Shown: positions 1-64,000 of the stretch, one piece after another
Layout of the letters: each line of letters begins with the position of its first letter
How positions within the stretch are numbered: position 1 is the stretch's first letter
Source of the DNA: a virus
Lineage: Duplodnaviria; Caudoviricetes
Reading direction: 5' to 3' (one strand)
IMG/VR virus record: IMGVR_UViG_3300035208_002804
Location: 32,001 to 96,000 of that record
DNA length: 64,000 bases
Translations under genes and position numbers: made by a program
The notes under the pieces: model-generated
Told to the model about the DNA's origin: nothing
Databases searched by the model: none
What the model saw: only the letters and a program-made list of their open reading frames with translations

Positions 1-86
1 CCGATACACCATGCAAAATATCATTCAACTTCAACGATATACCGGTGGGATGTTATTACCTTGCACCCAGAGTGGAAGCCGATTAA
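1..86 (+). CDS. pcn: C-terminal end of a PCNA sliding clamp (gene starts before the window)
   Basis: Not in the ORF track. The frame starting at nt 3 reads DTPCKISFNFNDIPVGCYYLAPRVEAD*, matching the PCNA C-terminal P-x-x-x-x-F...YYLAPR signature. Confidence 0.75.
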   Translation, partial: DTPCKISFNFNDIPVGCYYLAPRVEAD

Positions 87-171
87 AAAGAGTAATTTGA
101 ATTTAGAGTTTAGATTTCGTTTCTTTTATTTTTTTTTTGAAAAATTAGTTATTTTACTGTTCTTCTAAAAA

Positions 172-1014
172 TTATTCTGATTGAGTTATGTTCTCATCAG
201 ATTCATCAGATTCATTGGTTACATTAGATTCTTCCATTCCCACCTCTTCTTTGCCAAAGGTTACGTTGCTGATATCGACGGTTTCATTCATTGTTGCATT
301 TTCCTCACTTGTGTTGTTGATAATCTCCATAGGGACACTGTAGTCTTCCCAGGTAAAGTCAACCGGTAGATTATACTTTGTTCCGTTTGAACCGTAAACT
401 GATGCCGATACGTATTCACTGTAACCATAATGCATCGTGTCTTCACCTGCATCAAGACCTGCCAATACAGTTCCTCGCTTAATTGCAGTTGCACTACCGG
501 CGTTACCTTCTGCTCGCATACTTGATGTTATATTTGCATCATCAACAACTGAAACGGATTCATGTTTTGCTCCATTAACACCATTCTGGATAAATTCTGA
601 TTCAGCAAACTGATAACTTGGAGTTCCGGCGTCATCAAGATTTGCATACAACGAATTAATATCCTTGTAATTTTCCATCGACGTTTTGACATCAACTAAT
701 GAAGCGGCACTTGATTCAACATTAGTGGACGTATCAAGCATATTGTAAAACTGCTGATTCGACACATCTTTGGCACTTAAAATAGCAAGCCCATTGAGAG
801 CCATTACTCTGCGGGCATTGGTCTGAATGTTGTAACTTCCAGATGAAGCGCCAAGTCCATTACTGGTAATTTCAGATGATGATTTTGAACTCATCAATAT
901 ACTCGATCCATATGCACCATCAATATCAGTAGTTGACGTTGATTTTGATGCAAATGTTATTCCCGTCGTCATTGCCATGAGAATTAACAGGATTAAAAAT
1001 AGTTGTTTATACAT
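172..1014 (-). CDS. Secreted/cell-surface protein, probable glycoprotein
   Basis: N-terminal signal peptide (MYKQLFLILLILMAMTTGITFA), Ser/Thr-rich body, acidic tail dense in N-x-S/T sequons. Confidence 0.65.
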   Translation of the reverse strand: MYKQLFLILLILMAMTTGITFASKSTSTTDIDGAYGSSILMSSKSSSEITSNGLGASSGSYNIQTNARRVMALNGLAILSAKDVSNQQFYNMLDTSTNVESSAASLVDVKTSMENYKDINSLYANLDDAGTPSYQFAESEFIQNGVNGAKHESVSVVDDANITSSMRAEGNAGSATAIKRGTVLAGLDAGEDTMHYGYSEYVSASVYGSNGTKYNLPVDFTWEDYSVPMEIINNTSEENATMNETVDISNVTFGKEEVGMEESNVTNESDESDENITQSE

Positions 1015-1069
1015 AACACTGTTCCATAAGATAGAAAATTTTAATTACGCTCTTCATGATCCATAAAAT

Positions 1070-1273
1070 TCAAATGTCCTCGGTATATGGACAATCTCCC
1101 TTTTCATCGCTGATAGTATTGCCGGATTCTTTCTTGTCATCGCACATCATTTTACACTTAATGGCGACACTTTTCATTGCAGCGCGAAGTTTATTCCAAT
1201 ATCCAGGCTGTGGATTAGCAAGTCGTTCATTCATTGCAGCACGAGCCTTATCAGTTGCCATTGGTTTGCTCAT
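1070..1273 (-). CDS. Small hypothetical protein
   Basis: 67-aa ORF with a TTTAAATA box about 30 nt upstream on the minus strand. Confidence 0.5.
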   Translation of the reverse strand: MSKPMATDKARAAMNERLANPQPGYWNKLRAAMKSVAIKCKMMCDDKKESGNTISDEKGDCPYTEDI

Positions 1274-1580
1274 GTATTAATATTATGTTTTACTCTTATT
1301 TAAACATGGTGAGAAAGAAGGGGAAGGTTAAAATGTATTGTAATCTAATATTTAATTCCTTGATAATCACACATATAAATATGGATAAATTATTATCAGA
1401 TACATCATGACAATAACCAAATTAACCAAAATAAGAGCAAAACTATGTTACAATGTATTATATTATTATTACAGAATCTACCATCTTATTTTCAAGAAAC
1501 ACAAGCAATCATAATATTTATATTTCCCACCTCTATTTTTTCGAAAGGTTTAACCATAATAAGAACAAATAGAATACTAT

Positions 1581-1865
1581 ATGTCAGCGGTTGAAAGGTT
1601 TGTCTGTGATTATTGTGGAAGGGAACTATCCGAAAATGATGGCTGGTTCTTTATCAGTGAAGAATGTGCAATTGCCCATACCGGGGATCATAATAGTGAA
1701 CATTGTATCAGGGAAGATTTTGAACTTGATTTCTGCTGCAAAGAACATCTAATGTCATATATCGACGAACACCTATGTGATACATTAGGGCTTGTGGAAT
1801 CTTATATAAAAAAGAACATGGTGATTAGTGGTGGGATAGTAAACAGATCAAGTGATTATTGTTAA
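1581..1865 (+). CDS. Small Zn-binding hypothetical protein
   Basis: CDYC ... FCCKEH motifs. Confidence 0.55.
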   Translation: MSAVERFVCDYCGRELSENDGWFFISEECAIAHTGDHNSEHCIREDFELDFCCKEHLMSYIDEHLCDTLGLVESYIKKNMVISGGIVNRSSDYC

Positions 1866-2029
1866 GTATTCAAACTATTTTATAATTTAACTATTTTCGA
1901 TTACATTATTACTATTTTATTAAACTATTCTTTTATCCGAACTAACGAAGTGTCGTGAGGATCGAGCAAGGAAATGAAGCGAATTTGAGCGGTTTTTGCG
2001 AAAAGAGCCTGAATGACGCCGCGATTGAT

Positions 2030-2112
2030 ATCCTGCAAAAGAAAAAAGGAAGATTTCTCTTCTCCGTTCTCTCCTGTCTACACTATTATATGTGGTTATA
2101 CTATTATTTAAA
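2030..2112 (-). ncRNA. Dispersed promoter/small-RNA-like element, copy A
   Basis: TTTAAATA (2112-2105), G of AGTGT 29 nt downstream (2083), purine-rich arm, T-tract, then TTTTGCAG; GTG is followed directly by TAG. Confidence 0.5.
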
Positions 2113-2170
2113 TATATTGCATTAAAAACACTGAAAGTTTAAAAAAGAGAAAGTTAGTTATCCCCTCTCT

Positions 2171-2407
2171 TTATGCTACGAGGGTGCCGTGGTCTTCGAG
2201 ACGGGCTACGAATACTGGGTTGTTTCCAATTGAGACAAGAACGTTAATGTCTTCATCGTGGATGAGAACTTTGTTTCCTTCTGGGTTTACGAGTTGGAAG
2301 TCGTTGTAAGTGATTTTATCTGCTTCGTTGGTGAGATCTGCATCCTGACGAATGGTATATCCATTTGCGAGTTCGATAACGATTTTTTCTGCTACAATAT
2401 CGGCCAT
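2171..2407 (-). CDS. Hypothetical protein
   Basis: 78-aa ORF co-oriented with and directly downstream of the holin-like gene. Confidence 0.55.
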   Translation of the reverse strand: MADIVAEKIVIELANGYTIRQDADLTNEADKITYNDFQLVNPEGNKVLIHDEDINVLVSIGNNPVFVARLEDHGTLVA

Positions 2408-2428
2408 AATTGTTTCCTTATATAAAAT

Positions 2429-2710
2429 TTAAATTGTTTTTCCTTCCAGGGAAGTTATTTCTGCTGGAATATTCACATCATTCTGGACTTCTTTGATGAG
2501 TTCAATAACATCTTTTCCGAACGCTTGATACTCAAGATCACTCCATGTTTTGTCAGCATCTCCCTGGAAATAGGAATTGCCAATGTCAGTAAGTTTAGTT
2601 GCAACCTTGAGATATCGAAGAGCGCGCGCGTTTGTGGCAAAATAGGTTACGAGTATACCTACAATGGTAGAAGCGACACCTATAATTGCTACCGGATCGA
2701 TATCTGGCAT
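2429..2710 (-). CDS. Small membrane protein, possible holin
   Basis: Single N-terminal hydrophobic helix (VAIIGVASTIVGILVTYF) followed by an amphipathic region; TATA box upstream. Confidence 0.4.
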   Translation of the reverse strand: MPDIDPVAIIGVASTIVGILVTYFATNARALRYLKVATKLTDIGNSYFQGDADKTWSDLEYQAFGKDVIELIKEVQNDVNIPAEITSLEGKTI

Positions 2711-2889
2711 ACAATAGAGATAAGACTGATTTCCAGTATATAAAGATAAATTTTTAAATGCTGTATAAAAAGGTTGTATATTAATGGGTAAAAGATGGGG
2801 AATTTATATATAACAAAGAAATCTTTAATTACTATTCATTCTTCTTATATGGATATGTTTATTAATAAAAACAACATATATAAATACCA

Positions 2890-3918
2890 ATGCCTATAGT
2901 TTCAATTACGATCTCTACATGGGACCGGGTTAATGATTTAAAGGTGTGTGTTGATTCAATTTTAAATCAGTCATATATAAAGAATAATGATCGGGATACA
3001 TGGGAACTTATTATTGTTGATAATGGAAGCAAAGATGGAACTCGTCAATATTTATCAGAATTAGAAAGTGTAATTGGCCACAATCTTAAATATATAATAT
3101 TGTCTCATTCTAATTATACTGCAATGCAAACACTTAATTTTGCATTTAAAATGGCATCTGGTGAATTTGTAATTGTTCTTGATGATGATGCATTTATTGA
3201 AAGTAATGATGCTATAGAGTCCATGGTTGAAATAATGAATCAGAATTTTAATTGTGCAATCATTGGTGCAAATGTTCAATTTGAAAAAGAAAGATTCGAC
3301 GGAACATTATCTCAAATGCCAATACGATGTCTTGATGGAAGATTTTTAACAACTGGAGAAATATTATCATTGTCGGATGTTATACCATATTATGAATTTC
3401 ATGGTGCATTTGCAATGTTTAGAAATGAAATATTAGAATTGGTTGGATATTATGATAATGATTTTAATATTTATATAAATGAATTTGATTTAGCATGTAA
3501 AGTTTTGGATAGAGGCAATGATGTTTTATTTGCCAAAAATATAATTGCGAAACATAAAGATCAGTCGTCTATAAAATGTAATAAGAAAAATATAAATTAC
3601 ATTATAAATTATGATACTGTTGTTACACGTAGTTTCACTGGGATATTTAATCGAATTAAAGTTGTTTCTATTAGATTACCAATGCTATATGTTATGCATA
3701 TGATAAATATGATTAAATATTGTAGTAAATTAAGAATTTTTATGTTTACTATTCAAACCGGAGTTGAATATTTTAGGGCGCTTTTTAGATGTGTTTTTCC
3801 TGATAAACATTATAAATTTAGAGATAAAAAATTACAAGAATATATGCAAGTATCATTATATAATAGTTTTAAGAAGAATACAACAGATTTTATAAGGAAA
3901 ATATTTAATGACAATTAA
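2890..3918 (+). CDS. Glycosyltransferase family 2
   Basis: VSITISTWDR, IIVDNGSKDGT, DxD-type LDDDA, E-x-DL acceptor region. Confidence 0.9.
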   Translation: MPIVSITISTWDRVNDLKVCVDSILNQSYIKNNDRDTWELIIVDNGSKDGTRQYLSELESVIGHNLKYIILSHSNYTAMQTLNFAFKMASGEFVIVLDDDAFIESNDAIESMVEIMNQNFNCAIIGANVQFEKERFDGTLSQMPIRCLDGRFLTTGEILSLSDVIPYYEFHGAFAMFRNEILELVGYYDNDFNIYINEFDLACKVLDRGNDVLFAKNIIAKHKDQSSIKCNKKNINYIINYDTVVTRSFTGIFNRIKVVSIRLPMLYVMHMINMIKYCSKLRIFMFTIQTGVEYFRALFRCVFPDKHYKFRDKKLQEYMQVSLYNSFKKNTTDFIRKIFNDN

Positions 3919-4867
3919 AAAAGTGGGGGTCGCACTGTCAACTTGGAATAGAGCAGAAGATCTTGATAGATGTCTTGATTTATTATATAAACAGACATAT
4001 GGACCATTTGACGTATATGTAATTGATAATTGTAGTAATGACACGACAAGATGTGTTTTAGATAAATATTATAATGAATATAATAATTTTGAATATTATA
4101 TAATGCCGCATTCTAATTTTAGTGCTATATATACAATTAATTTAGCACTGAAAGAATTGGATAATGATTACATTATTATTCTTGATGATGATACTTTTCT
4201 TGAAGATCCATATACTATTGAGAAATTAGTTAATACTGCCGATTCGGATGAAAATATCGCAATAGTAGCAACTAATGTTCGTGATAATTTTGGAAGAGCA
4301 TCTTTAATTTTAAAGACCCTATTATTTGATGCCGTTGACTATAATGATATATCTAATGATGATGTTTTTGATATAGATGATTTTAGCGGTGCGTGTGCAT
4401 TGTTTAGAAGTGATCTTGTTGGCCCGGAATTTTATGATGAATCTTTTAAAATTTATTGGAATGAACCAGATCTTGCTATTCGAATGGTGGCAAAAGGCTA
4501 TCGTGTTGTAGTTAATCAATCAATACGAGTTACTCATGGAAGTGATGTTGGTAGAGAATCGTGTAGATCATTTTACTATGGATCTCGAAATACATTTAGA
4601 TTAATGACAAAGTTATTATCAAGAAAACGAAGTTTGATTTTAATGGGAATATTAATTCCATTTCATTTAAAACGATATTTATCTATGAGAAAGGAAAGTA
4701 AATTTTATGAATATTTACCAAAAGTGGTGTATTGTTATATTGAAAATTTAGTGCGCGGAATTTTTGTAGATCGTATACAATTTAATGATGTTAATGTTCA
4801 AGCCCGTGTTTATAATACATATATAAAATATTATCTCAAAGAAATTATGTTTGGTTTACAGGTATAA
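3908..4867 (+). CDS. Glycosyltransferase family 2 (paralog of upstream gene)
   Basis: STWNR, VIDNCSNDTT, ILDDDT, YWNEPDL. Confidence 0.9.
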   Translation: MTIKKVGVALSTWNRAEDLDRCLDLLYKQTYGPFDVYVIDNCSNDTTRCVLDKYYNEYNNFEYYIMPHSNFSAIYTINLALKELDNDYIIILDDDTFLEDPYTIEKLVNTADSDENIAIVATNVRDNFGRASLILKTLLFDAVDYNDISNDDVFDIDDFSGACALFRSDLVGPEFYDESFKIYWNEPDLAIRMVAKGYRVVVNQSIRVTHGSDVGRESCRSFYYGSRNTFRLMTKLLSRKRSLILMGILIPFHLKRYLSMRKESKFYEYLPKVVYCYIENLVRGIFVDRIQFNDVNVQARVYNTYIKYYLKEIMFGLQV

Positions 4868-5519
4868 TATTAATATGAAAATCAAGTTTTATATTAAATT
4901 TGCATATCATTATTTTTATGATAATATTTACACACGATTAGTAAGTAATTTTTATCTGTTGAAATGGAAAATATATAAATATAAATTATTTAATAAATGT
5001 GATAAACCAACCATATTATATATATCGTTTATAAATGGAGGGGGGTTATTAAAACATATTAATGAACTTATTACTGGAATGAAAGATACTTATGATGTGT
5101 GGGTTTTTACCAATGATAATTTTGTGACTCATTATGATGGTAATAAAAAGATTATTTTTAAGCATGATTTGGACTTAAATTCTGCTATTCGATGTGTTAA
5201 TCCAGACATTATTCATGTTCATCAATTAAGTAAAACCTTATGGGAAATTCCATTTATCGAATGGGAGAAATCGATTATAACAATACACGATATGTATTAT
5301 GTGTGCCCATATTTTTTCATGACCGAATGCATGAATGATAAATTTTGTCATCCATCATTGTGTAATATTGAATGGAGAAACGAAATGCATGGGATATTAG
5401 TGCGATGTAAATCTATTATTTGTCCATCAGTTGCAATGAAAGACTTACTTTTATTTTATTATCCAGATATTGAGAATAAGATAACTATTATAGAACACGG
5501 AATTAATAAATTATGTTGA
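4851..5519 (+). CDS. GT-B/GT4 glycosyltransferase, N-terminal half
   Basis: GGGLLKHI, PDIIHVH, ITIHD, IICPS, IIEHGI. Confidence 0.75.
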   Translation: MVYRYNINMKIKFYIKFAYHYFYDNIYTRLVSNFYLLKWKIYKYKLFNKCDKPTILYISFINGGGLLKHINELITGMKDTYDVWVFTNDNFVTHYDGNKKIIFKHDLDLNSAIRCVNPDIIHVHQLSKTLWEIPFIEWEKSIITIHDMYYVCPYFFMTECMNDKFCHPSLCNIEWRNEMHGILVRCKSIICPSVAMKDLLLFYYPDIENKITIIEHGINKLC

Positions 5520-6028
5520 ATGTTGCATATGTTGGTGCGTTATATCACCCAAAAGGATTAAAAACATTATATTATCTAACAAATGATTTTACGGTTCCTG
5601 TTAATTGGTTTATTTTTGGTTGGATAACAGATCATTATAAACAATATCAATGTGATAATGCCTTTGTTTATGGTCCTTATAGAACTACTTGTGAATTATA
5701 TGATTTATTAGATTATTATAATATTGACATTGTTATTATGCCTAATGAATGTCCAGAATCATTTTCTTATGTATTGAGTGAAATATGGGAATATAAAATA
5801 CCGGTTCTTGGAACAGATCGTGGGTCAGTTTGTAGTAGAATTGAACAAACTGGATGTGGATGGATATGTAACCCAAGTAAAATGGGAGAAAAGTTAAAAT
5901 GGCTCAATGATAATCCAGATGAGATAGATACTGTGATAAATAGATTATATGATTATGATGTAACTTCAATCGAAAAAATGCATACTGATTATAAAAATTT
6001 ATATGCTAAATTGATACATGATTCATAA
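5513..6028 (+). CDS. GT-B/GT4 glycosyltransferase, C-terminal half
   Basis: VGALYHPKG, ESFSYVLSE (E-x7-E), PVLGTDRG. Confidence 0.8.
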   Translation: MLNVAYVGALYHPKGLKTLYYLTNDFTVPVNWFIFGWITDHYKQYQCDNAFVYGPYRTTCELYDLLDYYNIDIVIMPNECPESFSYVLSEIWEYKIPVLGTDRGSVCSRIEQTGCGWICNPSKMGEKLKWLNDNPDEIDTVINRLYDYDVTSIEKMHTDYKNLYAKLIHDS

Positions 6029-6088
6029 TTTCTGTTTTTTATAAAAAGAAATCGTTAAGTTTTAATAGTATACTTACATATATTACAT

Positions 6089-7597
6089 ATGATTACTGCA
6101 TTGGTTGTCATGTATAATTCAGAATCATTTCTTGACAATCGATTTAAATCTCTTTGGTTTTGTGATGAAATTATTGCAATTGATTTAGGTAGTAAGGATA
6201 ATTCTATTAATATTGCTAAAAAATATAATTGTATTATTAAACACAATGAATGGGTTCCAATGGGTGAACTTGCATGGATCAATTTTGTTAAAGATGCAAC
6301 AAATGATTGGATAATAATTGCTGATCCTGATGAAATTATTCCTAACAAACTTGCTAATAAGATAATATCCACGTTAAATAATATTAGTGATAATATTGGT
6401 ATAATTGGTCTTCCATATAGACATCATTTCATGGGTAAAAAAGTAAATATTTCTATGTGGAAAGAAATACATTATATAAATAAAATATTCCATAGAGATA
6501 GAATTACATTACATGGCCTTGTTCATTCTCCGTTTTGTTTAAATGAACCACATAATATTTTAAATTTACATATGTCAGTTGATGAGTCTGATGTTGTTTT
6601 ACATTATCCAGGAGAGAAACTTTCTAAATTATGTAAAAAATTGTTTAGATATTCATTAATGGAAGGAAAATCAAAATATGAAAGAGGTGAACGATGGACA
6701 ATTAAATCGTGTTTAAAGTATATTGCAGCGAGTATATGGTATAATTTAAAAAAGTCTGATGTTTTTCATAACCTAAAATTGATATATCTTCCATTTATGT
6801 TTATTGGTTATGATATATTGTCTCAAATTTCTTTATTTATGTATCAATTTAAAAACAAACATGATAAACTTGTTGAAATTCTTCAAATAGAACCAACACG
6901 AAGATGTAATATGAATTGTAAACATTGTAATCATAAAGATAACAATGGTTATATTTCAATTGATACCTTTGAAAAAATATTATCTAAACACGCTAATGTA
7001 GAAATAATTAAAATTCAAGGTCTTGGAGAACCACTATTGCATCCAAACATTGGTAAATTAATTGAACTATCTCATAAACACAATTCGAAAGTAATGATTA
7101 TAACAAATGGATCTGTTCCTATTCCAAGCGGAATAGATCAATTGATTATTTCACTTGAAACGGTAAATCCATTAAAATATAAAGAAATTCGTAATTATGA
7201 TTTAGAAAAAGTATTATTAAATATTAGATATATTGCAACAAAACAAAAAGTGATTGCCAATTGCGTTCAGACAAATTTAACAAATGAAGATGATGTTGAA
7301 GAAGTAAAAGCATTTACTGAATCAATTAATGGAGAATTATGGATTACCCCAATGGAAGTGTGGTATGATAATTTACATAAAGAATATCCTGAATCATTAA
7401 AAAATGTAATTGACGCGTATATAACTCATAATATAAACTTGAAGTTTAGAAACTCAACATGTCGATGGCTAACAAAAAGATATTTGTATTATGATTATCT
7501 TGGAAGAATGCACCCATGTTGTATTAGAATGACTGATGAATATCTTGTAAACAGTGATTTTGATTTTACTAATTGCTGTAAAACATGTCCTATGTAA
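6089..7597 (+). CDS. GT2-like glycosyltransferase fused to a radical SAM/SPASM-twitch domain
   Basis: N-terminal DLGSKD and DPDE motifs; C-terminal CNMNCKHC (CxxxCxxC), GLGEPLL, ITNG and a Cys-rich tail (C...PCC...CCKTC). Confidence 0.8.
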   Translation: MITALVVMYNSESFLDNRFKSLWFCDEIIAIDLGSKDNSINIAKKYNCIIKHNEWVPMGELAWINFVKDATNDWIIIADPDEIIPNKLANKIISTLNNISDNIGIIGLPYRHHFMGKKVNISMWKEIHYINKIFHRDRITLHGLVHSPFCLNEPHNILNLHMSVDESDVVLHYPGEKLSKLCKKLFRYSLMEGKSKYERGERWTIKSCLKYIAASIWYNLKKSDVFHNLKLIYLPFMFIGYDILSQISLFMYQFKNKHDKLVEILQIEPTRRCNMNCKHCNHKDNNGYISIDTFEKILSKHANVEIIKIQGLGEPLLHPNIGKLIELSHKHNSKVMIITNGSVPIPSGIDQLIISLETVNPLKYKEIRNYDLEKVLLNIRYIATKQKVIANCVQTNLTNEDDVEEVKAFTESINGELWITPMEVWYDNLHKEYPESLKNVIDAYITHNINLKFRNSTCRWLTKRYLYYDYLGRMHPCCIRMTDEYLVNSDFDFTNCCKTCPM

Positions 7598-8166
7598 GGA
7601 GAATAAATATGAAATTAGATAATAATGTAACTGGCTGTTTAAGCCCAATTGAAGGAACTATGATTAGTAGTCTCTATAGAGAATGTAGTCCTGAAAATTG
7701 TGCAGTAAATATTGGATGCTATAAAGGAAAATCATTACGTTATATGATTTGTGAAATGGATCATTGGTATTGGGAACCTCCCAAAATTTATGGTATTGAC
7801 ATTAAGATAAAACAAGAATTGAAAAATGCATTTGTTATTAACCACGTCACGTTGATTGAAAATTCATCTACTAACATGGAAACGCTTTCGCAGATTAGAG
7901 AACCAATTGAATTCTTATTTATTGATGGCGATCATTCATATACTGGATGTATGAATGATTTGATGTTATATTGGCCTAAAATTGTGTCAGGTGGTGTTGT
8001 TATGGTTCATGATGTATTTGACACCAGTGGGAAAATATGTGAACCTGATGTTGGTGAAGCATTCAAATATTTTGTTGAAATGAATAAAGATAAGTTAGTT
8101 CCTGATGATTGGTATCTTGGTCCGGTCCATAGAGTAGATTCTAGTGCCATAATCCAGAAAATTTAG
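7585..8166 (+). CDS. Class I SAM-dependent methyltransferase (Methyltransf_24-like)
   Basis: IGCYKGKS, FIDGDHSY, GGVVMVHD. Confidence 0.85.
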   Translation: MSYVRRINMKLDNNVTGCLSPIEGTMISSLYRECSPENCAVNIGCYKGKSLRYMICEMDHWYWEPPKIYGIDIKIKQELKNAFVINHVTLIENSSTNMETLSQIREPIEFLFIDGDHSYTGCMNDLMLYWPKIVSGGVVMVHDVFDTSGKICEPDVGEAFKYFVEMNKDKLVPDDWYLGPVHRVDSSAIIQKI

Positions 8167-8243
8167 TATTGTAAGAAATCTTTTATATACTCCGTTATCT
8201 TTTTTCCAAACATTTATCTACTTTCTTAACCTACTATATATTC

Positions 8244-8972
8244 ATGTTTCATCTGTTTAGAAAAGATACTTCATTTAAACCATATGCTGAAGTTAAGAGT
8301 TTATCTGAAGCATATGAAGTGGCAATGAATAATGTAATATCTAATCACAGGGAAGTTGTTACCGAAGATGGTGAAATAACATGGCAATCAAATCCATTTA
8401 CTATCTGTGTAACACAGCCGTGGAGAACCAACTTTATTCATAAGTTTTCGCCATATGGTAAAATGTTCTATCAAAAATATGCAAAAGACATTTTAAATGG
8501 CCCTGATGGAGATTTTATTTATGATTACCACAGTCGCCTGTTTCATTACAAGAAGCATTTTTATGATGATATAATCAATGAATTTGTTCCAACTGAAATC
8601 TATGGTCAGATATTAGGTGAAGAGATAGATCAAATCCAGTATGTGATTGATAAATTGAACGAAGAGCCTAATTCACGTAGAGCAGTGGCAATTACTTGGC
8701 AACCTCCAGTAGATACAAAAATAAAAGATGTTCCATGTTTCCAGTATGTTCAATTCTGGAAAGAAGGTAATAGATTGAATGGATTTTTTTCAATCCGTAG
8801 CAATGACGGGCTTTTAGCCATGCCACAAAATATTTTTGGGTTTTATAAATTACAGCGACATGTAGCAAAATATACAGATTCAAACTGTGGAAAAATGTGG
8901 TATCAACCAATTTTACCCCACATTTATGCTATTAGAGATATGAACGAACTCAAAAAATGGATCAGAATTTAG
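8244..8972 (+). CDS. thyA: Archaeal-type thymidylate synthase (dUMP-specific family)
   Basis: SRRAVAITW, VPC catalytic Cys, RSND, Asn in PQN at the dUMP-specificity position, HIY. Confidence 0.8.
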   Translation: MFHLFRKDTSFKPYAEVKSLSEAYEVAMNNVISNHREVVTEDGEITWQSNPFTICVTQPWRTNFIHKFSPYGKMFYQKYAKDILNGPDGDFIYDYHSRLFHYKKHFYDDIINEFVPTEIYGQILGEEIDQIQYVIDKLNEEPNSRRAVAITWQPPVDTKIKDVPCFQYVQFWKEGNRLNGFFSIRSNDGLLAMPQNIFGFYKLQRHVAKYTDSNCGKMWYQPILPHIYAIRDMNELKKWIRI

Positions 8973-9618
8973 ATTATTTTACTCTTTAACTCTTTATTAT
9001 GACTGAAAATATACCAGGTGAAGTTAAAACCGTGGATAGACAAATTAGATGCTGTGTCTGTGGTTTTTGGATAACTCATAATGAATACGGTGGTTTAATC
9101 AGGGGTGAATATTCTGATTTTACCAACAAACGATGTGGTAACATTATTATGGATGTCTGTAACGAATGTTTAGAGAAGATTCTAAAATATACTGGATAGA
9201 AGAGAAGAATGAATGAAAATGATAATTTAGAACGTGCATTGGAAGTAATAGATGATCTCATTAAACTTTTAGCAGAGACTTATAATATTGCATCTGAATC
9301 GGTAGAAATAATTAGAATACTTGAAACTGAAAATATTAATTTAAGAAAAGAAATAAGAATGTTAAAACGGTGGTAATCAATGAATGCTCATGCAATAAAT
9401 ATGTCTCTTTTTGATGAAGTGAAGCGATTATCTAAAATGAATAAACTTTATCAGGAACTTATTCAACTTCAAAAAGAAAAGATAAATCTTTTAGAAAATG
9501 AAATTGAAGGAATTCTCAAAGCAATGGATGAAATAGATAAAACTTATCAGCGTATCATCAATTCTATATAAACTATTCCAATAAATTTATATAGTTATTA
9601 AACTTACTATATAATACT

Positions 9619-9777
9619 TTGGTTAAAATCAAGTGCGGAAATTGCGGATCTTTGATGCCGTATTTTCCTGATACAAACAAATTCGTGTGTTTGAATTGTG
9701 GTAAAGAAAAACCAGGAAGTTATTTTTATACTATTCAAAATAGAAAAAGCAGACGATATTATGAAGAAGATTTCTAA
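9619..9777 (+). CDS. Small Zn-ribbon protein (below ORF track cut-off)
   Basis: TTG start about 33 nt after TTTATATA; reads (M)VKIKCGNCG...CLNCGKEK. Confidence 0.45.
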   Translation: MVKIKCGNCGSLMPYFPDTNKFVCLNCGKEKPGSYFYTIQNRKSRRYYEEDF

Positions 9778-9852
9778 AAACTATTTAACTTACTATTTTT
9801 AATATGAATAATATTTTTGATTATTACATAGAATTTCTCTCCAATCTTTAAT

Positions 9853-10323
9853 ATGAATGAGATTTCTGAAACTGTAAGTGACTTTGAAAACAAGATATCA
9901 GAAGGAGAGCGACTTATAGTTGCTCTAAAACATCTTCGAAAAGAAGTCAATATTGAGGTTGACAAATGTAGGCAGGATATAAACAATGAAATTGATGATT
10001 ATGTAAATGCAGTTGAACGATTTAATACGAAACATGAAATGGATTTACAGATTTTAAAGCGTGCTGAAATTGTATTAATTGATTCAAAGTGGCGCGACAA
10101 AGTTCTACTACGTGATAAATTTACCTGTAGAAGATGCGGATCAACAAGACAACCAACATGTCATCATATTGTTCCAAAACAACATAACAGTGAATTTACC
10201 TACGATCCAAATAATGGGATTGTATTATGTGATGAATGTCACAAAGAATGGCATAAACTCTACGACAATGGAAGTGGATTGAATCAATTCATTCGATGGT
10301 TAGAAGAATATGAAGAAGAATAA
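9853..10323 (+). CDS. HNH endonuclease with N-terminal coiled coil
   Basis: RDKFTCRRCG...HHIVP...NGIVLCDECHKEWH. Confidence 0.85.
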   Translation: MNEISETVSDFENKISEGERLIVALKHLRKEVNIEVDKCRQDINNEIDDYVNAVERFNTKHEMDLQILKRAEIVLIDSKWRDKVLLRDKFTCRRCGSTRQPTCHHIVPKQHNSEFTYDPNNGIVLCDECHKEWHKLYDNGSGLNQFIRWLEEYEEE

Positions 10324-10559
10324 AGGTGGTAATAATATGAGCGAAGAAGTTATTAATGAACCAGTAAGCAACATGAAAGAGATCTATAAATATATAACAG
10401 ATGACAATAGTAAATTATTTTCATTTAACATTGATGGAGATAAAATTATTGTCAAACGATACAATCTAACACTTGACGAAGAAAAAGTATTTAGTTGAAT
10501 TTCTCTTTTCTTTTCTTTTCGAAAGTATTATCTTCTTTTAGAGCATATATAAGTATAAT

Positions 10560-11096
10560 GTGATAGAGGGAAACAAAATGTTAGATGTTAATGAAGAAGA
10601 GAAAATTTTCTATGATGAAAATTGTCCTTATTGTGGTCGAATAGTTACGATTTATAGTAATAGAGATCCATATCAAATTTGTGATTATTGTAACAAAGCA
10701 TTTGAAATCGTAGATGATAAACCAGTTAGAACACGATCTCTATTTAGATATAAAAATGGGGTTCCAATCAAGTTTTTTAAATGTGGAGAATGCGGTGAAA
10801 TTATAACTGGGTGTTTACATCATACAAATGAAAAGTGTAAATGTGGAAGAATGATTGATCAAGAAAGTGGATATTCTCGTGTAGACGTTGGATTTGTCAA
10901 TGTTACCAATGATATAGATGATGAAAATAAAAGATTTGTATTTACGAAAACAGTGTTTAATGCTAATAAAAGAGATGAAGATTGGATTAAAAACCAAATT
11001 AAAAGACCGGGATTTGTAAGTGAAATTTTTGACATTGATGTATATAAAACGATGTATAAACATTGGAAAAAAGAAGAAAAGAACGGTGAAATATAA
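10560..11096 (+). CDS. Multi-Zn-ribbon hypothetical protein
   Basis: CPYC, CDYC, CGEC, CKCG. Confidence 0.6.
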   Translation: MIEGNKMLDVNEEEKIFYDENCPYCGRIVTIYSNRDPYQICDYCNKAFEIVDDKPVRTRSLFRYKNGVPIKFFKCGECGEIITGCLHHTNEKCKCGRMIDQESGYSRVDVGFVNVTNDIDDENKRFVFTKTVFNANKRDEDWIKNQIKRPGFVSEIFDIDVYKTMYKHWKKEEKNGEI

Positions 11097-11343
11097 ATGT
11101 CTGTAAAAAATACCATTAAAAATATAATTGATGAACATCATGAATCATTTGCTAAACTTGCTAAAGGAGCACAACCAAATGAAATTAAGAAGCAATATTG
11201 GTGTCCCGTTTGTAATAAATACATTGAAGAAATTAATACAATGATTGATAAGAATTCTACAAGCAATAATCCAGTTTGTGGGTTTTGTGGAAATAATCTT
11301 CAATGGAATTATATTTATAAATAATATTTTCTTAATCTTAAAA

Positions 11344-12066
11344 ATGATTGAATTATTTACATTACCAAAAGATTACATTAATATATTTTTTGATTGGCCT
11401 ATATTATTTGAAAAAGATGGAATGATCATTAATTTAGTTGACGATTGTGTTTGGTATTCTATGGTAGATACTAGTAAAACTGAATTATTATATTGTAGAG
11501 TTGATGTTAAACCAAAAGAGAAATCTATTTTCCAAATTAACGAATCAAAGATATTAAAAACATTTTCATCTGATGTTACTTATTATATGGATGGAAATGC
11601 AATAGTTTATAAATCAAAGGATGGAAAACATAAACTAACTACATTATCTGATCCTACACTAAAAACTATTGAAATACCAGAAAAATTAGTATTTCCATTA
11701 ACATTTGACGTTGAAAAGAAAGAAATGGAAAATGTGTTTATTGAAGTATTTAATATTGTAAATTCAAATAAAGATGCTGCTGATCACATCTGGTTTCATA
11801 TATTTGATAATAAATTAACAATAAAAAATACTAATGTTGACGAACAACATGAATATACATTTCCAGTTGAAGTAGATGCGAATGGTATTGAATATAAAAG
11901 TAAATTTAGTATGGATCTATTAATAGACTGTCTTAAATATTACAAAGTATTTGATACAATTAAAATTTCAATGGGAACAAATCTACCAGTTAAATTTGAA
12001 TTTAATAAAGATATTATTACCTTTAAAACTGTTGCCTTTCCGAGAATTGATTCAAACGATGATTAA
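11344..12066 (+). CDS. Divergent PCNA-like sliding clamp
   Basis: About 240 aa from the in-frame ATG at 11344; SMVDTSK, SKFSMDLL, ISMGTNLPVKFEF, C-terminal AFPRID follow the PCNA pattern. Confidence 0.7.
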   Translation: MIELFTLPKDYINIFFDWPILFEKDGMIINLVDDCVWYSMVDTSKTELLYCRVDVKPKEKSIFQINESKILKTFSSDVTYYMDGNAIVYKSKDGKHKLTTLSDPTLKTIEIPEKLVFPLTFDVEKKEMENVFIEVFNIVNSNKDAADHIWFHIFDNKLTIKNTNVDEQHEYTFPVEVDANGIEYKSKFSMDLLIDCLKYYKVFDTIKISMGTNLPVKFEFNKDIITFKTVAFPRIDSNDD

Positions 12067-12522
12067 AAACAATTATTAACTCTTTTTTCCTTTTAATACT
12101 AACATTTAAATACTATAATTTACTTTTTTCTATGTAATGTTTGTTCAAACTATTAATGATGATCTTTTAAATACCAGATATATTGTTTGTATAGCAAATA
12201 AAGATAATTATATTATTTGTAGAACATTGAACAACGAAACTCACCAATTATATTATTCTGAAAACATTGATTACTTAATGAAAGAAAAGTTGTCTTGGCT
12301 ATTGTCAGTTAAAAAACTAACAACCGATAACTATACCCAGGAACAATTGATTAGAGATATGAAATGAGTTATAAAGATGACTTGTTTTAATTGTAAATAT
12401 ATGAAGATAAAATCAAACAATCATTACGAATGTGTTTGGTTTATTGCATCAATTATTGATCCGTGGGAAGATTGTGATATTGGACAAGAATTAGAAAGAA
12501 GAGAAAGAGAATTATATCAATA

Positions 12523-12906
12523 ATGAAAAATGCATTTAATTCTACAACATCTTCTTCTCCTATTTTGGTTGCTGCCGGTCCACATGATTTTTATGACCGG
12601 GAAGTAATTTCTGATGCGCTTGTTAATATGATTTGTGATATTCAACCAATGAAAATTATAACTGGTGATTCTAAAGGAGTAGATCAAGTTGTTGCTGAAC
12701 TTTGTCATGGATTACAAGAAATAGAATATGAACGGTATTATGCTAATTATAATAAATTTCGTAAATCAGCAAAAGTAATACGAGACTATCAAATGACACT
12801 TGTCGGAACTCACTTATTGATATTTTATAATGAAACGATGAAATTGAATAGTATGTTATATTATGCCGAACATGAGAATTTAAAGATAAAAAAGATTAGA
12901 ATTTAG
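12523..12906 (+). CDS. SLOG-family (YspA/DUF2493-like) nucleotide-binding protein
   Basis: ILVAAGPHDF, IITGDSKGVD, Y-A-x-Y...SAKVIRD. Confidence 0.65.
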   Translation: MKNAFNSTTSSSPILVAAGPHDFYDREVISDALVNMICDIQPMKIITGDSKGVDQVVAELCHGLQEIEYERYYANYNKFRKSAKVIRDYQMTLVGTHLLIFYNETMKLNSMLYYAEHENLKIKKIRI

Positions 12907-12946
12907 AAAGTGCGAAAATTTTAAGTTTTTTTCTCTTTCTCCCCTT

Positions 12947-13399
12947 TCACAGAGTTAGCAGAAACTGATCCATTGGGTGTGTTTTGCTCAATGCTTTATA
13001 ATTATAGCCGAGATGGGTTGGATAAATTGGGCTTGGACGATTACATCCTGTTCCTATGACAAATGATTTCCAAAGTGCCTGATTAATTGGATTAGCCATG
13101 AAATATGGTTTCATATTTTCAGCAATCCAATGAATGTATATTTCAGCACCAATTGAAGTTATTGATCTGTCACCTTTCCATTCAGGCCTACTCATGATAA
13201 ATTCTCCAATTTGTTTTGCTCGCTCTACACTTGAATCAATTGCTGGTAATTTAAAGTAGATATAAGCCTGTCCATTTGCTTCAGTTGTTGTTTGAAAATC
13301 TATATGTTCTATTAAATCACGGATATTTTCAGCAAGATCGATACTTTCATAACGGACAACTTCTTTCTTGCTATCTGGTGTGTTTGGTATTGTTAGCAT
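12947..13399 (-). CDS. Hypothetical protein
   Basis: 150-aa ORF downstream of a 56-aa ORF (13415-13585) in a small minus-strand unit with its own TATA box. Confidence 0.55.
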   Translation of the reverse strand: MLTIPNTPDSKKEVVRYESIDLAENIRDLIEHIDFQTTTEANGQAYIYFKLPAIDSSVERAKQIGEFIMSRPEWKGDRSITSIGAEIYIHWIAENMKPYFMANPINQALWKSFVIGTGCNRPSPIYPTHLGYNYKALSKTHPMDQFLLTL

Positions 13400-13660
13400 T
13401 TAAATCACTACTGATCACTGGAATAACTTAAACTTGTTTAGATATTCTACAATTAATTTGTTGTATTGATTTTCTTTTGGAACAGTGAATGATTGAAATC
13501 CATCTTTTCCAGTTTCCTGATATGTAATTTTAATTTTTTCATCATCATAGCCAGTAAAAGTTATTACATATTTTTCATTAACCATACACCAATAGATGAA
13601 GATACCAGTATATAAAAATTAGTAAAAGAAATGGGAAGTTTTCAATACCTCTCTCTTTTC

Positions 13661-13695
13661 GATAACTTTATCTATTTCCATTCCTATTATTATAT
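13661..13695 (+). promoter_or_regulatory. Leaderless promoter, TTTATCT class
   Basis: GATAACTTTATCTATTTCCA is identical at 13661 and 14892; TTTATCT lies 29 nt before the ATG in both. Confidence 0.7.
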
Positions 13696-14889
13696 ATGAT
13701 AGAAGTTAATGGATCGTTTGCTGATGCTATTGTTTTTAATGATTTGGTTGAAGATGGAGCAATCAAACAGATTACTGGATTGTGTAATAATGAGGCAAGT
13801 AAGGGTAGCAAAATTCGCGTGATGAGTGATATTCATGAGGGAAATGGATGCACTATTGGCACCACAATGACGATTCATGATCGTGTTACACCTAATTTGG
13901 TTGGGGTTGATATTGGATGTGGTATGCTCTGTGTAAAATTAGAAGATTCTGAAATAGACTTCAGATTACTTGATGCTGTAATTCATAAAAATATTCCTTC
14001 TGGATTTAACAGCAGAGAGACGATTTATACCCATCATGGAGACATTGATCTTAACAATCTGCACTGTGTTGCTCATATGAATAAATTGGATCGAGCATAT
14101 TATCAGTTGGGAACACTTGGTGGAGGAAATCACTTTATTGAGATTGATAAAGGATCTGATGGATCGTATTATCTTGTAATTCATTCTGGATCTAGGAACA
14201 TTGGCAAGCAAGTTGCAGAGCACTATCAGAAATTGGCAATTAACAGTATGTATTCATATAGGGAAAACTATCGTAAAATGATTATTGATGAGTTAACAAG
14301 TAGTGGGAGATCTCGTCTGATTGGTGAGAGATTGGGTGTATTACCTCATATTATTGATGATCTTGCATATTTGACAGGTAAGGATATGGAAAATTATCTT
14401 GATGATATGAACCTGTGTCAATGGTATGCAGACATCAATCGAAAAATTATAGCGGAGATAATTATCAATGAGATGAAATTTACTTCTGGTGGTATGTTCA
14501 CTACAATTCATAATTATATTGATTGTGAAAATATGATTTTGCGTAAGGGGGCGATTTCGGCACAAAAGGACGAAATGGTTATTATTCCGATGAATATGAG
14601 AGATGGCAGCATTATTGCAATTGGAAAGGGTAATTCCGATTGGAATTTTAGTGCTCCTCATGGTGCTGGTAGAATTATGGGTCGCAGAGAGGCAAAGCGC
14701 ACGTTTAAACTGGAAGACTTTCAGGAGTCTATGAAGGGAATTTATACGACTTCGGTTAGTCAGAACACTATTGATGAAAGCCCATTTGTATATAAGCCAA
14801 TTGAAGAAATTATAAAATATATTGACGATACAGTTGATATTGTTGATGTTATTGAACCAGTGTATAACTTTAAAAATGATGGACGATAG
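13696..14889 (+). CDS. rtcB: RtcB RNA ligase
   Basis: MSDIH, VGVDIGCG, GTLGGGNHFIE, HSGSR, HNYID, RKGA, PHGAGR, DESP-x-x-YK. Confidence 0.95.
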   Translation: MIEVNGSFADAIVFNDLVEDGAIKQITGLCNNEASKGSKIRVMSDIHEGNGCTIGTTMTIHDRVTPNLVGVDIGCGMLCVKLEDSEIDFRLLDAVIHKNIPSGFNSRETIYTHHGDIDLNNLHCVAHMNKLDRAYYQLGTLGGGNHFIEIDKGSDGSYYLVIHSGSRNIGKQVAEHYQKLAINSMYSYRENYRKMIIDELTSSGRSRLIGERLGVLPHIIDDLAYLTGKDMENYLDDMNLCQWYADINRKIIAEIIINEMKFTSGGMFTTIHNYIDCENMILRKGAISAQKDEMVIIPMNMRDGSIIAIGKGNSDWNFSAPHGAGRIMGRREAKRTFKLEDFQESMKGIYTTSVSQNTIDESPFVYKPIEEIIKYIDDTVDIVDVIEPVYNFKNDGR

Positions 14890-14891
14890 AA

Positions 14892-14926
14892 GATAACTTT
14901 ATCTATTTCCACCTCTATTCTTATAT
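14892..14926 (+). promoter_or_regulatory. Leaderless promoter, TTTATCT class
   Basis: Second copy of GATAACTTTATCTATTTCCA...TATATATG. Confidence 0.7.
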
Positions 14927-15268
14927 ATGCAGATTGTTAAAGGGTCTGGTAAATCTGAAATACTTGCACTGAAAAATGCTAATGGGAAAACTTTGGATAT
15001 TATATCCTTTACTAATGGGAAGAAAGTTTTTTGCTCATACCGTGAAGAGATTGAAAATGCAGTAAACAAAGTTAAAGGTGGTAAAGTTCTTGCATTGCCA
15101 CGAGTATTCTTTAAAAAGAACCTTGAATTTTATGCAAGCATTCGTAGTTACGATGATAGTTATTTTGTATGTACGACAACTACTTACGCGCCTTTATTCT
15201 TCGTCAAAAAAGAAGATGTATTGAAAGAAGAATTTGTAGTTGACTTTTTAAGCGGTGACGAAGAATAG
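14927..15268 (+). CDS. Hypothetical protein
   Basis: 113-aa ORF preceded by the same promoter motif as rtcB. Confidence 0.55.
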   Translation: MQIVKGSGKSEILALKNANGKTLDIISFTNGKKVFCSYREEIENAVNKVKGGKVLALPRVFFKKNLEFYASIRSYDDSYFVCTTTTYAPLFFVKKEDVLKEEFVVDFLSGDEE

Positions 15269-15302
15269 GGAAGTTATATCTACAATTCTCCCAATACATA
15301 TG

Positions 15303-15403
15303 TTTAAATAATAGTAATTTCACAAGTTATAGTGCAGACACCAAGAGGAAGAAATTTTTCTCTTTTCTTTCTTTTGCAGAGTGTTTTAGCATTTGTGGTC
15401 TGG
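15303..15403 (+). ncRNA. Dispersed promoter/small-RNA-like element, copy B
   Basis: TTTAAATA at 15303, AGTGC with G at 15332, purine arm, T-tract, TTTTAGCATTTGTGGTCTG. Confidence 0.5.
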
Positions 15404-15495
15404 TTTCTTTTGTTCAGTGTTTTAGTTATCTTAATATATTATTGTTTCTTTGAAAACGATGTATTGATATATCTGTAAATCAATACTTATATAGT

Positions 15496-15783
15496 ATGCT
15501 CAAATGTAATAAATGCCATCTTATTTTTAAAGAGTTGATTGATAAGTGCCCTGAATGTAATGATGAACTTATAGTGATGTGTGAAAATGATAAGATGGGG
15601 TGTAGTTGTGGAGTTGTGGCTGGATTAAAGGTATGCGAGATATGTGGAGAATTTATTTGTCCAACATGTGGGTGTCACTCGGTAACTGCTGTTTCTCGGG
15701 TTACAGGATATTTACAAGATGTAAGTGGTTGGAATCTTGCAAAGAAAACCGAGTTAGTTAATCGACACAGATACGAGGTATAA
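15496..15783 (+). CDS. Stand-alone glycyl-radical/Zn-finger domain of class III ribonucleotide reductase
   Basis: Several CxxC pairs, then CPTCG...SRVTGYL...WN-x-x-K-x-x-E-x-x-x-R, the NrdD C-terminal glycyl radical signature. Confidence 0.88.
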   Translation: MLKCNKCHLIFKELIDKCPECNDELIVMCENDKMGCSCGVVAGLKVCEICGEFICPTCGCHSVTAVSRVTGYLQDVSGWNLAKKTELVNRHRYEV

Positions 15784-16007
15784 TGATCTCGGTTTTTACG
15801 TTACCTGTTTGTCCAAATTGTGATGACTTAAAGGAAAAGTTAATTAAAATGGATTTACAATTTGAGACATATAATCTTGAGGATGCTGATGTGCGGATTG
15901 ATTTATTAATGAAGTCTGTTACGTTGGTGGAAGCACCTATTGTTGAAATTAATGGGAGATATATGAGTGGAAAGGAAGCGCTTGTGGAGTTGAATATACT
16001 TGAGTAA
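15783..16007 (+). CDS. nrdH: NrdH-like glutaredoxin
   Basis: CPNC redox motif, EAPIVEING cis-Pro motif, position inside the RNR operon. Confidence 0.8.
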   Translation: MISVFTLPVCPNCDDLKEKLIKMDLQFETYNLEDADVRIDLLMKSVTLVEAPIVEINGRYMSGKEALVELNILE

Positions 16008-19000
16008 TGTTAGGGTTAGAAAGGAAGATGGATCTATTGAAAGTTTTGATAAGAATAAGATTATTGAATCAATACGAAAAGAAACTGGTTGTGTTGGCAA
16101 AATCATAGAGGAAATTGTAGATGAAGTTTATACAACATTAAAAGTTATTCGATTAGATCCTGTAACCGGACCTCTTATTCGAGAATTTATTAACACAAAG
16201 TTTTTAGAACATGGTATGGACGATTGTCGCAGAAAATATACTCGTGTTGGAATGCCAGTATATGATGCCAGAAAAACAGATCTTGGGTATGGAAAGGGTG
16301 ATAATGCCAATCTTAATAGCATGTGCCCTGAGACCGGGCATAAAAGAAAAGCAGATCAACTTTCAAAAGAACAGTATCTACTATCATTTCCAAATTACAT
16401 ATCCGAAGCCCATTTAAACGGAGATGTTCATATTCATGACCTGGAATACTTCGGAAATCGAATTTTTTGTCAAGATCACGACATGCGATATTTTTTTAAG
16501 CATGGATTTATAGGTGATGGCACAGGACATCAAACATCAATTGCGGGACCGGCAATGAGACCAGAAGTTGCAATATTACATGCTGTAAAGGTTCTTGGAT
16601 CGGCACAGACAAATTGCATGGGCGGGCAGGGTTTAATGGCATTTTTAACATTTTTGTCGCCTTATTTTAAAAATGAACCTTATAAAGTTTATACTCAATG
16701 TATGCAAGAATTGTGCTATGAACTCACTCAAATGCTTGTTGCAAGAGGGGGCCAGTCAACAAGGTTCGATGAAGTTTTAGTAATTAAAGACGATAATAAT
16801 ATTTCACTTATTAAAATTGGTGAGTTTTGTCATAAATATTTGTCTGAAGATGGCACTTATATCTTTGATGGTGATGAAAAGAAATATGAAATCTTATCAT
16901 TGAATCGAAAAACAGGCACTTTAGAGTGGAAAAAAATTAATGGTGTATATGTTCATAAATCAGAATCACAGTTAAAAGAAACGACATTATCAGATGGACG
17001 ATCAGTAGTAACGACATCAGATCATTCTCTCTTTACACTTGATGATAATTGTAATATTGTTGAGATTACTCCATCAGAAAGACCAAATACCATATTAACA
17101 GTTAAAAACATTCCCTTCGCTGGAAAACCTTTTGATAAAGATTTGATGTTCCTTATCGGGGCCTGTATTGGTGATGGAAATTTATATGCAAATAATGGAA
17201 TTTATGATAGTGCGATTAATATTAATGTTTCATCGGTTGATGTTTACAAAAGAATACAATCTATTGTAAAATCTTATGGTGTATCAGATTGTGTGTTTAA
17301 ACCGGTTAATGGTTCGTGTAATTTATATCATTCGCAATTCCAAACAACGGGTATACCATATATTACAGAAATAGGATACCGAGCCCCTAATAAAAAAATA
17401 CCAGATGTATTATTATCTGGAGATGATGAATCTTTATATGAATTACTTAATGGTTTGATTTCTACAGATGGGGATGTGTCCCGTAGACGATATGAATATA
17501 ATACTACTTCTAAAAAACTTGCAATACAAATTGAATTTATTCTTCGTAGACTTGGATTAGATTATTCAATATCATCTTCAATGAAAAGTAGTAATTTTAA
17601 GAGAAATTATCCAGTCTATGTAATTCGTATATCTGCGAGTTGTTCTTCCAATATCAAAATTACAAATTTATCAAGGCATATTGAATCTTTGAATGGACCA
17701 AATCAACAAAAACACGATTTCAGAACTATAAAACCGTTATTAAAACAATATTTAGGGCGTGGATTTTATAGATTTGGACACAGTGAATTATTGGCAAATA
17801 ATAGAAAACTAAAACGTGAACATATAGAAGATTTGCAAGAATCTATTCCTGATATTTGGAATAAGGTTAAAAATATATTGCCAATGGAAGTTAAATTAAT
17901 TAACTCTTATCCAGATGAAGAATTTGTGTATGATATTGGTGTAGATGACAATGAGAATTTTGTGCTACATAATGGAATAATCTGTCATAATACAGTATTT
18001 AGTAGCGTACAATTAACTCCTGGGGTTCCCGATATATGGAAAAATGTTCCTGCTGTTTATAAAGGAAAACTTCATGATGGTGAGGAATCAATACTTGATG
18101 TATATGGTAATTATGAAAAAGAAGTTAGATTACTGTTTAAAGCAATAATGGAAGTGATGATAGAAGGGGATTATGCAGGAAAACCATTTTATTTCCCAAA
18201 ACCTGAAATTACATTAGAAGAATCATTTATTCAAAATCTTGATAATGAAGTTAATGATGCTCCCACGTATAGGGATTTATATATTAAAGCATTTGAATTA
18301 GCAAGTAAATTTGGAACTCCATATTTTGATAATCTGTTACCGAGTTGGAGAAAAACGGGAGGAATCGAATGTTATCAGTGTTGCGCGTACAGATTTACTT
18401 CTGATTCCGATTCTGATGATTTTAATGACAAATTAAATTTTGTAAATGGAAATCATTTTAGTATGGGTGCAATGCAGGTTATGACTATTAATTTTCCACG
18501 ACTTGCTTATATAGCATGTAGTGAAAATAATGGAATTAATATTGATTTATATTTTGAAAATTTATGTAAAAAACAAATTGACTTGTGTTGTGATGTGTTT
18601 TTGTTAAAATCAAAAATGGTTGGTGAAACGAAGGCATCCTTTTTACAACAGGTTCATGGTGGTAAAATATTGGTCGATTTTAAAGATCTTGTTTATACAA
18701 TAGGCGTTATTGGGATGAACGAGGTGTGTGAAATCTTATATGGTGCTAATATTTACGTAGACAATGAAGTTACTAAAAAGGCAATGAAATTTGTTATGAA
18801 AATGAAAGATTATTGTGCTGAAAAATCTAATGAACTTGGAATTACAATTGCATTTGCAAGAACACCAGCAGAAACAACAGCACAAAGATTTGCCGTGTTA
18901 GATTTGCTTAATTATGGGGATGCTCATAAATTTGTGAAAGGTGATGTAAAAGAAGCAATAAAAAAATATGCTGAAACTGGTAGCAGAGACTTGCCAATTT

Positions 19001-19251
19001 ATTATACAAATGGAACCCATTGCCCTGTGGATGCTGACATAGCATTAAGTGATAAAATTAAGATAGAGCAGGCATTTTTCCCAATTCTAGATGGTGGTAA
19101 CATTTGTCATATATTTTTGGGTGAAGCGGCACCAGATCCAAGGGGTCTTATGGATATGACTTTAAAAATTTGTAAATCTACTAATCTTGGATATTTTGCA
19201 TTCACAAAAGATTTCACAATTTGTAATAATGGATATAGATATTATGACTGA
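16000..19251 (+). CDS. nrdD: Anaerobic (class III) ribonucleotide reductase catalytic subunit with ATP-cone and intein; lacks the glycyl radical domain
   Basis: ATP-cone (VRKEDGSIESFD), HIHDLEY, GGQG, ARGGQ/TVFSS, YQCC, TPAET, YYTNGTH, GGNICH; ends at TICNNGYRYYD. Confidence 0.93.
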   Translation: MSNVRVRKEDGSIESFDKNKIIESIRKETGCVGKIIEEIVDEVYTTLKVIRLDPVTGPLIREFINTKFLEHGMDDCRRKYTRVGMPVYDARKTDLGYGKGDNANLNSMCPETGHKRKADQLSKEQYLLSFPNYISEAHLNGDVHIHDLEYFGNRIFCQDHDMRYFFKHGFIGDGTGHQTSIAGPAMRPEVAILHAVKVLGSAQTNCMGGQGLMAFLTFLSPYFKNEPYKVYTQCMQELCYELTQMLVARGGQSTRFDEVLVIKDDNNISLIKIGEFCHKYLSEDGTYIFDGDEKKYEILSLNRKTGTLEWKKINGVYVHKSESQLKETTLSDGRSVVTTSDHSLFTLDDNCNIVEITPSERPNTILTVKNIPFAGKPFDKDLMFLIGACIGDGNLYANNGIYDSAININVSSVDVYKRIQSIVKSYGVSDCVFKPVNGSCNLYHSQFQTTGIPYITEIGYRAPNKKIPDVLLSGDDESLYELLNGLISTDGDVSRRRYEYNTTSKKLAIQIEFILRRLGLDYSISSSMKSSNFKRNYPVYVIRISASCSSNIKITNLSRHIESLNGPNQQKHDFRTIKPLLKQYLGRGFYRFGHSELLANNRKLKREHIEDLQESIPDIWNKVKNILPMEVKLINSYPDEEFVYDIGVDDNENFVLHNGIICHNTVFSSVQLTPGVPDIWKNVPAVYKGKLHDGEESILDVYGNYEKEVRLLFKAIMEVMIEGDYAGKPFYFPKPEITLEESFIQNLDNEVNDAPTYRDLYIKAFELASKFGTPYFDNLLPSWRKTGGIECYQCCAYRFTSDSDSDDFNDKLNFVNGNHFSMGAMQVMTINFPRLAYIACSENNGINIDLYFENLCKKQIDLCCDVFLLKSKMVGETKASFLQQVHGGKILVDFKDLVYTIGVIGMNEVCEILYGANIYVDNEVTKKAMKFVMKMKDYCAEKSNELGITIAFARTPAETTAQRFAVLDLLNYGDAHKFVKGDVKEAIKKYAETGSRDLPIYYTNGTHCPVDADIALSDKIKIEQAFFPILDGGNICHIFLGEAAPDPRGLMDMTLKICKSTNLGYFAFTKDFTICNNGYRYYD
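16756..17991 (+). mobile_element. Intein (412 aa) with LAGLIDADG homing endonuclease
   Basis: Begins with Ser after ARGGQ; TSDHS block B; LIGACIGDG and LLNGLISTDG; ends VYDIGV...HNGIICHN followed by Thr. Removal restores GGQTVFSS. Confidence 0.92.
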
Positions 19252-19477
19252 TATTTTAGAAGAAATAAATGACATTAAAAAATATGCATTGAATGAAGAC
19301 GGTGCAAGGATTCTTCGCATTACTAAAGCACTTGAACGAAATCATAAAAAATTTGGAGCAGCGTATTGCCCATGTAAAGTTGATAAAATCCCAGAAAACA
19401 TTTGCCCGTGTTATGATTTTACTGACACTGGAATCTGTAAATGTGGCCTTTATCAAAATGTAGTTAAAGAAGAATAA
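19244..19477 (+). CDS. Ferredoxin:thioredoxin/disulfide reductase catalytic-subunit-like protein
   Basis: CPC...CPC...CKCGLY motif set; ATG at 19244 overlaps the nrdD stop. Confidence 0.85.
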   Translation: MTDILEEINDIKKYALNEDGARILRITKALERNHKKFGAAYCPCKVDKIPENICPCYDFTDTGICKCGLYQNVVKEE

Positions 19478-19482
19478 TCATT

Positions 19483-19806
19483 ATGCTTTCTTTTCTTTTT
19501 GGTATTTGGAGTTATCATTTATTACATCAATTCATCAATATACAGTATTTTTCTTTTCTTTATAACGTTGAAACTTATTTGGCAATTGTATCTCTGATTG
19601 GAATGGCATTTACATCACGACACGAAACACGCATTCTTGGATTTTTAGTTTGTAGCGTTGGAAATATTCTATGGTTATATTGGATTCTAAATGGAAATTC
19701 AGGTAGTTTACTTCTATTTGGTGGTTACTTACTATTCAATTTAATTGGCGTTCATGATGAATCAATTTCATGGATGAAGATCAGAGAATTTAATAAGAAG
19801 AGATGA
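19483..19806 (+). CDS. Small multi-pass membrane protein (PnuC-like half)
   Basis: Three hydrophobic segments; GFLVCSVGNILW. Confidence 0.55.
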   Translation: MLSFLFGIWSYHLLHQFINIQYFSFLYNVETYLAIVSLIGMAFTSRHETRILGFLVCSVGNILWLYWILNGNSGSLLLFGGYLLFNLIGVHDESISWMKIREFNKKR

Positions 19807-19890
19807 ATGGAACGTATATAATAATATTTATTATCCTTCCCATCCTATCGTTTCGATAGATTTATCTTCTTTCCAATCCATTATATATTA

Positions 19891-20145
19891 ATGGAACATC
19901 AAATAAGATACTTTCTTAAAGAAAAACTTTCTGACATTACTACTTATGCAACAATTTTGTCTGTTATAGGTGCAATTTATGTTTGTAGCCCGGATCAATT
20001 TACTCGTTTTTGCGGATTTGGAATTTGGGTAGGTTCGAACATAATTTGGACTGGTTATTTCCTACAGACGAAGCAGTATAATCCAATGGTTCTGTTTATC
20101 ATTTACTTGATAACGAGTGTATGTGGAGTTCTCAATAATGTGTGA
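19891..20145 (+). CDS. Small multi-pass membrane protein, paralog of 19483
   Basis: GFGIWVGSNIIW; same topology as the upstream ORF. Confidence 0.55.
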   Translation: MEHQIRYFLKEKLSDITTYATILSVIGAIYVCSPDQFTRFCGFGIWVGSNIIWTGYFLQTKQYNPMVLFIIYLITSVCGVLNNV

Positions 20146-20467
20146 AAAAGTTAAAATTATTAAATTCATAGATTTTATTGATGATGAGAGACTATTTGAT
20201 GATGAAAATGGAATAATTTGGAAATTAATTAGACCACTTGTTGTTGATGATTTTACAATTGTATTTGATTTTATCGGAATTGTATCAGTATCTCCGCGTT
20301 TTTTAAGCCAGGTTGTTACAAAACCACTAATTATTTTATCGGTTGAAGAATATTGTAAAAATATAAGATTTAAAAGAATACAAAATGAATTGACGGAACG
20401 ATTGCTTATTAATTCTATTAATAACAATATACAGAAATATTCATCACCAAGGCTCATGCTGAAATGA
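20117..20467 (+). CDS. STAS-like (DUF4325-like) protein
   Basis: IVFDFIGIVSVSPRFL resembles the DF-x-G-x-x-x-x-S-x-x-F pattern; real start probably the internal MCEK. Confidence 0.5.
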   Translation: MYVEFSIMCEKVKIIKFIDFIDDERLFDDENGIIWKLIRPLVVDDFTIVFDFIGIVSVSPRFLSQVVTKPLIILSVEEYCKNIRFKRIQNELTERLLINSINNNIQKYSSPRLMLK

Positions 20468-20841
20468 CGATACCAACTTCTTTTCACGTTAATACGGCGG
20501 TTAAAGCGGCCAGCGATAGTGTTCTCTATAGATTTAAACATGGGGCTGTTTTGTATGATAAATCGGGTAAGATTATTTCAACGGGTAGAAATATTTCTCA
20601 TTACAGGCCCGGATTGAAAAAGTATGGTTATAAAAGTCTTTTTCTTCATGCTGAATCTGATGCCATACTAAAGACGAACATCGAATGTCTCAAAGGAGCA
20701 AATTTACTTGTAGTGAGAGTTGGAAAACACAAACTATGCAATTCTAAACCATGTAAACATTGTCTTGGATTAATTCTTCAAACCGGAATCAAACATGTTT
20801 ACTATAGTGATGTTAGCGGAGAAATCGAAAAGTTATTTTAA
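20464..20841 (+). CDS. Cytidine/dCMP deaminase-fold protein
   Basis: HGAVL, GRN, HAE, SKPCKHC. Confidence 0.85.
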   Translation: MTIPTSFHVNTAVKAASDSVLYRFKHGAVLYDKSGKIISTGRNISHYRPGLKKYGYKSLFLHAESDAILKTNIECLKGANLLVVRVGKHKLCNSKPCKHCLGLILQTGIKHVYYSDVSGEIEKLF

Positions 20842-21752
20842 GGGAGTTATCATGCCAAAATATAGACTAACTACTAAAGATATTAAAGAAATATTTTTTG
20901 AGGATGGTATTCTACAAGCGCAATTAGAAGATAATGCTAAACTCAATGTTATTAAAATTCAAGGTATTAATAAACGTAAAGAATTATACTCAAGTTTCAA
21001 TATTATTGAACTTGCTATTGATATGAGAGAAGAACATTTTAAAACCCGTGAAATGTATTATTATTGTTTGTATAGAATTTTAAAATTAAAAGAGCAATTG
21101 TATTTCAAACAGAAAAATTAAAACCTGTTCTAAAAGAGAGAGAGAAAGGAAAGATTATGTCAAAGGATGTAAAAAGAACTGTATATGATTTAAGTTGTAT
21201 TGTGAAAGATATGTGTGACGATTCATATGATGTCGTATTTGATATTGATCTTATTGGTAATAACAATTATAAAAGAGTTAAACTACAAGATATAATGATA
21301 TCGCATGTAAATAAAGAACTACAATTTAAATTATCACCGTGATTAAAATGCAATTACAACTTGAAAAATTGAAATGTCCATATTGTGGAAGTGATGATGT
21401 TAGTGAAGATTGTCATGAGGAAATGTGGTGTCGTTCACAATATTTACCACCACGAATCTATTGGATATGGGAATGTTATGATTGTGATAAGAAATTTCAC
21501 ATGATCATTCACATTGAAAATTACGACATTGAAAAGATTGAGGAATACTAATCAGTGATTTTAAGCAGGAGTAATTATGAAAGTAAATGAATTAAGAGAA
21601 TTTATAGATGAATTAGATGATTCGTTTAAAGAAGATTGCGATGTGTTATTTATTGAAGATGTTGATGAAGAAAATGAAAATTTCTATAACCACAAACTTA
21701 AAGATATAAAAGTAAGTTTAATGAACAAAACATTTACATTTGAGTTATAATT

Positions 21753-22142
21753 ATGGATGAAATTAAATTAGCAAGATTTTTTAGTATGGTAGGTAATAAT
21801 TTTGAATTTGGTAATTGGGCAGTTGATCTTAAATTTATTGATGCAGACGAAATGAAGCAAATTACTGGAAATGCTACTGATTTTGCAGTAACTTGTTATA
21901 AAGATAATGTTGAAAAAGCATGTGTTTTTATGAATACTGAAGCAAAATATTGTGACTGGGATAAACCAGAATATACGCTAATTCATGAACTGATCCATGT
22001 TATGTTTCATACAGTTGACGAACATATACGTGATAACATTAAGAAACAGAAATTATACACAATATTAGAAGAACGATTTTTAAACAATATGTCTTATACT
22101 ATGTATAACTTACTCGAAGAAAATAAAGATGGATTTACATAA
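21753..22142 (+). CDS. Zincin-like HExxH metallopeptidase-domain protein
   Basis: TLIHELIH followed by downstream EE. Confidence 0.6.
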   Translation: MDEIKLARFFSMVGNNFEFGNWAVDLKFIDADEMKQITGNATDFAVTCYKDNVEKACVFMNTEAKYCDWDKPEYTLIHELIHVMFHTVDEHIRDNIKKQKLYTILEERFLNNMSYTMYNLLEENKDGFT

Positions 22143-22576
22143 TTATGAAAGAACTCATTCCTACTCACATCAATTATATTTCAGAAGTAATGAGTGAATT
22201 TGATTGTAGGGTTTTGACAATGATGAAATTTAGAAGGAGGGTTAAGAAATTACAAGAAGTTACTAATGATTTGGATGATTTTAAAGAGATCGATGAATTC
22301 ATATTATCTAAAAGATTCGCATTCGATCTTTAGTTGTGATGTAAGAACCTCTTTATTTAAATACTTGTAAACAAATAGTTATCGATTGTAAGGTGGAACC
22401 ACATGTATAAATACGATGAAGCCTACAAAATCGTGATTGAGAACGCATATAAAAATCTTAATCGGATCGCTGATGCAAATGATACTTCTTTTGAATATGT
22501 CATTCGGGATCTTTACAATTATCATTTCAATGATGCATGGCGATAATTTAGAATCGTTGAAATAAAGGAACTAAAC

Positions 22577-22945
22577 ATGTGTGATTTAACATTTATTATG
22601 GAAATTTTCAAGATGGCTTTAGAACCAGAATATGGTGAAAAACTTGATAAAATTGTCAGCCATTTTGGAATAGATAATCAGGTTCATAAACTTGCTGAAG
22701 AAACCGGTGAACTTACGGGCGCAATTGTTCGTTATAACGGCGGTTTTTTAGCAACCAATAACAAGATACAGAACGAGATGGGTGATGTCCTATTCATATT
22801 GCTTCAACTTATGCGACATTACAAAGTAGATGCTGGTGAACTACTTGAATTCATTAAATCAAAACCCGATGAAGTAATCGAAAAATATTACATTGATGGG
22901 TGTATGGAAGGTGATATCATGTTCGGTGAAGAATATGAAAACTAA
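22577..22945 (+). CDS. MazG-like NTP pyrophosphohydrolase
   Basis: KLAEETGEL...EMGDV. Confidence 0.8.
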   Translation: MCDLTFIMEIFKMALEPEYGEKLDKIVSHFGIDNQVHKLAEETGELTGAIVRYNGGFLATNNKIQNEMGDVLFILLQLMRHYKVDAGELLEFIKSKPDEVIEKYYIDGCMEGDIMFGEEYEN

Positions 22946-23254
22946 AATGCAGGAAGAATTTGGGGGTTAAAATGAAAGAAACAGATAAAAATTAACAGGA
23001 ATCTTATATTATGAGGAGAATTGCTACAGTTGATTTTGATTCTTGCTATAAATGTCCATTTCATGCTGGTGGAATGATGAGCGCGAGTTATTGCCAATAT
23101 GAAACTCCATCAAAACAAATTTTTGACATGAACGGTGATAATTATCAAATCAATGAAAAGACAAAATTTCCAGACTGGTGCAGATTAGAAGTTGTCCAGC
23201 AGTAATGTATAGCAAAAGAATAACTTTAAATACTGATAACTTTAGGTATTAAAC

Positions 23255-23347
23255 ATGGCTTGTGGAAAAGGTAAACCAACCGAAAAAGTAGAGAAAGGAA
23301 AGAAAGGTAAAGCACCAATGCCCTTTGGAAAGAAACCCAAGAAATAA
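23255..23347 (+). CDS. 30-aa Lys/Gly-rich basic peptide
   Basis: MACGKGKPTEKVEKGKKGKAPMPFGKKPKK; TTTAAATA at 23225, 30 nt before the ATG. Confidence 0.55.
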   Translation: MACGKGKPTEKVEKGKKGKAPMPFGKKPKK

Positions 23348-23469
23348 AGTTAATCAATCAGATCTTTATTTCACCCGTCTTTTCACAATGACTCTTTTTA
23401 TTTAAACTTTCTCTATTTTCTCTCTTCTATCCATAATGTTTTTATACTCTTAAAACTAATAGTATTTAA

Positions 23470-24162
23470 ATGAAGCCACCCGGAACTTTTGCTCCCATTA
23501 TCAAACCAGATAAAATTGTTGATAATGACCCTCATGATTTTCACATTAAGTCTAAAGATAAATTGCGTGAAATGATTGAATTGGATCCAGAATGTAATGG
23601 ATCGTCACTAACAATGTTTCTTCAGTTGGTTTTTAATAAGAAATTCACACGAACAACAGAACCGGACGAAGAACCCGCTCCAAATGAAGAATTTATCATT
23701 AAAATGGTAGATGATTATAATCGAAAAGTTAAAGAATATAAACCAGGAATCATTGAAAAACGCATTATCACTACCGTAGAAGATTTCTTTGTTGCTCTGT
23801 ATAGAGTTGATTCTGCTTATACTGAACGTATTGGTGGAACCATATCTTACATGATTACACAGCATATTTCAAAATGTAAATCTATTGACGGTGATTATAT
23901 TGAAATTTTAAAGGATACTCATGAATGGTGGAAAGAATCTGATTTCAGAGAACGCACATTTGGTTGGATTGATTGGGGGTTCCGCTTTATAATCAAGAAA
24001 TATCAAACAAAAAAATTCTATAAAAAGTCAATCAATCACATGCTTCTATTCATTAACTTAAATCAAAAAAACTGGAAATATTACATCATCTACGATCCTG
24101 AAAACTGGTATCCATTTGGTCGCGGAATGGAATGTAATCTCGTCAACGGCTGTGAATATTAA
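23470..24162 (+). CDS. Hypothetical protein
   Basis: 230-aa ORF with an upstream TATA box. Confidence 0.6.
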   Translation: MKPPGTFAPIIKPDKIVDNDPHDFHIKSKDKLREMIELDPECNGSSLTMFLQLVFNKKFTRTTEPDEEPAPNEEFIIKMVDDYNRKVKEYKPGIIEKRIITTVEDFFVALYRVDSAYTERIGGTISYMITQHISKCKSIDGDYIEILKDTHEWWKESDFRERTFGWIDWGFRFIIKKYQTKKFYKKSINHMLLFINLNQKNWKYYIIYDPENWYPFGRGMECNLVNGCEY

Positions 24163-24709
24163 AAAGAGAAGAAAGAGGATTATTTAAAATGATACAAATT
24201 CGTGAAGGAAACACTGTTTATTTTGAACCAGATCATTCGATTAATGCATTATACAAATCAATTTACAGAATAATTGGAACGAGTGAAGGTTCTGTTTCTC
24301 CAATGGAAGCAAAAACAATTAAAAATCTCACGCAATCGATTCTCAATTTGGAAGAATCCCGTCAAAACTAAACAGTGGTATATAATGACAGTTAAATATT
24401 TTGAAATGCCGTGTGGGCTTTGTAATTGTGATCCTGATATTCGATGCCAGTTTTGTGATGATGACAATTGTTTAATTGATATTGAAGATCCAGAAGAAGA
24501 ACGTCCCATTGATCTTCGAAGAAAACAAATGGAAGAATTTGAAATAAATGAACAATATCAGGATCTTGATTTAGAAGAACAGGAAGAAATTGTTGCTAAA
24601 ATGTTCCCATGTTATCTTCATGTCACAGGAGATGAATGCATAGATGCTATCCAATTTTATAGAGATATGTTATTCAATTTAAAAGAAAGCACAATGAAGA
24701 GTAATTAAA

Positions 24710-25366
24710 ATGACAGTTAAAAGATGTAAAAATTGTAATGCGATGTTTGATACTGATATGTTTGAAGATAACAAAGAAACTGATTTTTGTTGCACTGATT
24801 GCGAAAATGGAGTTCCACGAGAAATCAAAGTTGACCCAATTACACAGTTTCTTGCTGGTGTTCAGTTTAATATGGATATTTTTGTTGAACTTGAGAAAGC
24901 AGCAACCGACCCAGAAGTTTTGGCAAAGTTTTTCCAGACACCCGATGTTCTTGCTCTTCATCACCTAACAGCACAATTTGATATGTATGATCCTAACAAG
25001 ACAGGTCCGGGTGAGATTGATCACAAAGCGATGATAACACTACTAAAGTGGTTCATAATCAGGTATACCAACGATCCGGTATGGTTCTGTTATGTTGGGT
25101 GGTTTATGCGTTCTCTGGCTGTCTATGCTACACCAAATTCATACTATCCAATCCGAACATCACCACGATTCTATCTTGACAACTTTATCGTTCGTGGTCA
25201 GCCAATAAACTTCGCAGAAGAAAACGCTAATGTTAAAAAACCAGAAGAAATATTCAAGCGCAAAAAACAAGATCTCATTGAAAAGAAAGTAGAACAATTA
25301 GCAAAACAAAAATTAGATGAGAAACAAGAAGAGAAAGTAAAAGGGAAAGTAGAAACCTCTAACTAA
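24710..25366 (+). CDS. Hypothetical protein with N-terminal Zn finger
   Basis: CKNC...FCCTDC; charged C-terminal helix. Confidence 0.6.
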   Translation: MTVKRCKNCNAMFDTDMFEDNKETDFCCTDCENGVPREIKVDPITQFLAGVQFNMDIFVELEKAATDPEVLAKFFQTPDVLALHHLTAQFDMYDPNKTGPGEIDHKAMITLLKWFIIRYTNDPVWFCYVGWFMRSLAVYATPNSYYPIRTSPRFYLDNFIVRGQPINFAEENANVKKPEEIFKRKKQDLIEKKVEQLAKQKLDEKQEEKVKGKVETSN

Positions 25367-25389
25367 ATTATTCAACAGGTATAAAAACA

Positions 25390-25914
25390 ATGGGATTAAG
25401 ACTTTGGATTAGAACTGAACAAACACCAGTTTTTCCACTACGGGTTCAATGGCAATTTTTGAATCAGTCACTTGAAATTGATGATGAAACATGGTGGTTC
25501 ATGCAAGATGAGTGGGAATCAGATTTCACATTGTATAAATGTGCTGGATTGACAAATGCAGATCCTCATGCTACATTACAAAAACTGTATTACAAGAAGC
25601 ATGTTGAACTAATCGAACGGTTAATTGGAGTGACTGGTGATGACATTGATAATTACTTTGTGACTGCATGGGAAAGACCAATACCATTTTGGGATAGTTA
25701 TCGAACACTTGCAATTTCTTATATCGAAGCAAAACGTGACTATCTCAAAGCATTATATGCTGCTGGTATTATCGAAACAAAATCTGCTTTTGATATGGAT
25801 GATAAATTAGATAGTAGTATTCCAGCATGGTATGAATATCGATATACTGGTCCTGCTAAAGTTCTTCCAAGAATCCCCGGCAAAGTTATCCAGTTAAAAG
25901 ATATTGTTGTTTAA
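25390..25914 (+). CDS. Hypothetical protein
   Basis: 174-aa ORF co-oriented with its neighbours. Confidence 0.6.
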   Translation: MGLRLWIRTEQTPVFPLRVQWQFLNQSLEIDDETWWFMQDEWESDFTLYKCAGLTNADPHATLQKLYYKKHVELIERLIGVTGDDIDNYFVTAWERPIPFWDSYRTLAISYIEAKRDYLKALYAAGIIETKSAFDMDDKLDSSIPAWYEYRYTGPAKVLPRIPGKVIQLKDIVV

Positions 25915-25993
25915 AAAATTCTAAAACCCACGAATTCGATAGAATTAAAATCTTATCCAATACTTTTTTATATCCCCGCATCATAGTATATAA

Positions 25994-26539
25994 ATGATGC
26001 TTAACAGATTTTATAATCGTGGAATGGATGAAGCAATTCTTGCATCAAAATATTCTACTTGTTTATCTACTCATTATGGTAATGCTCTATTAGATCCTTT
26101 AACTGGTTCTGTTGTTGCTGTCGGGCATAATGGAGCACCAAAAGGAAAGGAGCATTGCACTGATATTGGATGGTGTCTAAAAAAAGAACTTGGTTATGAT
26201 CATTTTCAAAATGGAGTAAATAACTGGGGCGGCTTAATCTCTTGTAGATGCTCGCATTCAGACGTTAACGTTATAATTCAAGCCGGTTTACGTGCTAAAG
26301 ACTGTATCATGTTTCTTTATGGTGAGCGTAATGGGACTCCTATTGTTCCACAACCATGTTTCTCTTGTGTTAAATTAATCATTAATGCTGGAATTAAAGA
26401 AGTCATAATTCGACCTAAAACAAAGTTCATTTCAATCGATCCATCTAAACTCTACGATTCGTATGTTGAAGAACTATATGCGCAAATGAAAGATCCTGAA
26501 ATTAAGAAAGTGAAAGGTAAAAAGAATGTTACACAATGA
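25994..26539 (+). CDS. dCMP deaminase-like protein (HSD in place of HAE)
   Basis: STC, GHNGAPKG-x-x-HC, C-x-x-x-HSD, PCFSC, IINAGIKEV. Confidence 0.85.
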   Translation: MMLNRFYNRGMDEAILASKYSTCLSTHYGNALLDPLTGSVVAVGHNGAPKGKEHCTDIGWCLKKELGYDHFQNGVNNWGGLISCRCSHSDVNVIIQAGLRAKDCIMFLYGERNGTPIVPQPCFSCVKLIINAGIKEVIIRPKTKFISIDPSKLYDSYVEELYAQMKDPEIKKVKGKKNVTQ

Positions 26540-27591
26540 AATTATCCCACGATATCTACGTTCATGTAAAGAATGTATACTTTGTATTGATAACGAGGAA
26601 GGGTATCCATATTGTCTTGAAAATTATTTAGTTCATGATGATGTGATTCAAAAATATCTTTACGAAAAACCAATCCAATGTGTTCGAAATTTAAACAGAA
26701 CTGAATATGAAAACATAACCGATAATATTACTATTGGTGAGGATCAGCACCCATAAAATCGAACCACTTTCTTTATATATTGTTTATTAATTATTTAACT
26801 CAATAAATGGATAATAAAGAAAGTGTATATCAATTAATGAAAGATCTTGGTTCTCTTGAACAGCGAATGGAAAGCATGGAAAAGTTTGTTATTGCGTTAA
26901 ATAGCAAAAATTCAAGTGATATTAAAAAAGTCAATACACCAGAAGATGATCGTGAATTTTGTTATCCATTTCCATCCAATCCAGAAGACATTATCGATGC
27001 TACACCAAGTCATCTACGTTCAATCGACACTTCAGAATACAAAGTTTACATTGCCGTTCCTTTTCCAGAAGATGGAACAGATCCATTTCTATTCACTATA
27101 ACAATAACCAGAAAAGAACTTGACACTTACCTAAACCAAACTCCAGGAAAACAAGGAGAATACATCTACAAAATAACTCCAAGTTATGAACAATTTCTCT
27201 GAAAAAGAGAATACTAAAGGAAAAGAATAGTAGAAAATAAATTTAATTGATAAAAATGACAAATAATAAAGTTTACATAGCAGTATTATCACGAATCGAT
27301 TCAATAACCAATAGAATTACATTTTCAACAGTAATCAACGATTTTATTGAGACATTATCACCAGAACTATTACCTGATGAAAAAGAACTTGAAACTGGTA
27401 TTATGCTTAAACCATACCAAATTAATGCCGGATTCTTTCATAATGGTAAATTCATTCATGACAATCGCGCAATAACATTATACTTCAGATGGATAGAATA
27501 TCTGAAAACTAATAACATGTGGATGCCTTGGATGGACAATTGGACCGATGGAACTCTGTATCTCATGTATTCCAATAATGAAACGATGTAA

Positions 27592-28245
27592 TTGAAGGTA
27601 AAATTGACATTAGAGATAATAATTGATTCAAGGGAAAATGAATTTATTAAGAAGTGGCTACCTAAAGAATTTCCTGATGTAAAATTCGAAGTAAAAACGC
27701 TAATCGAAGGGGATTACCGTTCAGAACACGTAATTTTCGAAAGGAAGCGAATAGATGATTTGTGGTCTTCGATTCATGATGGGCGCTTTAGATCTCAAGT
27801 TTCCCGTATGACAACTCACCAATGTGATAAAGTTGTTGCATATCTTATCGTCGGTTCTATTGACGACTTCATTTACAAGATGAAGAAACTTCACATGAAA
27901 GCCGATGAAAACACTCTACACGGAGCAATAGCATCTCTTTTAGTTAGGGATAACATTAGAGTCATTCATTGCACTAATGAAAAACATGGACTAAAGGAAA
28001 TGGTTCGTGTTATGCAAAAAATAGAAGAAGACAATGAACTTAATATTCCCGCTGTTCGTGATCTGGACATGTTATTTGCTAGATTACTTAATGTTCCTAA
28101 AGATACATGGTTTGGAATTAAAGAACTTCATGGATCATCACTTTCTCATCTCTGTAGTTTATCATCCAAGGATTTCACCAAAGTAAAAGGAATTGGTCCA
28201 AAACGTGCAAAAGACATAGTAAATTTTTTAAAAAATGGATGGTGA
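27592..28245 (+). CDS. ERCC4/XPF-family structure-specific nuclease with HhH
   Basis: IIDSRE, GDY, FERKRIDDL...SIHDGR, VKGIGPKRA. Confidence 0.9.
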   Translation: MKVKLTLEIIIDSRENEFIKKWLPKEFPDVKFEVKTLIEGDYRSEHVIFERKRIDDLWSSIHDGRFRSQVSRMTTHQCDKVVAYLIVGSIDDFIYKMKKLHMKADENTLHGAIASLLVRDNIRVIHCTNEKHGLKEMVRVMQKIEEDNELNIPAVRDLDMLFARLLNVPKDTWFGIKELHGSSLSHLCSLSSKDFTKVKGIGPKRAKDIVNFLKNGW

Positions 28246-28379
28246 AAATATAAGTAGAGGATTTGGAAGAGATATAATAGTTTTATGACACCATTTTATT
28301 TACCCAATCTTTTTCACATTAACTATTGTCTATATTAATCATATACAACATTTTATTTATCCTTCTTTTTCACATTAAG

Positions 28380-28514
28380 TTTATATACTGTTAGGACAAA
28401 TAATATAGTGCCGCCTCCATATAACAGTTGATAATAAGAAAGCATTGAAACTTCTTTCTTTGTTTTCTTTTTGTTTTGTTATGAGTTTTTGAGCATTTGT
28501 TACTTGCGTCTGGT
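28380..28514 (+). ncRNA. Dispersed promoter/small-RNA-like element, copy C
   Basis: TTTATATA at 28380, AGTGC with G at 28408, T-tract, TTGTTATGAGTTTTTGAGCATTTG. Confidence 0.5.
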
Positions 28515-28913
28515 TATCTATTTTGAGTTTCTTTTATATACCAGAGTTGTAGGTGACTTGATATACCAGCATTTGATATGTCGTTATGTTTATATGCTTG
28601 GCAATCCAAATACTATACCTTGCAGATTATAAAATTATTGATGTTTTTCAAAATTGTTATTTAATAAAATTGTTGTTTTAAAGATTTTTGGTCGTATAAA
28701 AGATATTTAATGTTTTCGTAACTTTCGGCGCTAATTAAATAACAGGAGGGGAACGCAGTAATATATGATTATGTCATCGATGAATTAAAGGCGCGTAATG
28801 TTCAGGATGCGGAAAAATACGGGCCGTTTTATATTATAAGTTATGCGTGTCATGCGTTCAATTTACATAATAAAGAAAATAGTGTTTTTTCAGTCGGTGG
28901 GATTATTAAAAGT

Positions 28914-29945
28914 ATGCGACTTCCTGTTATTGCAATGGGGCCGCCCGGTTGTGGTAAATCTTATTATTTAGAACAAATGAGCGATCCTCTTGTTGGAATA
29001 TTAAATAATTTACAGTATAATTTGAAGTTTGAACAAGAAATGAGTGATGCCGGTCTTGTTGGAACCGTCAGTGAAAATCCAAATGATCCGGGGCACCCAC
29101 TAATCAAGAAAGGTGTTGCCGAAAACCACAGTGAATCACTTGTATTGATTGATGAGTTCAGTAGTGTTATGTTAAGTGCCTTGAAGTCACAAACTGGTGT
29201 GAAGGCCGAAACTCTATTGTCTGTACTCGATTCTGGTAGGGTTGTGAAAGCACTTGCCAATGGTGAATATGAATATTTTACTAATCTGACATTGTGGTGT
29301 GGTATCCAGCCGGTTAAATGTGATATGTCCGGTGGTCTTGGTAGACGACTTTGTATTGTTCTTAACATTCCAACGAAAGAAGATGAAGAGCGGTATGCTG
29401 ATGCATCACAAAAATCTGATAATGTGAAAATTGATCCTGAACATATGAAGGATTTGAATACTCGAATTAAAATGTGGGAAAGCACCATTAAATGCATCAA
29501 ACACGTTGAATTTTCAAATGAATTTTATACGTTCGTAAGAAAAAAATTATGCGCCAAAAATTACATCATTGAATTATACAAGAAACTTGGAATTGGATAT
29601 ACAATCGCAAAATATGGTGGTAGTGAAAATATAGTTGTTAATCTTGATGATAACCTTCGTAATATATTGAAACTTGAGGAAATTTGGAGAAGACAGGTAA
29701 TGCAGGGCCCGGAAATTCAACAGATTCTTGCAATGATTATATCACAGGGAATAAAAACAGATGCTGGTATAACAATTCAAAAAGTAACATTGAATTTCCT
29801 TGGTTCTGACATGGGTTTATCTGCCGAACAAGTAAATAAATGTTTGACCGATATGAAGGCATATGGTTATCTCGTCATTAAAAATAATACAGTAACACTC
29901 AATCCATCAGTAACCGAATATTATGAATTATTGGATAAGATGTAA
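28914..29945 (+). CDS. MCM-like AAA+ helicase/ATPase with probable C-terminal winged helix; frame open back to 28743
   Basis: GPPGCGKS Walker A, S-x-AGLVG, LIDEF Walker B, LGRR arginine finger. Confidence 0.8.
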   Translation: MRLPVIAMGPPGCGKSYYLEQMSDPLVGILNNLQYNLKFEQEMSDAGLVGTVSENPNDPGHPLIKKGVAENHSESLVLIDEFSSVMLSALKSQTGVKAETLLSVLDSGRVVKALANGEYEYFTNLTLWCGIQPVKCDMSGGLGRRLCIVLNIPTKEDEERYADASQKSDNVKIDPEHMKDLNTRIKMWESTIKCIKHVEFSNEFYTFVRKKLCAKNYIIELYKKLGIGYTIAKYGGSENIVVNLDDNLRNILKLEEIWRRQVMQGPEIQQILAMIISQGIKTDAGITIQKVTLNFLGSDMGLSAEQVNKCLTDMKAYGYLVIKNNTVTLNPSVTEYYELLDKM

Positions 29946-30006
29946 GGTGGGAAGAGTAACGATGATAAACATTTTAACTTCTTTTTTGAGCACTGTTGTG
30001 GTGTAA

Positions 30007-30465
30007 ATGTCACCAAAAGTAAATGTTAGTTCACGAATTAAAAAAGAAATCTATGATAAAATTATGGATATGGGGGTTTCACCAACTGCTATAATCGCTG
30101 ATTTTCTTGAACTCTATGCTAACGAAATGGATAGAGATGCGCATTTGTTATTAAAGATGGCAACGATTAAAGAAGTTATCAACAGGTTGAATGTAGAGAT
30201 TCAGGATCTCGAAGTTAAAAAAGGAATTCGTGATGAACTCACTAACAAATTTAATATCACTGTTGAAGAATATAATATGAGTAGAGACGATGTTTTGGCA
30301 TCTGAATTAATGCTAAAACTTGACAGAATTATAATTCTCTATAACTATAACGAAGAAAAAATTTTAGAGAAATATAGTAAGTTGATTAATGAAATCAAGC
30401 ATCTAAACAAAGAGTTTGTGTTATCAGAAAGAATAGAACGAGTTAAAAAAATCCACCAAAAATAA
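30007..30465 (+). CDS. Possible ribbon-helix-helix regulator with coiled coil
   Basis: N-terminal KVNVSSRI beta-strand followed by two helices. Confidence 0.4.
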   Translation: MSPKVNVSSRIKKEIYDKIMDMGVSPTAIIADFLELYANEMDRDAHLLLKMATIKEVINRLNVEIQDLEVKKGIRDELTNKFNITVEEYNMSRDDVLASELMLKLDRIIILYNYNEEKILEKYSKLINEIKHLNKEFVLSERIERVKKIHQK

Positions 30466-30516
30466 GAATGTCGGGTAGAAACTAACAAAAAGATTTTACT
30501 TTTCTTTTCTTTTTCT

Positions 30517-31311
30517 CTATACACCCACTACGATCTTTTTTATATCTGCTTCATTGATTTTAATTGTTTTGTCGTAGAGTTGGAATGGTATTGAGAACAG
30601 GTTGTAGTCCCATGTGTAGGTTGATTCATCTACGTTGATTACTACATATCCATTGTCTGGCTTTTCAATTGATTTTTTACCCATGTAACTGTCGATTCCT
30701 TTCCAACAGGGAACAGCAATTGATAGGTCGTTTGAATCTCCAGAGAATACAAAGTGATGTGTATGTGAGTTGATGTAAACGTCGATGTCAGTGCCCTGCG
30801 ATTTTGCTATCATCGCTTGTTTTCTCTGGCCGGTGCATCGTGAATAAGGAACTGATGAATAATCTCCGTAATGCTTTAGGAAGAACTTTAATGTGTTGTT
30901 GATTTCGAAAAATTGCCAGTCACCAACCCACGTTCCACCAACGAGATCACATACGATTTTATCACCGGTTGGATTTCCAGTATGATAAGTGGATCCTTGG
31001 CTGAAATACATGCGTTTACAACGGAACATATCGATGAGGGTAGCCGCGCATTGAGCCTGTGCGTGAATATCAGTATTCCAGACACCATGCCCGTTTTCAT
31101 GTTTGTTGGGGCCTTCGATCATATCACCATTGAAGATAATGATATCGACATCACCAACCAACTTAATCATATGACACATTTTGTCAAATAGAAAATTTTG
31201 CATTGGATTTGCAAGTATCTTCATACCAGACGTTGGATCATCATATTCGGGCAACATTAGGGAACGGTGGTGTCCAATGTGCCAATCTCCAAGAACTAAA
31301 ATTTTTAGCAT
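30517..31311 (-). CDS. Calcineurin-like metallophosphoesterase
   Basis: GDWHIG, NGDMIEG, SHTHH. Confidence 0.85.
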   Translation of the reverse strand: MLKILVLGDWHIGHHRSLMLPEYDDPTSGMKILANPMQNFLFDKMCHMIKLVGDVDIIIFNGDMIEGPNKHENGHGVWNTDIHAQAQCAATLIDMFRCKRMYFSQGSTYHTGNPTGDKIVCDLVGGTWVGDWQFFEINNTLKFFLKHYGDYSSVPYSRCTGQRKQAMIAKSQGTDIDVYINSHTHHFVFSGDSNDLSIAVPCWKGIDSYMGKKSIEKPDNGYVVINVDESTYTWDYNLFSIPFQLYDKTIKINEADIKKIVVGV

Positions 31312-31364
31312 GTTTTAAAATTCAATAATAGTATATCACAATAAAATTTTCATATTCCGGTTCT

Positions 31365-31949
31365 TCAGATCTCGTCGTCGTAAACGTGGAGCCATTGAGT
31401 TTCGTATGGATACTTTTTGGTGGCGCCATCTTCGTCAGTTACCATAAACTTGATTTTATACATTCCATTGGTAGCAGTTTCTTGGCAATTATTTGTTGGA
31501 AATTCATACTGGATAGAACCGGCATCAGCATCTACAATAGTGCAAGGAAGACCGTTTGTGATGTAACCAGATTGACGAATAACGAGTTTGTATCTACTTG
31601 AGGTATCTGGTATAGTTGTCCAGTTAGTTTCAAGTGTTACTACCTTTGTAGTTCCATTATAAGCGGTGATTTTGATAGATTGTCCAACACCGGTTCCTCC
31701 AGTGATAGTGATGAATTCGTCAACATACGTGTTGTCATAAGAAGAAGCAGATGTAGCAAGGGTTACTGTTGATTCGGTGGCCGATTGGACTCTACCTTCG
31801 TGATTTTCAACCCGCTCATCACAATACATGTAAAAATTAACAGCGCAATTGGTTAAATCACGGGCCGTAACACCAGTATCACTGTTAAAATCCTGGATGA
31901 CATACGCAAGTGGTGCCGTATCACCCTTTCTAACTCTAATAGTATCCAT
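31365..31949 (-). CDS. BppU-like tail/baseplate protein with inserted fibre-type domain
   Basis: GDTAPL...RDLT N-terminus and G-x-I-x-Y...G-x-Y...YP C-terminus; GGTGVGQ...YNGTTK insert. Confidence 0.55.
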   Translation of the reverse strand: MDTIRVRKGDTAPLAYVIQDFNSDTGVTARDLTNCAVNFYMYCDERVENHEGRVQSATESTVTLATSASSYDNTYVDEFITITGGTGVGQSIKITAYNGTTKVVTLETNWTTIPDTSSRYKLVIRQSGYITNGLPCTIVDADAGSIQYEFPTNNCQETATNGMYKIKFMVTDEDGATKKYPYETQWLHVYDDEI

Positions 31950-32117
31950 AGTTAATATTTAAATATTAGTTTTAGATACATATAAACGTTTCTAAAGATT
32001 ATTAACTATTTTAGTGAAGATATAGATGAATATTTCGGTCAAAGAAGGTGTGGGTGGAATGGGCGAAATGGTAAACATGAAAATTGAAATAATCGTAATT
32101 TAGGGTTAAAAATGTAA

Positions 32118-32229
32118 ATGCTTCCCAGAGAGCGAAGCGAGCAAAACACCATAACAAAGAAAAGAAAAAGAGAGGATCCTTTCCTTGCTATCTGTGGCAC
32201 TATATTTTATAGCATTACTATTATTTAAA
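32118..32229 (-). ncRNA. Dispersed promoter/small-RNA-like element, copy D
   Basis: TTTAAATA at 32229, AGTGC with G at 32200, GAAAGGATCCTCT, T-tract, TTGTTATGGTGTTTTGC; closely similar to copy F. Confidence 0.55.
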
Positions 32230-32249
32230 TATATCTGGTAAAAATGATT

Positions 32250-32936
32250 TTAGTAAATGTAAGTTTCTGCTATTAAACTTCCAATTTGATCTTGAGTTAA
32301 TGCTTTTGTAAATATTTGTAAATCTTTTATATTTCCTAAACTGTAGATTGAATTTAGTCCTCCTATGTTTAATGTCGATGCTATATCTGTTGCAACTTCT
32401 GTAAATGCAACAGTAGTTGTTACTGTTTGACTGACGTTGTTAATATAGATTATACAGTCAGAACCCAATCTTTCTACTGTTATATAATACCAAGTTCCTG
32501 CTACAGGTGTAAGTGGGCATGAATAACTAAATGTTGCTGTTCCTGATATCTTTCCAGTTAATGTGATTGTATTTCCTGTTGTCCATTGTAACATCCAGTA
32601 ATTATTTGCATCTGCGTATTGACCAATGATCATTCTATTTGCAGCAATTGTCGTAAAGTTTATCCATCCGCATATAGTGAAATTATTTAAGAACATTGAC
32701 CAAATTTCATGATCTGAAATGGTGATATAATTAGTAGACCCGTCAAATTTCCAGTAACTACGGCCATCCTTACTTTTAATGCTGGTAAACGTGCCAGATG
32801 GAGTTACTGTTACACCATCGGGTAAGATTTGGAACCCATATTTATTTCCATCTTCGTCATATGTTCCTGATGCTGCAAATTGCCCAGGCCAATGCAATAT
32901 ACAGTTATTTTGTTTTAGGGCTTCAATATTAATCAT
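32250..32936 (-). CDS. LamG/concanavalin-A-like virion protein
   Basis: FDGSTNYI, FTICGWI, WYYITV, GNIKDLQIF-x-x-ALT. Confidence 0.8.
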   Translation of the reverse strand: MINIEALKQNNCILHWPGQFAASGTYDEDGNKYGFQILPDGVTVTPSGTFTSIKSKDGRSYWKFDGSTNYITISDHEIWSMFLNNFTICGWINFTTIAANRMIIGQYADANNYWMLQWTTGNTITLTGKISGTATFSYSCPLTPVAGTWYYITVERLGSDCIIYINNVSQTVTTTVAFTEVATDIASTLNIGGLNSIYSLGNIKDLQIFTKALTQDQIGSLIAETYIY

Positions 32937-33664
32937 TCGACACCTCTAATTCCCGATATAATTGGATACAAAGTAGTCCCTGTAATTGGATGAGTTTTAA
33001 TTCGATACATTTTCATTTCTGGAATGGTAAGCATTCGTCCAATCCAAATTGCAATTGGTCCAAACATGCCATTAGTAAAACCGGAACTCGCAACACTTCC
33101 AAAATATAAATTTGTATTAGAAGCATACAATGCAATAGATGATGTCGCAGACATAGTTATATCAGATACACAATCCAAATAATATCCAAACGTCGAACCA
33201 TTTCTTGTAAATGTTAATAAATACCATGTATTTGCAGATAATGCGGTATTTGATGTTCCTTCAGATATCCAACTAGATCCACCACTTGATATATCTATAA
33301 TTACTTTGCCCAATGTTCCAAGATATATAGCCATGGGGGTAAGATAACCTCCGGTAAGTCTACCATCTAATAAATAATTGTTTGAAGATGTTGGATTTAC
33401 CAAATTTACCCACATGCAAATCGTATAATTGTTTGCGCCAAATAACATACTTGAAACGGCTGCATATGGCGTTGTAATATATTGTGAATTTGCAGCAACA
33501 AGTGTTAATGCAGATCGATTATTACCCAAATTTGTATACGTTGGAGATCCATATGCAGTTACTGATCTATTTACAATTATCTCGCTTGTATTACCATTTA
33601 GTGGCAAATAAAACACGCAGTTTGCAAACAGTTCTTGATAGTGTTTATACCATGTTACGGTCAT
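32933..33664 (-). CDS. LamG/concanavalin-A-like virion protein
   Basis: YLPLNGN, YTICMWV, NTWYLLTFTR. Confidence 0.8.
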   Translation of the reverse strand: MTVTWYKHYQELFANCVFYLPLNGNTSEIIVNRSVTAYGSPTYTNLGNNRSALTLVAANSQYITTPYAAVSSMLFGANNYTICMWVNLVNPTSSNNYLLDGRLTGGYLTPMAIYLGTLGKVIIDISSGGSSWISEGTSNTALSANTWYLLTFTRNGSTFGYYLDCVSDITMSATSSIALYASNTNLYFGSVASSGFTNGMFGPIAIWIGRMLTIPEMKMYRIKTHPITGTTLYPIISGIRGVE

Positions 33665-34410
33665 GAAAGTCTCCAGTAATCATAAGGACCGGGAATCAAA
33701 CCTTCACCCGTAACCGGATGAGTTCTGTTCATCAACAGTTTGATCTCTGGTAATGACAATGCACGAGTAAAGATCATGAGATCTTTGATATTACCATTGT
33801 GAAATGCTGTTAATGGCGATGTCATTCCAATTGTTAATGGGGCTGCATAATTAGGTATTGTTCCAAATGCAACAATAACGGTTGTAAAATTAAATACAGC
33901 ATTTATATAAATCAAACAATCGGTCCCAGATCTTACAACGGTAATATAATACCAAGTTCCGGTATTTGGTAAATCACCGCGAGTATATGACATTACAGCA
34001 GATTCATTATATCCCTTTATTATGTAATATTGTGCTAAATTGTCATATTTTATGTACCAGTAAACAGTGTCAGATACATATTGTCCAATATTTATACCTC
34101 TATCAGATATCGAATCAAACTTTACCCAAAATGACACAGTAAAATTACTGTTATGAAAACTCCATGCATCGTTATCAGATAACGAAATATAATTCGTTGA
34201 TCCATCAAAATTTAGCACACTTTTGTTATTACCTAAATCATCTTTTGTAAAGGTTCCATTGTTAGTAACAGTTACACCAGTAGGTATAATTGGAAACTCA
34301 TCAATATCACCAGATACACCAGCAGAATGTTGACCTGTAAACCAAAATATGCACGAATTAAATAGTGAGGGGAATTTTGAGGCTCCGTAAGAAGTTCCCA
34401 TTATTGGCAC
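33661..34410 (-). CDS. LamG/concanavalin-A-like virion protein
   Basis: FDGSTNYI, FTVSFWV, WYYITVVR, GNIKDLMIF-x-RALS. Confidence 0.8.
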   Translation of the reverse strand: MPIMGTSYGASKFPSLFNSCIFWFTGQHSAGVSGDIDEFPIIPTGVTVTNNGTFTKDDLGNNKSVLNFDGSTNYISLSDNDAWSFHNSNFTVSFWVKFDSISDRGINIGQYVSDTVYWYIKYDNLAQYYIIKGYNESAVMSYTRGDLPNTGTWYYITVVRSGTDCLIYINAVFNFTTVIVAFGTIPNYAAPLTIGMTSPLTAFHNGNIKDLMIFTRALSLPEIKLLMNRTHPVTGEGLIPGPYDYWRLS

Positions 34411-34411
34411 C

Positions 34412-35830
34412 TCATGTGAAATTGACCTTTACTTGGACTAATAGATCGGCACTTCCGGTATCGGCTTGATTTACTCTGAAATGTAATACATCACCAGCAG
34501 CCAGTGAAGTTTGACCAGAGTCCAATGTTCCAGATGCTTGATAAATTCCATTTGTCGCTGAAGTTACTTCTGTTATCTGTATTGGAGTATCTGATGTGAA
34601 TATACTGTTAGTTTCAAGGATACCATTTTTCATAACCTGCACTTTGCAGTATGTTGAACTTGCACTTGGATTGCTTGATAACGCCATAATAGCAGTTGAA
34701 ATTGTACATGTTGCTGGTGCTACCCAATACATTAATGAAGTTTCATAAACAACACCTTCGAGTGATCTTTGGATAATTGTTGATGCAGTAGATGTAATGG
34801 TAGCAAATTCGAGTCCTGTTGCTTCAGAATTTACACGTAACTGTTGTAATGCAGTTCCCATTGGTAATCGTGATGCAGTATTAGATCCAGTTCCAACAAC
34901 AAGATCTCCAGCAGCATCCCAAATTGTATCGGTGGCAATACTACCTGCTGATAATCCGGCAACAAAATTGGCCTTTGTCATTTTACGATTTGCTGATGCG
35001 CTTGTATCGTAAATAGCAACATAATCGTCATCTGCTATAGATGTTTCAGTAGTTAATCCGGTGATGTTAAGAGATCCTGATATTGTAGCAAATTCTAATG
35101 CTGATTTATCAGAATTTAATCGCATTACCTGAAGTGCAGTGGCATTAGATACACTTGGCATTGCAAGTGATGCCCACAAAGTTGAATTTGCAGCAGTGTC
35201 ACTCGTTCCAAGTTTACCATCTAATGCACTTTGTAAATTAGTAATGGTAGAAATTGATTGTGTATGTGCTGCTGGTGTAAATGTAGATGGTTTATCACTG
35301 ACATTTGCCCATGATACATTTGCGGATGAATTTCCAATTTTATCCCAAGAACTTGCATCACGATAAACGAGCCAATCACCGGTTGCAAACGAAATTGAAC
35401 TTATAGTTCCTACACCAGATGAAACATAGTAATATCCCGTTGCAGCAGGAGATGGAGCGCCAGATGTGGGATCAAAAGATCCATGATAAGACACGGCTCC
35501 TGTAATTGAACTTGGTAATGCTGTTGCAAATACTTTACCACTTTCGTCAATGAAATCAACTGAAATTACATCATTAGTGATATCAATTCCATCACCAGAA
35601 GTATAATTAATTATTAGTGATATACCGACTGGCCATGCGGTTGATTTTGGACCGTATATTACGTGGTTTGTAGTATCGATGTAAAAATCACCATCAACTC
35701 CAATAGAATTACTTGGTGCCCCCGATCCATTTAACCAAGTTTTTCCATTTGTACCATTGATTCCTCCTTGAACCACGGGTATCCAAGATGCAGTTGATTC
35801 GTTATAAATATATTGCACATTTGTTGTCAT
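34412..35830 (-). CDS. Tail fibre protein
   Basis: GAPSNSIGVDGDFYID, DKPSTFTPAAHT, GDLVVGTG...RLPMGT fibre motifs. Confidence 0.75.
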   Translation of the reverse strand: MTTNVQYIYNESTASWIPVVQGGINGTNGKTWLNGSGAPSNSIGVDGDFYIDTTNHVIYGPKSTAWPVGISLIINYTSGDGIDITNDVISVDFIDESGKVFATALPSSITGAVSYHGSFDPTSGAPSPAATGYYYVSSGVGTISSISFATGDWLVYRDASSWDKIGNSSANVSWANVSDKPSTFTPAAHTQSISTITNLQSALDGKLGTSDTAANSTLWASLAMPSVSNATALQVMRLNSDKSALEFATISGSLNITGLTTETSIADDDYVAIYDTSASANRKMTKANFVAGLSAGSIATDTIWDAAGDLVVGTGSNTASRLPMGTALQQLRVNSEATGLEFATITSTASTIIQRSLEGVVYETSLMYWVAPATCTISTAIMALSSNPSASSTYCKVQVMKNGILETNSIFTSDTPIQITEVTSATNGIYQASGTLDSGQTSLAAGDVLHFRVNQADTGSADLLVQVKVNFT

Positions 35831-35849
35831 TATATTTCACCTCCTTAAA

Positions 35850-36149
35850 TTATTCCGGTTCTCCCACGGTTTCGGTTATTGTTACTTTGCTTGCTTTCGC
35901 CCAATTCAGGATGTTATCTCCGGTATCGTAATTTGCATCAAGATACTTTTGAACTTCTTCGATTGTCTTATATGGTTCAGGCAATATCCATTCAATCCGC
36001 CTTTCATCGTATTGATAATCGGTATAGGGTATTCCCTCTTCAGTTGCTTTTTTTATTTCAGTGATACTCCATCTGACCAGTATTTCAGCGATTCCTTTTC
36101 TTACGCGGTCAACATGGATTAATTTTGGGTTTACGTTAGATTCTACCAT
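35850..36149 (-). CDS. Small tail-fibre-associated protein
   Basis: 99-aa ORF immediately downstream of the C-type-lectin-fold fibre gene. Confidence 0.5.
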   Translation of the reverse strand: MVESNVNPKLIHVDRVRKGIAEILVRWSITEIKKATEEGIPYTDYQYDERRIEWILPEPYKTIEEVQKYLDANYDTGDNILNWAKASKVTITETVGEPE

Positions 36150-36155
36150 ACTATA

Positions 36156-37973
36156 TTACCCTATGAATTCGGCGCGCCCGCCGATAGCCGAAGTGGCAAT
36201 CTCCGGATCGTTATGCGCAATGCGATACCCGATCCCCGCAGAACCGCCATCCTTCCAATTGCCGCCCACCAGGAGGACACCGTTTCTCCCTAATCCTGCT
36301 GAATGCGAATAGTAGCGATCACAGAGATATGTACTACTCGATCCAGTCAGAACATTTGGCGTGAATGTTAGATTCAGAATGCCAGCAGTATCAAATGCCA
36401 GTCCTTGTACATACCCGTTACAGTATGCCCCAGCGTCGGTACCACTGATATTATCGACCCCATTCAGCGGAGCTGGTGATGTTACTGTTTCATAACTGCC
36501 AGATGCAAGATTTCCGGATATCGTCCCGGTTCCGTCTCGTTTCAGGATGTGATGTTCGGTATCTGTCGGATTATACCCTGGACAGAACTGATACAAGTTA
36601 CCCCAGATGTTTTCAATACCTCTCCATACTGCCGGGAGATAGGATCCTACAGTATCCCCATAACTCCCGTTTGCTGCAAGGAGGGATTGTACATCAACTC
36701 CGGCCCCTTCTCCGACCTGATCCAGATACATTCCATTAATCGAAGCAGCAGTATTTGATCCGTTTGTTCTTCCCTGCCCTAATTTAGACTGGGAATCAAA
36801 CGAAGCATATTCAACGTAAAACAGGAGTTGAAGCAGGTTCCAAGTCCAGAAATTCGTCAGCCCCCACCCAGTTCCAATGAGATTTCCTGCCGTTTCCATC
36901 TGCGCAACGGTCCCCGAGGTGAGTGATTTTACCCCGGATTTAGATGTTAGTTTCAACCCGGTCCAATTTGATGCAGCAATGGTATTAGTGACCCCGTTCG
37001 CGGCCGTAGTCCCCCCATTCGCCCCGGCAGTATACGCCCCGACATACATTTGATTTGCTGGATATGCCGAATGTCCCCGCTGCAAAAAATTGTAAAATAG
37101 TTCATATCCAACCTTTGGCACCGATGAAATTTTCCATCGAAATATCGGATTTAAGTTTTCAAATTTAACATACACCCGTGGAATATTAACCATTACGAGC
37201 CCGGAAGTTAGATCTAACCCCGTTCCTTTTGCATCAGATCCAAATGTTGGAACTCCTTCAGGGGTGAGAATGCACCGTTTTATGTTTTCATATATCGGAT
37301 GATTGTCAAATGCAGCGCCCGTCAACCCAATAATAGTGTCGTTATCTTCATCGATTCTGGTGAGAATAGGAGATGAATATGTTGAGTTCCATTCTATTCC
37401 TATACAATCCGGAATCAGAGCGCGTTTAATGTATATTCTAACCGCTTTCTGACTCGGGACTTTAGCATCTGAATTTGCCGTGAAAGTAGCATCGGTATCA
37501 AGGTATGATATCGGCATCTGCTGCACGTTATCTACGTTTGAAAGGCCCACATGCGTTTTTGTGACGGTATGGGGGTTGTTGGTTGACGATATATGAGATT
37601 GAATGTTTGGATTATATGGTTCTACAAGCGGATCTGCATTAGAATCTACCCATATATCTCCATTTTGTGGTGATAATGGTGGTTCTTCTGATATTGTTAC
37701 ATTAATAGATTGTCCATCTGGTCCCGTTGCACCAGTTGGTCCTGTTGGTCCCCTTACTACTGGAGTTCGATCAATCCATGAAGATGTCGCAAGATCATAC
37801 TGTTGAAGTAAAGTTCCAGCAGTGATATAAATATACAATTGATCAACGAGTTCGGATACATGACTTGCAAAATAAGCATCTCTTGCTGTTGTATCTGCAA
37901 ATACATGTGAATCTGCAACTGTTATAGATCCGGATGAACCGGCAGATCCAGATCCTTGTAATGGAAATGTCAT
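36156..37973 (-). CDS. Receptor-binding tail fibre with short collagen repeat and Mtd-like C-type-lectin-fold C-terminus
   Basis: GPTGPTGATGPDG; NPHTVTK-x-x-VGLSNVDN; WRGIENIWGN; C-terminal GGNW...AG...IGGR-x-EF. Confidence 0.8.
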   Translation of the reverse strand: MTFPLQGSGSAGSSGSITVADSHVFADTTARDAYFASHVSELVDQLYIYITAGTLLQQYDLATSSWIDRTPVVRGPTGPTGATGPDGQSINVTISEEPPLSPQNGDIWVDSNADPLVEPYNPNIQSHISSTNNPHTVTKTHVGLSNVDNVQQMPISYLDTDATFTANSDAKVPSQKAVRIYIKRALIPDCIGIEWNSTYSSPILTRIDEDNDTIIGLTGAAFDNHPIYENIKRCILTPEGVPTFGSDAKGTGLDLTSGLVMVNIPRVYVKFENLNPIFRWKISSVPKVGYELFYNFLQRGHSAYPANQMYVGAYTAGANGGTTAANGVTNTIAASNWTGLKLTSKSGVKSLTSGTVAQMETAGNLIGTGWGLTNFWTWNLLQLLFYVEYASFDSQSKLGQGRTNGSNTAASINGMYLDQVGEGAGVDVQSLLAANGSYGDTVGSYLPAVWRGIENIWGNLYQFCPGYNPTDTEHHILKRDGTGTISGNLASGSYETVTSPAPLNGVDNISGTDAGAYCNGYVQGLAFDTAGILNLTFTPNVLTGSSSTYLCDRYYSHSAGLGRNGVLLVGGNWKDGGSAGIGYRIAHNDPEIATSAIGGRAEFIG

Positions 37974-37994
37974 AATTTAACCTCCTTTTTTAAA

Positions 37995-38390
37995 TTAAGG
38001 CATTTTACCGCCGTGATTTGTTACGGACAACCAGTTAATGGTAGTTGATGTCGAATATCTGAAGTTTAATTTATAACCTTCGATAAGAGTTATATTAACT
38101 GTTAATCCAGAATCCGCTGCTACGTCAGTTCCATTGAGAGTTTTTACTGTTACTTCGGTATCATTTGCATCTTTTATAACAAAATAAAACACACCAGCGG
38201 TAGCAAAACTTGCTTCTACCGTAACAGAACATCCTTTAGTGAAATTAAATTGATTTACAATAGTATTATCATCACCAATAGTAATATCAGTAGAAAGAAT
38301 ATCTGTGTCTGCTGTTATTGATGTATTGAATACAGTGAGATCATTGAGATAAACAGTATGAACATTAATATTCATTCCATTTGCTGCCAT
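37995..38390 (-). CDS. Virion structural protein (hypothetical)
   Basis: Beta-rich ORF within the tail module. Confidence 0.5.
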   Translation of the reverse strand: MAANGMNINVHTVYLNDLTVFNTSITADTDILSTDITIGDDNTIVNQFNFTKGCSVTVEASFATAGVFYFVIKDANDTEVTVKTLNGTDVAADSGLTVNITLIEGYKLNFRYSTSTTINWLSVTNHGGKMP

Positions 38391-38546
38391 TATATCTCAC
38401 TTCCATTGTTTGACTGATTGAATGAAGTCATAAATGATAATGAGAAGTTTACGTTATAAAAAGAGAAAGAAAATAGCAAGTAAAGAGAAGTGGAATTAAA
38501 AACTGATAAGACAGATTATATTTTTATTTTTACTCTCCTTCTCTCT

Positions 38547-40577
38547 CTACTCTCTGTTGAAGGAATCGTCGTAATGGGCATTTTCTTCCCATATTTTCAT
38601 TTTCATTTTTTGGAATCCAAGAGTAGACATTATTGGTGATATCACCGTTCTCTTGAGATAGTCAGTAACACTGGTGTAGATTGTTTCGCAGTATTCATTG
38701 ATGTTTTCATAGAATGATAGATTACAGTATTCGTCTAATCCGGGTGAACTTGGGAATTCTCCTTGTAAATGTCCTGAAATTTCAGTAAATATTTTTGCTT
38801 TATAGAATTTATCACCATATGTTGAAAATTCATTAAATACTTTTATTTCGAAAGTTGAATATAAATCAGTAACATTTAATTTTTCTTTGAATATTTTTGC
38901 TTCGTTATGAATTCGTATACAATCGTTGTATGTTATTGTTGAATATCCATAACTATTTGTGGTTGTTAATGTTACATCATAAACTCCAAGAGATGAATAT
39001 GCGTGTGATGGATTTAATGAGGTTGAAGTAGATGAATCTCCAAAATTCCATAAATATGTGCATCCTGTGGTTGGATACGATAAATTTGTAAATTGAACAG
39101 TATATGGAATATCATCAGTTATAACATTGAGAATTGCAGGTTTAAAGTTCGCAAGTGGGGCGTGTTCATAAACAATTGATGATATCGTAACGGTAGAAGT
39201 TATATATCCATTAAACTGCTGATTTGATGCATATAATGTGATTGTGTAAGTTCCAATTGCTACATATTTGTGAATTGGATTTTGCTCATATGAGTGTGTT
39301 CCATCTCCAAAAGTCCAATACCACTCATTGGGTGATCCGGTTGAAGTGTCAGTAAATGTGATTATGTTGTTGTTTTGTGATTTTGTGAATGATGCTGTAA
39401 GTGTTTGATTACTTACAATTACAGATGCATACTGTTCAAGAAATACAGATCCGTTATATCCACTTGCATAAATTTCAAATGTTCCAAATCTATCATAGGT
39501 ATGAGATATGGTAAATGATTCTTGTGATGCATTTGTATATGTTTCTCCATCACCATAATTAAGAGTGAAACCGGTAAGTATTGTTGGAAGAACCACATTT
39601 ATTGATGCTGTTAATGGAGTGTTTCCACTTGAAGGAGTAGTTGTTAGTAAAATGGTAGTTAAATTGATAATTTCTTCCGGGCCATATGTTGAATGTGTTG
39701 GTTCTATTGATGCATATAATCTTACCAGAACAAAATCTATGTAATCTATTTGCGTTGATTTCCCATTAAATTCAATATAATTGTTATTAGTAGAATCTGT
39801 ATTGCTTGATGATGAACAACTCCCCACATTCCCTATAGAATCAATTGAGGTCAAATAAACAGTAGTTCCTGATTTTCTTATTTCAGAAATATAATAATTG
39901 GTATCATTGTTTACATTTGGTATATCAGTATTTGTTAATGCAGTTCCTTGGTGAATTGTCATTAATTGAGCAGATGAACTGTAAAATTGGAATGTTGCCT
40001 GATACGTTCCATATGCATGACTATTTTTTGTATTATTAAAACCGAATAACACTTGATTATTAACTGATATTGATGATACTTTATGTTTTGCCCTAACAAC
40101 GTGTGTTGAAAGATCTATAGTATTTTGTGAATACAACCCATTTACATCTTCTTGTATTGATATTACACCTCCCGTTATTGCATAAGTAGTTGGTGTTGTC
40201 CAAAGTGTAGTGTTTAATGTTGGTGATGAAAAATCATCAAATAATACGAAGGTGTTTGTTCCACTGCTTTCGTTCACAGCACTTACATTTCCATAATAGA
40301 TAGAAACAGTTGTTGTATCAATAGTTGGAAATTTCACCCAAACGACCGCTGAAACACCAGATGTATAACTTTCAATCCAATATGGTAATGAAGTTACTCC
40401 ATCTACAGAAAAGCGAATATCACTAAAATCATCATTACAATGATTGTTACAATATATAGTAGCATCAACAGATGTTCCACTGGTTTTATAAACAGCGAAT
40501 TTAACTTGATAATTTGTAATTGTAGTAGCAGAAGTAATATTGTGTGTTTGTTTATATAACCAACTGGTAAACGCCAT
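38547..40577 (-). CDS. DUF2341 plus PKD-repeat virion protein
   Basis: DFSDIRF...LPYWIE...VWVK...YYGN; three PKD-type WxFGDG/YGDG repeats. Confidence 0.85.
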   Translation of the reverse strand: MAFTSWLYKQTHNITSATTITNYQVKFAVYKTSGTSVDATIYCNNHCNDDFSDIRFSVDGVTSLPYWIESYTSGVSAVVWVKFPTIDTTTVSIYYGNVSAVNESSGTNTFVLFDDFSSPTLNTTLWTTPTTYAITGGVISIQEDVNGLYSQNTIDLSTHVVRAKHKVSSISVNNQVLFGFNNTKNSHAYGTYQATFQFYSSSAQLMTIHQGTALTNTDIPNVNNDTNYYISEIRKSGTTVYLTSIDSIGNVGSCSSSSNTDSTNNNYIEFNGKSTQIDYIDFVLVRLYASIEPTHSTYGPEEIINLTTILLTTTPSSGNTPLTASINVVLPTILTGFTLNYGDGETYTNASQESFTISHTYDRFGTFEIYASGYNGSVFLEQYASVIVSNQTLTASFTKSQNNNIITFTDTSTGSPNEWYWTFGDGTHSYEQNPIHKYVAIGTYTITLYASNQQFNGYITSTVTISSIVYEHAPLANFKPAILNVITDDIPYTVQFTNLSYPTTGCTYLWNFGDSSTSTSLNPSHAYSSLGVYDVTLTTTNSYGYSTITYNDCIRIHNEAKIFKEKLNVTDLYSTFEIKVFNEFSTYGDKFYKAKIFTEISGHLQGEFPSSPGLDEYCNLSFYENINEYCETIYTSVTDYLKRTVISPIMSTLGFQKMKMKIWEENAHYDDSFNRE

Positions 40578-40635
40578 ACAAAATAATTATATATTTACAG
40601 TATAAAAAGAGGAAGTGTTATAATGAATGGTTTTA

Positions 40636-41415
40636 TTATACAGTGAACGTAAATTGTGTGTTTCCCCATCCATTGTTGTATGTATTAAGTGTTAAATCAC
40701 CAGTTTCTACATCAGTATCATCACATATATATTTGAGAGACACGTTTGTTATATTTAATGAAACTGATAGATAACTATTGTATGGATAATAATATGTATT
40801 TGCATATACAACCACACGAATACTATATGTTGATGGATCACCTGATAAAGTTCCGAATTCTGGTATCGTGCAATTTGTTATTGATCCAGTAACATTTATT
40901 TTACCAGTTTTATCTGGATCTTCTGTTCCCACAGTCCAGGTGTCGCCAAATGTAGATAATGATATTATTAAATTGCTTGCATAAGGATCTGCTGGATCGT
41001 ATTCAACAGTTATCTCATAGGATAAAGATATTTTAATAGCATTTTGATAATCATCCGGACCATAAACAACCGGTATTATAGTATCTGCTGAACTTCCTTT
41101 TGTTATACTATTTGAGTTACTATCTGATGTGTCAACATATCTATTTATTACAATATTTTCATCGTTATCAACAGTTTTTCTATCATATGTTAATTGTTTT
41201 GTTACTGTATCGATTGCAGTAATAGTAATATACCAACTGGACAAATCAAGCCACCCTGTACAATAAAGTGTTGTTCCTATCATTCCCCCATTTACTAAAT
41301 TTCGTATTTCAGCATCAGATAAAGTTGTTTGTATTTTGTCTACATCTATAATTGTTGCAATTAATGGATCTGTACAATTTTTTAGGTAATCAAACGGGTA
41401 TGTTGTTGTTATCAT
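40636..41415 (-). CDS. Tail-region structural protein (hypothetical)
   Basis: Thr/Asp-rich, beta-type ORF in the tail module. Confidence 0.5.
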   Translation of the reverse strand: MITTTYPFDYLKNCTDPLIATIIDVDKIQTTLSDAEIRNLVNGGMIGTTLYCTGWLDLSSWYITITAIDTVTKQLTYDRKTVDNDENIVINRYVDTSDSNSNSITKGSSADTIIPVVYGPDDYQNAIKISLSYEITVEYDPADPYASNLIISLSTFGDTWTVGTEDPDKTGKINVTGSITNCTIPEFGTLSGDPSTYSIRVVVYANTYYYPYNSYLSVSLNITNVSLKYICDDTDVETGDLTLNTYNNGWGNTQFTFTV

Positions 41416-41436
41416 TATAATCTTTCCTTACAATTA

Positions 41437-42660
41437 CTAAAATGGAAATTCCCATGACGGTATTGCCCATACCGTATATCCATCCGTTTTAAAATATTCG
41501 TTAGATGCGTTATCAAACGCTCTGGCATATAAATTTCCATCGGGCCCTTCTTTAAATTGCATTATTTCTCGTCCATAATTACTCATCGGAATAAACTTAT
41601 AGGTTGGAATTATAATACCATTGTATTGAGACATAGCGTATGATGTTATATCTATTGTATTGCAATTTAGTGTATATTCTATTCCAATATTTGGAGATTG
41701 AAAAGATCTACCAACAATATAAGATTCTATTAAATTATCTATTCCATCATCATCTATATAATGAGTTTCAAGATTAACCGATTCACCAAATACAATATCT
41801 CCATTTGGATCAACGATTAAAAATCCAGTTATCGTATCTCCATGTATTTCATTGTTAGGAAATCCACTCCCATTTACGACGACCGTATATGCTTTGTATT
41901 TACCCCACGTTATCATCGACTGCATATAACTATTTATGGGAATATTGGTTAACCCAAATAGGAGTGAGTTGTTGTTATATTTATTATATCCATAATTAAG
42001 TGAAGTTACCGAAGTAGTAAAATAACTAAACGAATTCGGGGATCCTGGCAGTGGATTATATGGAATAAGCATACCGTTTCCATATATCCCATGTATATTA
42101 ATATAAAGTGAACTATCTGTAGTATTTATTGCATAAAATCTGTCTAATACATCACAGTTTAAACATCCACACGATTCGCATTTTTTACAACATCCAAGTT
42201 CAGTAGTTATAGAACCCCCTTTATTTTCTATGAACTTAAACGTGATTTCTGAAGCAGGATGAGGTAAAATTCCGCTTGTACAACTATTTATAAACACCCA
42301 ATCTGGTTCTATTTCAGATCCTTGATTAAACCATAATGATATTGGTAGTGTTGAACTTGCAACTTCTCCATAACTATCAATAAAAATATAATTTTTACCA
42401 CTGGCGCATTTTCTCACTTCAAAAACCGCATATGGTAATGTTGCACCTGATGCAATAAATAATAATGATAAATATCCATTATATTTATATCCACATTGTT
42501 TATAATGAACCGAATCGCCATAAACAACAGTTCCGGTATATATAGATGGACTTAAAGAAGAACTTCCAAGACAAACGGCAAATCTTTTAAGCCATATATT
42601 ACAATTTGAAGATAAGAATCCATAAATTCGTTGTTCGGTTCCTGTTACAATAGATGTCAT
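41437..42660 (-). CDS. Tail-region protein with Cys cluster (hypothetical)
   Basis: 407-aa ORF containing CCKKCESCGCLNC. Confidence 0.5.
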   Translation of the reverse strand: MTSIVTGTEQRIYGFLSSNCNIWLKRFAVCLGSSSLSPSIYTGTVVYGDSVHYKQCGYKYNGYLSLLFIASGATLPYAVFEVRKCASGKNYIFIDSYGEVASSTLPISLWFNQGSEIEPDWVFINSCTSGILPHPASEITFKFIENKGGSITTELGCCKKCESCGCLNCDVLDRFYAINTTDSSLYINIHGIYGNGMLIPYNPLPGSPNSFSYFTTSVTSLNYGYNKYNNNSLLFGLTNIPINSYMQSMITWGKYKAYTVVVNGSGFPNNEIHGDTITGFLIVDPNGDIVFGESVNLETHYIDDDGIDNLIESYIVGRSFQSPNIGIEYTLNCNTIDITSYAMSQYNGIIIPTYKFIPMSNYGREIMQFKEGPDGNLYARAFDNASNEYFKTDGYTVWAIPSWEFPF

Positions 42661-42737
42661 TTGTTATAAAATAGGTTAGTAAAGTATTTAATTGTGGTGT
42701 TATAAAGATGTTTGTTTTTATATCAATATTAGATGAT

Positions 42738-43841
42738 TTAAGGGGTTCCAATTGTAATCCAAGTTACTATTTCATTAATATACATTTGAATTGCTGGAAT
42801 TGCGGTGTTATAATATGTATCTCCCGTGGCAAATTCGGTTGGATATGTTGAAAATTCTCCTAAATACCTACTATATGTTCCTGTATGTAGATGCCCCACT
42901 GCCGAAAAATCACTTGGTTTTGTTCCACTGTCTACAAGTTTTAAGCCATCTGTACTTCCAAATGTTACAATGTTTCCTGATACTGTTGTTGGCGAAACTG
43001 TTGGGAATACACTGTTTAGATAGGACAGGGTTGGAAATGAACTTGCATAATACCCACCAAGAGTATCAGCATCTAATCCAGATCCAGTTCCATCGTTGTA
43101 TTGGGTCCAGACTTTTTGACCATCTATGAATAGATCGGTTCCATCAGTTGATAGTGTAATGCTGGTTGGTTCAGTTGGAAATCCACCTAATGTAATAGTA
43201 GAAAATACATAGAGATTGGTTGTTTCATGTAGTGTTGTAGTTAGATCGGTAATTGGACCTATTATAGTTGGATAACCCCAAGTTCCATCATCGAGTAAAC
43301 TTTTTCCAAGTGGTGTTGTTGCAAATGGTAATACATTATAGAGTTGATATTTTACATAATCGAAATCGGTTCCATTGTATTCAAGCGAATATCCAGTTGG
43401 AAAATCATCAAAATTGAACCACACCCACGGGATTAAATTTGATTGAGTTACACCATCAGATATTTTTATTCGTCCGGTTGGATCATCACTAATATCATCG
43501 GTTTCTATTAATAGACAAAATGTTGGAAACACATCATCAACCGTTGACCAATTTGTTTCGCTATCGATCTTTCCTTGTAATGTGTATCTAAATGTTCCAT
43601 ACAAATCTTCGTAACGAACCAATTGATTGTTTACTGGAGTCCCACTTTGAACCGGTATATTTCCTATTGTTGTTCCACCAACATATGTAAGAGAACTCCA
43701 GTGTGTAATACCATCTCCAATCTTTTGTCTTCCATCACCATCATCAATATTAACAGCAATTACACCCTTAAATATAATAGGATCAAATCTGGTGAAATTT
43801 GCAAGATAATCCGGATAGATATTTTGTGAAGTTCTAAACAT
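42738..43841 (-). CDS. Tail fibre protein with duplicated Mtd-N/hyaluronidase-N-like motif
   Basis: KIGDGITHWSSLTY and KISDGVTQSNLIPW; GSGLDADTLGG. Confidence 0.7.
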   Translation of the reverse strand: MFRTSQNIYPDYLANFTRFDPIIFKGVIAVNIDDGDGRQKIGDGITHWSSLTYVGGTTIGNIPVQSGTPVNNQLVRYEDLYGTFRYTLQGKIDSETNWSTVDDVFPTFCLLIETDDISDDPTGRIKISDGVTQSNLIPWVWFNFDDFPTGYSLEYNGTDFDYVKYQLYNVLPFATTPLGKSLLDDGTWGYPTIIGPITDLTTTLHETTNLYVFSTITLGGFPTEPTSITLSTDGTDLFIDGQKVWTQYNDGTGSGLDADTLGGYYASSFPTLSYLNSVFPTVSPTTVSGNIVTFGSTDGLKLVDSGTKPSDFSAVGHLHTGTYSRYLGEFSTYPTEFATGDTYYNTAIPAIQMYINEIVTWITIGTP

Positions 43842-43873
43842 ATTTTATCACCAAATAATTTATATCAAAAAAT

Positions 43874-44167
43874 CTATACTGTTGAAATTTTACCGTCATA
43901 TCCAAGCGTTGTTGAAGCACCCGAAATATTTTTAACCTTGAAATAAATTGCATTTGTTGGATTAATTGGTTGTGCAAACTGTAAGGTGTCAGTTATTGTA
44001 AATAGTAAAATATCAGTCGTTCCATCAGTTCTATATATTTCACATTCAACACCAGCAGGAATGTAGATATTTTGAATACCCCATTCAGCAGTTCCAGATG
44101 GTTGTATTGTTAGATAACCATCATCAACAACAGTAGAATGAACAGAAACAACCCCGCCTAACGCCAT
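43874..44167 (-). CDS. Small virion protein (hypothetical)
   Basis: 97-aa beta-rich ORF in the tail module. Confidence 0.5.
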   Translation of the reverse strand: MALGGVVSVHSTVVDDGYLTIQPSGTAEWGIQNIYIPAGVECEIYRTDGTTDILLFTITDTLQFAQPINPTNAIYFKVKNISGASTTLGYDGKISTV

Positions 44168-44268
44168 TAATAATTCTCCCGATCAACTTGTCCAATATGG
44201 AAATAGAATTTACAATTCGACATTAACTTTGCCCCCAACCATTCAATGTGTTACGATCCTTCATATTT

Positions 44269-44823
44269 TCATACTCCTCTATTATTGATTATTTTCCAGA
44301 TGCCACCGAAGTTTTCACCACTTGTAATATCCCAATCATAGAATGTCTGGCGTGCTCCCATATCAGTAGTTCCAGCAAGAGAAACATGAAGTCCTGCTTC
44401 TTTAAGAGTATAATTACCGTCAGCAGTAAAAACAGCAGTATAGGTAACAGTGTCGTTTGTTGTATAAGTAGTTGTTAATGCATTGGTTGTTGCTACTCTT
44501 GCCATAACAGGAGATATCAAGTTGGTATATGTGTAAGTTGTTCCGTTGGTTCCATCGATTCCAACTGAACAGTATAGATATTTTGTTGAAAGGTAAGTTG
44601 ATAGATCTGCTAATGCATAATTAGTAAGAGCATCACCAGCATAATTTCTAACACCAAGTCTACACAGTAATTTCTGTAATATATTTGGATTATTTACCGT
44701 TTCAACTTCTGGTTTGTTATTCCACCAATCACTATTAATATCATCAATTCGATGTAATTCAAATTTATCGGTTAATGACGAAACTTCAGGAATAATATTG
44801 GCGGTGAATTGTTTCATCTGCAT
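44269..44823 (-). CDS. Baseplate/fibre-attachment protein
   Basis: VGIDGT...YTAVF...LKEAGL pattern of tail-collar-type proteins. Confidence 0.55.
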   Translation of the reverse strand: MQMKQFTANIIPEVSSLTDKFELHRIDDINSDWWNNKPEVETVNNPNILQKLLCRLGVRNYAGDALTNYALADLSTYLSTKYLYCSVGIDGTNGTTYTYTNLISPVMARVATTNALTTTYTTNDTVTYTAVFTADGNYTLKEAGLHVSLAGTTDMGARQTFYDWDITSGENFGGIWKIINNRGV

Positions 44824-44941
44824 TACAACTAACTATAATTTTAACGCTATATAAAAAGAAAGTTATAAGAGTAAAGATTGGGAAAAGTAGATTATAGTTA
44901 TCACAATTCTATTTTTAATATCACAATAAACTTATCACCCT

Positions 44942-46924
44942 CTACTCTTCTACCAAATCTGCTGCTTCAATTACAAATGCATCTTGAAATACAGCATATT
45001 CATAGTAAAATCTCACTCTATACTTATACTTCGTGGGGGATACTATGCCGAATTTGTTTGGGGTTGTATTGCTATAGATAAAAATGTCACTTGATCTTAC
45101 ACCATCGTTTGGAGCATGTGATAATGAATCTGAAAATTCAAGTGATTTACCATGCTCTATTGGAAAATAAACACCATAATCGTTAATTGTAAAGTTAACA
45201 AAATAAAGCGGTTCTCCTAATATCGATTGTAATATTGGTGCTTCTTTGTAAGTTGTGTATAATCTTTCACGAAATACCGGGTCTATTTCTTCTCGTGGTA
45301 TATCTATTGATGTTGCAAATGCATATTCACAATTAAAGAATCGTAATTTGTCTATATGTGTAGTTAAATCGGTTGCAAGTATTTCTTCATCGATTGTTGT
45401 GTTTGGAGTAGTTGTTATCTCAAATATCGTATCAGTTGAATCCGGTGATGCTCCATAAGTATACGTGGTCGAATCGTCTGATAATTGTTTACATCTTACG
45501 TTAATTGTTCTATAGTTATCGTTTGATGCCAGTAATTGTGGAGTCAGAACTTTACAATAATCATTATCATCGGCGTTTCCTTTGTATGCAAGTCGTTCGA
45601 AATCATTTTGTGTAATTCCTCGTGTAGGAGCATCCATAACATCAATATAACTTTTGTATAATACAGCAGGATGATCTGTTCCAATCGAAGATGTGATTGG
45701 TTCAAGAGTTAAACATGTTGGAATGTATACATCGTTAACACTATCCCATTTTGCATAATAACCAAATACTCGAATTACTTCTGCAAGTTTAAACCCATCG
45801 ATTACACCGAATAATGGATAATTCAATCCGGTTACTCTATTATCTTCGCTTCCTGCTGGCAACGTATATAAGTAATTTAGTTCTTTTGATTTTGCACCCT
45901 CACTGCGAGTATTCATCAGTAATCCGTTTTCATCATAATAAAATTTAAATGTTATTTTGATGTTTCCTATAGTAACAGCAGTTGCCAAATTATTTGTTAT
46001 CTGGAAGTAAAATTGTGGAGTTGATAAACAAGCGCGTTCAATTACTGTTTGACCAGAAGTATCTATGTTATAATTAAGAACGTCTTTTAATTCAATAGGA
46101 GGCATTCCACTAAACTTACCAATGGTAAATTCTTCATTATGGGTAACTCCAGGTGATGTTGTTGGAATGAGTGTTTCAGAATTACTAGAAGTAATCAAAT
46201 TGGTCATTACTTTACTTGTGTATGTTAATGTTCCTTCATACCAATCTGGATAAGATGGAAATTGCATCTGCATTCCACATTTTACATCAAATGCATTATT
46301 TTCATCGGTAGTTTCTTTGAGTGCAATCGAAACAACAACACTACCATAACTATAAAATGCAGGAATATACTTCAAATTTTCAATCTTTTTATCAGCAGTT
46401 ACTATCCAATCATCTGATGGATGTGCTTCAAATTCAGCAGCGTCTACATACACATCAATAGCAGTTTCAGCGGGTATTGGTATTCCATCTACACCAGCAT
46501 CTCCACCTGCAAAATTAATTGATGCATCCCATGAAGATGTTTTTGATTCTTTTGTATAATTTAGAGATTCTGATAGTTTGGTAATTTCAGCAGTTATTCT
46601 TACATCACCATTACATTCGGGTGGTAAATATAGTGGTTTATCTGCAAAGGCATTTCCATTTTTAATATCAGTTAAATCATCAGGACTATGTATAACAACT
46701 GATTTGATAGTTCCATATTCATCCTGTAATCCATCTTTATAACCAATTAAAATTGAATATGTTCCAGCAGAAGCATAAGTATGAGTGATAGATTTTCCAG
46801 TAGCAGTTGTTCCGTCTCCAAAATTCCAGACAACCAAATAAATATCACCAGTTCCAACCTTTGCTACTGTTCCTGTGATTGTAAACTTTGTTACTTTAAT
46901 ATTTACTGAAACCGGACACGACAT
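44942..46924 (-). CDS. Tail-tip protein with N-terminal PKD domain
   Basis: WNFGDGTTATG-x-x-x-THTY-x-x-x-GTY. Confidence 0.6.
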   Translation of the reverse strand: MSCPVSVNIKVTKFTITGTVAKVGTGDIYLVVWNFGDGTTATGKSITHTYASAGTYSILIGYKDGLQDEYGTIKSVVIHSPDDLTDIKNGNAFADKPLYLPPECNGDVRITAEITKLSESLNYTKESKTSSWDASINFAGGDAGVDGIPIPAETAIDVYVDAAEFEAHPSDDWIVTADKKIENLKYIPAFYSYGSVVVSIALKETTDENNAFDVKCGMQMQFPSYPDWYEGTLTYTSKVMTNLITSSNSETLIPTTSPGVTHNEEFTIGKFSGMPPIELKDVLNYNIDTSGQTVIERACLSTPQFYFQITNNLATAVTIGNIKITFKFYYDENGLLMNTRSEGAKSKELNYLYTLPAGSEDNRVTGLNYPLFGVIDGFKLAEVIRVFGYYAKWDSVNDVYIPTCLTLEPITSSIGTDHPAVLYKSYIDVMDAPTRGITQNDFERLAYKGNADDNDYCKVLTPQLLASNDNYRTINVRCKQLSDDSTTYTYGASPDSTDTIFEITTTPNTTIDEEILATDLTTHIDKLRFFNCEYAFATSIDIPREEIDPVFRERLYTTYKEAPILQSILGEPLYFVNFTINDYGVYFPIEHGKSLEFSDSLSHAPNDGVRSSDIFIYSNTTPNKFGIVSPTKYKYRVRFYYEYAVFQDAFVIEAADLVEE

Positions 46925-46976
46925 AATTATACTTCTCCTATTTTATTATAAATACGGTGTATTTTACTCAAAACAA

Positions 46977-48707
46977 TTACACCGTTCCTTCCGTTACTGC
47001 ATTGCCTGCTACATAGGTTCCTGTTTTTTCAGTGATTGTTTCAGTTGTAAATGGAACACCATCCATTGCAGGAGATAACGATGTTCTATAAATATCGAAA
47101 ATGCTGTAATAACTTGGGCCAACAACTATTGTAGTTCCTGATTCACTAATAACAACATCGGTTATTTTCCATACTGTGTCTTTTGGATCTGTAAGTGGAT
47201 CTGCATCCGGGCCTTCCAAATATGTCATTTTATATTCAACGGTTTGATCTCCAAGTCCACTAAAATAATCACATTCTTTAAATCGCGTGGTTCCTGGTGG
47301 AAATTTAACCTTAAATATATCAGTTATCACACGAGCATCCCAATAAATCCGTTCAGCAAAGGCTTCTAATGTTCCATTATAATTATTTGACGATAATCTG
47401 AAGTTCATAATGGTAACTTTACCTGGATCGAATGAAGCATTAAATGGATAAAATGCCCTGTCATTCCCATCTGAATTCCACACACATACAATATCCGGGG
47501 CATATGAAAGGGCACCATCGTCAGACAATTTTTCAGTTGACAAAATAAATTCAGTTAATGGATTAATAGTTATCAAATCTCTTATAAATCCATATTCAAG
47601 GGCACCTGTTTTTCGATGATACCATGTACTAAATCCACAGGTATTTTCAAGAAAGGTATCAAGTGCTTTTCCAATGACCATTCCAGATATAACCATTGCT
47701 GGTAATTTTTCTTCTCTACCCGGTATAGTTTCTTTAGTATCCAAATCACCTGCTCTACATGTTCCATTTCCCGGACTATATGTCAACCGTGGATGAGATT
47801 TATAAAAACTTAAAATTGCTTTTACAAAATCTTTAACTTTTAACTGCCCGTGTCCGTCTAATGGATTATGAATTACCATTCGTGATTTAAAAATACCGCC
47901 AGTAGTTTTGATAATTGGCATCTCATACATACAGTAACCAATTTCTTTACATTCGTATGTATATGTCCCATTCTGATTATTAATTACATTTTTAATATAA
48001 CCATTAAAGAAATAATCATAAGAAGAATCACCAGCAAGACAAATTTTCACTTGATCGTCTTTGTGGAATTCATATTTTACTGTTGAAAATTTAGCACTGT
48101 TGATATCATTCGATGTCTCATGCACCATCGTATTAAAAATCGGATAAGATACATCATTTATTAAACAAATAAAAGATACGTTGTCTCTAATTGTAAATGC
48201 AGTGTCTTCTTTATAGATTTGAGTTTCATATGGTTTAGTAAATACATAACTCAATTCCATCGTAAACTGATAAGAACCAAGTTCCTTTGCATTTCTATCC
48301 CACATAAATGATTTTATTGTCCATATGCCAGCAAGTTCCGGGAAATCAATTAATCCATCATTTACTTGAAGTGCAATCCTTACTGTGTTTTCTGTGTCAG
48401 TATTTGTTGTATTTAGTATATTTTCATCTGATACTTCAGAACCGATTTTAGTTCCATTTACACAGTCAATGATCATATGAGATTGAAATTTACCAATAAT
48501 TTTACAGATACATGATTTTAGACCCATTGGAATGATAAACGGCTCGCATGATTTTTCAACCTTTTCATAATCACTCAATGTTGTTATGGTGATATCAATT
48601 AATGAACATGGTTGCAATACATGAGTTGGAACCCAATTTGACGTTCCATCGTTTCGTTTCTCTTCTTCTAACCGCTTAAATTGAACATATCCATTTTCTA
48701 TTGTCAT
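46977..48707 (-). CDS. Tail hub/tip (Tal-like) protein
   Basis: Second gene after the tape measure protein; FNGYIKNV pattern. Confidence 0.5.
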   Translation of the reverse strand: MTIENGYVQFKRLEEEKRNDGTSNWVPTHVLQPCSLIDITITTLSDYEKVEKSCEPFIIPMGLKSCICKIIGKFQSHMIIDCVNGTKIGSEVSDENILNTTNTDTENTVRIALQVNDGLIDFPELAGIWTIKSFMWDRNAKELGSYQFTMELSYVFTKPYETQIYKEDTAFTIRDNVSFICLINDVSYPIFNTMVHETSNDINSAKFSTVKYEFHKDDQVKICLAGDSSYDYFFNGYIKNVINNQNGTYTYECKEIGYCMYEMPIIKTTGGIFKSRMVIHNPLDGHGQLKVKDFVKAILSFYKSHPRLTYSPGNGTCRAGDLDTKETIPGREEKLPAMVISGMVIGKALDTFLENTCGFSTWYHRKTGALEYGFIRDLITINPLTEFILSTEKLSDDGALSYAPDIVCVWNSDGNDRAFYPFNASFDPGKVTIMNFRLSSNNYNGTLEAFAERIYWDARVITDIFKVKFPPGTTRFKECDYFSGLGDQTVEYKMTYLEGPDADPLTDPKDTVWKITDVVISESGTTIVVGPSYYSIFDIYRTSLSPAMDGVPFTTETITEKTGTYVAGNAVTEGTV

Positions 48708-48722
48708 GTTATATCACCATAT

Positions 48723-49184
48723 TTAAGCAGTTGGTAATGCTCCATACCACCGTTTCAAAGTCAATAATCCAATATAAAGTCGTCGTTGAACATTTCTTCG
48801 TAATACAAACGATTCTACAAACCAATGTGAACTAATTGGAAACTCTTTAAAATTAACATTTGCATTAACTGTTAGAATTGAAGACGCCATGAAAATATTT
48901 TTTGGATGTGGAACTACTCTATATGGAGTTGTATCAGTTACATATGCATTTATATCGGGTATTGGTATTTCAAGCGAAACACTATCAAGTAATCTTCCAT
49001 ATGTGGTGTTAATTGGTGCTGATGATTGCACTGATATACTTTCAGATGATACTTCTCTCCTATCTTGGACAGTAAAAATCTTCAATGTATGAGTATATCC
49101 AGTATCGGGAGCATATCGTTTATTTCCAACTTCGGGTTCCCCCATCGTGTAATATAAAAATGTTTCAGCAAGCACCAACGACAT
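48723..49184 (-). CDS. Distal tail (Dit-like) protein
   Basis: First gene after the tape measure protein; size and position only. Confidence 0.4.
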   Translation of the reverse strand: MSLVLAETFLYYTMGEPEVGNKRYAPDTGYTHTLKIFTVQDRREVSSESISVQSSAPINTTYGRLLDSVSLEIPIPDINAYVTDTTPYRVVPHPKNIFMASSILTVNANVNFKEFPISSHWFVESFVLRRNVQRRLYIGLLTLKRWYGALPTA

Positions 49185-49298
49185 GTTGAATATATCAAGA
49201 GGTTTACAATATATAAAGAAAAGGTTAGGAAAGAAGAGAAAATGAGAGAAAAATAATGAACTGTAGTAAAAAGAAATTGTAAGTTTTCCTCATTCCCA

Positions 49299-52200
49299 TT
49301 ACAATCTGCTGGTTGTTGGTTGTGTTGTTGGTAATATACTTCTTACAATCTGTTCAATCATAGCAACTAAATCTGTTTTTACTTTTGATGCAATAACATT
49401 CGAATCATCACCTTGCACATTCACCGAAATTTCTACTTTCTGTGGCTGTGTAGTTGATTGACTGATAATTTGTTCTTGTTTTAATGTTTCTGCCGTTTTA
49501 ACTAGTTGAATACTTGTAAATTCATTTTCATTTGTTTTAGAAACAAAACTATAATTTCCAGAATTATTTTCTGGATTTACATTATATGTTTCACTTCCAG
49601 TCATTAATTTATTGTAAAATGCTGGTAATCCTTCGTTTGATACAGCATCTAATTCTCCATTAACGATTGAAAATCCTTTTGCTGTTGTTATCATTCCATC
49701 GTTTAATGATTGTAATGTTGCTGGTTGAGTTATATCATCTTCATTTACTCCGGTTGAAATTTTTGCTGTTGTTTCTGGAAGTAACATGTTTGCAAGAGCA
49801 GGTCCAATTACTGGAACAATACCAGTCATAGCAAGACTCAATAATGCTGCTGGATCTTGTGTTACTTCTTCTGCTAATTTTCCACCCATAACACCAAGAG
49901 ATTCACCAGTTCCAATTAAACCGGTTCCAGCACCAAATATACTTCCAACATCAAGATTCGCAAGCGATCCAATTAAATCATAAATACTACTGTTTAAATC
50001 TGCAATTCCACCACTAACTTCTAAATTTCCAAGCGGAGTTGGTAATGAAACATTTGTTCCACGAATCATGTCTGAAACTGCTGTATTACCACCCTTCAGT
50101 TTATTCCAGAACCCGTTATACTGATCGGACATACCAAGTCCTTTGACTGCTTGCTGTGCAACAAAACCCGGCATAACACTGAAATCCATTAACCCTTTAT
50201 TCTGGTTTAATGTGTCTCTCATCTGTTCTTCGTTTAATCCAAATCTTTTGCCCCAGACTCCCATTCCACGACCATAACCAGACTGAATTAAATTACTAGT
50301 GAATATACCAGATGCGTTGTTATATTTTCCCTTTCCTGTTCCTTGGGTAATCTCATCAAGAGGAACGCCATTCATGAAATTTTCATTAGCAATACCACCT
50401 TCTGCTAAACCAGAAAGGACAACTGCTTCTGGTGCCCCTGCAAGTTTCATTAAATCGAGTGTTGTGGCACCAACACCACCAACTGCTTTACCTGCCCAAG
50501 ATGCTGCTGTATTTCGTGCTGGTCCACTTCCAACAACTCTTGAAATCATTGCTGGTAGCACTCTACTACCTTGCTCCATAACCCGCTCTCCTCCGCCAGT
50601 GAGAGCATTCATTGCAATTTGATTATTTAATTCAAGTGCTGCGGAATATGGATCTCTATTTTGATTTACATTAGTTCCAACTGATAAAAGATCAACAACA
50701 TCAAGAACCCCAATCTCTTTTCCAGTTAACTGATCTTTCCCTTTTACTGGTGATGTAGCACTAAACTTACCTTTATTGAACAACCGATCTACTATAGAAG
50801 GAGATTGTTTGCTTGGCATTTCAGGATATTCGTATTTACCGTTGACGAATTTGTCCCAAAATCCAGCATTACGAACTCCTGTTGGACCATAATCTTTTAC
50901 ATCACCAGGTGCTCTATAATATGCATGTTGTGCAAGTGAATCAGAATTTAAAATCCCACCAAGCGATCTTCCACCATATGCACTTGCAAGATTGCCACCC
51001 ACTGTTGTTGCTGCTCCCTTAACTGCACCAGCACCTTTTTGGAGCATTTCAACAACTTTACCATTGTCAAGCGTTAACAATGCAAGTCCAAGATCTTTGA
51101 TTACGTTTCCTGCTGTTTCAGCACCGTTCATTAATGCTTTTAATGATTCCATTGCACTATGAGCAATACTATCAATTGCTGCACCTACAGTTTGTTTAAA
51201 TGATTCAAATGCAGTCTGAAGTAGATTTGCCACCGCACCAGTATATGACGATGGTAATGTTGACGGGTTTGGGTTAGCATTTGGATTTGGATTTTCATTA
51301 ACTTGTGGATTTGGATTTACATTTTCGTCAGGGCGCCAGAAAGATTCTTCATTTAAATTATCTTCTGGTGATGGCGAAGGGTTTGGATTTACACCCATTC
51401 CATTACCGGTCATTCCGTTTGGATTACCAAGGAACCCATAAATCCAGCGCTGGGGAAGTCCCATGTCAAATGGCATACCTCCTTTTTCATCGTTACCGTT
51501 TTGCCAGCCGTCTTTCCAGTTTCGAATGTAAACGCCGATTCCATCAGATTCAGCAGCAGCAACTAAAACTTTAGCAGATGATTTACTTGCAGTTGCATTC
51601 TCATCAGTTTTGTTGTAGATTTTAAATCCAAATGTATCAGTATCAGATTTGTTAATTGCATAACCGGAAACAGACATTCCACTACTGTTTTGTAATAGTC
51701 CTATTGAACCGCCGGTTGCAAATTTGTTTAATTGATCAAGGGTGTTTTTACCAAGTTTACTTGCAGATCTCTTGTTGATGACATATTCTCCTTCTTCTAC
51801 ACGAACGGTTTTGTCATCAATTGCCGCTGTATTTGGACCACCAATTGCACCACCTTCAGCAAACATTTTTTCCTGTGTTATTGGATTAACACCAGAAAGA
51901 ACTGCTCCAGCAGATGAAATTGGTTTTAACCACCAAGGCGCTTCCTGCCCACTTATCCATTGATACGCCTGGCCAACTGCTTCGAGTGCGATAACTGCTA
52001 ATCCTGCTTTTAATGCAATACCATTCATTCCAAGATTCAGAGCATCGACTGCCATATTAACTTGTTTTAATGCTTTTACTGCACCGGCTGCTTGTCCAAA
52101 CCCACTCAAGAACAATGATACTCCAGATGTTAATGGTTGTAATAATAAGGTTATACCATACATTTGAGCAGCAATCTTAATTAAACCAGGATGATCACCA

Positions 52201-60374: not shown

Positions 60375-60430
60375 AGCATTCAAGTTAGCATTCAGAGTAG
60401 CATTCAGAGTAGCATTCAAAGTAGCATTAA
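60375..60430. repeat. 12-bp tandem repeat, about 4.7 copies (AGCATTCAGAGT)
   Basis: agcattcaagtt agcattcagagt agcattcagagt agcattcaaagt agcattaa. Confidence 0.9.
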
Positions 60431-60457
60431 GATTATAGTAACTGTTTTCCTTCCCCT

Positions 60458-61312
60458 CTATTTAGGGGTGAATTTTTTTAAGAGGTCGTTGTAGCGTTTG
60501 GTGCCGAATGCGGATGGTTGAAATTTTGCTGATTTTGGAGCAGGACGACTTGCTTCTTTTTCGCGGATGTTGACAATTTCTTTGGTTATTTTGGAACTTT
60601 GTCTTGCTTTTCGCATGTCCTTGCGTTCCATTATTTTTTTGTCAATGACGTATTGTTCGATTTTACGGTTTAGACGAGTGTTTGCTGCATTGACTTGTTT
60701 GTCGAAAACTGCTTGCCATGTTGCCCAATATGAACGACTGATACCACGCCAGTATTTTCCTGGTATGTTGATTCGTTTGTCTAATACAGGAATATATGGT
60801 TTTGGTCGTGCTGTTGCACCATTCATTAAAATATTGACATAATCTACAGGATGTCCTGACTTTGCGTAACAGGGTTTTACATAGAGAGTGGCACTTGTTA
60901 AATTATGTTCTTTAAGGACAAGTGCTCGTTTTAACTGACCGGTGTGCTCTCGTCTTCGATATTGTTGTTTATTGCTGTATCTACCGCGAAATCTTCTGGT
61001 TGCACTTAATAACCCACCTTTATTGCCACGATAATAATACATTCCATATGCCCGTCTATTGAAATATTTATTTATGTTTGTGTACCAGAATTGTATTAAA
61101 CGGCGTGATTCTACAATGATGGCATCTTTAATGTATTTTTCAAAATTACGAAGATATTCAACTTGAACCATTTGAGAACCTGGAACTCGTGCTTTTGTAT
61201 TAAACCAAGTGCCATTTGAAAGTTGGATTCCACTATACCCTTTCATTTTCTCTTTGGTAAATGGTAAAATACCGGGATTTATTTCAAGTTTAAAAGTTCT
61301 CGTTGGCGACAT
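60458..61312 (-). CDS. Basic neck/tail-completion (HK97 gp10-like) protein
   Basis: HTGQLKRAL, Y-x-x-x-x-x-x-G pattern; position after the adaptor. Confidence 0.5.
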   Translation of the reverse strand: MSPTRTFKLEINPGILPFTKEKMKGYSGIQLSNGTWFNTKARVPGSQMVQVEYLRNFEKYIKDAIIVESRRLIQFWYTNINKYFNRRAYGMYYYRGNKGGLLSATRRFRGRYSNKQQYRRREHTGQLKRALVLKEHNLTSATLYVKPCYAKSGHPVDYVNILMNGATARPKPYIPVLDKRINIPGKYWRGISRSYWATWQAVFDKQVNAANTRLNRKIEQYVIDKKIMERKDMRKARQSSKITKEIVNIREKEASRPAPKSAKFQPSAFGTKRYNDLLKKFTPK

Positions 61313-61409
61313 GATCTGGATATTTTAAGGGGTTATTTTAGTGATATTTTGGCAATTTTATGGGGCAATGTTGATTGTTATATTACTCTTTTTATTTTCT
61401 TCCCCCTTT

Positions 61410-61817
61410 TTATGTGACGCTTGATGAGGTTAATCCGGCTCCAATTGGTAGTGGATATGATGATTCTTTGAGAGATAGATCTTCATTGAGGGGGACTTTT
61501 GAGATCATTGTAAGACATGAATATGCACTCATTAATAGGGATGATAACTGTAATGGGGCACTTTCTGGGAGAGTTCCAAGTTTAGGTTCAGCAAGTGATG
61601 TATAGATGAGATATGCTTTATACGTTGATAGTCGAATTAAGCATCGTCTAACAAATTTTTCTTCAACCTGTTCAATATCTACAATCATTTCAATATATTC
61701 ATAACTATCCTTGATTGCTTTGTAGATTTGAACATCATCAAGAAGATCATATGGTATTGAAGCAAGATTATCACGAATCTCGTCAAGTAATATACTATCG
61801 TCAAGAAGTAACGTCAT
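61410..61817 (-). CDS. Head-tail adaptor-like protein
   Basis: Helical 135-aa protein (EIRDNL...LLDDVQI) downstream of the capsid gene. Confidence 0.55.
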   Translation of the reverse strand: MTLLLDDSILLDEIRDNLASIPYDLLDDVQIYKAIKDSYEYIEMIVDIEQVEEKFVRRCLIRLSTYKAYLIYTSLAEPKLGTLPESAPLQLSSLLMSAYSCLTMISKVPLNEDLSLKESSYPLPIGAGLTSSSVT

Positions 61818-61950
61818 TACTATGAGAAGTTGTTTTACACTATATAAATTGGAAGAAAGTATAAAGATAGGAAAAGTTTTTAATGAATATTTCTATCTCC
61901 CGATGAGAAACTATTAAATTGTATTGGAGATAAATATATAAACACAAATT

Positions 61951-63084
61951 ATGGGAAAAAGAAAATTAACCGGTGAACAAATTAAAGAATGTATTGATCT
62001 CTATAACAGTGGGAAAACATGTAAACAAATTGCAGAAGTTTATGGGGTTTTTGATTCTTCAATTAATCGAATGTTACGAAGACAGGGTATTACACTACGT
62101 CCGCATTATGTTCCAAAATGTAAACTAACACACGAAGAGTATCAAAATTGCATCGATGAATATTTAACAGGACTGTCAATTATTGATATTAGTAAAAAAC
62201 TCAATATATCTGCTGGTAAAGTTAGATATGTTATAACAAAAGAAGAAATTGCACGTGGTAGACACGAAACGACAACATGTAATCCTACTAAAGAAGAACG
62301 TGATGAATGTATTAATTTATATAAACTTGGTATATCAATGCGTAAAATAGAACATGGTATTGGTATATCAAGAAATAGTATTAGAAAACTATTAACAGAT
62401 GAGGGGTTGTATCAACCACCGGAAATAACACGGTATTCGCAGGATGATCATTTCTTTGATAATATAGATACTGAAGCAAAATCTTATTTCTTTGGTCTGT
62501 TATATGCTGATGGATGCAACAAAATGAATGTGAATATCATAGGAATTAGTCTACAGGATTCTGATAAATATATACTTGAAATGTTTAGAGATGAATTGAA
62601 ATCAAATCGCCCAGTATTACTAAACAAATTAAAAGAAACGCATCCAACATGGAATGATCATTATGAATTACGTGTAACCAGTGAGCACATGTGTGAGGTT
62701 CTCAATAATTATGGGATGGTTCCTCGAAAGTCACTTATTAAGAAATTTCCAGAAGTGATCTTAAACAGTAGTGAAGATATAATTAGACACTTCATTAGAG
62801 GATATTTTTGCGGAAATGGATCTTTAACAATAAAACGTGATACAGAGTCAGGAACGTTTGCTATATTTTCTACAGAGAATATGTGTATTGAAATTAATAA
62901 TTGTTTTAAAAAATATATTAATATTTATAATTGTTCAATTTATAAGGTTAATAATATTTTTTGGTTAACAACATCACGTAGAGAAAATTTACAATCAATA
63001 TATAATTGGCTTTATAAAGAAAGTAACTTTTTTATCGTTAGAAAAAAGGAAAAATTTGAAAAGTTTAATTGGTTAGAAAAATAG
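61951..63084 (+). CDS. Free-standing LAGLIDADG endonuclease-like protein with three N-terminal HTH repeats
   Basis: Three C-I-x-x-Y-x-x-G HTH repeats; YFFGLLYADG; PRKSL; FIRGYFCGNG; antisense insertion in the head module. Confidence 0.85.
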   Translation: MGKRKLTGEQIKECIDLYNSGKTCKQIAEVYGVFDSSINRMLRRQGITLRPHYVPKCKLTHEEYQNCIDEYLTGLSIIDISKKLNISAGKVRYVITKEEIARGRHETTTCNPTKEERDECINLYKLGISMRKIEHGIGISRNSIRKLLTDEGLYQPPEITRYSQDDHFFDNIDTEAKSYFFGLLYADGCNKMNVNIIGISLQDSDKYILEMFRDELKSNRPVLLNKLKETHPTWNDHYELRVTSEHMCEVLNNYGMVPRKSLIKKFPEVILNSSEDIIRHFIRGYFCGNGSLTIKRDTESGTFAIFSTENMCIEINNCFKKYINIYNCSIYKVNNIFWLTTSRRENLQSIYNWLYKESNFFIVRKKEKFEKFNWLEK

Positions 63085-63102
63085 GAAATTATTTTTTTTT
63101 AC

Positions 63103-64000
63103 TCAAGCATCAGCGATCCCATTTATGATAAACAGCCGATCATTACTGCTGGTTTGCGTCGGAGACTGCGGTACAATTTTTGTCCTGAAATATTGCGTAA
63201 TCATATAACCGTCAGTGCCTTCGTCAGGATTACTGTAGTCTCGAATTCTCCTCATCGGCCCTTCATATGAGTAATGTACTGCACACTTTGGTGATCTAAT
63301 GACACCAAGTGCGAATGTTTCTCCATTGAGTCTTGATGTTGGAATTGGAGTCACGCGAGCACGCTTGAGGAAACTGTTCTGGGTTTCGTTTGGAATGTTG
63401 TATCCCATCTGTCCACCAGCAGTTCCATTATCAAACATTAGTTCTGGAAGATCCATGTCCATTACAAGTTTTGATGGATAGAACAGCATCATATTGGACA
63501 GTTCATTTGTTTTAATTTCGTTGAACCCATTGCTTTGATTCTTGAACACTTTACGAAGTGCTGATGCAACGTCACCAAGAATATTCTTACCTGACTGATC
63601 GGACCATTCAGTATTTGCATCGGTGGTGTTTGCAGTGTTTGCTCCTGCGTATAAACTTGAAAGAATCTCCTGATCTCGTGCCATTGTGAAACCATTAATC
63701 ACTGCATTGAGTGATTCGTTCCATTGCATGTTGTAATCTCCACGGGCCTGTACAGTTTCAGATACTTCAATTGCCCCACGATATCCATAGAGGGTTGTTG
63801 CATCATCGAACCACCCTACACGCTGTCTTGGGGTAGTCTGTCCTTCGGTAATACGAAATACAGGAACAGTATTAGTCTTTGCTAACTGGAAATGCAGATC
63901 AAGTTTATCAGTAGTTTCCATTATCACAGCAGGTGCAAAGTCCATGTTTTCTGGAGTTCGTAGATCAATATCAGCAAGGGTAATTGCCTGCTTATATGCA
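63103..64000 (-). CDS. Major capsid protein (HK97-like fold, 5' end outside the window)
   Basis: Frame is open to the window edge (AYKQAITLADIDLRTPENMDF...); ITEG, RDQEIL, W...ILGDV, and position upstream of adaptor and tail genes. Confidence 0.7.
   Translation of the reverse strand, partial: AYKQAITLADIDLRTPENMDFAPAVIMETTDKLDLHFQLAKTNTVPVFRITEGQTTPRQRVGWFDDATTLYGYRGAIEVSETVQARGDYNMQWNESLNAVINGFTMARDQEILSSLYAGANTANTTDANTEWSDQSGKNILGDVASALRKVFKNQSNGFNEIKTNELSNMMLFYPSKLVMDMDLPELMFDNGTAGGQMGYNIPNETQNSFLKRARVTPIPTSRLNGETFALGVIRSPKCAVHYSYEGPMRRIRDYSNPDEGTDGYMITQYFRTKIVPQSPTQTSSNDRLFIINGIADA

What the first reader, a model, noticed from the sequence alone, without database searches (positions are those of the whole stretch)
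15496..19477. Split class III ribonucleotide reductase with the glycyl radical domain as a separate upstream gene, plus its own redoxin and ferredoxin-disulfide reductase
Seen: NrdD stops at TICNNGYRYYD, where the Zn-binding and glycyl radical region should begin. That region (multi-CxxC + SRVTGYL) is a separate 95-aa gene two genes upstream, so this is not a frameshift artefact. The operon also has a CPNC glutaredoxin and a CPC/CPC/CxC FTR-type subunit. Established: glycyl radical enzymes are cleaved at the Gly by O2; YfiD/GrcA is a spare-part radical domain for PFL; Methanosarcina class III RNR uses NrdH and a ferredoxin disulfide reductase. Inference: a replaceable radical subunit for an RNR, coupled to host ferredoxin, carried by a virus. 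No NrdG activase is seen in the window. I recall similar small stand-alone proteins in Methanomicrobiales genomes, so the split may be host-derived; this needs checking.
Basis: partly seen in the sequence, partly recalled or inferred. Interest (0 to 1): 0.75.

Follow-up and report, generated by a model that had tools for sequence, protein, structure and literature searches.

The report
Virus-encoded two-piece anaerobic ribonucleotide reductase
A 136-kb tailed virus, probably of methanogenic archaea, encodes its oxygen-sensitive DNA-precursor enzyme in two pieces, a large catalytic body and a separate 95-residue protein carrying the radical glycine, next to two small electron-transfer proteins; the same split runs through a whole order of methanogens, and I found no paper that describes it.

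Summary
Window 15496-19477 (+) holds four overlapping genes. They encode a 95-aa Zn-ribbon/glycyl-radical protein (SRVTGY), a CPNC NrdH-like redoxin, and an NrdD body that stops just before the Zn/glycyl-radical domain. This body carries a 412-aa LAGLIDADG intein. The fourth gene encodes a 77-aa FTR-type reductase.

The split is real and conserved:
- Four other viral contigs share the operon.
- Methanomicrobiales genomes (130 of 151 sampled) have the same truncated body, with the small protein at an unlinked locus.
- Other Halobacteriota have fused NrdD.
- The small-protein family has over 100 clusters at 50% identity.

The virus has no NrdG. Sampled Methanomicrobiales genomes do, and one related virus encodes its own.

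At least five complete viral genomes carry only the small protein.

Most likely this is an obligate two-subunit class III RNR. It would be activated by host NrdG and reduced through NrdH and a ferredoxin:disulfide reductase. "Spare part" is the wrong word here, because no full-length NrdD exists to rescue. Replaceability remains an inference.

This scan has already found split NrdD on other DNA, including the Methanomicrobiales case (e1-5243305). I found no description in print. New here are the linked viral operon, the intein and the viruses that carry only the small protein.

The parts
15496..15783 (+). Small radical subunit (95 aa). It has an N-terminal Zn ribbon (C4, C7, C18, C21), a second Cys/His cluster (C29, C36, C38, H61), the canonical NrdD Zn ribbon (C47, C50, C55, C58), and the glycyl-radical motif S67-R-V-T-G71-Y (nt 15694-15711).
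   Evidence: PF13597 positions 507-562, E 5.9e-11. TIGR02487 527-580/581. Over 37 homologues, C18, C36, C47, C50, C55, C58, H61, S67, R68, T70, G71 and Y72 are invariant. AF2 mean pLDDT is 86.5.
15783..16007 (+). NrdH/glutaredoxin-like redoxin, 74 aa, with active site C10-P-N-C13. Its start overlaps the stop of the small gene (TAATG).
   Evidence: PF00462 E 1e-6. TIGR02196 E 5.9e-9 and TIGR02194 (NrdH) E 5.9e-5, both below their cut-offs. A homologous redoxin lies directly upstream of the NrdD body in Methanomicrobiales genomes.
16000..19251 (+). NrdD catalytic body precursor (1083 aa, TTG start). It has an ATP-cone (residues 5-82) and the class III RNR barrel. Conserved are F-C156-Q-D and the finger-loop C791-Y-Q-C-C-A-Y. 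It ends 8-10 residues before the point where fused relatives continue with CPxCG...SRVTGY.
   Evidence: PF13597 E 1e-110, covering profile positions 1-515 only. TIGR02487 390.7 bits (cut-off 326). PF03477 E 2.3e-7. Alignment with fused and split relatives. An AF2 model of the 71%-identical intein-free L087 body matches class III RNR structures at Foldseek E 2e-25 to 1e-15.
16756..17991 (+). Intein of 412 aa (S253...H663-N664) inserted after ARGGQ. The +1 extein residue is T665. Two LAGLIDADG motifs are present (LIGACIGDG at nt 17152-17178, LLNGLISTDGD at nt 17443-17475).
   Evidence: PF14890 E 2.2e-19, PF14528 E 1.6e-9, TIGR01445 and TIGR01443. Intein-free homologues L086, L087 and L133 are exactly colinear across the site.
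19244..19477 (+). Minimal ferredoxin:disulfide (FTR catalytic-chain type) reductase, 77 aa, with C42-P-C44, C54-P-C56 and C65-K-C67. Its ATG overlaps the nrdD stop (ATGACTGA).
   Evidence: PF02943 31.1 bits, above the cut-off of 22. A profile of the viral family matches PDB FTR catalytic chains and the FTR-type chains 7pwe and 4tpu at E 1e-10 to 1e-13, with all six Cys aligned.

Best explanation
The four genes encode a complete catalytic and reducing module of a two-subunit class III (glycyl-radical) ribonucleotide reductase of the archaeal, thiol-dependent type.

Shown by sequence:
- The body is a full NrdD barrel with an ATP-cone and the conserved active-site cysteines, but it lacks the Zn/glycyl-radical domain.
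- The 95-aa protein is that domain, plus about 45 extra Cys-rich residues that fused relatives lack.
- An intein has to splice out of the body.

Inferred mechanism:
1. A host NrdG activase puts the radical on Gly71 of the free small subunit. The virus has no NrdG; Methanomicrobiales genomes do, and a related virus encodes its own.
2. The small subunit docks its Gly loop into the barrel next to the finger-loop cysteine, as the covalently attached domain does in one-chain NrdD.
3. After each turnover, the active-site disulfide is reduced by the CPNC redoxin.
4. The redoxin is re-reduced by the 77-aa FTR-type [4Fe-4S] reductase using host ferredoxin, as described for the Methanosarcina barkeri enzyme.

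The likely role is to raise dNTP supply for replication of a 136-kb, 30% G+C genome in an anaerobic host. The virus also encodes thymidylate synthase and dCMP deaminase.
For: - The two pieces are complementary. PF13597 covers positions 1-515 on the body and 507-562 on the small protein, and these are the only NRDD matches in the whole virus record.
- An alignment with fused relatives places the break about 8 residues before CPxCG...SRVTGY.
- The operon order small-redoxin-body recurs in four other viral contigs, L086, L087, L098 and L101.
- The small proteins of these five viruses form one clade, SH-aLRT 98.
- In 5 of 5 Methanomicrobiales genomes examined, there is exactly one truncated body and one small gene, hundreds of kb apart, plus an NrdG2 above its cut-off.
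- In the order-wide sample, 130 of 151 genomes have NRDD matches. Among the matches listed, every body match that reaches the C-terminal part of the profile stops at position 500-519, apart from one extra full-length copy. The other 21 genomes lack both pieces.
- All 17 Methanomicrobiales genomes in the phylum sample have the stand-alone small ORF, while other Halobacteriota have fused forms.
- Twelve metal ligands, or 11 plus a variable twelfth, and SRxTGY are conserved across 37 homologues at 45% mean identity.
- The best 109 cluster representatives are all 39-208 aa long.
- The related virus L101 encodes an NrdG2 (137.3 bits, cut-off 131.15) about 4.7 kb downstream of its operon.
- The body model matches class III RNR structures.
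Against: - No physical test of docking or radical transfer was possible. The tools do not co-fold two chains, and a spliced or fused construct may not be submitted.
- The isolated small-subunit model found no significant structural match.
- The virus's host is not identified. Its 30% G+C is far below that of known Methanoregula or Methanospirillum, so the presence of a compatible NrdG in the host is assumed.
- Activity of the intein is inferred from motifs only.
- The reductase is shorter than characterised FTR/FDR chains.
Confidence: 0.8

Rival explanations
1. Spare-part or booster reading. The small protein is mainly a consumable replacement, GrcA-like, that re-arms oxygen-cleaved or radical-depleted reductase bodies, including the host's, rather than simply being the stoichiometric partner of the viral body.
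For: - Ten viral records, five of them 100% complete by CheckV (four with direct terminal repeats), carry only the small gene and no body.
- Two of these small proteins nest among the host small proteins.
- A separate group of Halobacteriota genomes keeps a stand-alone small protein beside full-length NrdDs.
- From general knowledge, glycyl radical enzymes are cleaved at the Gly by O2.
Against: - In this virus and in Methanomicrobiales there is no full-length NrdD to rescue, so the small protein must be the regular subunit.
- Nothing here shows turnover or oxygen damage.
- An earlier scan check priced the renew-and-trade reading low (e1-909946).
Confidence: 0.12
2. Decoy or regulator. The viral small protein competes for host NrdG, or blocks host bodies to redirect or shut down host dNTP synthesis, and the viral body is inactive or works differently.
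For: Small-only viruses exist. This virus has no activase.
Against: - The radical motif and all active-site residues of the body are strictly conserved.
- The operon also brings the reductant chain, which only makes sense for a working enzyme.
- A related virus brings its own NrdG.
Confidence: 0.05
3. Artefact or decay. The split is an assembly or frameshift error, a pseudogene, or the two pieces are re-joined by protein trans-splicing.
For: An intein is present in the body, and contigs from metagenomes can carry errors.
Against: - The C-terminal piece lies upstream of the body, with another gene between them.
- The same layout occurs in four independent viral contigs and, unlinked, in more than 100 genomes.
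- There is no split-intein signature at the body's C-terminus or the small protein's N-terminus.
- Conservation is strong.
Confidence: 0.02

Closest known systems
One-chain class III RNR NrdD with activase NrdG (phage T4 1H78/1H79, Thermotoga maritima 4COI/4U3E, Prevotella copri 8P23, S. thermophilus 9D3X)
   Same: Shared features are the barrel fold, ATP-cone, finger-loop cysteine motif, Zn-Cys4 ribbon and RVxGY radical loop. The sequence and model matches are strong.
   Different: Here the Zn/glycyl-radical domain is a separate polypeptide, encoded upstream of the body (unlinked in the cellular relatives). It has about 45 extra Cys-rich residues. No activase is encoded by this virus.
Methanosarcina barkeri class III RNR with NrdH-like redoxin and ferredoxin:disulfide reductase (Wei et al. 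2015, Biochemistry 54:7019, PMID 26536144; cited from reference lists and my own knowledge, since the paper was not readable here)
   Same: The NrdD subtype is the same archaeal one, about 50% identical to fused Halobacteriota NrdDs. It is likewise associated with a small CPxC redoxin and an FTR-type reductase.
   Different: To my knowledge the M. barkeri enzyme is one chain. All five fused Halobacteriota relatives of this subtype whose C-termini I compared have the radical domain attached. Here it is detached, the reductase is a minimal 77-aa form, and the set is virus-borne.
GrcA/YfiD of E. coli and Y06I of phage T4, the autonomous glycyl-radical cofactors for pyruvate formate-lyase
   Same: Each is a small stand-alone protein that carries only a glycyl-radical domain, and a phage carries one too.
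   Different: Those belong to the PFL Gly_radical family and rescue a full-length enzyme after O2 cleavage. This protein belongs to the NRDD family and has no full-length enzyme to rescue. A 2026 review states that spare-part proteins are known only for formate lyases (PMC13450708).
Split class II RNR NrdJa/NrdJb of Pseudomonas aeruginosa (Crona et al. 2015, cited in PMC9669993). Also the homing-endonuclease-split class I NrdA of phage Aeh1, recalled from memory.
   Same: An RNR catalytic chain is naturally divided into two genes, with a C-terminal Zn-finger part on the second chain.
   Different: The RNR class and the role of the detached part differ. There the detached part carries the reducing C-terminal tail; here it carries the radical cofactor itself.

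Membership tests
Class III ribonucleotide reductase (NrdD) | NrdD barrel detectable by family models, and a fold like solved NrdDs | tested here: met
   PF13597 E 1e-110 and TIGR02487 390.7 bits, above the 326.35 cut-off. The model of the 71%-identical L087 body matches 9d3x, 8p2c, 1h79 and 4col at E 2e-25 to 1e-15.
Class III ribonucleotide reductase (NrdD) | Finger-loop catalytic cysteine and a partner cysteine in the barrel | tested here: met
   C791-YQCCAY and F-C156-QD are invariant in 34 aligned split and fused relatives. Their assignment to catalytic roles is by homology.
Class III ribonucleotide reductase (NrdD) | C-terminal Zn site and RVxGY glycyl-radical loop on the same chain as the barrel | tested here: not met
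   The body ends at profile position 515 of 562. The Zn ribbon and SRVTGY lie on the separate 95-aa protein.
Class III ribonucleotide reductase (NrdD) | A dedicated radical SAM activase, NrdG | tested here: inconclusive
   There is none in the 136-kb virus record. It is present above cut-off in 5 of 5 Methanomicrobiales genomes and in the related virus L101 (137.3 bits). The actual host is unknown.
Class III ribonucleotide reductase (NrdD) | Glycyl radical formed and NTPs reduced | not testable with these tools
   This needs EPR and an activity assay.
Thiol-dependent archaeal NrdD with NrdH and ferredoxin:disulfide reductase (M. barkeri type) | Operon partner redoxin with CxxC, plus an FTR catalytic-chain homologue with CPC/CPC/CxC | tested here: met
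   CPNC redoxin with PF00462. PF02943 scores 31.1 bits, above the cut-off of 22. All six Cys are invariant, and the profile hits PDB FTR chains at E 1e-10 to 1e-13.
GrcA/YfiD-type spare-part protein | Stand-alone glycyl-radical domain that coexists with, and rescues, a full-length enzyme of the same kind | tested here: not met
   There is no full-length NrdD in the virus. Only one extra full-length copy appeared among the listed matches from 151 Methanomicrobiales genomes. The protein belongs to the NRDD family, not the PFL Gly_radical family.
Class 1 intein with LAGLIDADG homing endonuclease | N-terminal Ser/Cys, C-terminal His-Asn, +1 Ser/Thr/Cys, splicing blocks and two LAGLIDADG motifs | tested here: met
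   S253, H663-N664 and T665. PF14890, PF14528, TIGR01445 and TIGR01443 all match. The gap in the alignment with intein-free homologues is exact. Splicing itself was not tested.

The most novel reading that the evidence does not exclude
The small subunit is a consumable 'radical cartridge', the limiting and oxygen-labile part of the enzyme. Archaeal viruses exploit this by bringing extra cartridges. This virus brings one together with its own body and reductant chain. At least five complete viral genomes bring one alone, to plug into the host's body. That would make it the first spare-part or exchangeable radical cofactor protein outside the pyruvate formate-lyase family, and a virus-host traded one.
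Probability: 0.2. Interest if true: 0.85.

Novelty: new variant of a known kind. Interest (0 to 1): 0.68.

Why it matters
All solved and characterised class III RNRs, and as far as I know all glycyl radical enzymes, carry the radical glycine on the catalytic chain itself. Before activation that domain has to swing out of the barrel to reach the activase.

A natural enzyme in which this domain is a free protein changes two things. Activation, docking and oxygen damage become a matter of subunit exchange. It also bears directly on a question left open in a 2026 review: whether spare-part proteins exist for glycyl radical enzymes other than PFL.

The viral operon is a compact, co-inherited four-gene cassette. 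It links the small protein genetically to its body and to its electron donors, which the dispersed host genes do not do. That makes it a convenient starting point for reconstitution.

There are practical consequences too:
- Automatic annotation currently calls the small protein an RNA polymerase subunit/Spt4 or 'hypothetical'.
- Automatic annotation may read the body as truncated.
- Metabolic reconstructions of an entire order of methanogens could therefore wrongly score RNR as broken.

Tried and rejected
Genomic context came from the search for related loci, the genome search and the fetch from genomes instead.
- Structure search with the small-subunit model gave nothing. Foldseek against the PDB had no hit at E <= 0.001, only weak NrdD rows, and VIA-align gave no Z >= 2. 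The family assignment rests on sequence.
- I considered the GT2-radical SAM fusion (6089-7597) as a hidden activase and rejected it. Its NrdG2 score is 20.8-21.8 bits against a cut-off of 131. Its best matches are SPASM/MoaA-type maturases, and it sits in a glycosyltransferase cluster.
- I considered a split intein or trans-splicing join and rejected it. Neither free end shows an intein signature, and the gene order is permuted.
- I considered a frameshift or read-through and rejected it because of the gene order.
- I tried to decide whether the viral genes derive from Methanomicrobiales. The viral clade lies outside the five sampled host bodies. With a distant outgroup the split forms are not one clade, but long branches make the root unsafe. 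This is left open.
- Wei et al. 2015 (PMC4697749) is not held, so the M. barkeri comparison rests on reference lists and my own knowledge.
- Literature searches for 'split NrdD', for NrdD with Methanomicrobiales, and for an autonomous glycyl radical protein for RNR found no description.
- The host of the virus was not identified. There are no tRNAs in the window, and the virus's G+C is 30%.
Full report
**What is there**

The window is bases 32001-96000 of a 136,274-bp IMG/VR virus record, which CheckV rates 95% complete. Its G+C is about 30%. It encodes a tail tube protein, PKD-domain proteins, an ERCC4/XPF-type nuclease, RtcB, thymidylate synthase and dCMP deaminase. It is therefore a tailed virus, most likely of an archaeon.

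On the + strand, 15496-19477 holds four genes.
- **15496-15783:** a 95-aa protein that matches the NrdD family model only at its last 55 positions (PF13597 507-562, E 5.9e-11; TIGR02487 527-580/581).
- **15783-16007:** a 74-aa glutaredoxin/NrdH-like protein with a CPNC motif.
- **16000-19251:** a 1083-aa NrdD with an ATP-cone and PF13597 positions 1-515, interrupted by an intein.
- **19187/19244-19477:** an FTR catalytic-chain homologue.

The junctions are TAATG, an 8-nt overlap and ATGACTGA, so this is one operon. The reductase most likely starts at 19244, giving 77 aa. These are the only NRDD matches in the whole virus record.

**The break point**

I aligned the body with intein-free viral homologues, with Methanomicrobiales homologues and with fused Halobacteriota NrdDs.
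- The intein is S253-N664, with T665 as the +1 residue. It is inserted after ARGGQ and has two LAGLIDADG motifs.
- Fused relatives continue after '...FTRDMT.C.DGY' with about 8 residues and then 'CPNCGS..VE.LSRVTGYLQ.VSGWN..K.QEL.DR.RY'.
- The viral and Methanomicrobiales bodies stop just before that point, and the small proteins supply exactly the missing part.
- The small proteins also carry about 45 N-terminal residues with two more Cys/His clusters that fused proteins lack.

Over 37 homologues at 45% mean identity, C18, C36, C47, C50, C55, C58, H61, S67, R68, T70, G71 and Y72 are invariant. C4, C7, C21 and C29 are nearly so.

The body keeps FCQD and CYQCCAY, which are invariant in 34 relatives. 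An AF2 model of the 71%-identical intein-free body of L087 has pLDDT 79 and matches class III RNR structures at E 2e-25 to 1e-15. An AF2 model of the small protein is confident (pLDDT 86.5) but found no significant structural neighbour.

**It is not a one-off**

Four other viral contigs (L086, L087, L098, L101) have the same order of small gene, redoxin and body. Two of them also have the reductase, and none has the intein.

The closest relatives of the body in a 5.8-billion-protein set, at 52-72% identity, all lack the radical tail. Of the best 120, 80 are tail-less and 40 are fused, the fused ones coming from Methanothrix, Methanoperedens and others.

The small protein has stand-alone relatives of about 120 aa in Methanoregula, Methanospirillum, Methanolinea and other Methanomicrobiales. 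In all 80 genome loci retrieved it sits in an open frame of 107-153 aa, with no NrdD body within 8 kb.

Five such genomes each contain:
- exactly one body (profile 1-510/515, an open frame of about 730 aa, with a CPxC redoxin gene directly upstream);
- one small gene hundreds of kb away;
- an NrdG2 above its cut-off;
- two FTR-type genes.

All of these are unlinked.

In a sample of 151 genomes of the order, 130 have NRDD matches. Among the matches listed, every body match that reaches the C-terminal part of the profile stops at position 500-519, apart from one extra 569-aa full-length copy. Many are interrupted by one to three inteins. The remaining 21 genomes have neither piece.

In a sample of 121 genomes of the phylum, all 17 Methanomicrobiales have the stand-alone small ORF, and the other lineages have fused NrdDs of about 600-820 aa.

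A profile of the small proteins, searched against 1.84 billion cluster representatives, finds 141 at E <= 1e-10. The best 109 are all 39-208 aa long, and the first fused NrdD appears only at E 7.5e-13.

**Viruses with the small subunit alone**

Of 45 viral loci, 28 have a stand-alone small ORF, and only four of those have a body nearby. I searched ten of the remaining records whole. Each has only the small gene. Five are rated 100% complete, and four of those have direct terminal repeats.

In a tree of the small proteins, those of the five operon-bearing viruses form one clade (SH-aLRT 98). Two proteins from small-only viruses nest among the host sequences. All stand-alone forms separate from the tails of fused enzymes.

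In the tree of the bodies, the window groups with L087, L086 and L101, outside the five sampled host bodies. L098 branches separately. The root is unsafe because of long branches, so the direction of transfer stays open.

**Activase**

The virus has no NrdG. Its only radical SAM domain is fused to a GT2 glycosyltransferase and resembles SPASM/MoaA-type enzymes.

The related virus L101 does encode an NrdG2 (235 aa, 137.3 bits, cut-off 131.15) about 4.7 kb downstream of its operon. This shows that the split system is used together with a glycyl-radical activase.

**Interpretation**

The simplest reading is an obligate two-subunit class III RNR.
1. The free small subunit receives the radical from the host's NrdG.
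2. It docks its Gly loop into the barrel.
3. The active-site disulfide is recycled by the CPNC redoxin and the FTR-type reductase, drawing on host ferredoxin.

The sequence facts are shown. Steps 1-3 are inferred from homology with one-chain NrdD and with the M. barkeri NrdD/NrdH/FDR system (Wei et al. 2015, which I could not read here).

Being detachable, the subunit could still be replaced after oxygen cleavage, and the small-only viruses make a booster role worth testing. That part remains inference.

**What is known**

[quoted passage not shown] A 2022 analysis of RNR extensions describes split class II enzymes but places the radical domain of class III on the C-terminus of the catalytic chain (PMC9669993). 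Searches for a split NrdD found nothing.

Within this scan, split NrdD has been reported many times on other DNA. This includes the order-wide Methanomicrobiales case (e1-5243305), which my own searches reproduce independently.

Specific to this finding are:
- the viral operon that links the small subunit, redoxin, body and reductase;
- the permuted gene order;
- the intein;
- the enlarged three-cluster Zn module of the small subunit;
- the complete viruses that carry the small subunit alone.

Noticed in passing
L147:6464-6820(-), L150:5834-6163(+), L155:5982-6338(+) (genomes G204, G232, G225; also G211, G265): Halobacteriota genomes of about 40% G+C carry a 109-118-aa stand-alone NrdD-type radical-domain protein (QLSRVTGY[IL]S.VSGWN) with a different N-terminus. 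The same genomes keep full-length NrdDs, so these are true spare-part candidates. In G232 the gene lies just upstream of a 799-aa class II RNR-like gene. In G225 an FTR-type 96-aa gene lies about 550 bp away on the other strand.
   Followed up: partly
L101:15254-15961 (+): A related virus with the same split operon encodes its own NrdG2-type activase (235 aa, 137.3 bits against a cut-off of 131.15) about 4.7 kb downstream. The window's virus and L087's record have none.
   Followed up: yes
window 6089-7597 (+), within the cluster 2890-6028: This is a fusion of a GT2 glycosyltransferase with a radical SAM/SPASM-like domain (502 aa). It follows two clear GT2-like genes (2890-4867) and two further ORFs (4851-6028) that were not searched against any family library. 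It is not an NrdG. L086 has a free-standing radical SAM of the same type at 3277-4308.
   Followed up: partly
window 8244-8972, 13696-14889, 20464-20841, 27592-28245 (+): A nucleotide and nucleic-acid metabolism set surrounds the operon: a thymidylate synthase-like gene, RtcB RNA ligase, dCMP deaminase and an ERCC4/XPF-type nuclease with HhH. Genes whose N-terminal sequences resemble the window's thymidylate synthase-like gene also flank the operon in L086 (6682-7407) and L098 (12426-13163); these two were not run against any family library.
   Followed up: partly
genomes (for example G152, G148, G124): Methanomicrobiales NrdD bodies are intein hot spots. Open frames reach 1200-2020 aa, and the NRDD profile is broken near positions 53 and 259-263. 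The window's intein sits at a third site, profile position 157. Viral relatives of 1004-1479 aa carry one or two inteins as well.
   Followed up: no
window 49299-56183 (-): This is a 2294-aa ORF whose only family match is a weak GNAT acetyltransferase hit (residues 219-305). It lies in the structural gene block, next to PKD-domain proteins.
   Followed up: no
public annotation of the small protein family: JGI names some of the 120-aa Methanomicrobiales small subunits 'RNA polymerase subunit RPABC4/transcription elongation factor Spt4', presumably because of the Zn ribbons. This is a likely mis-annotation.
   Followed up: no
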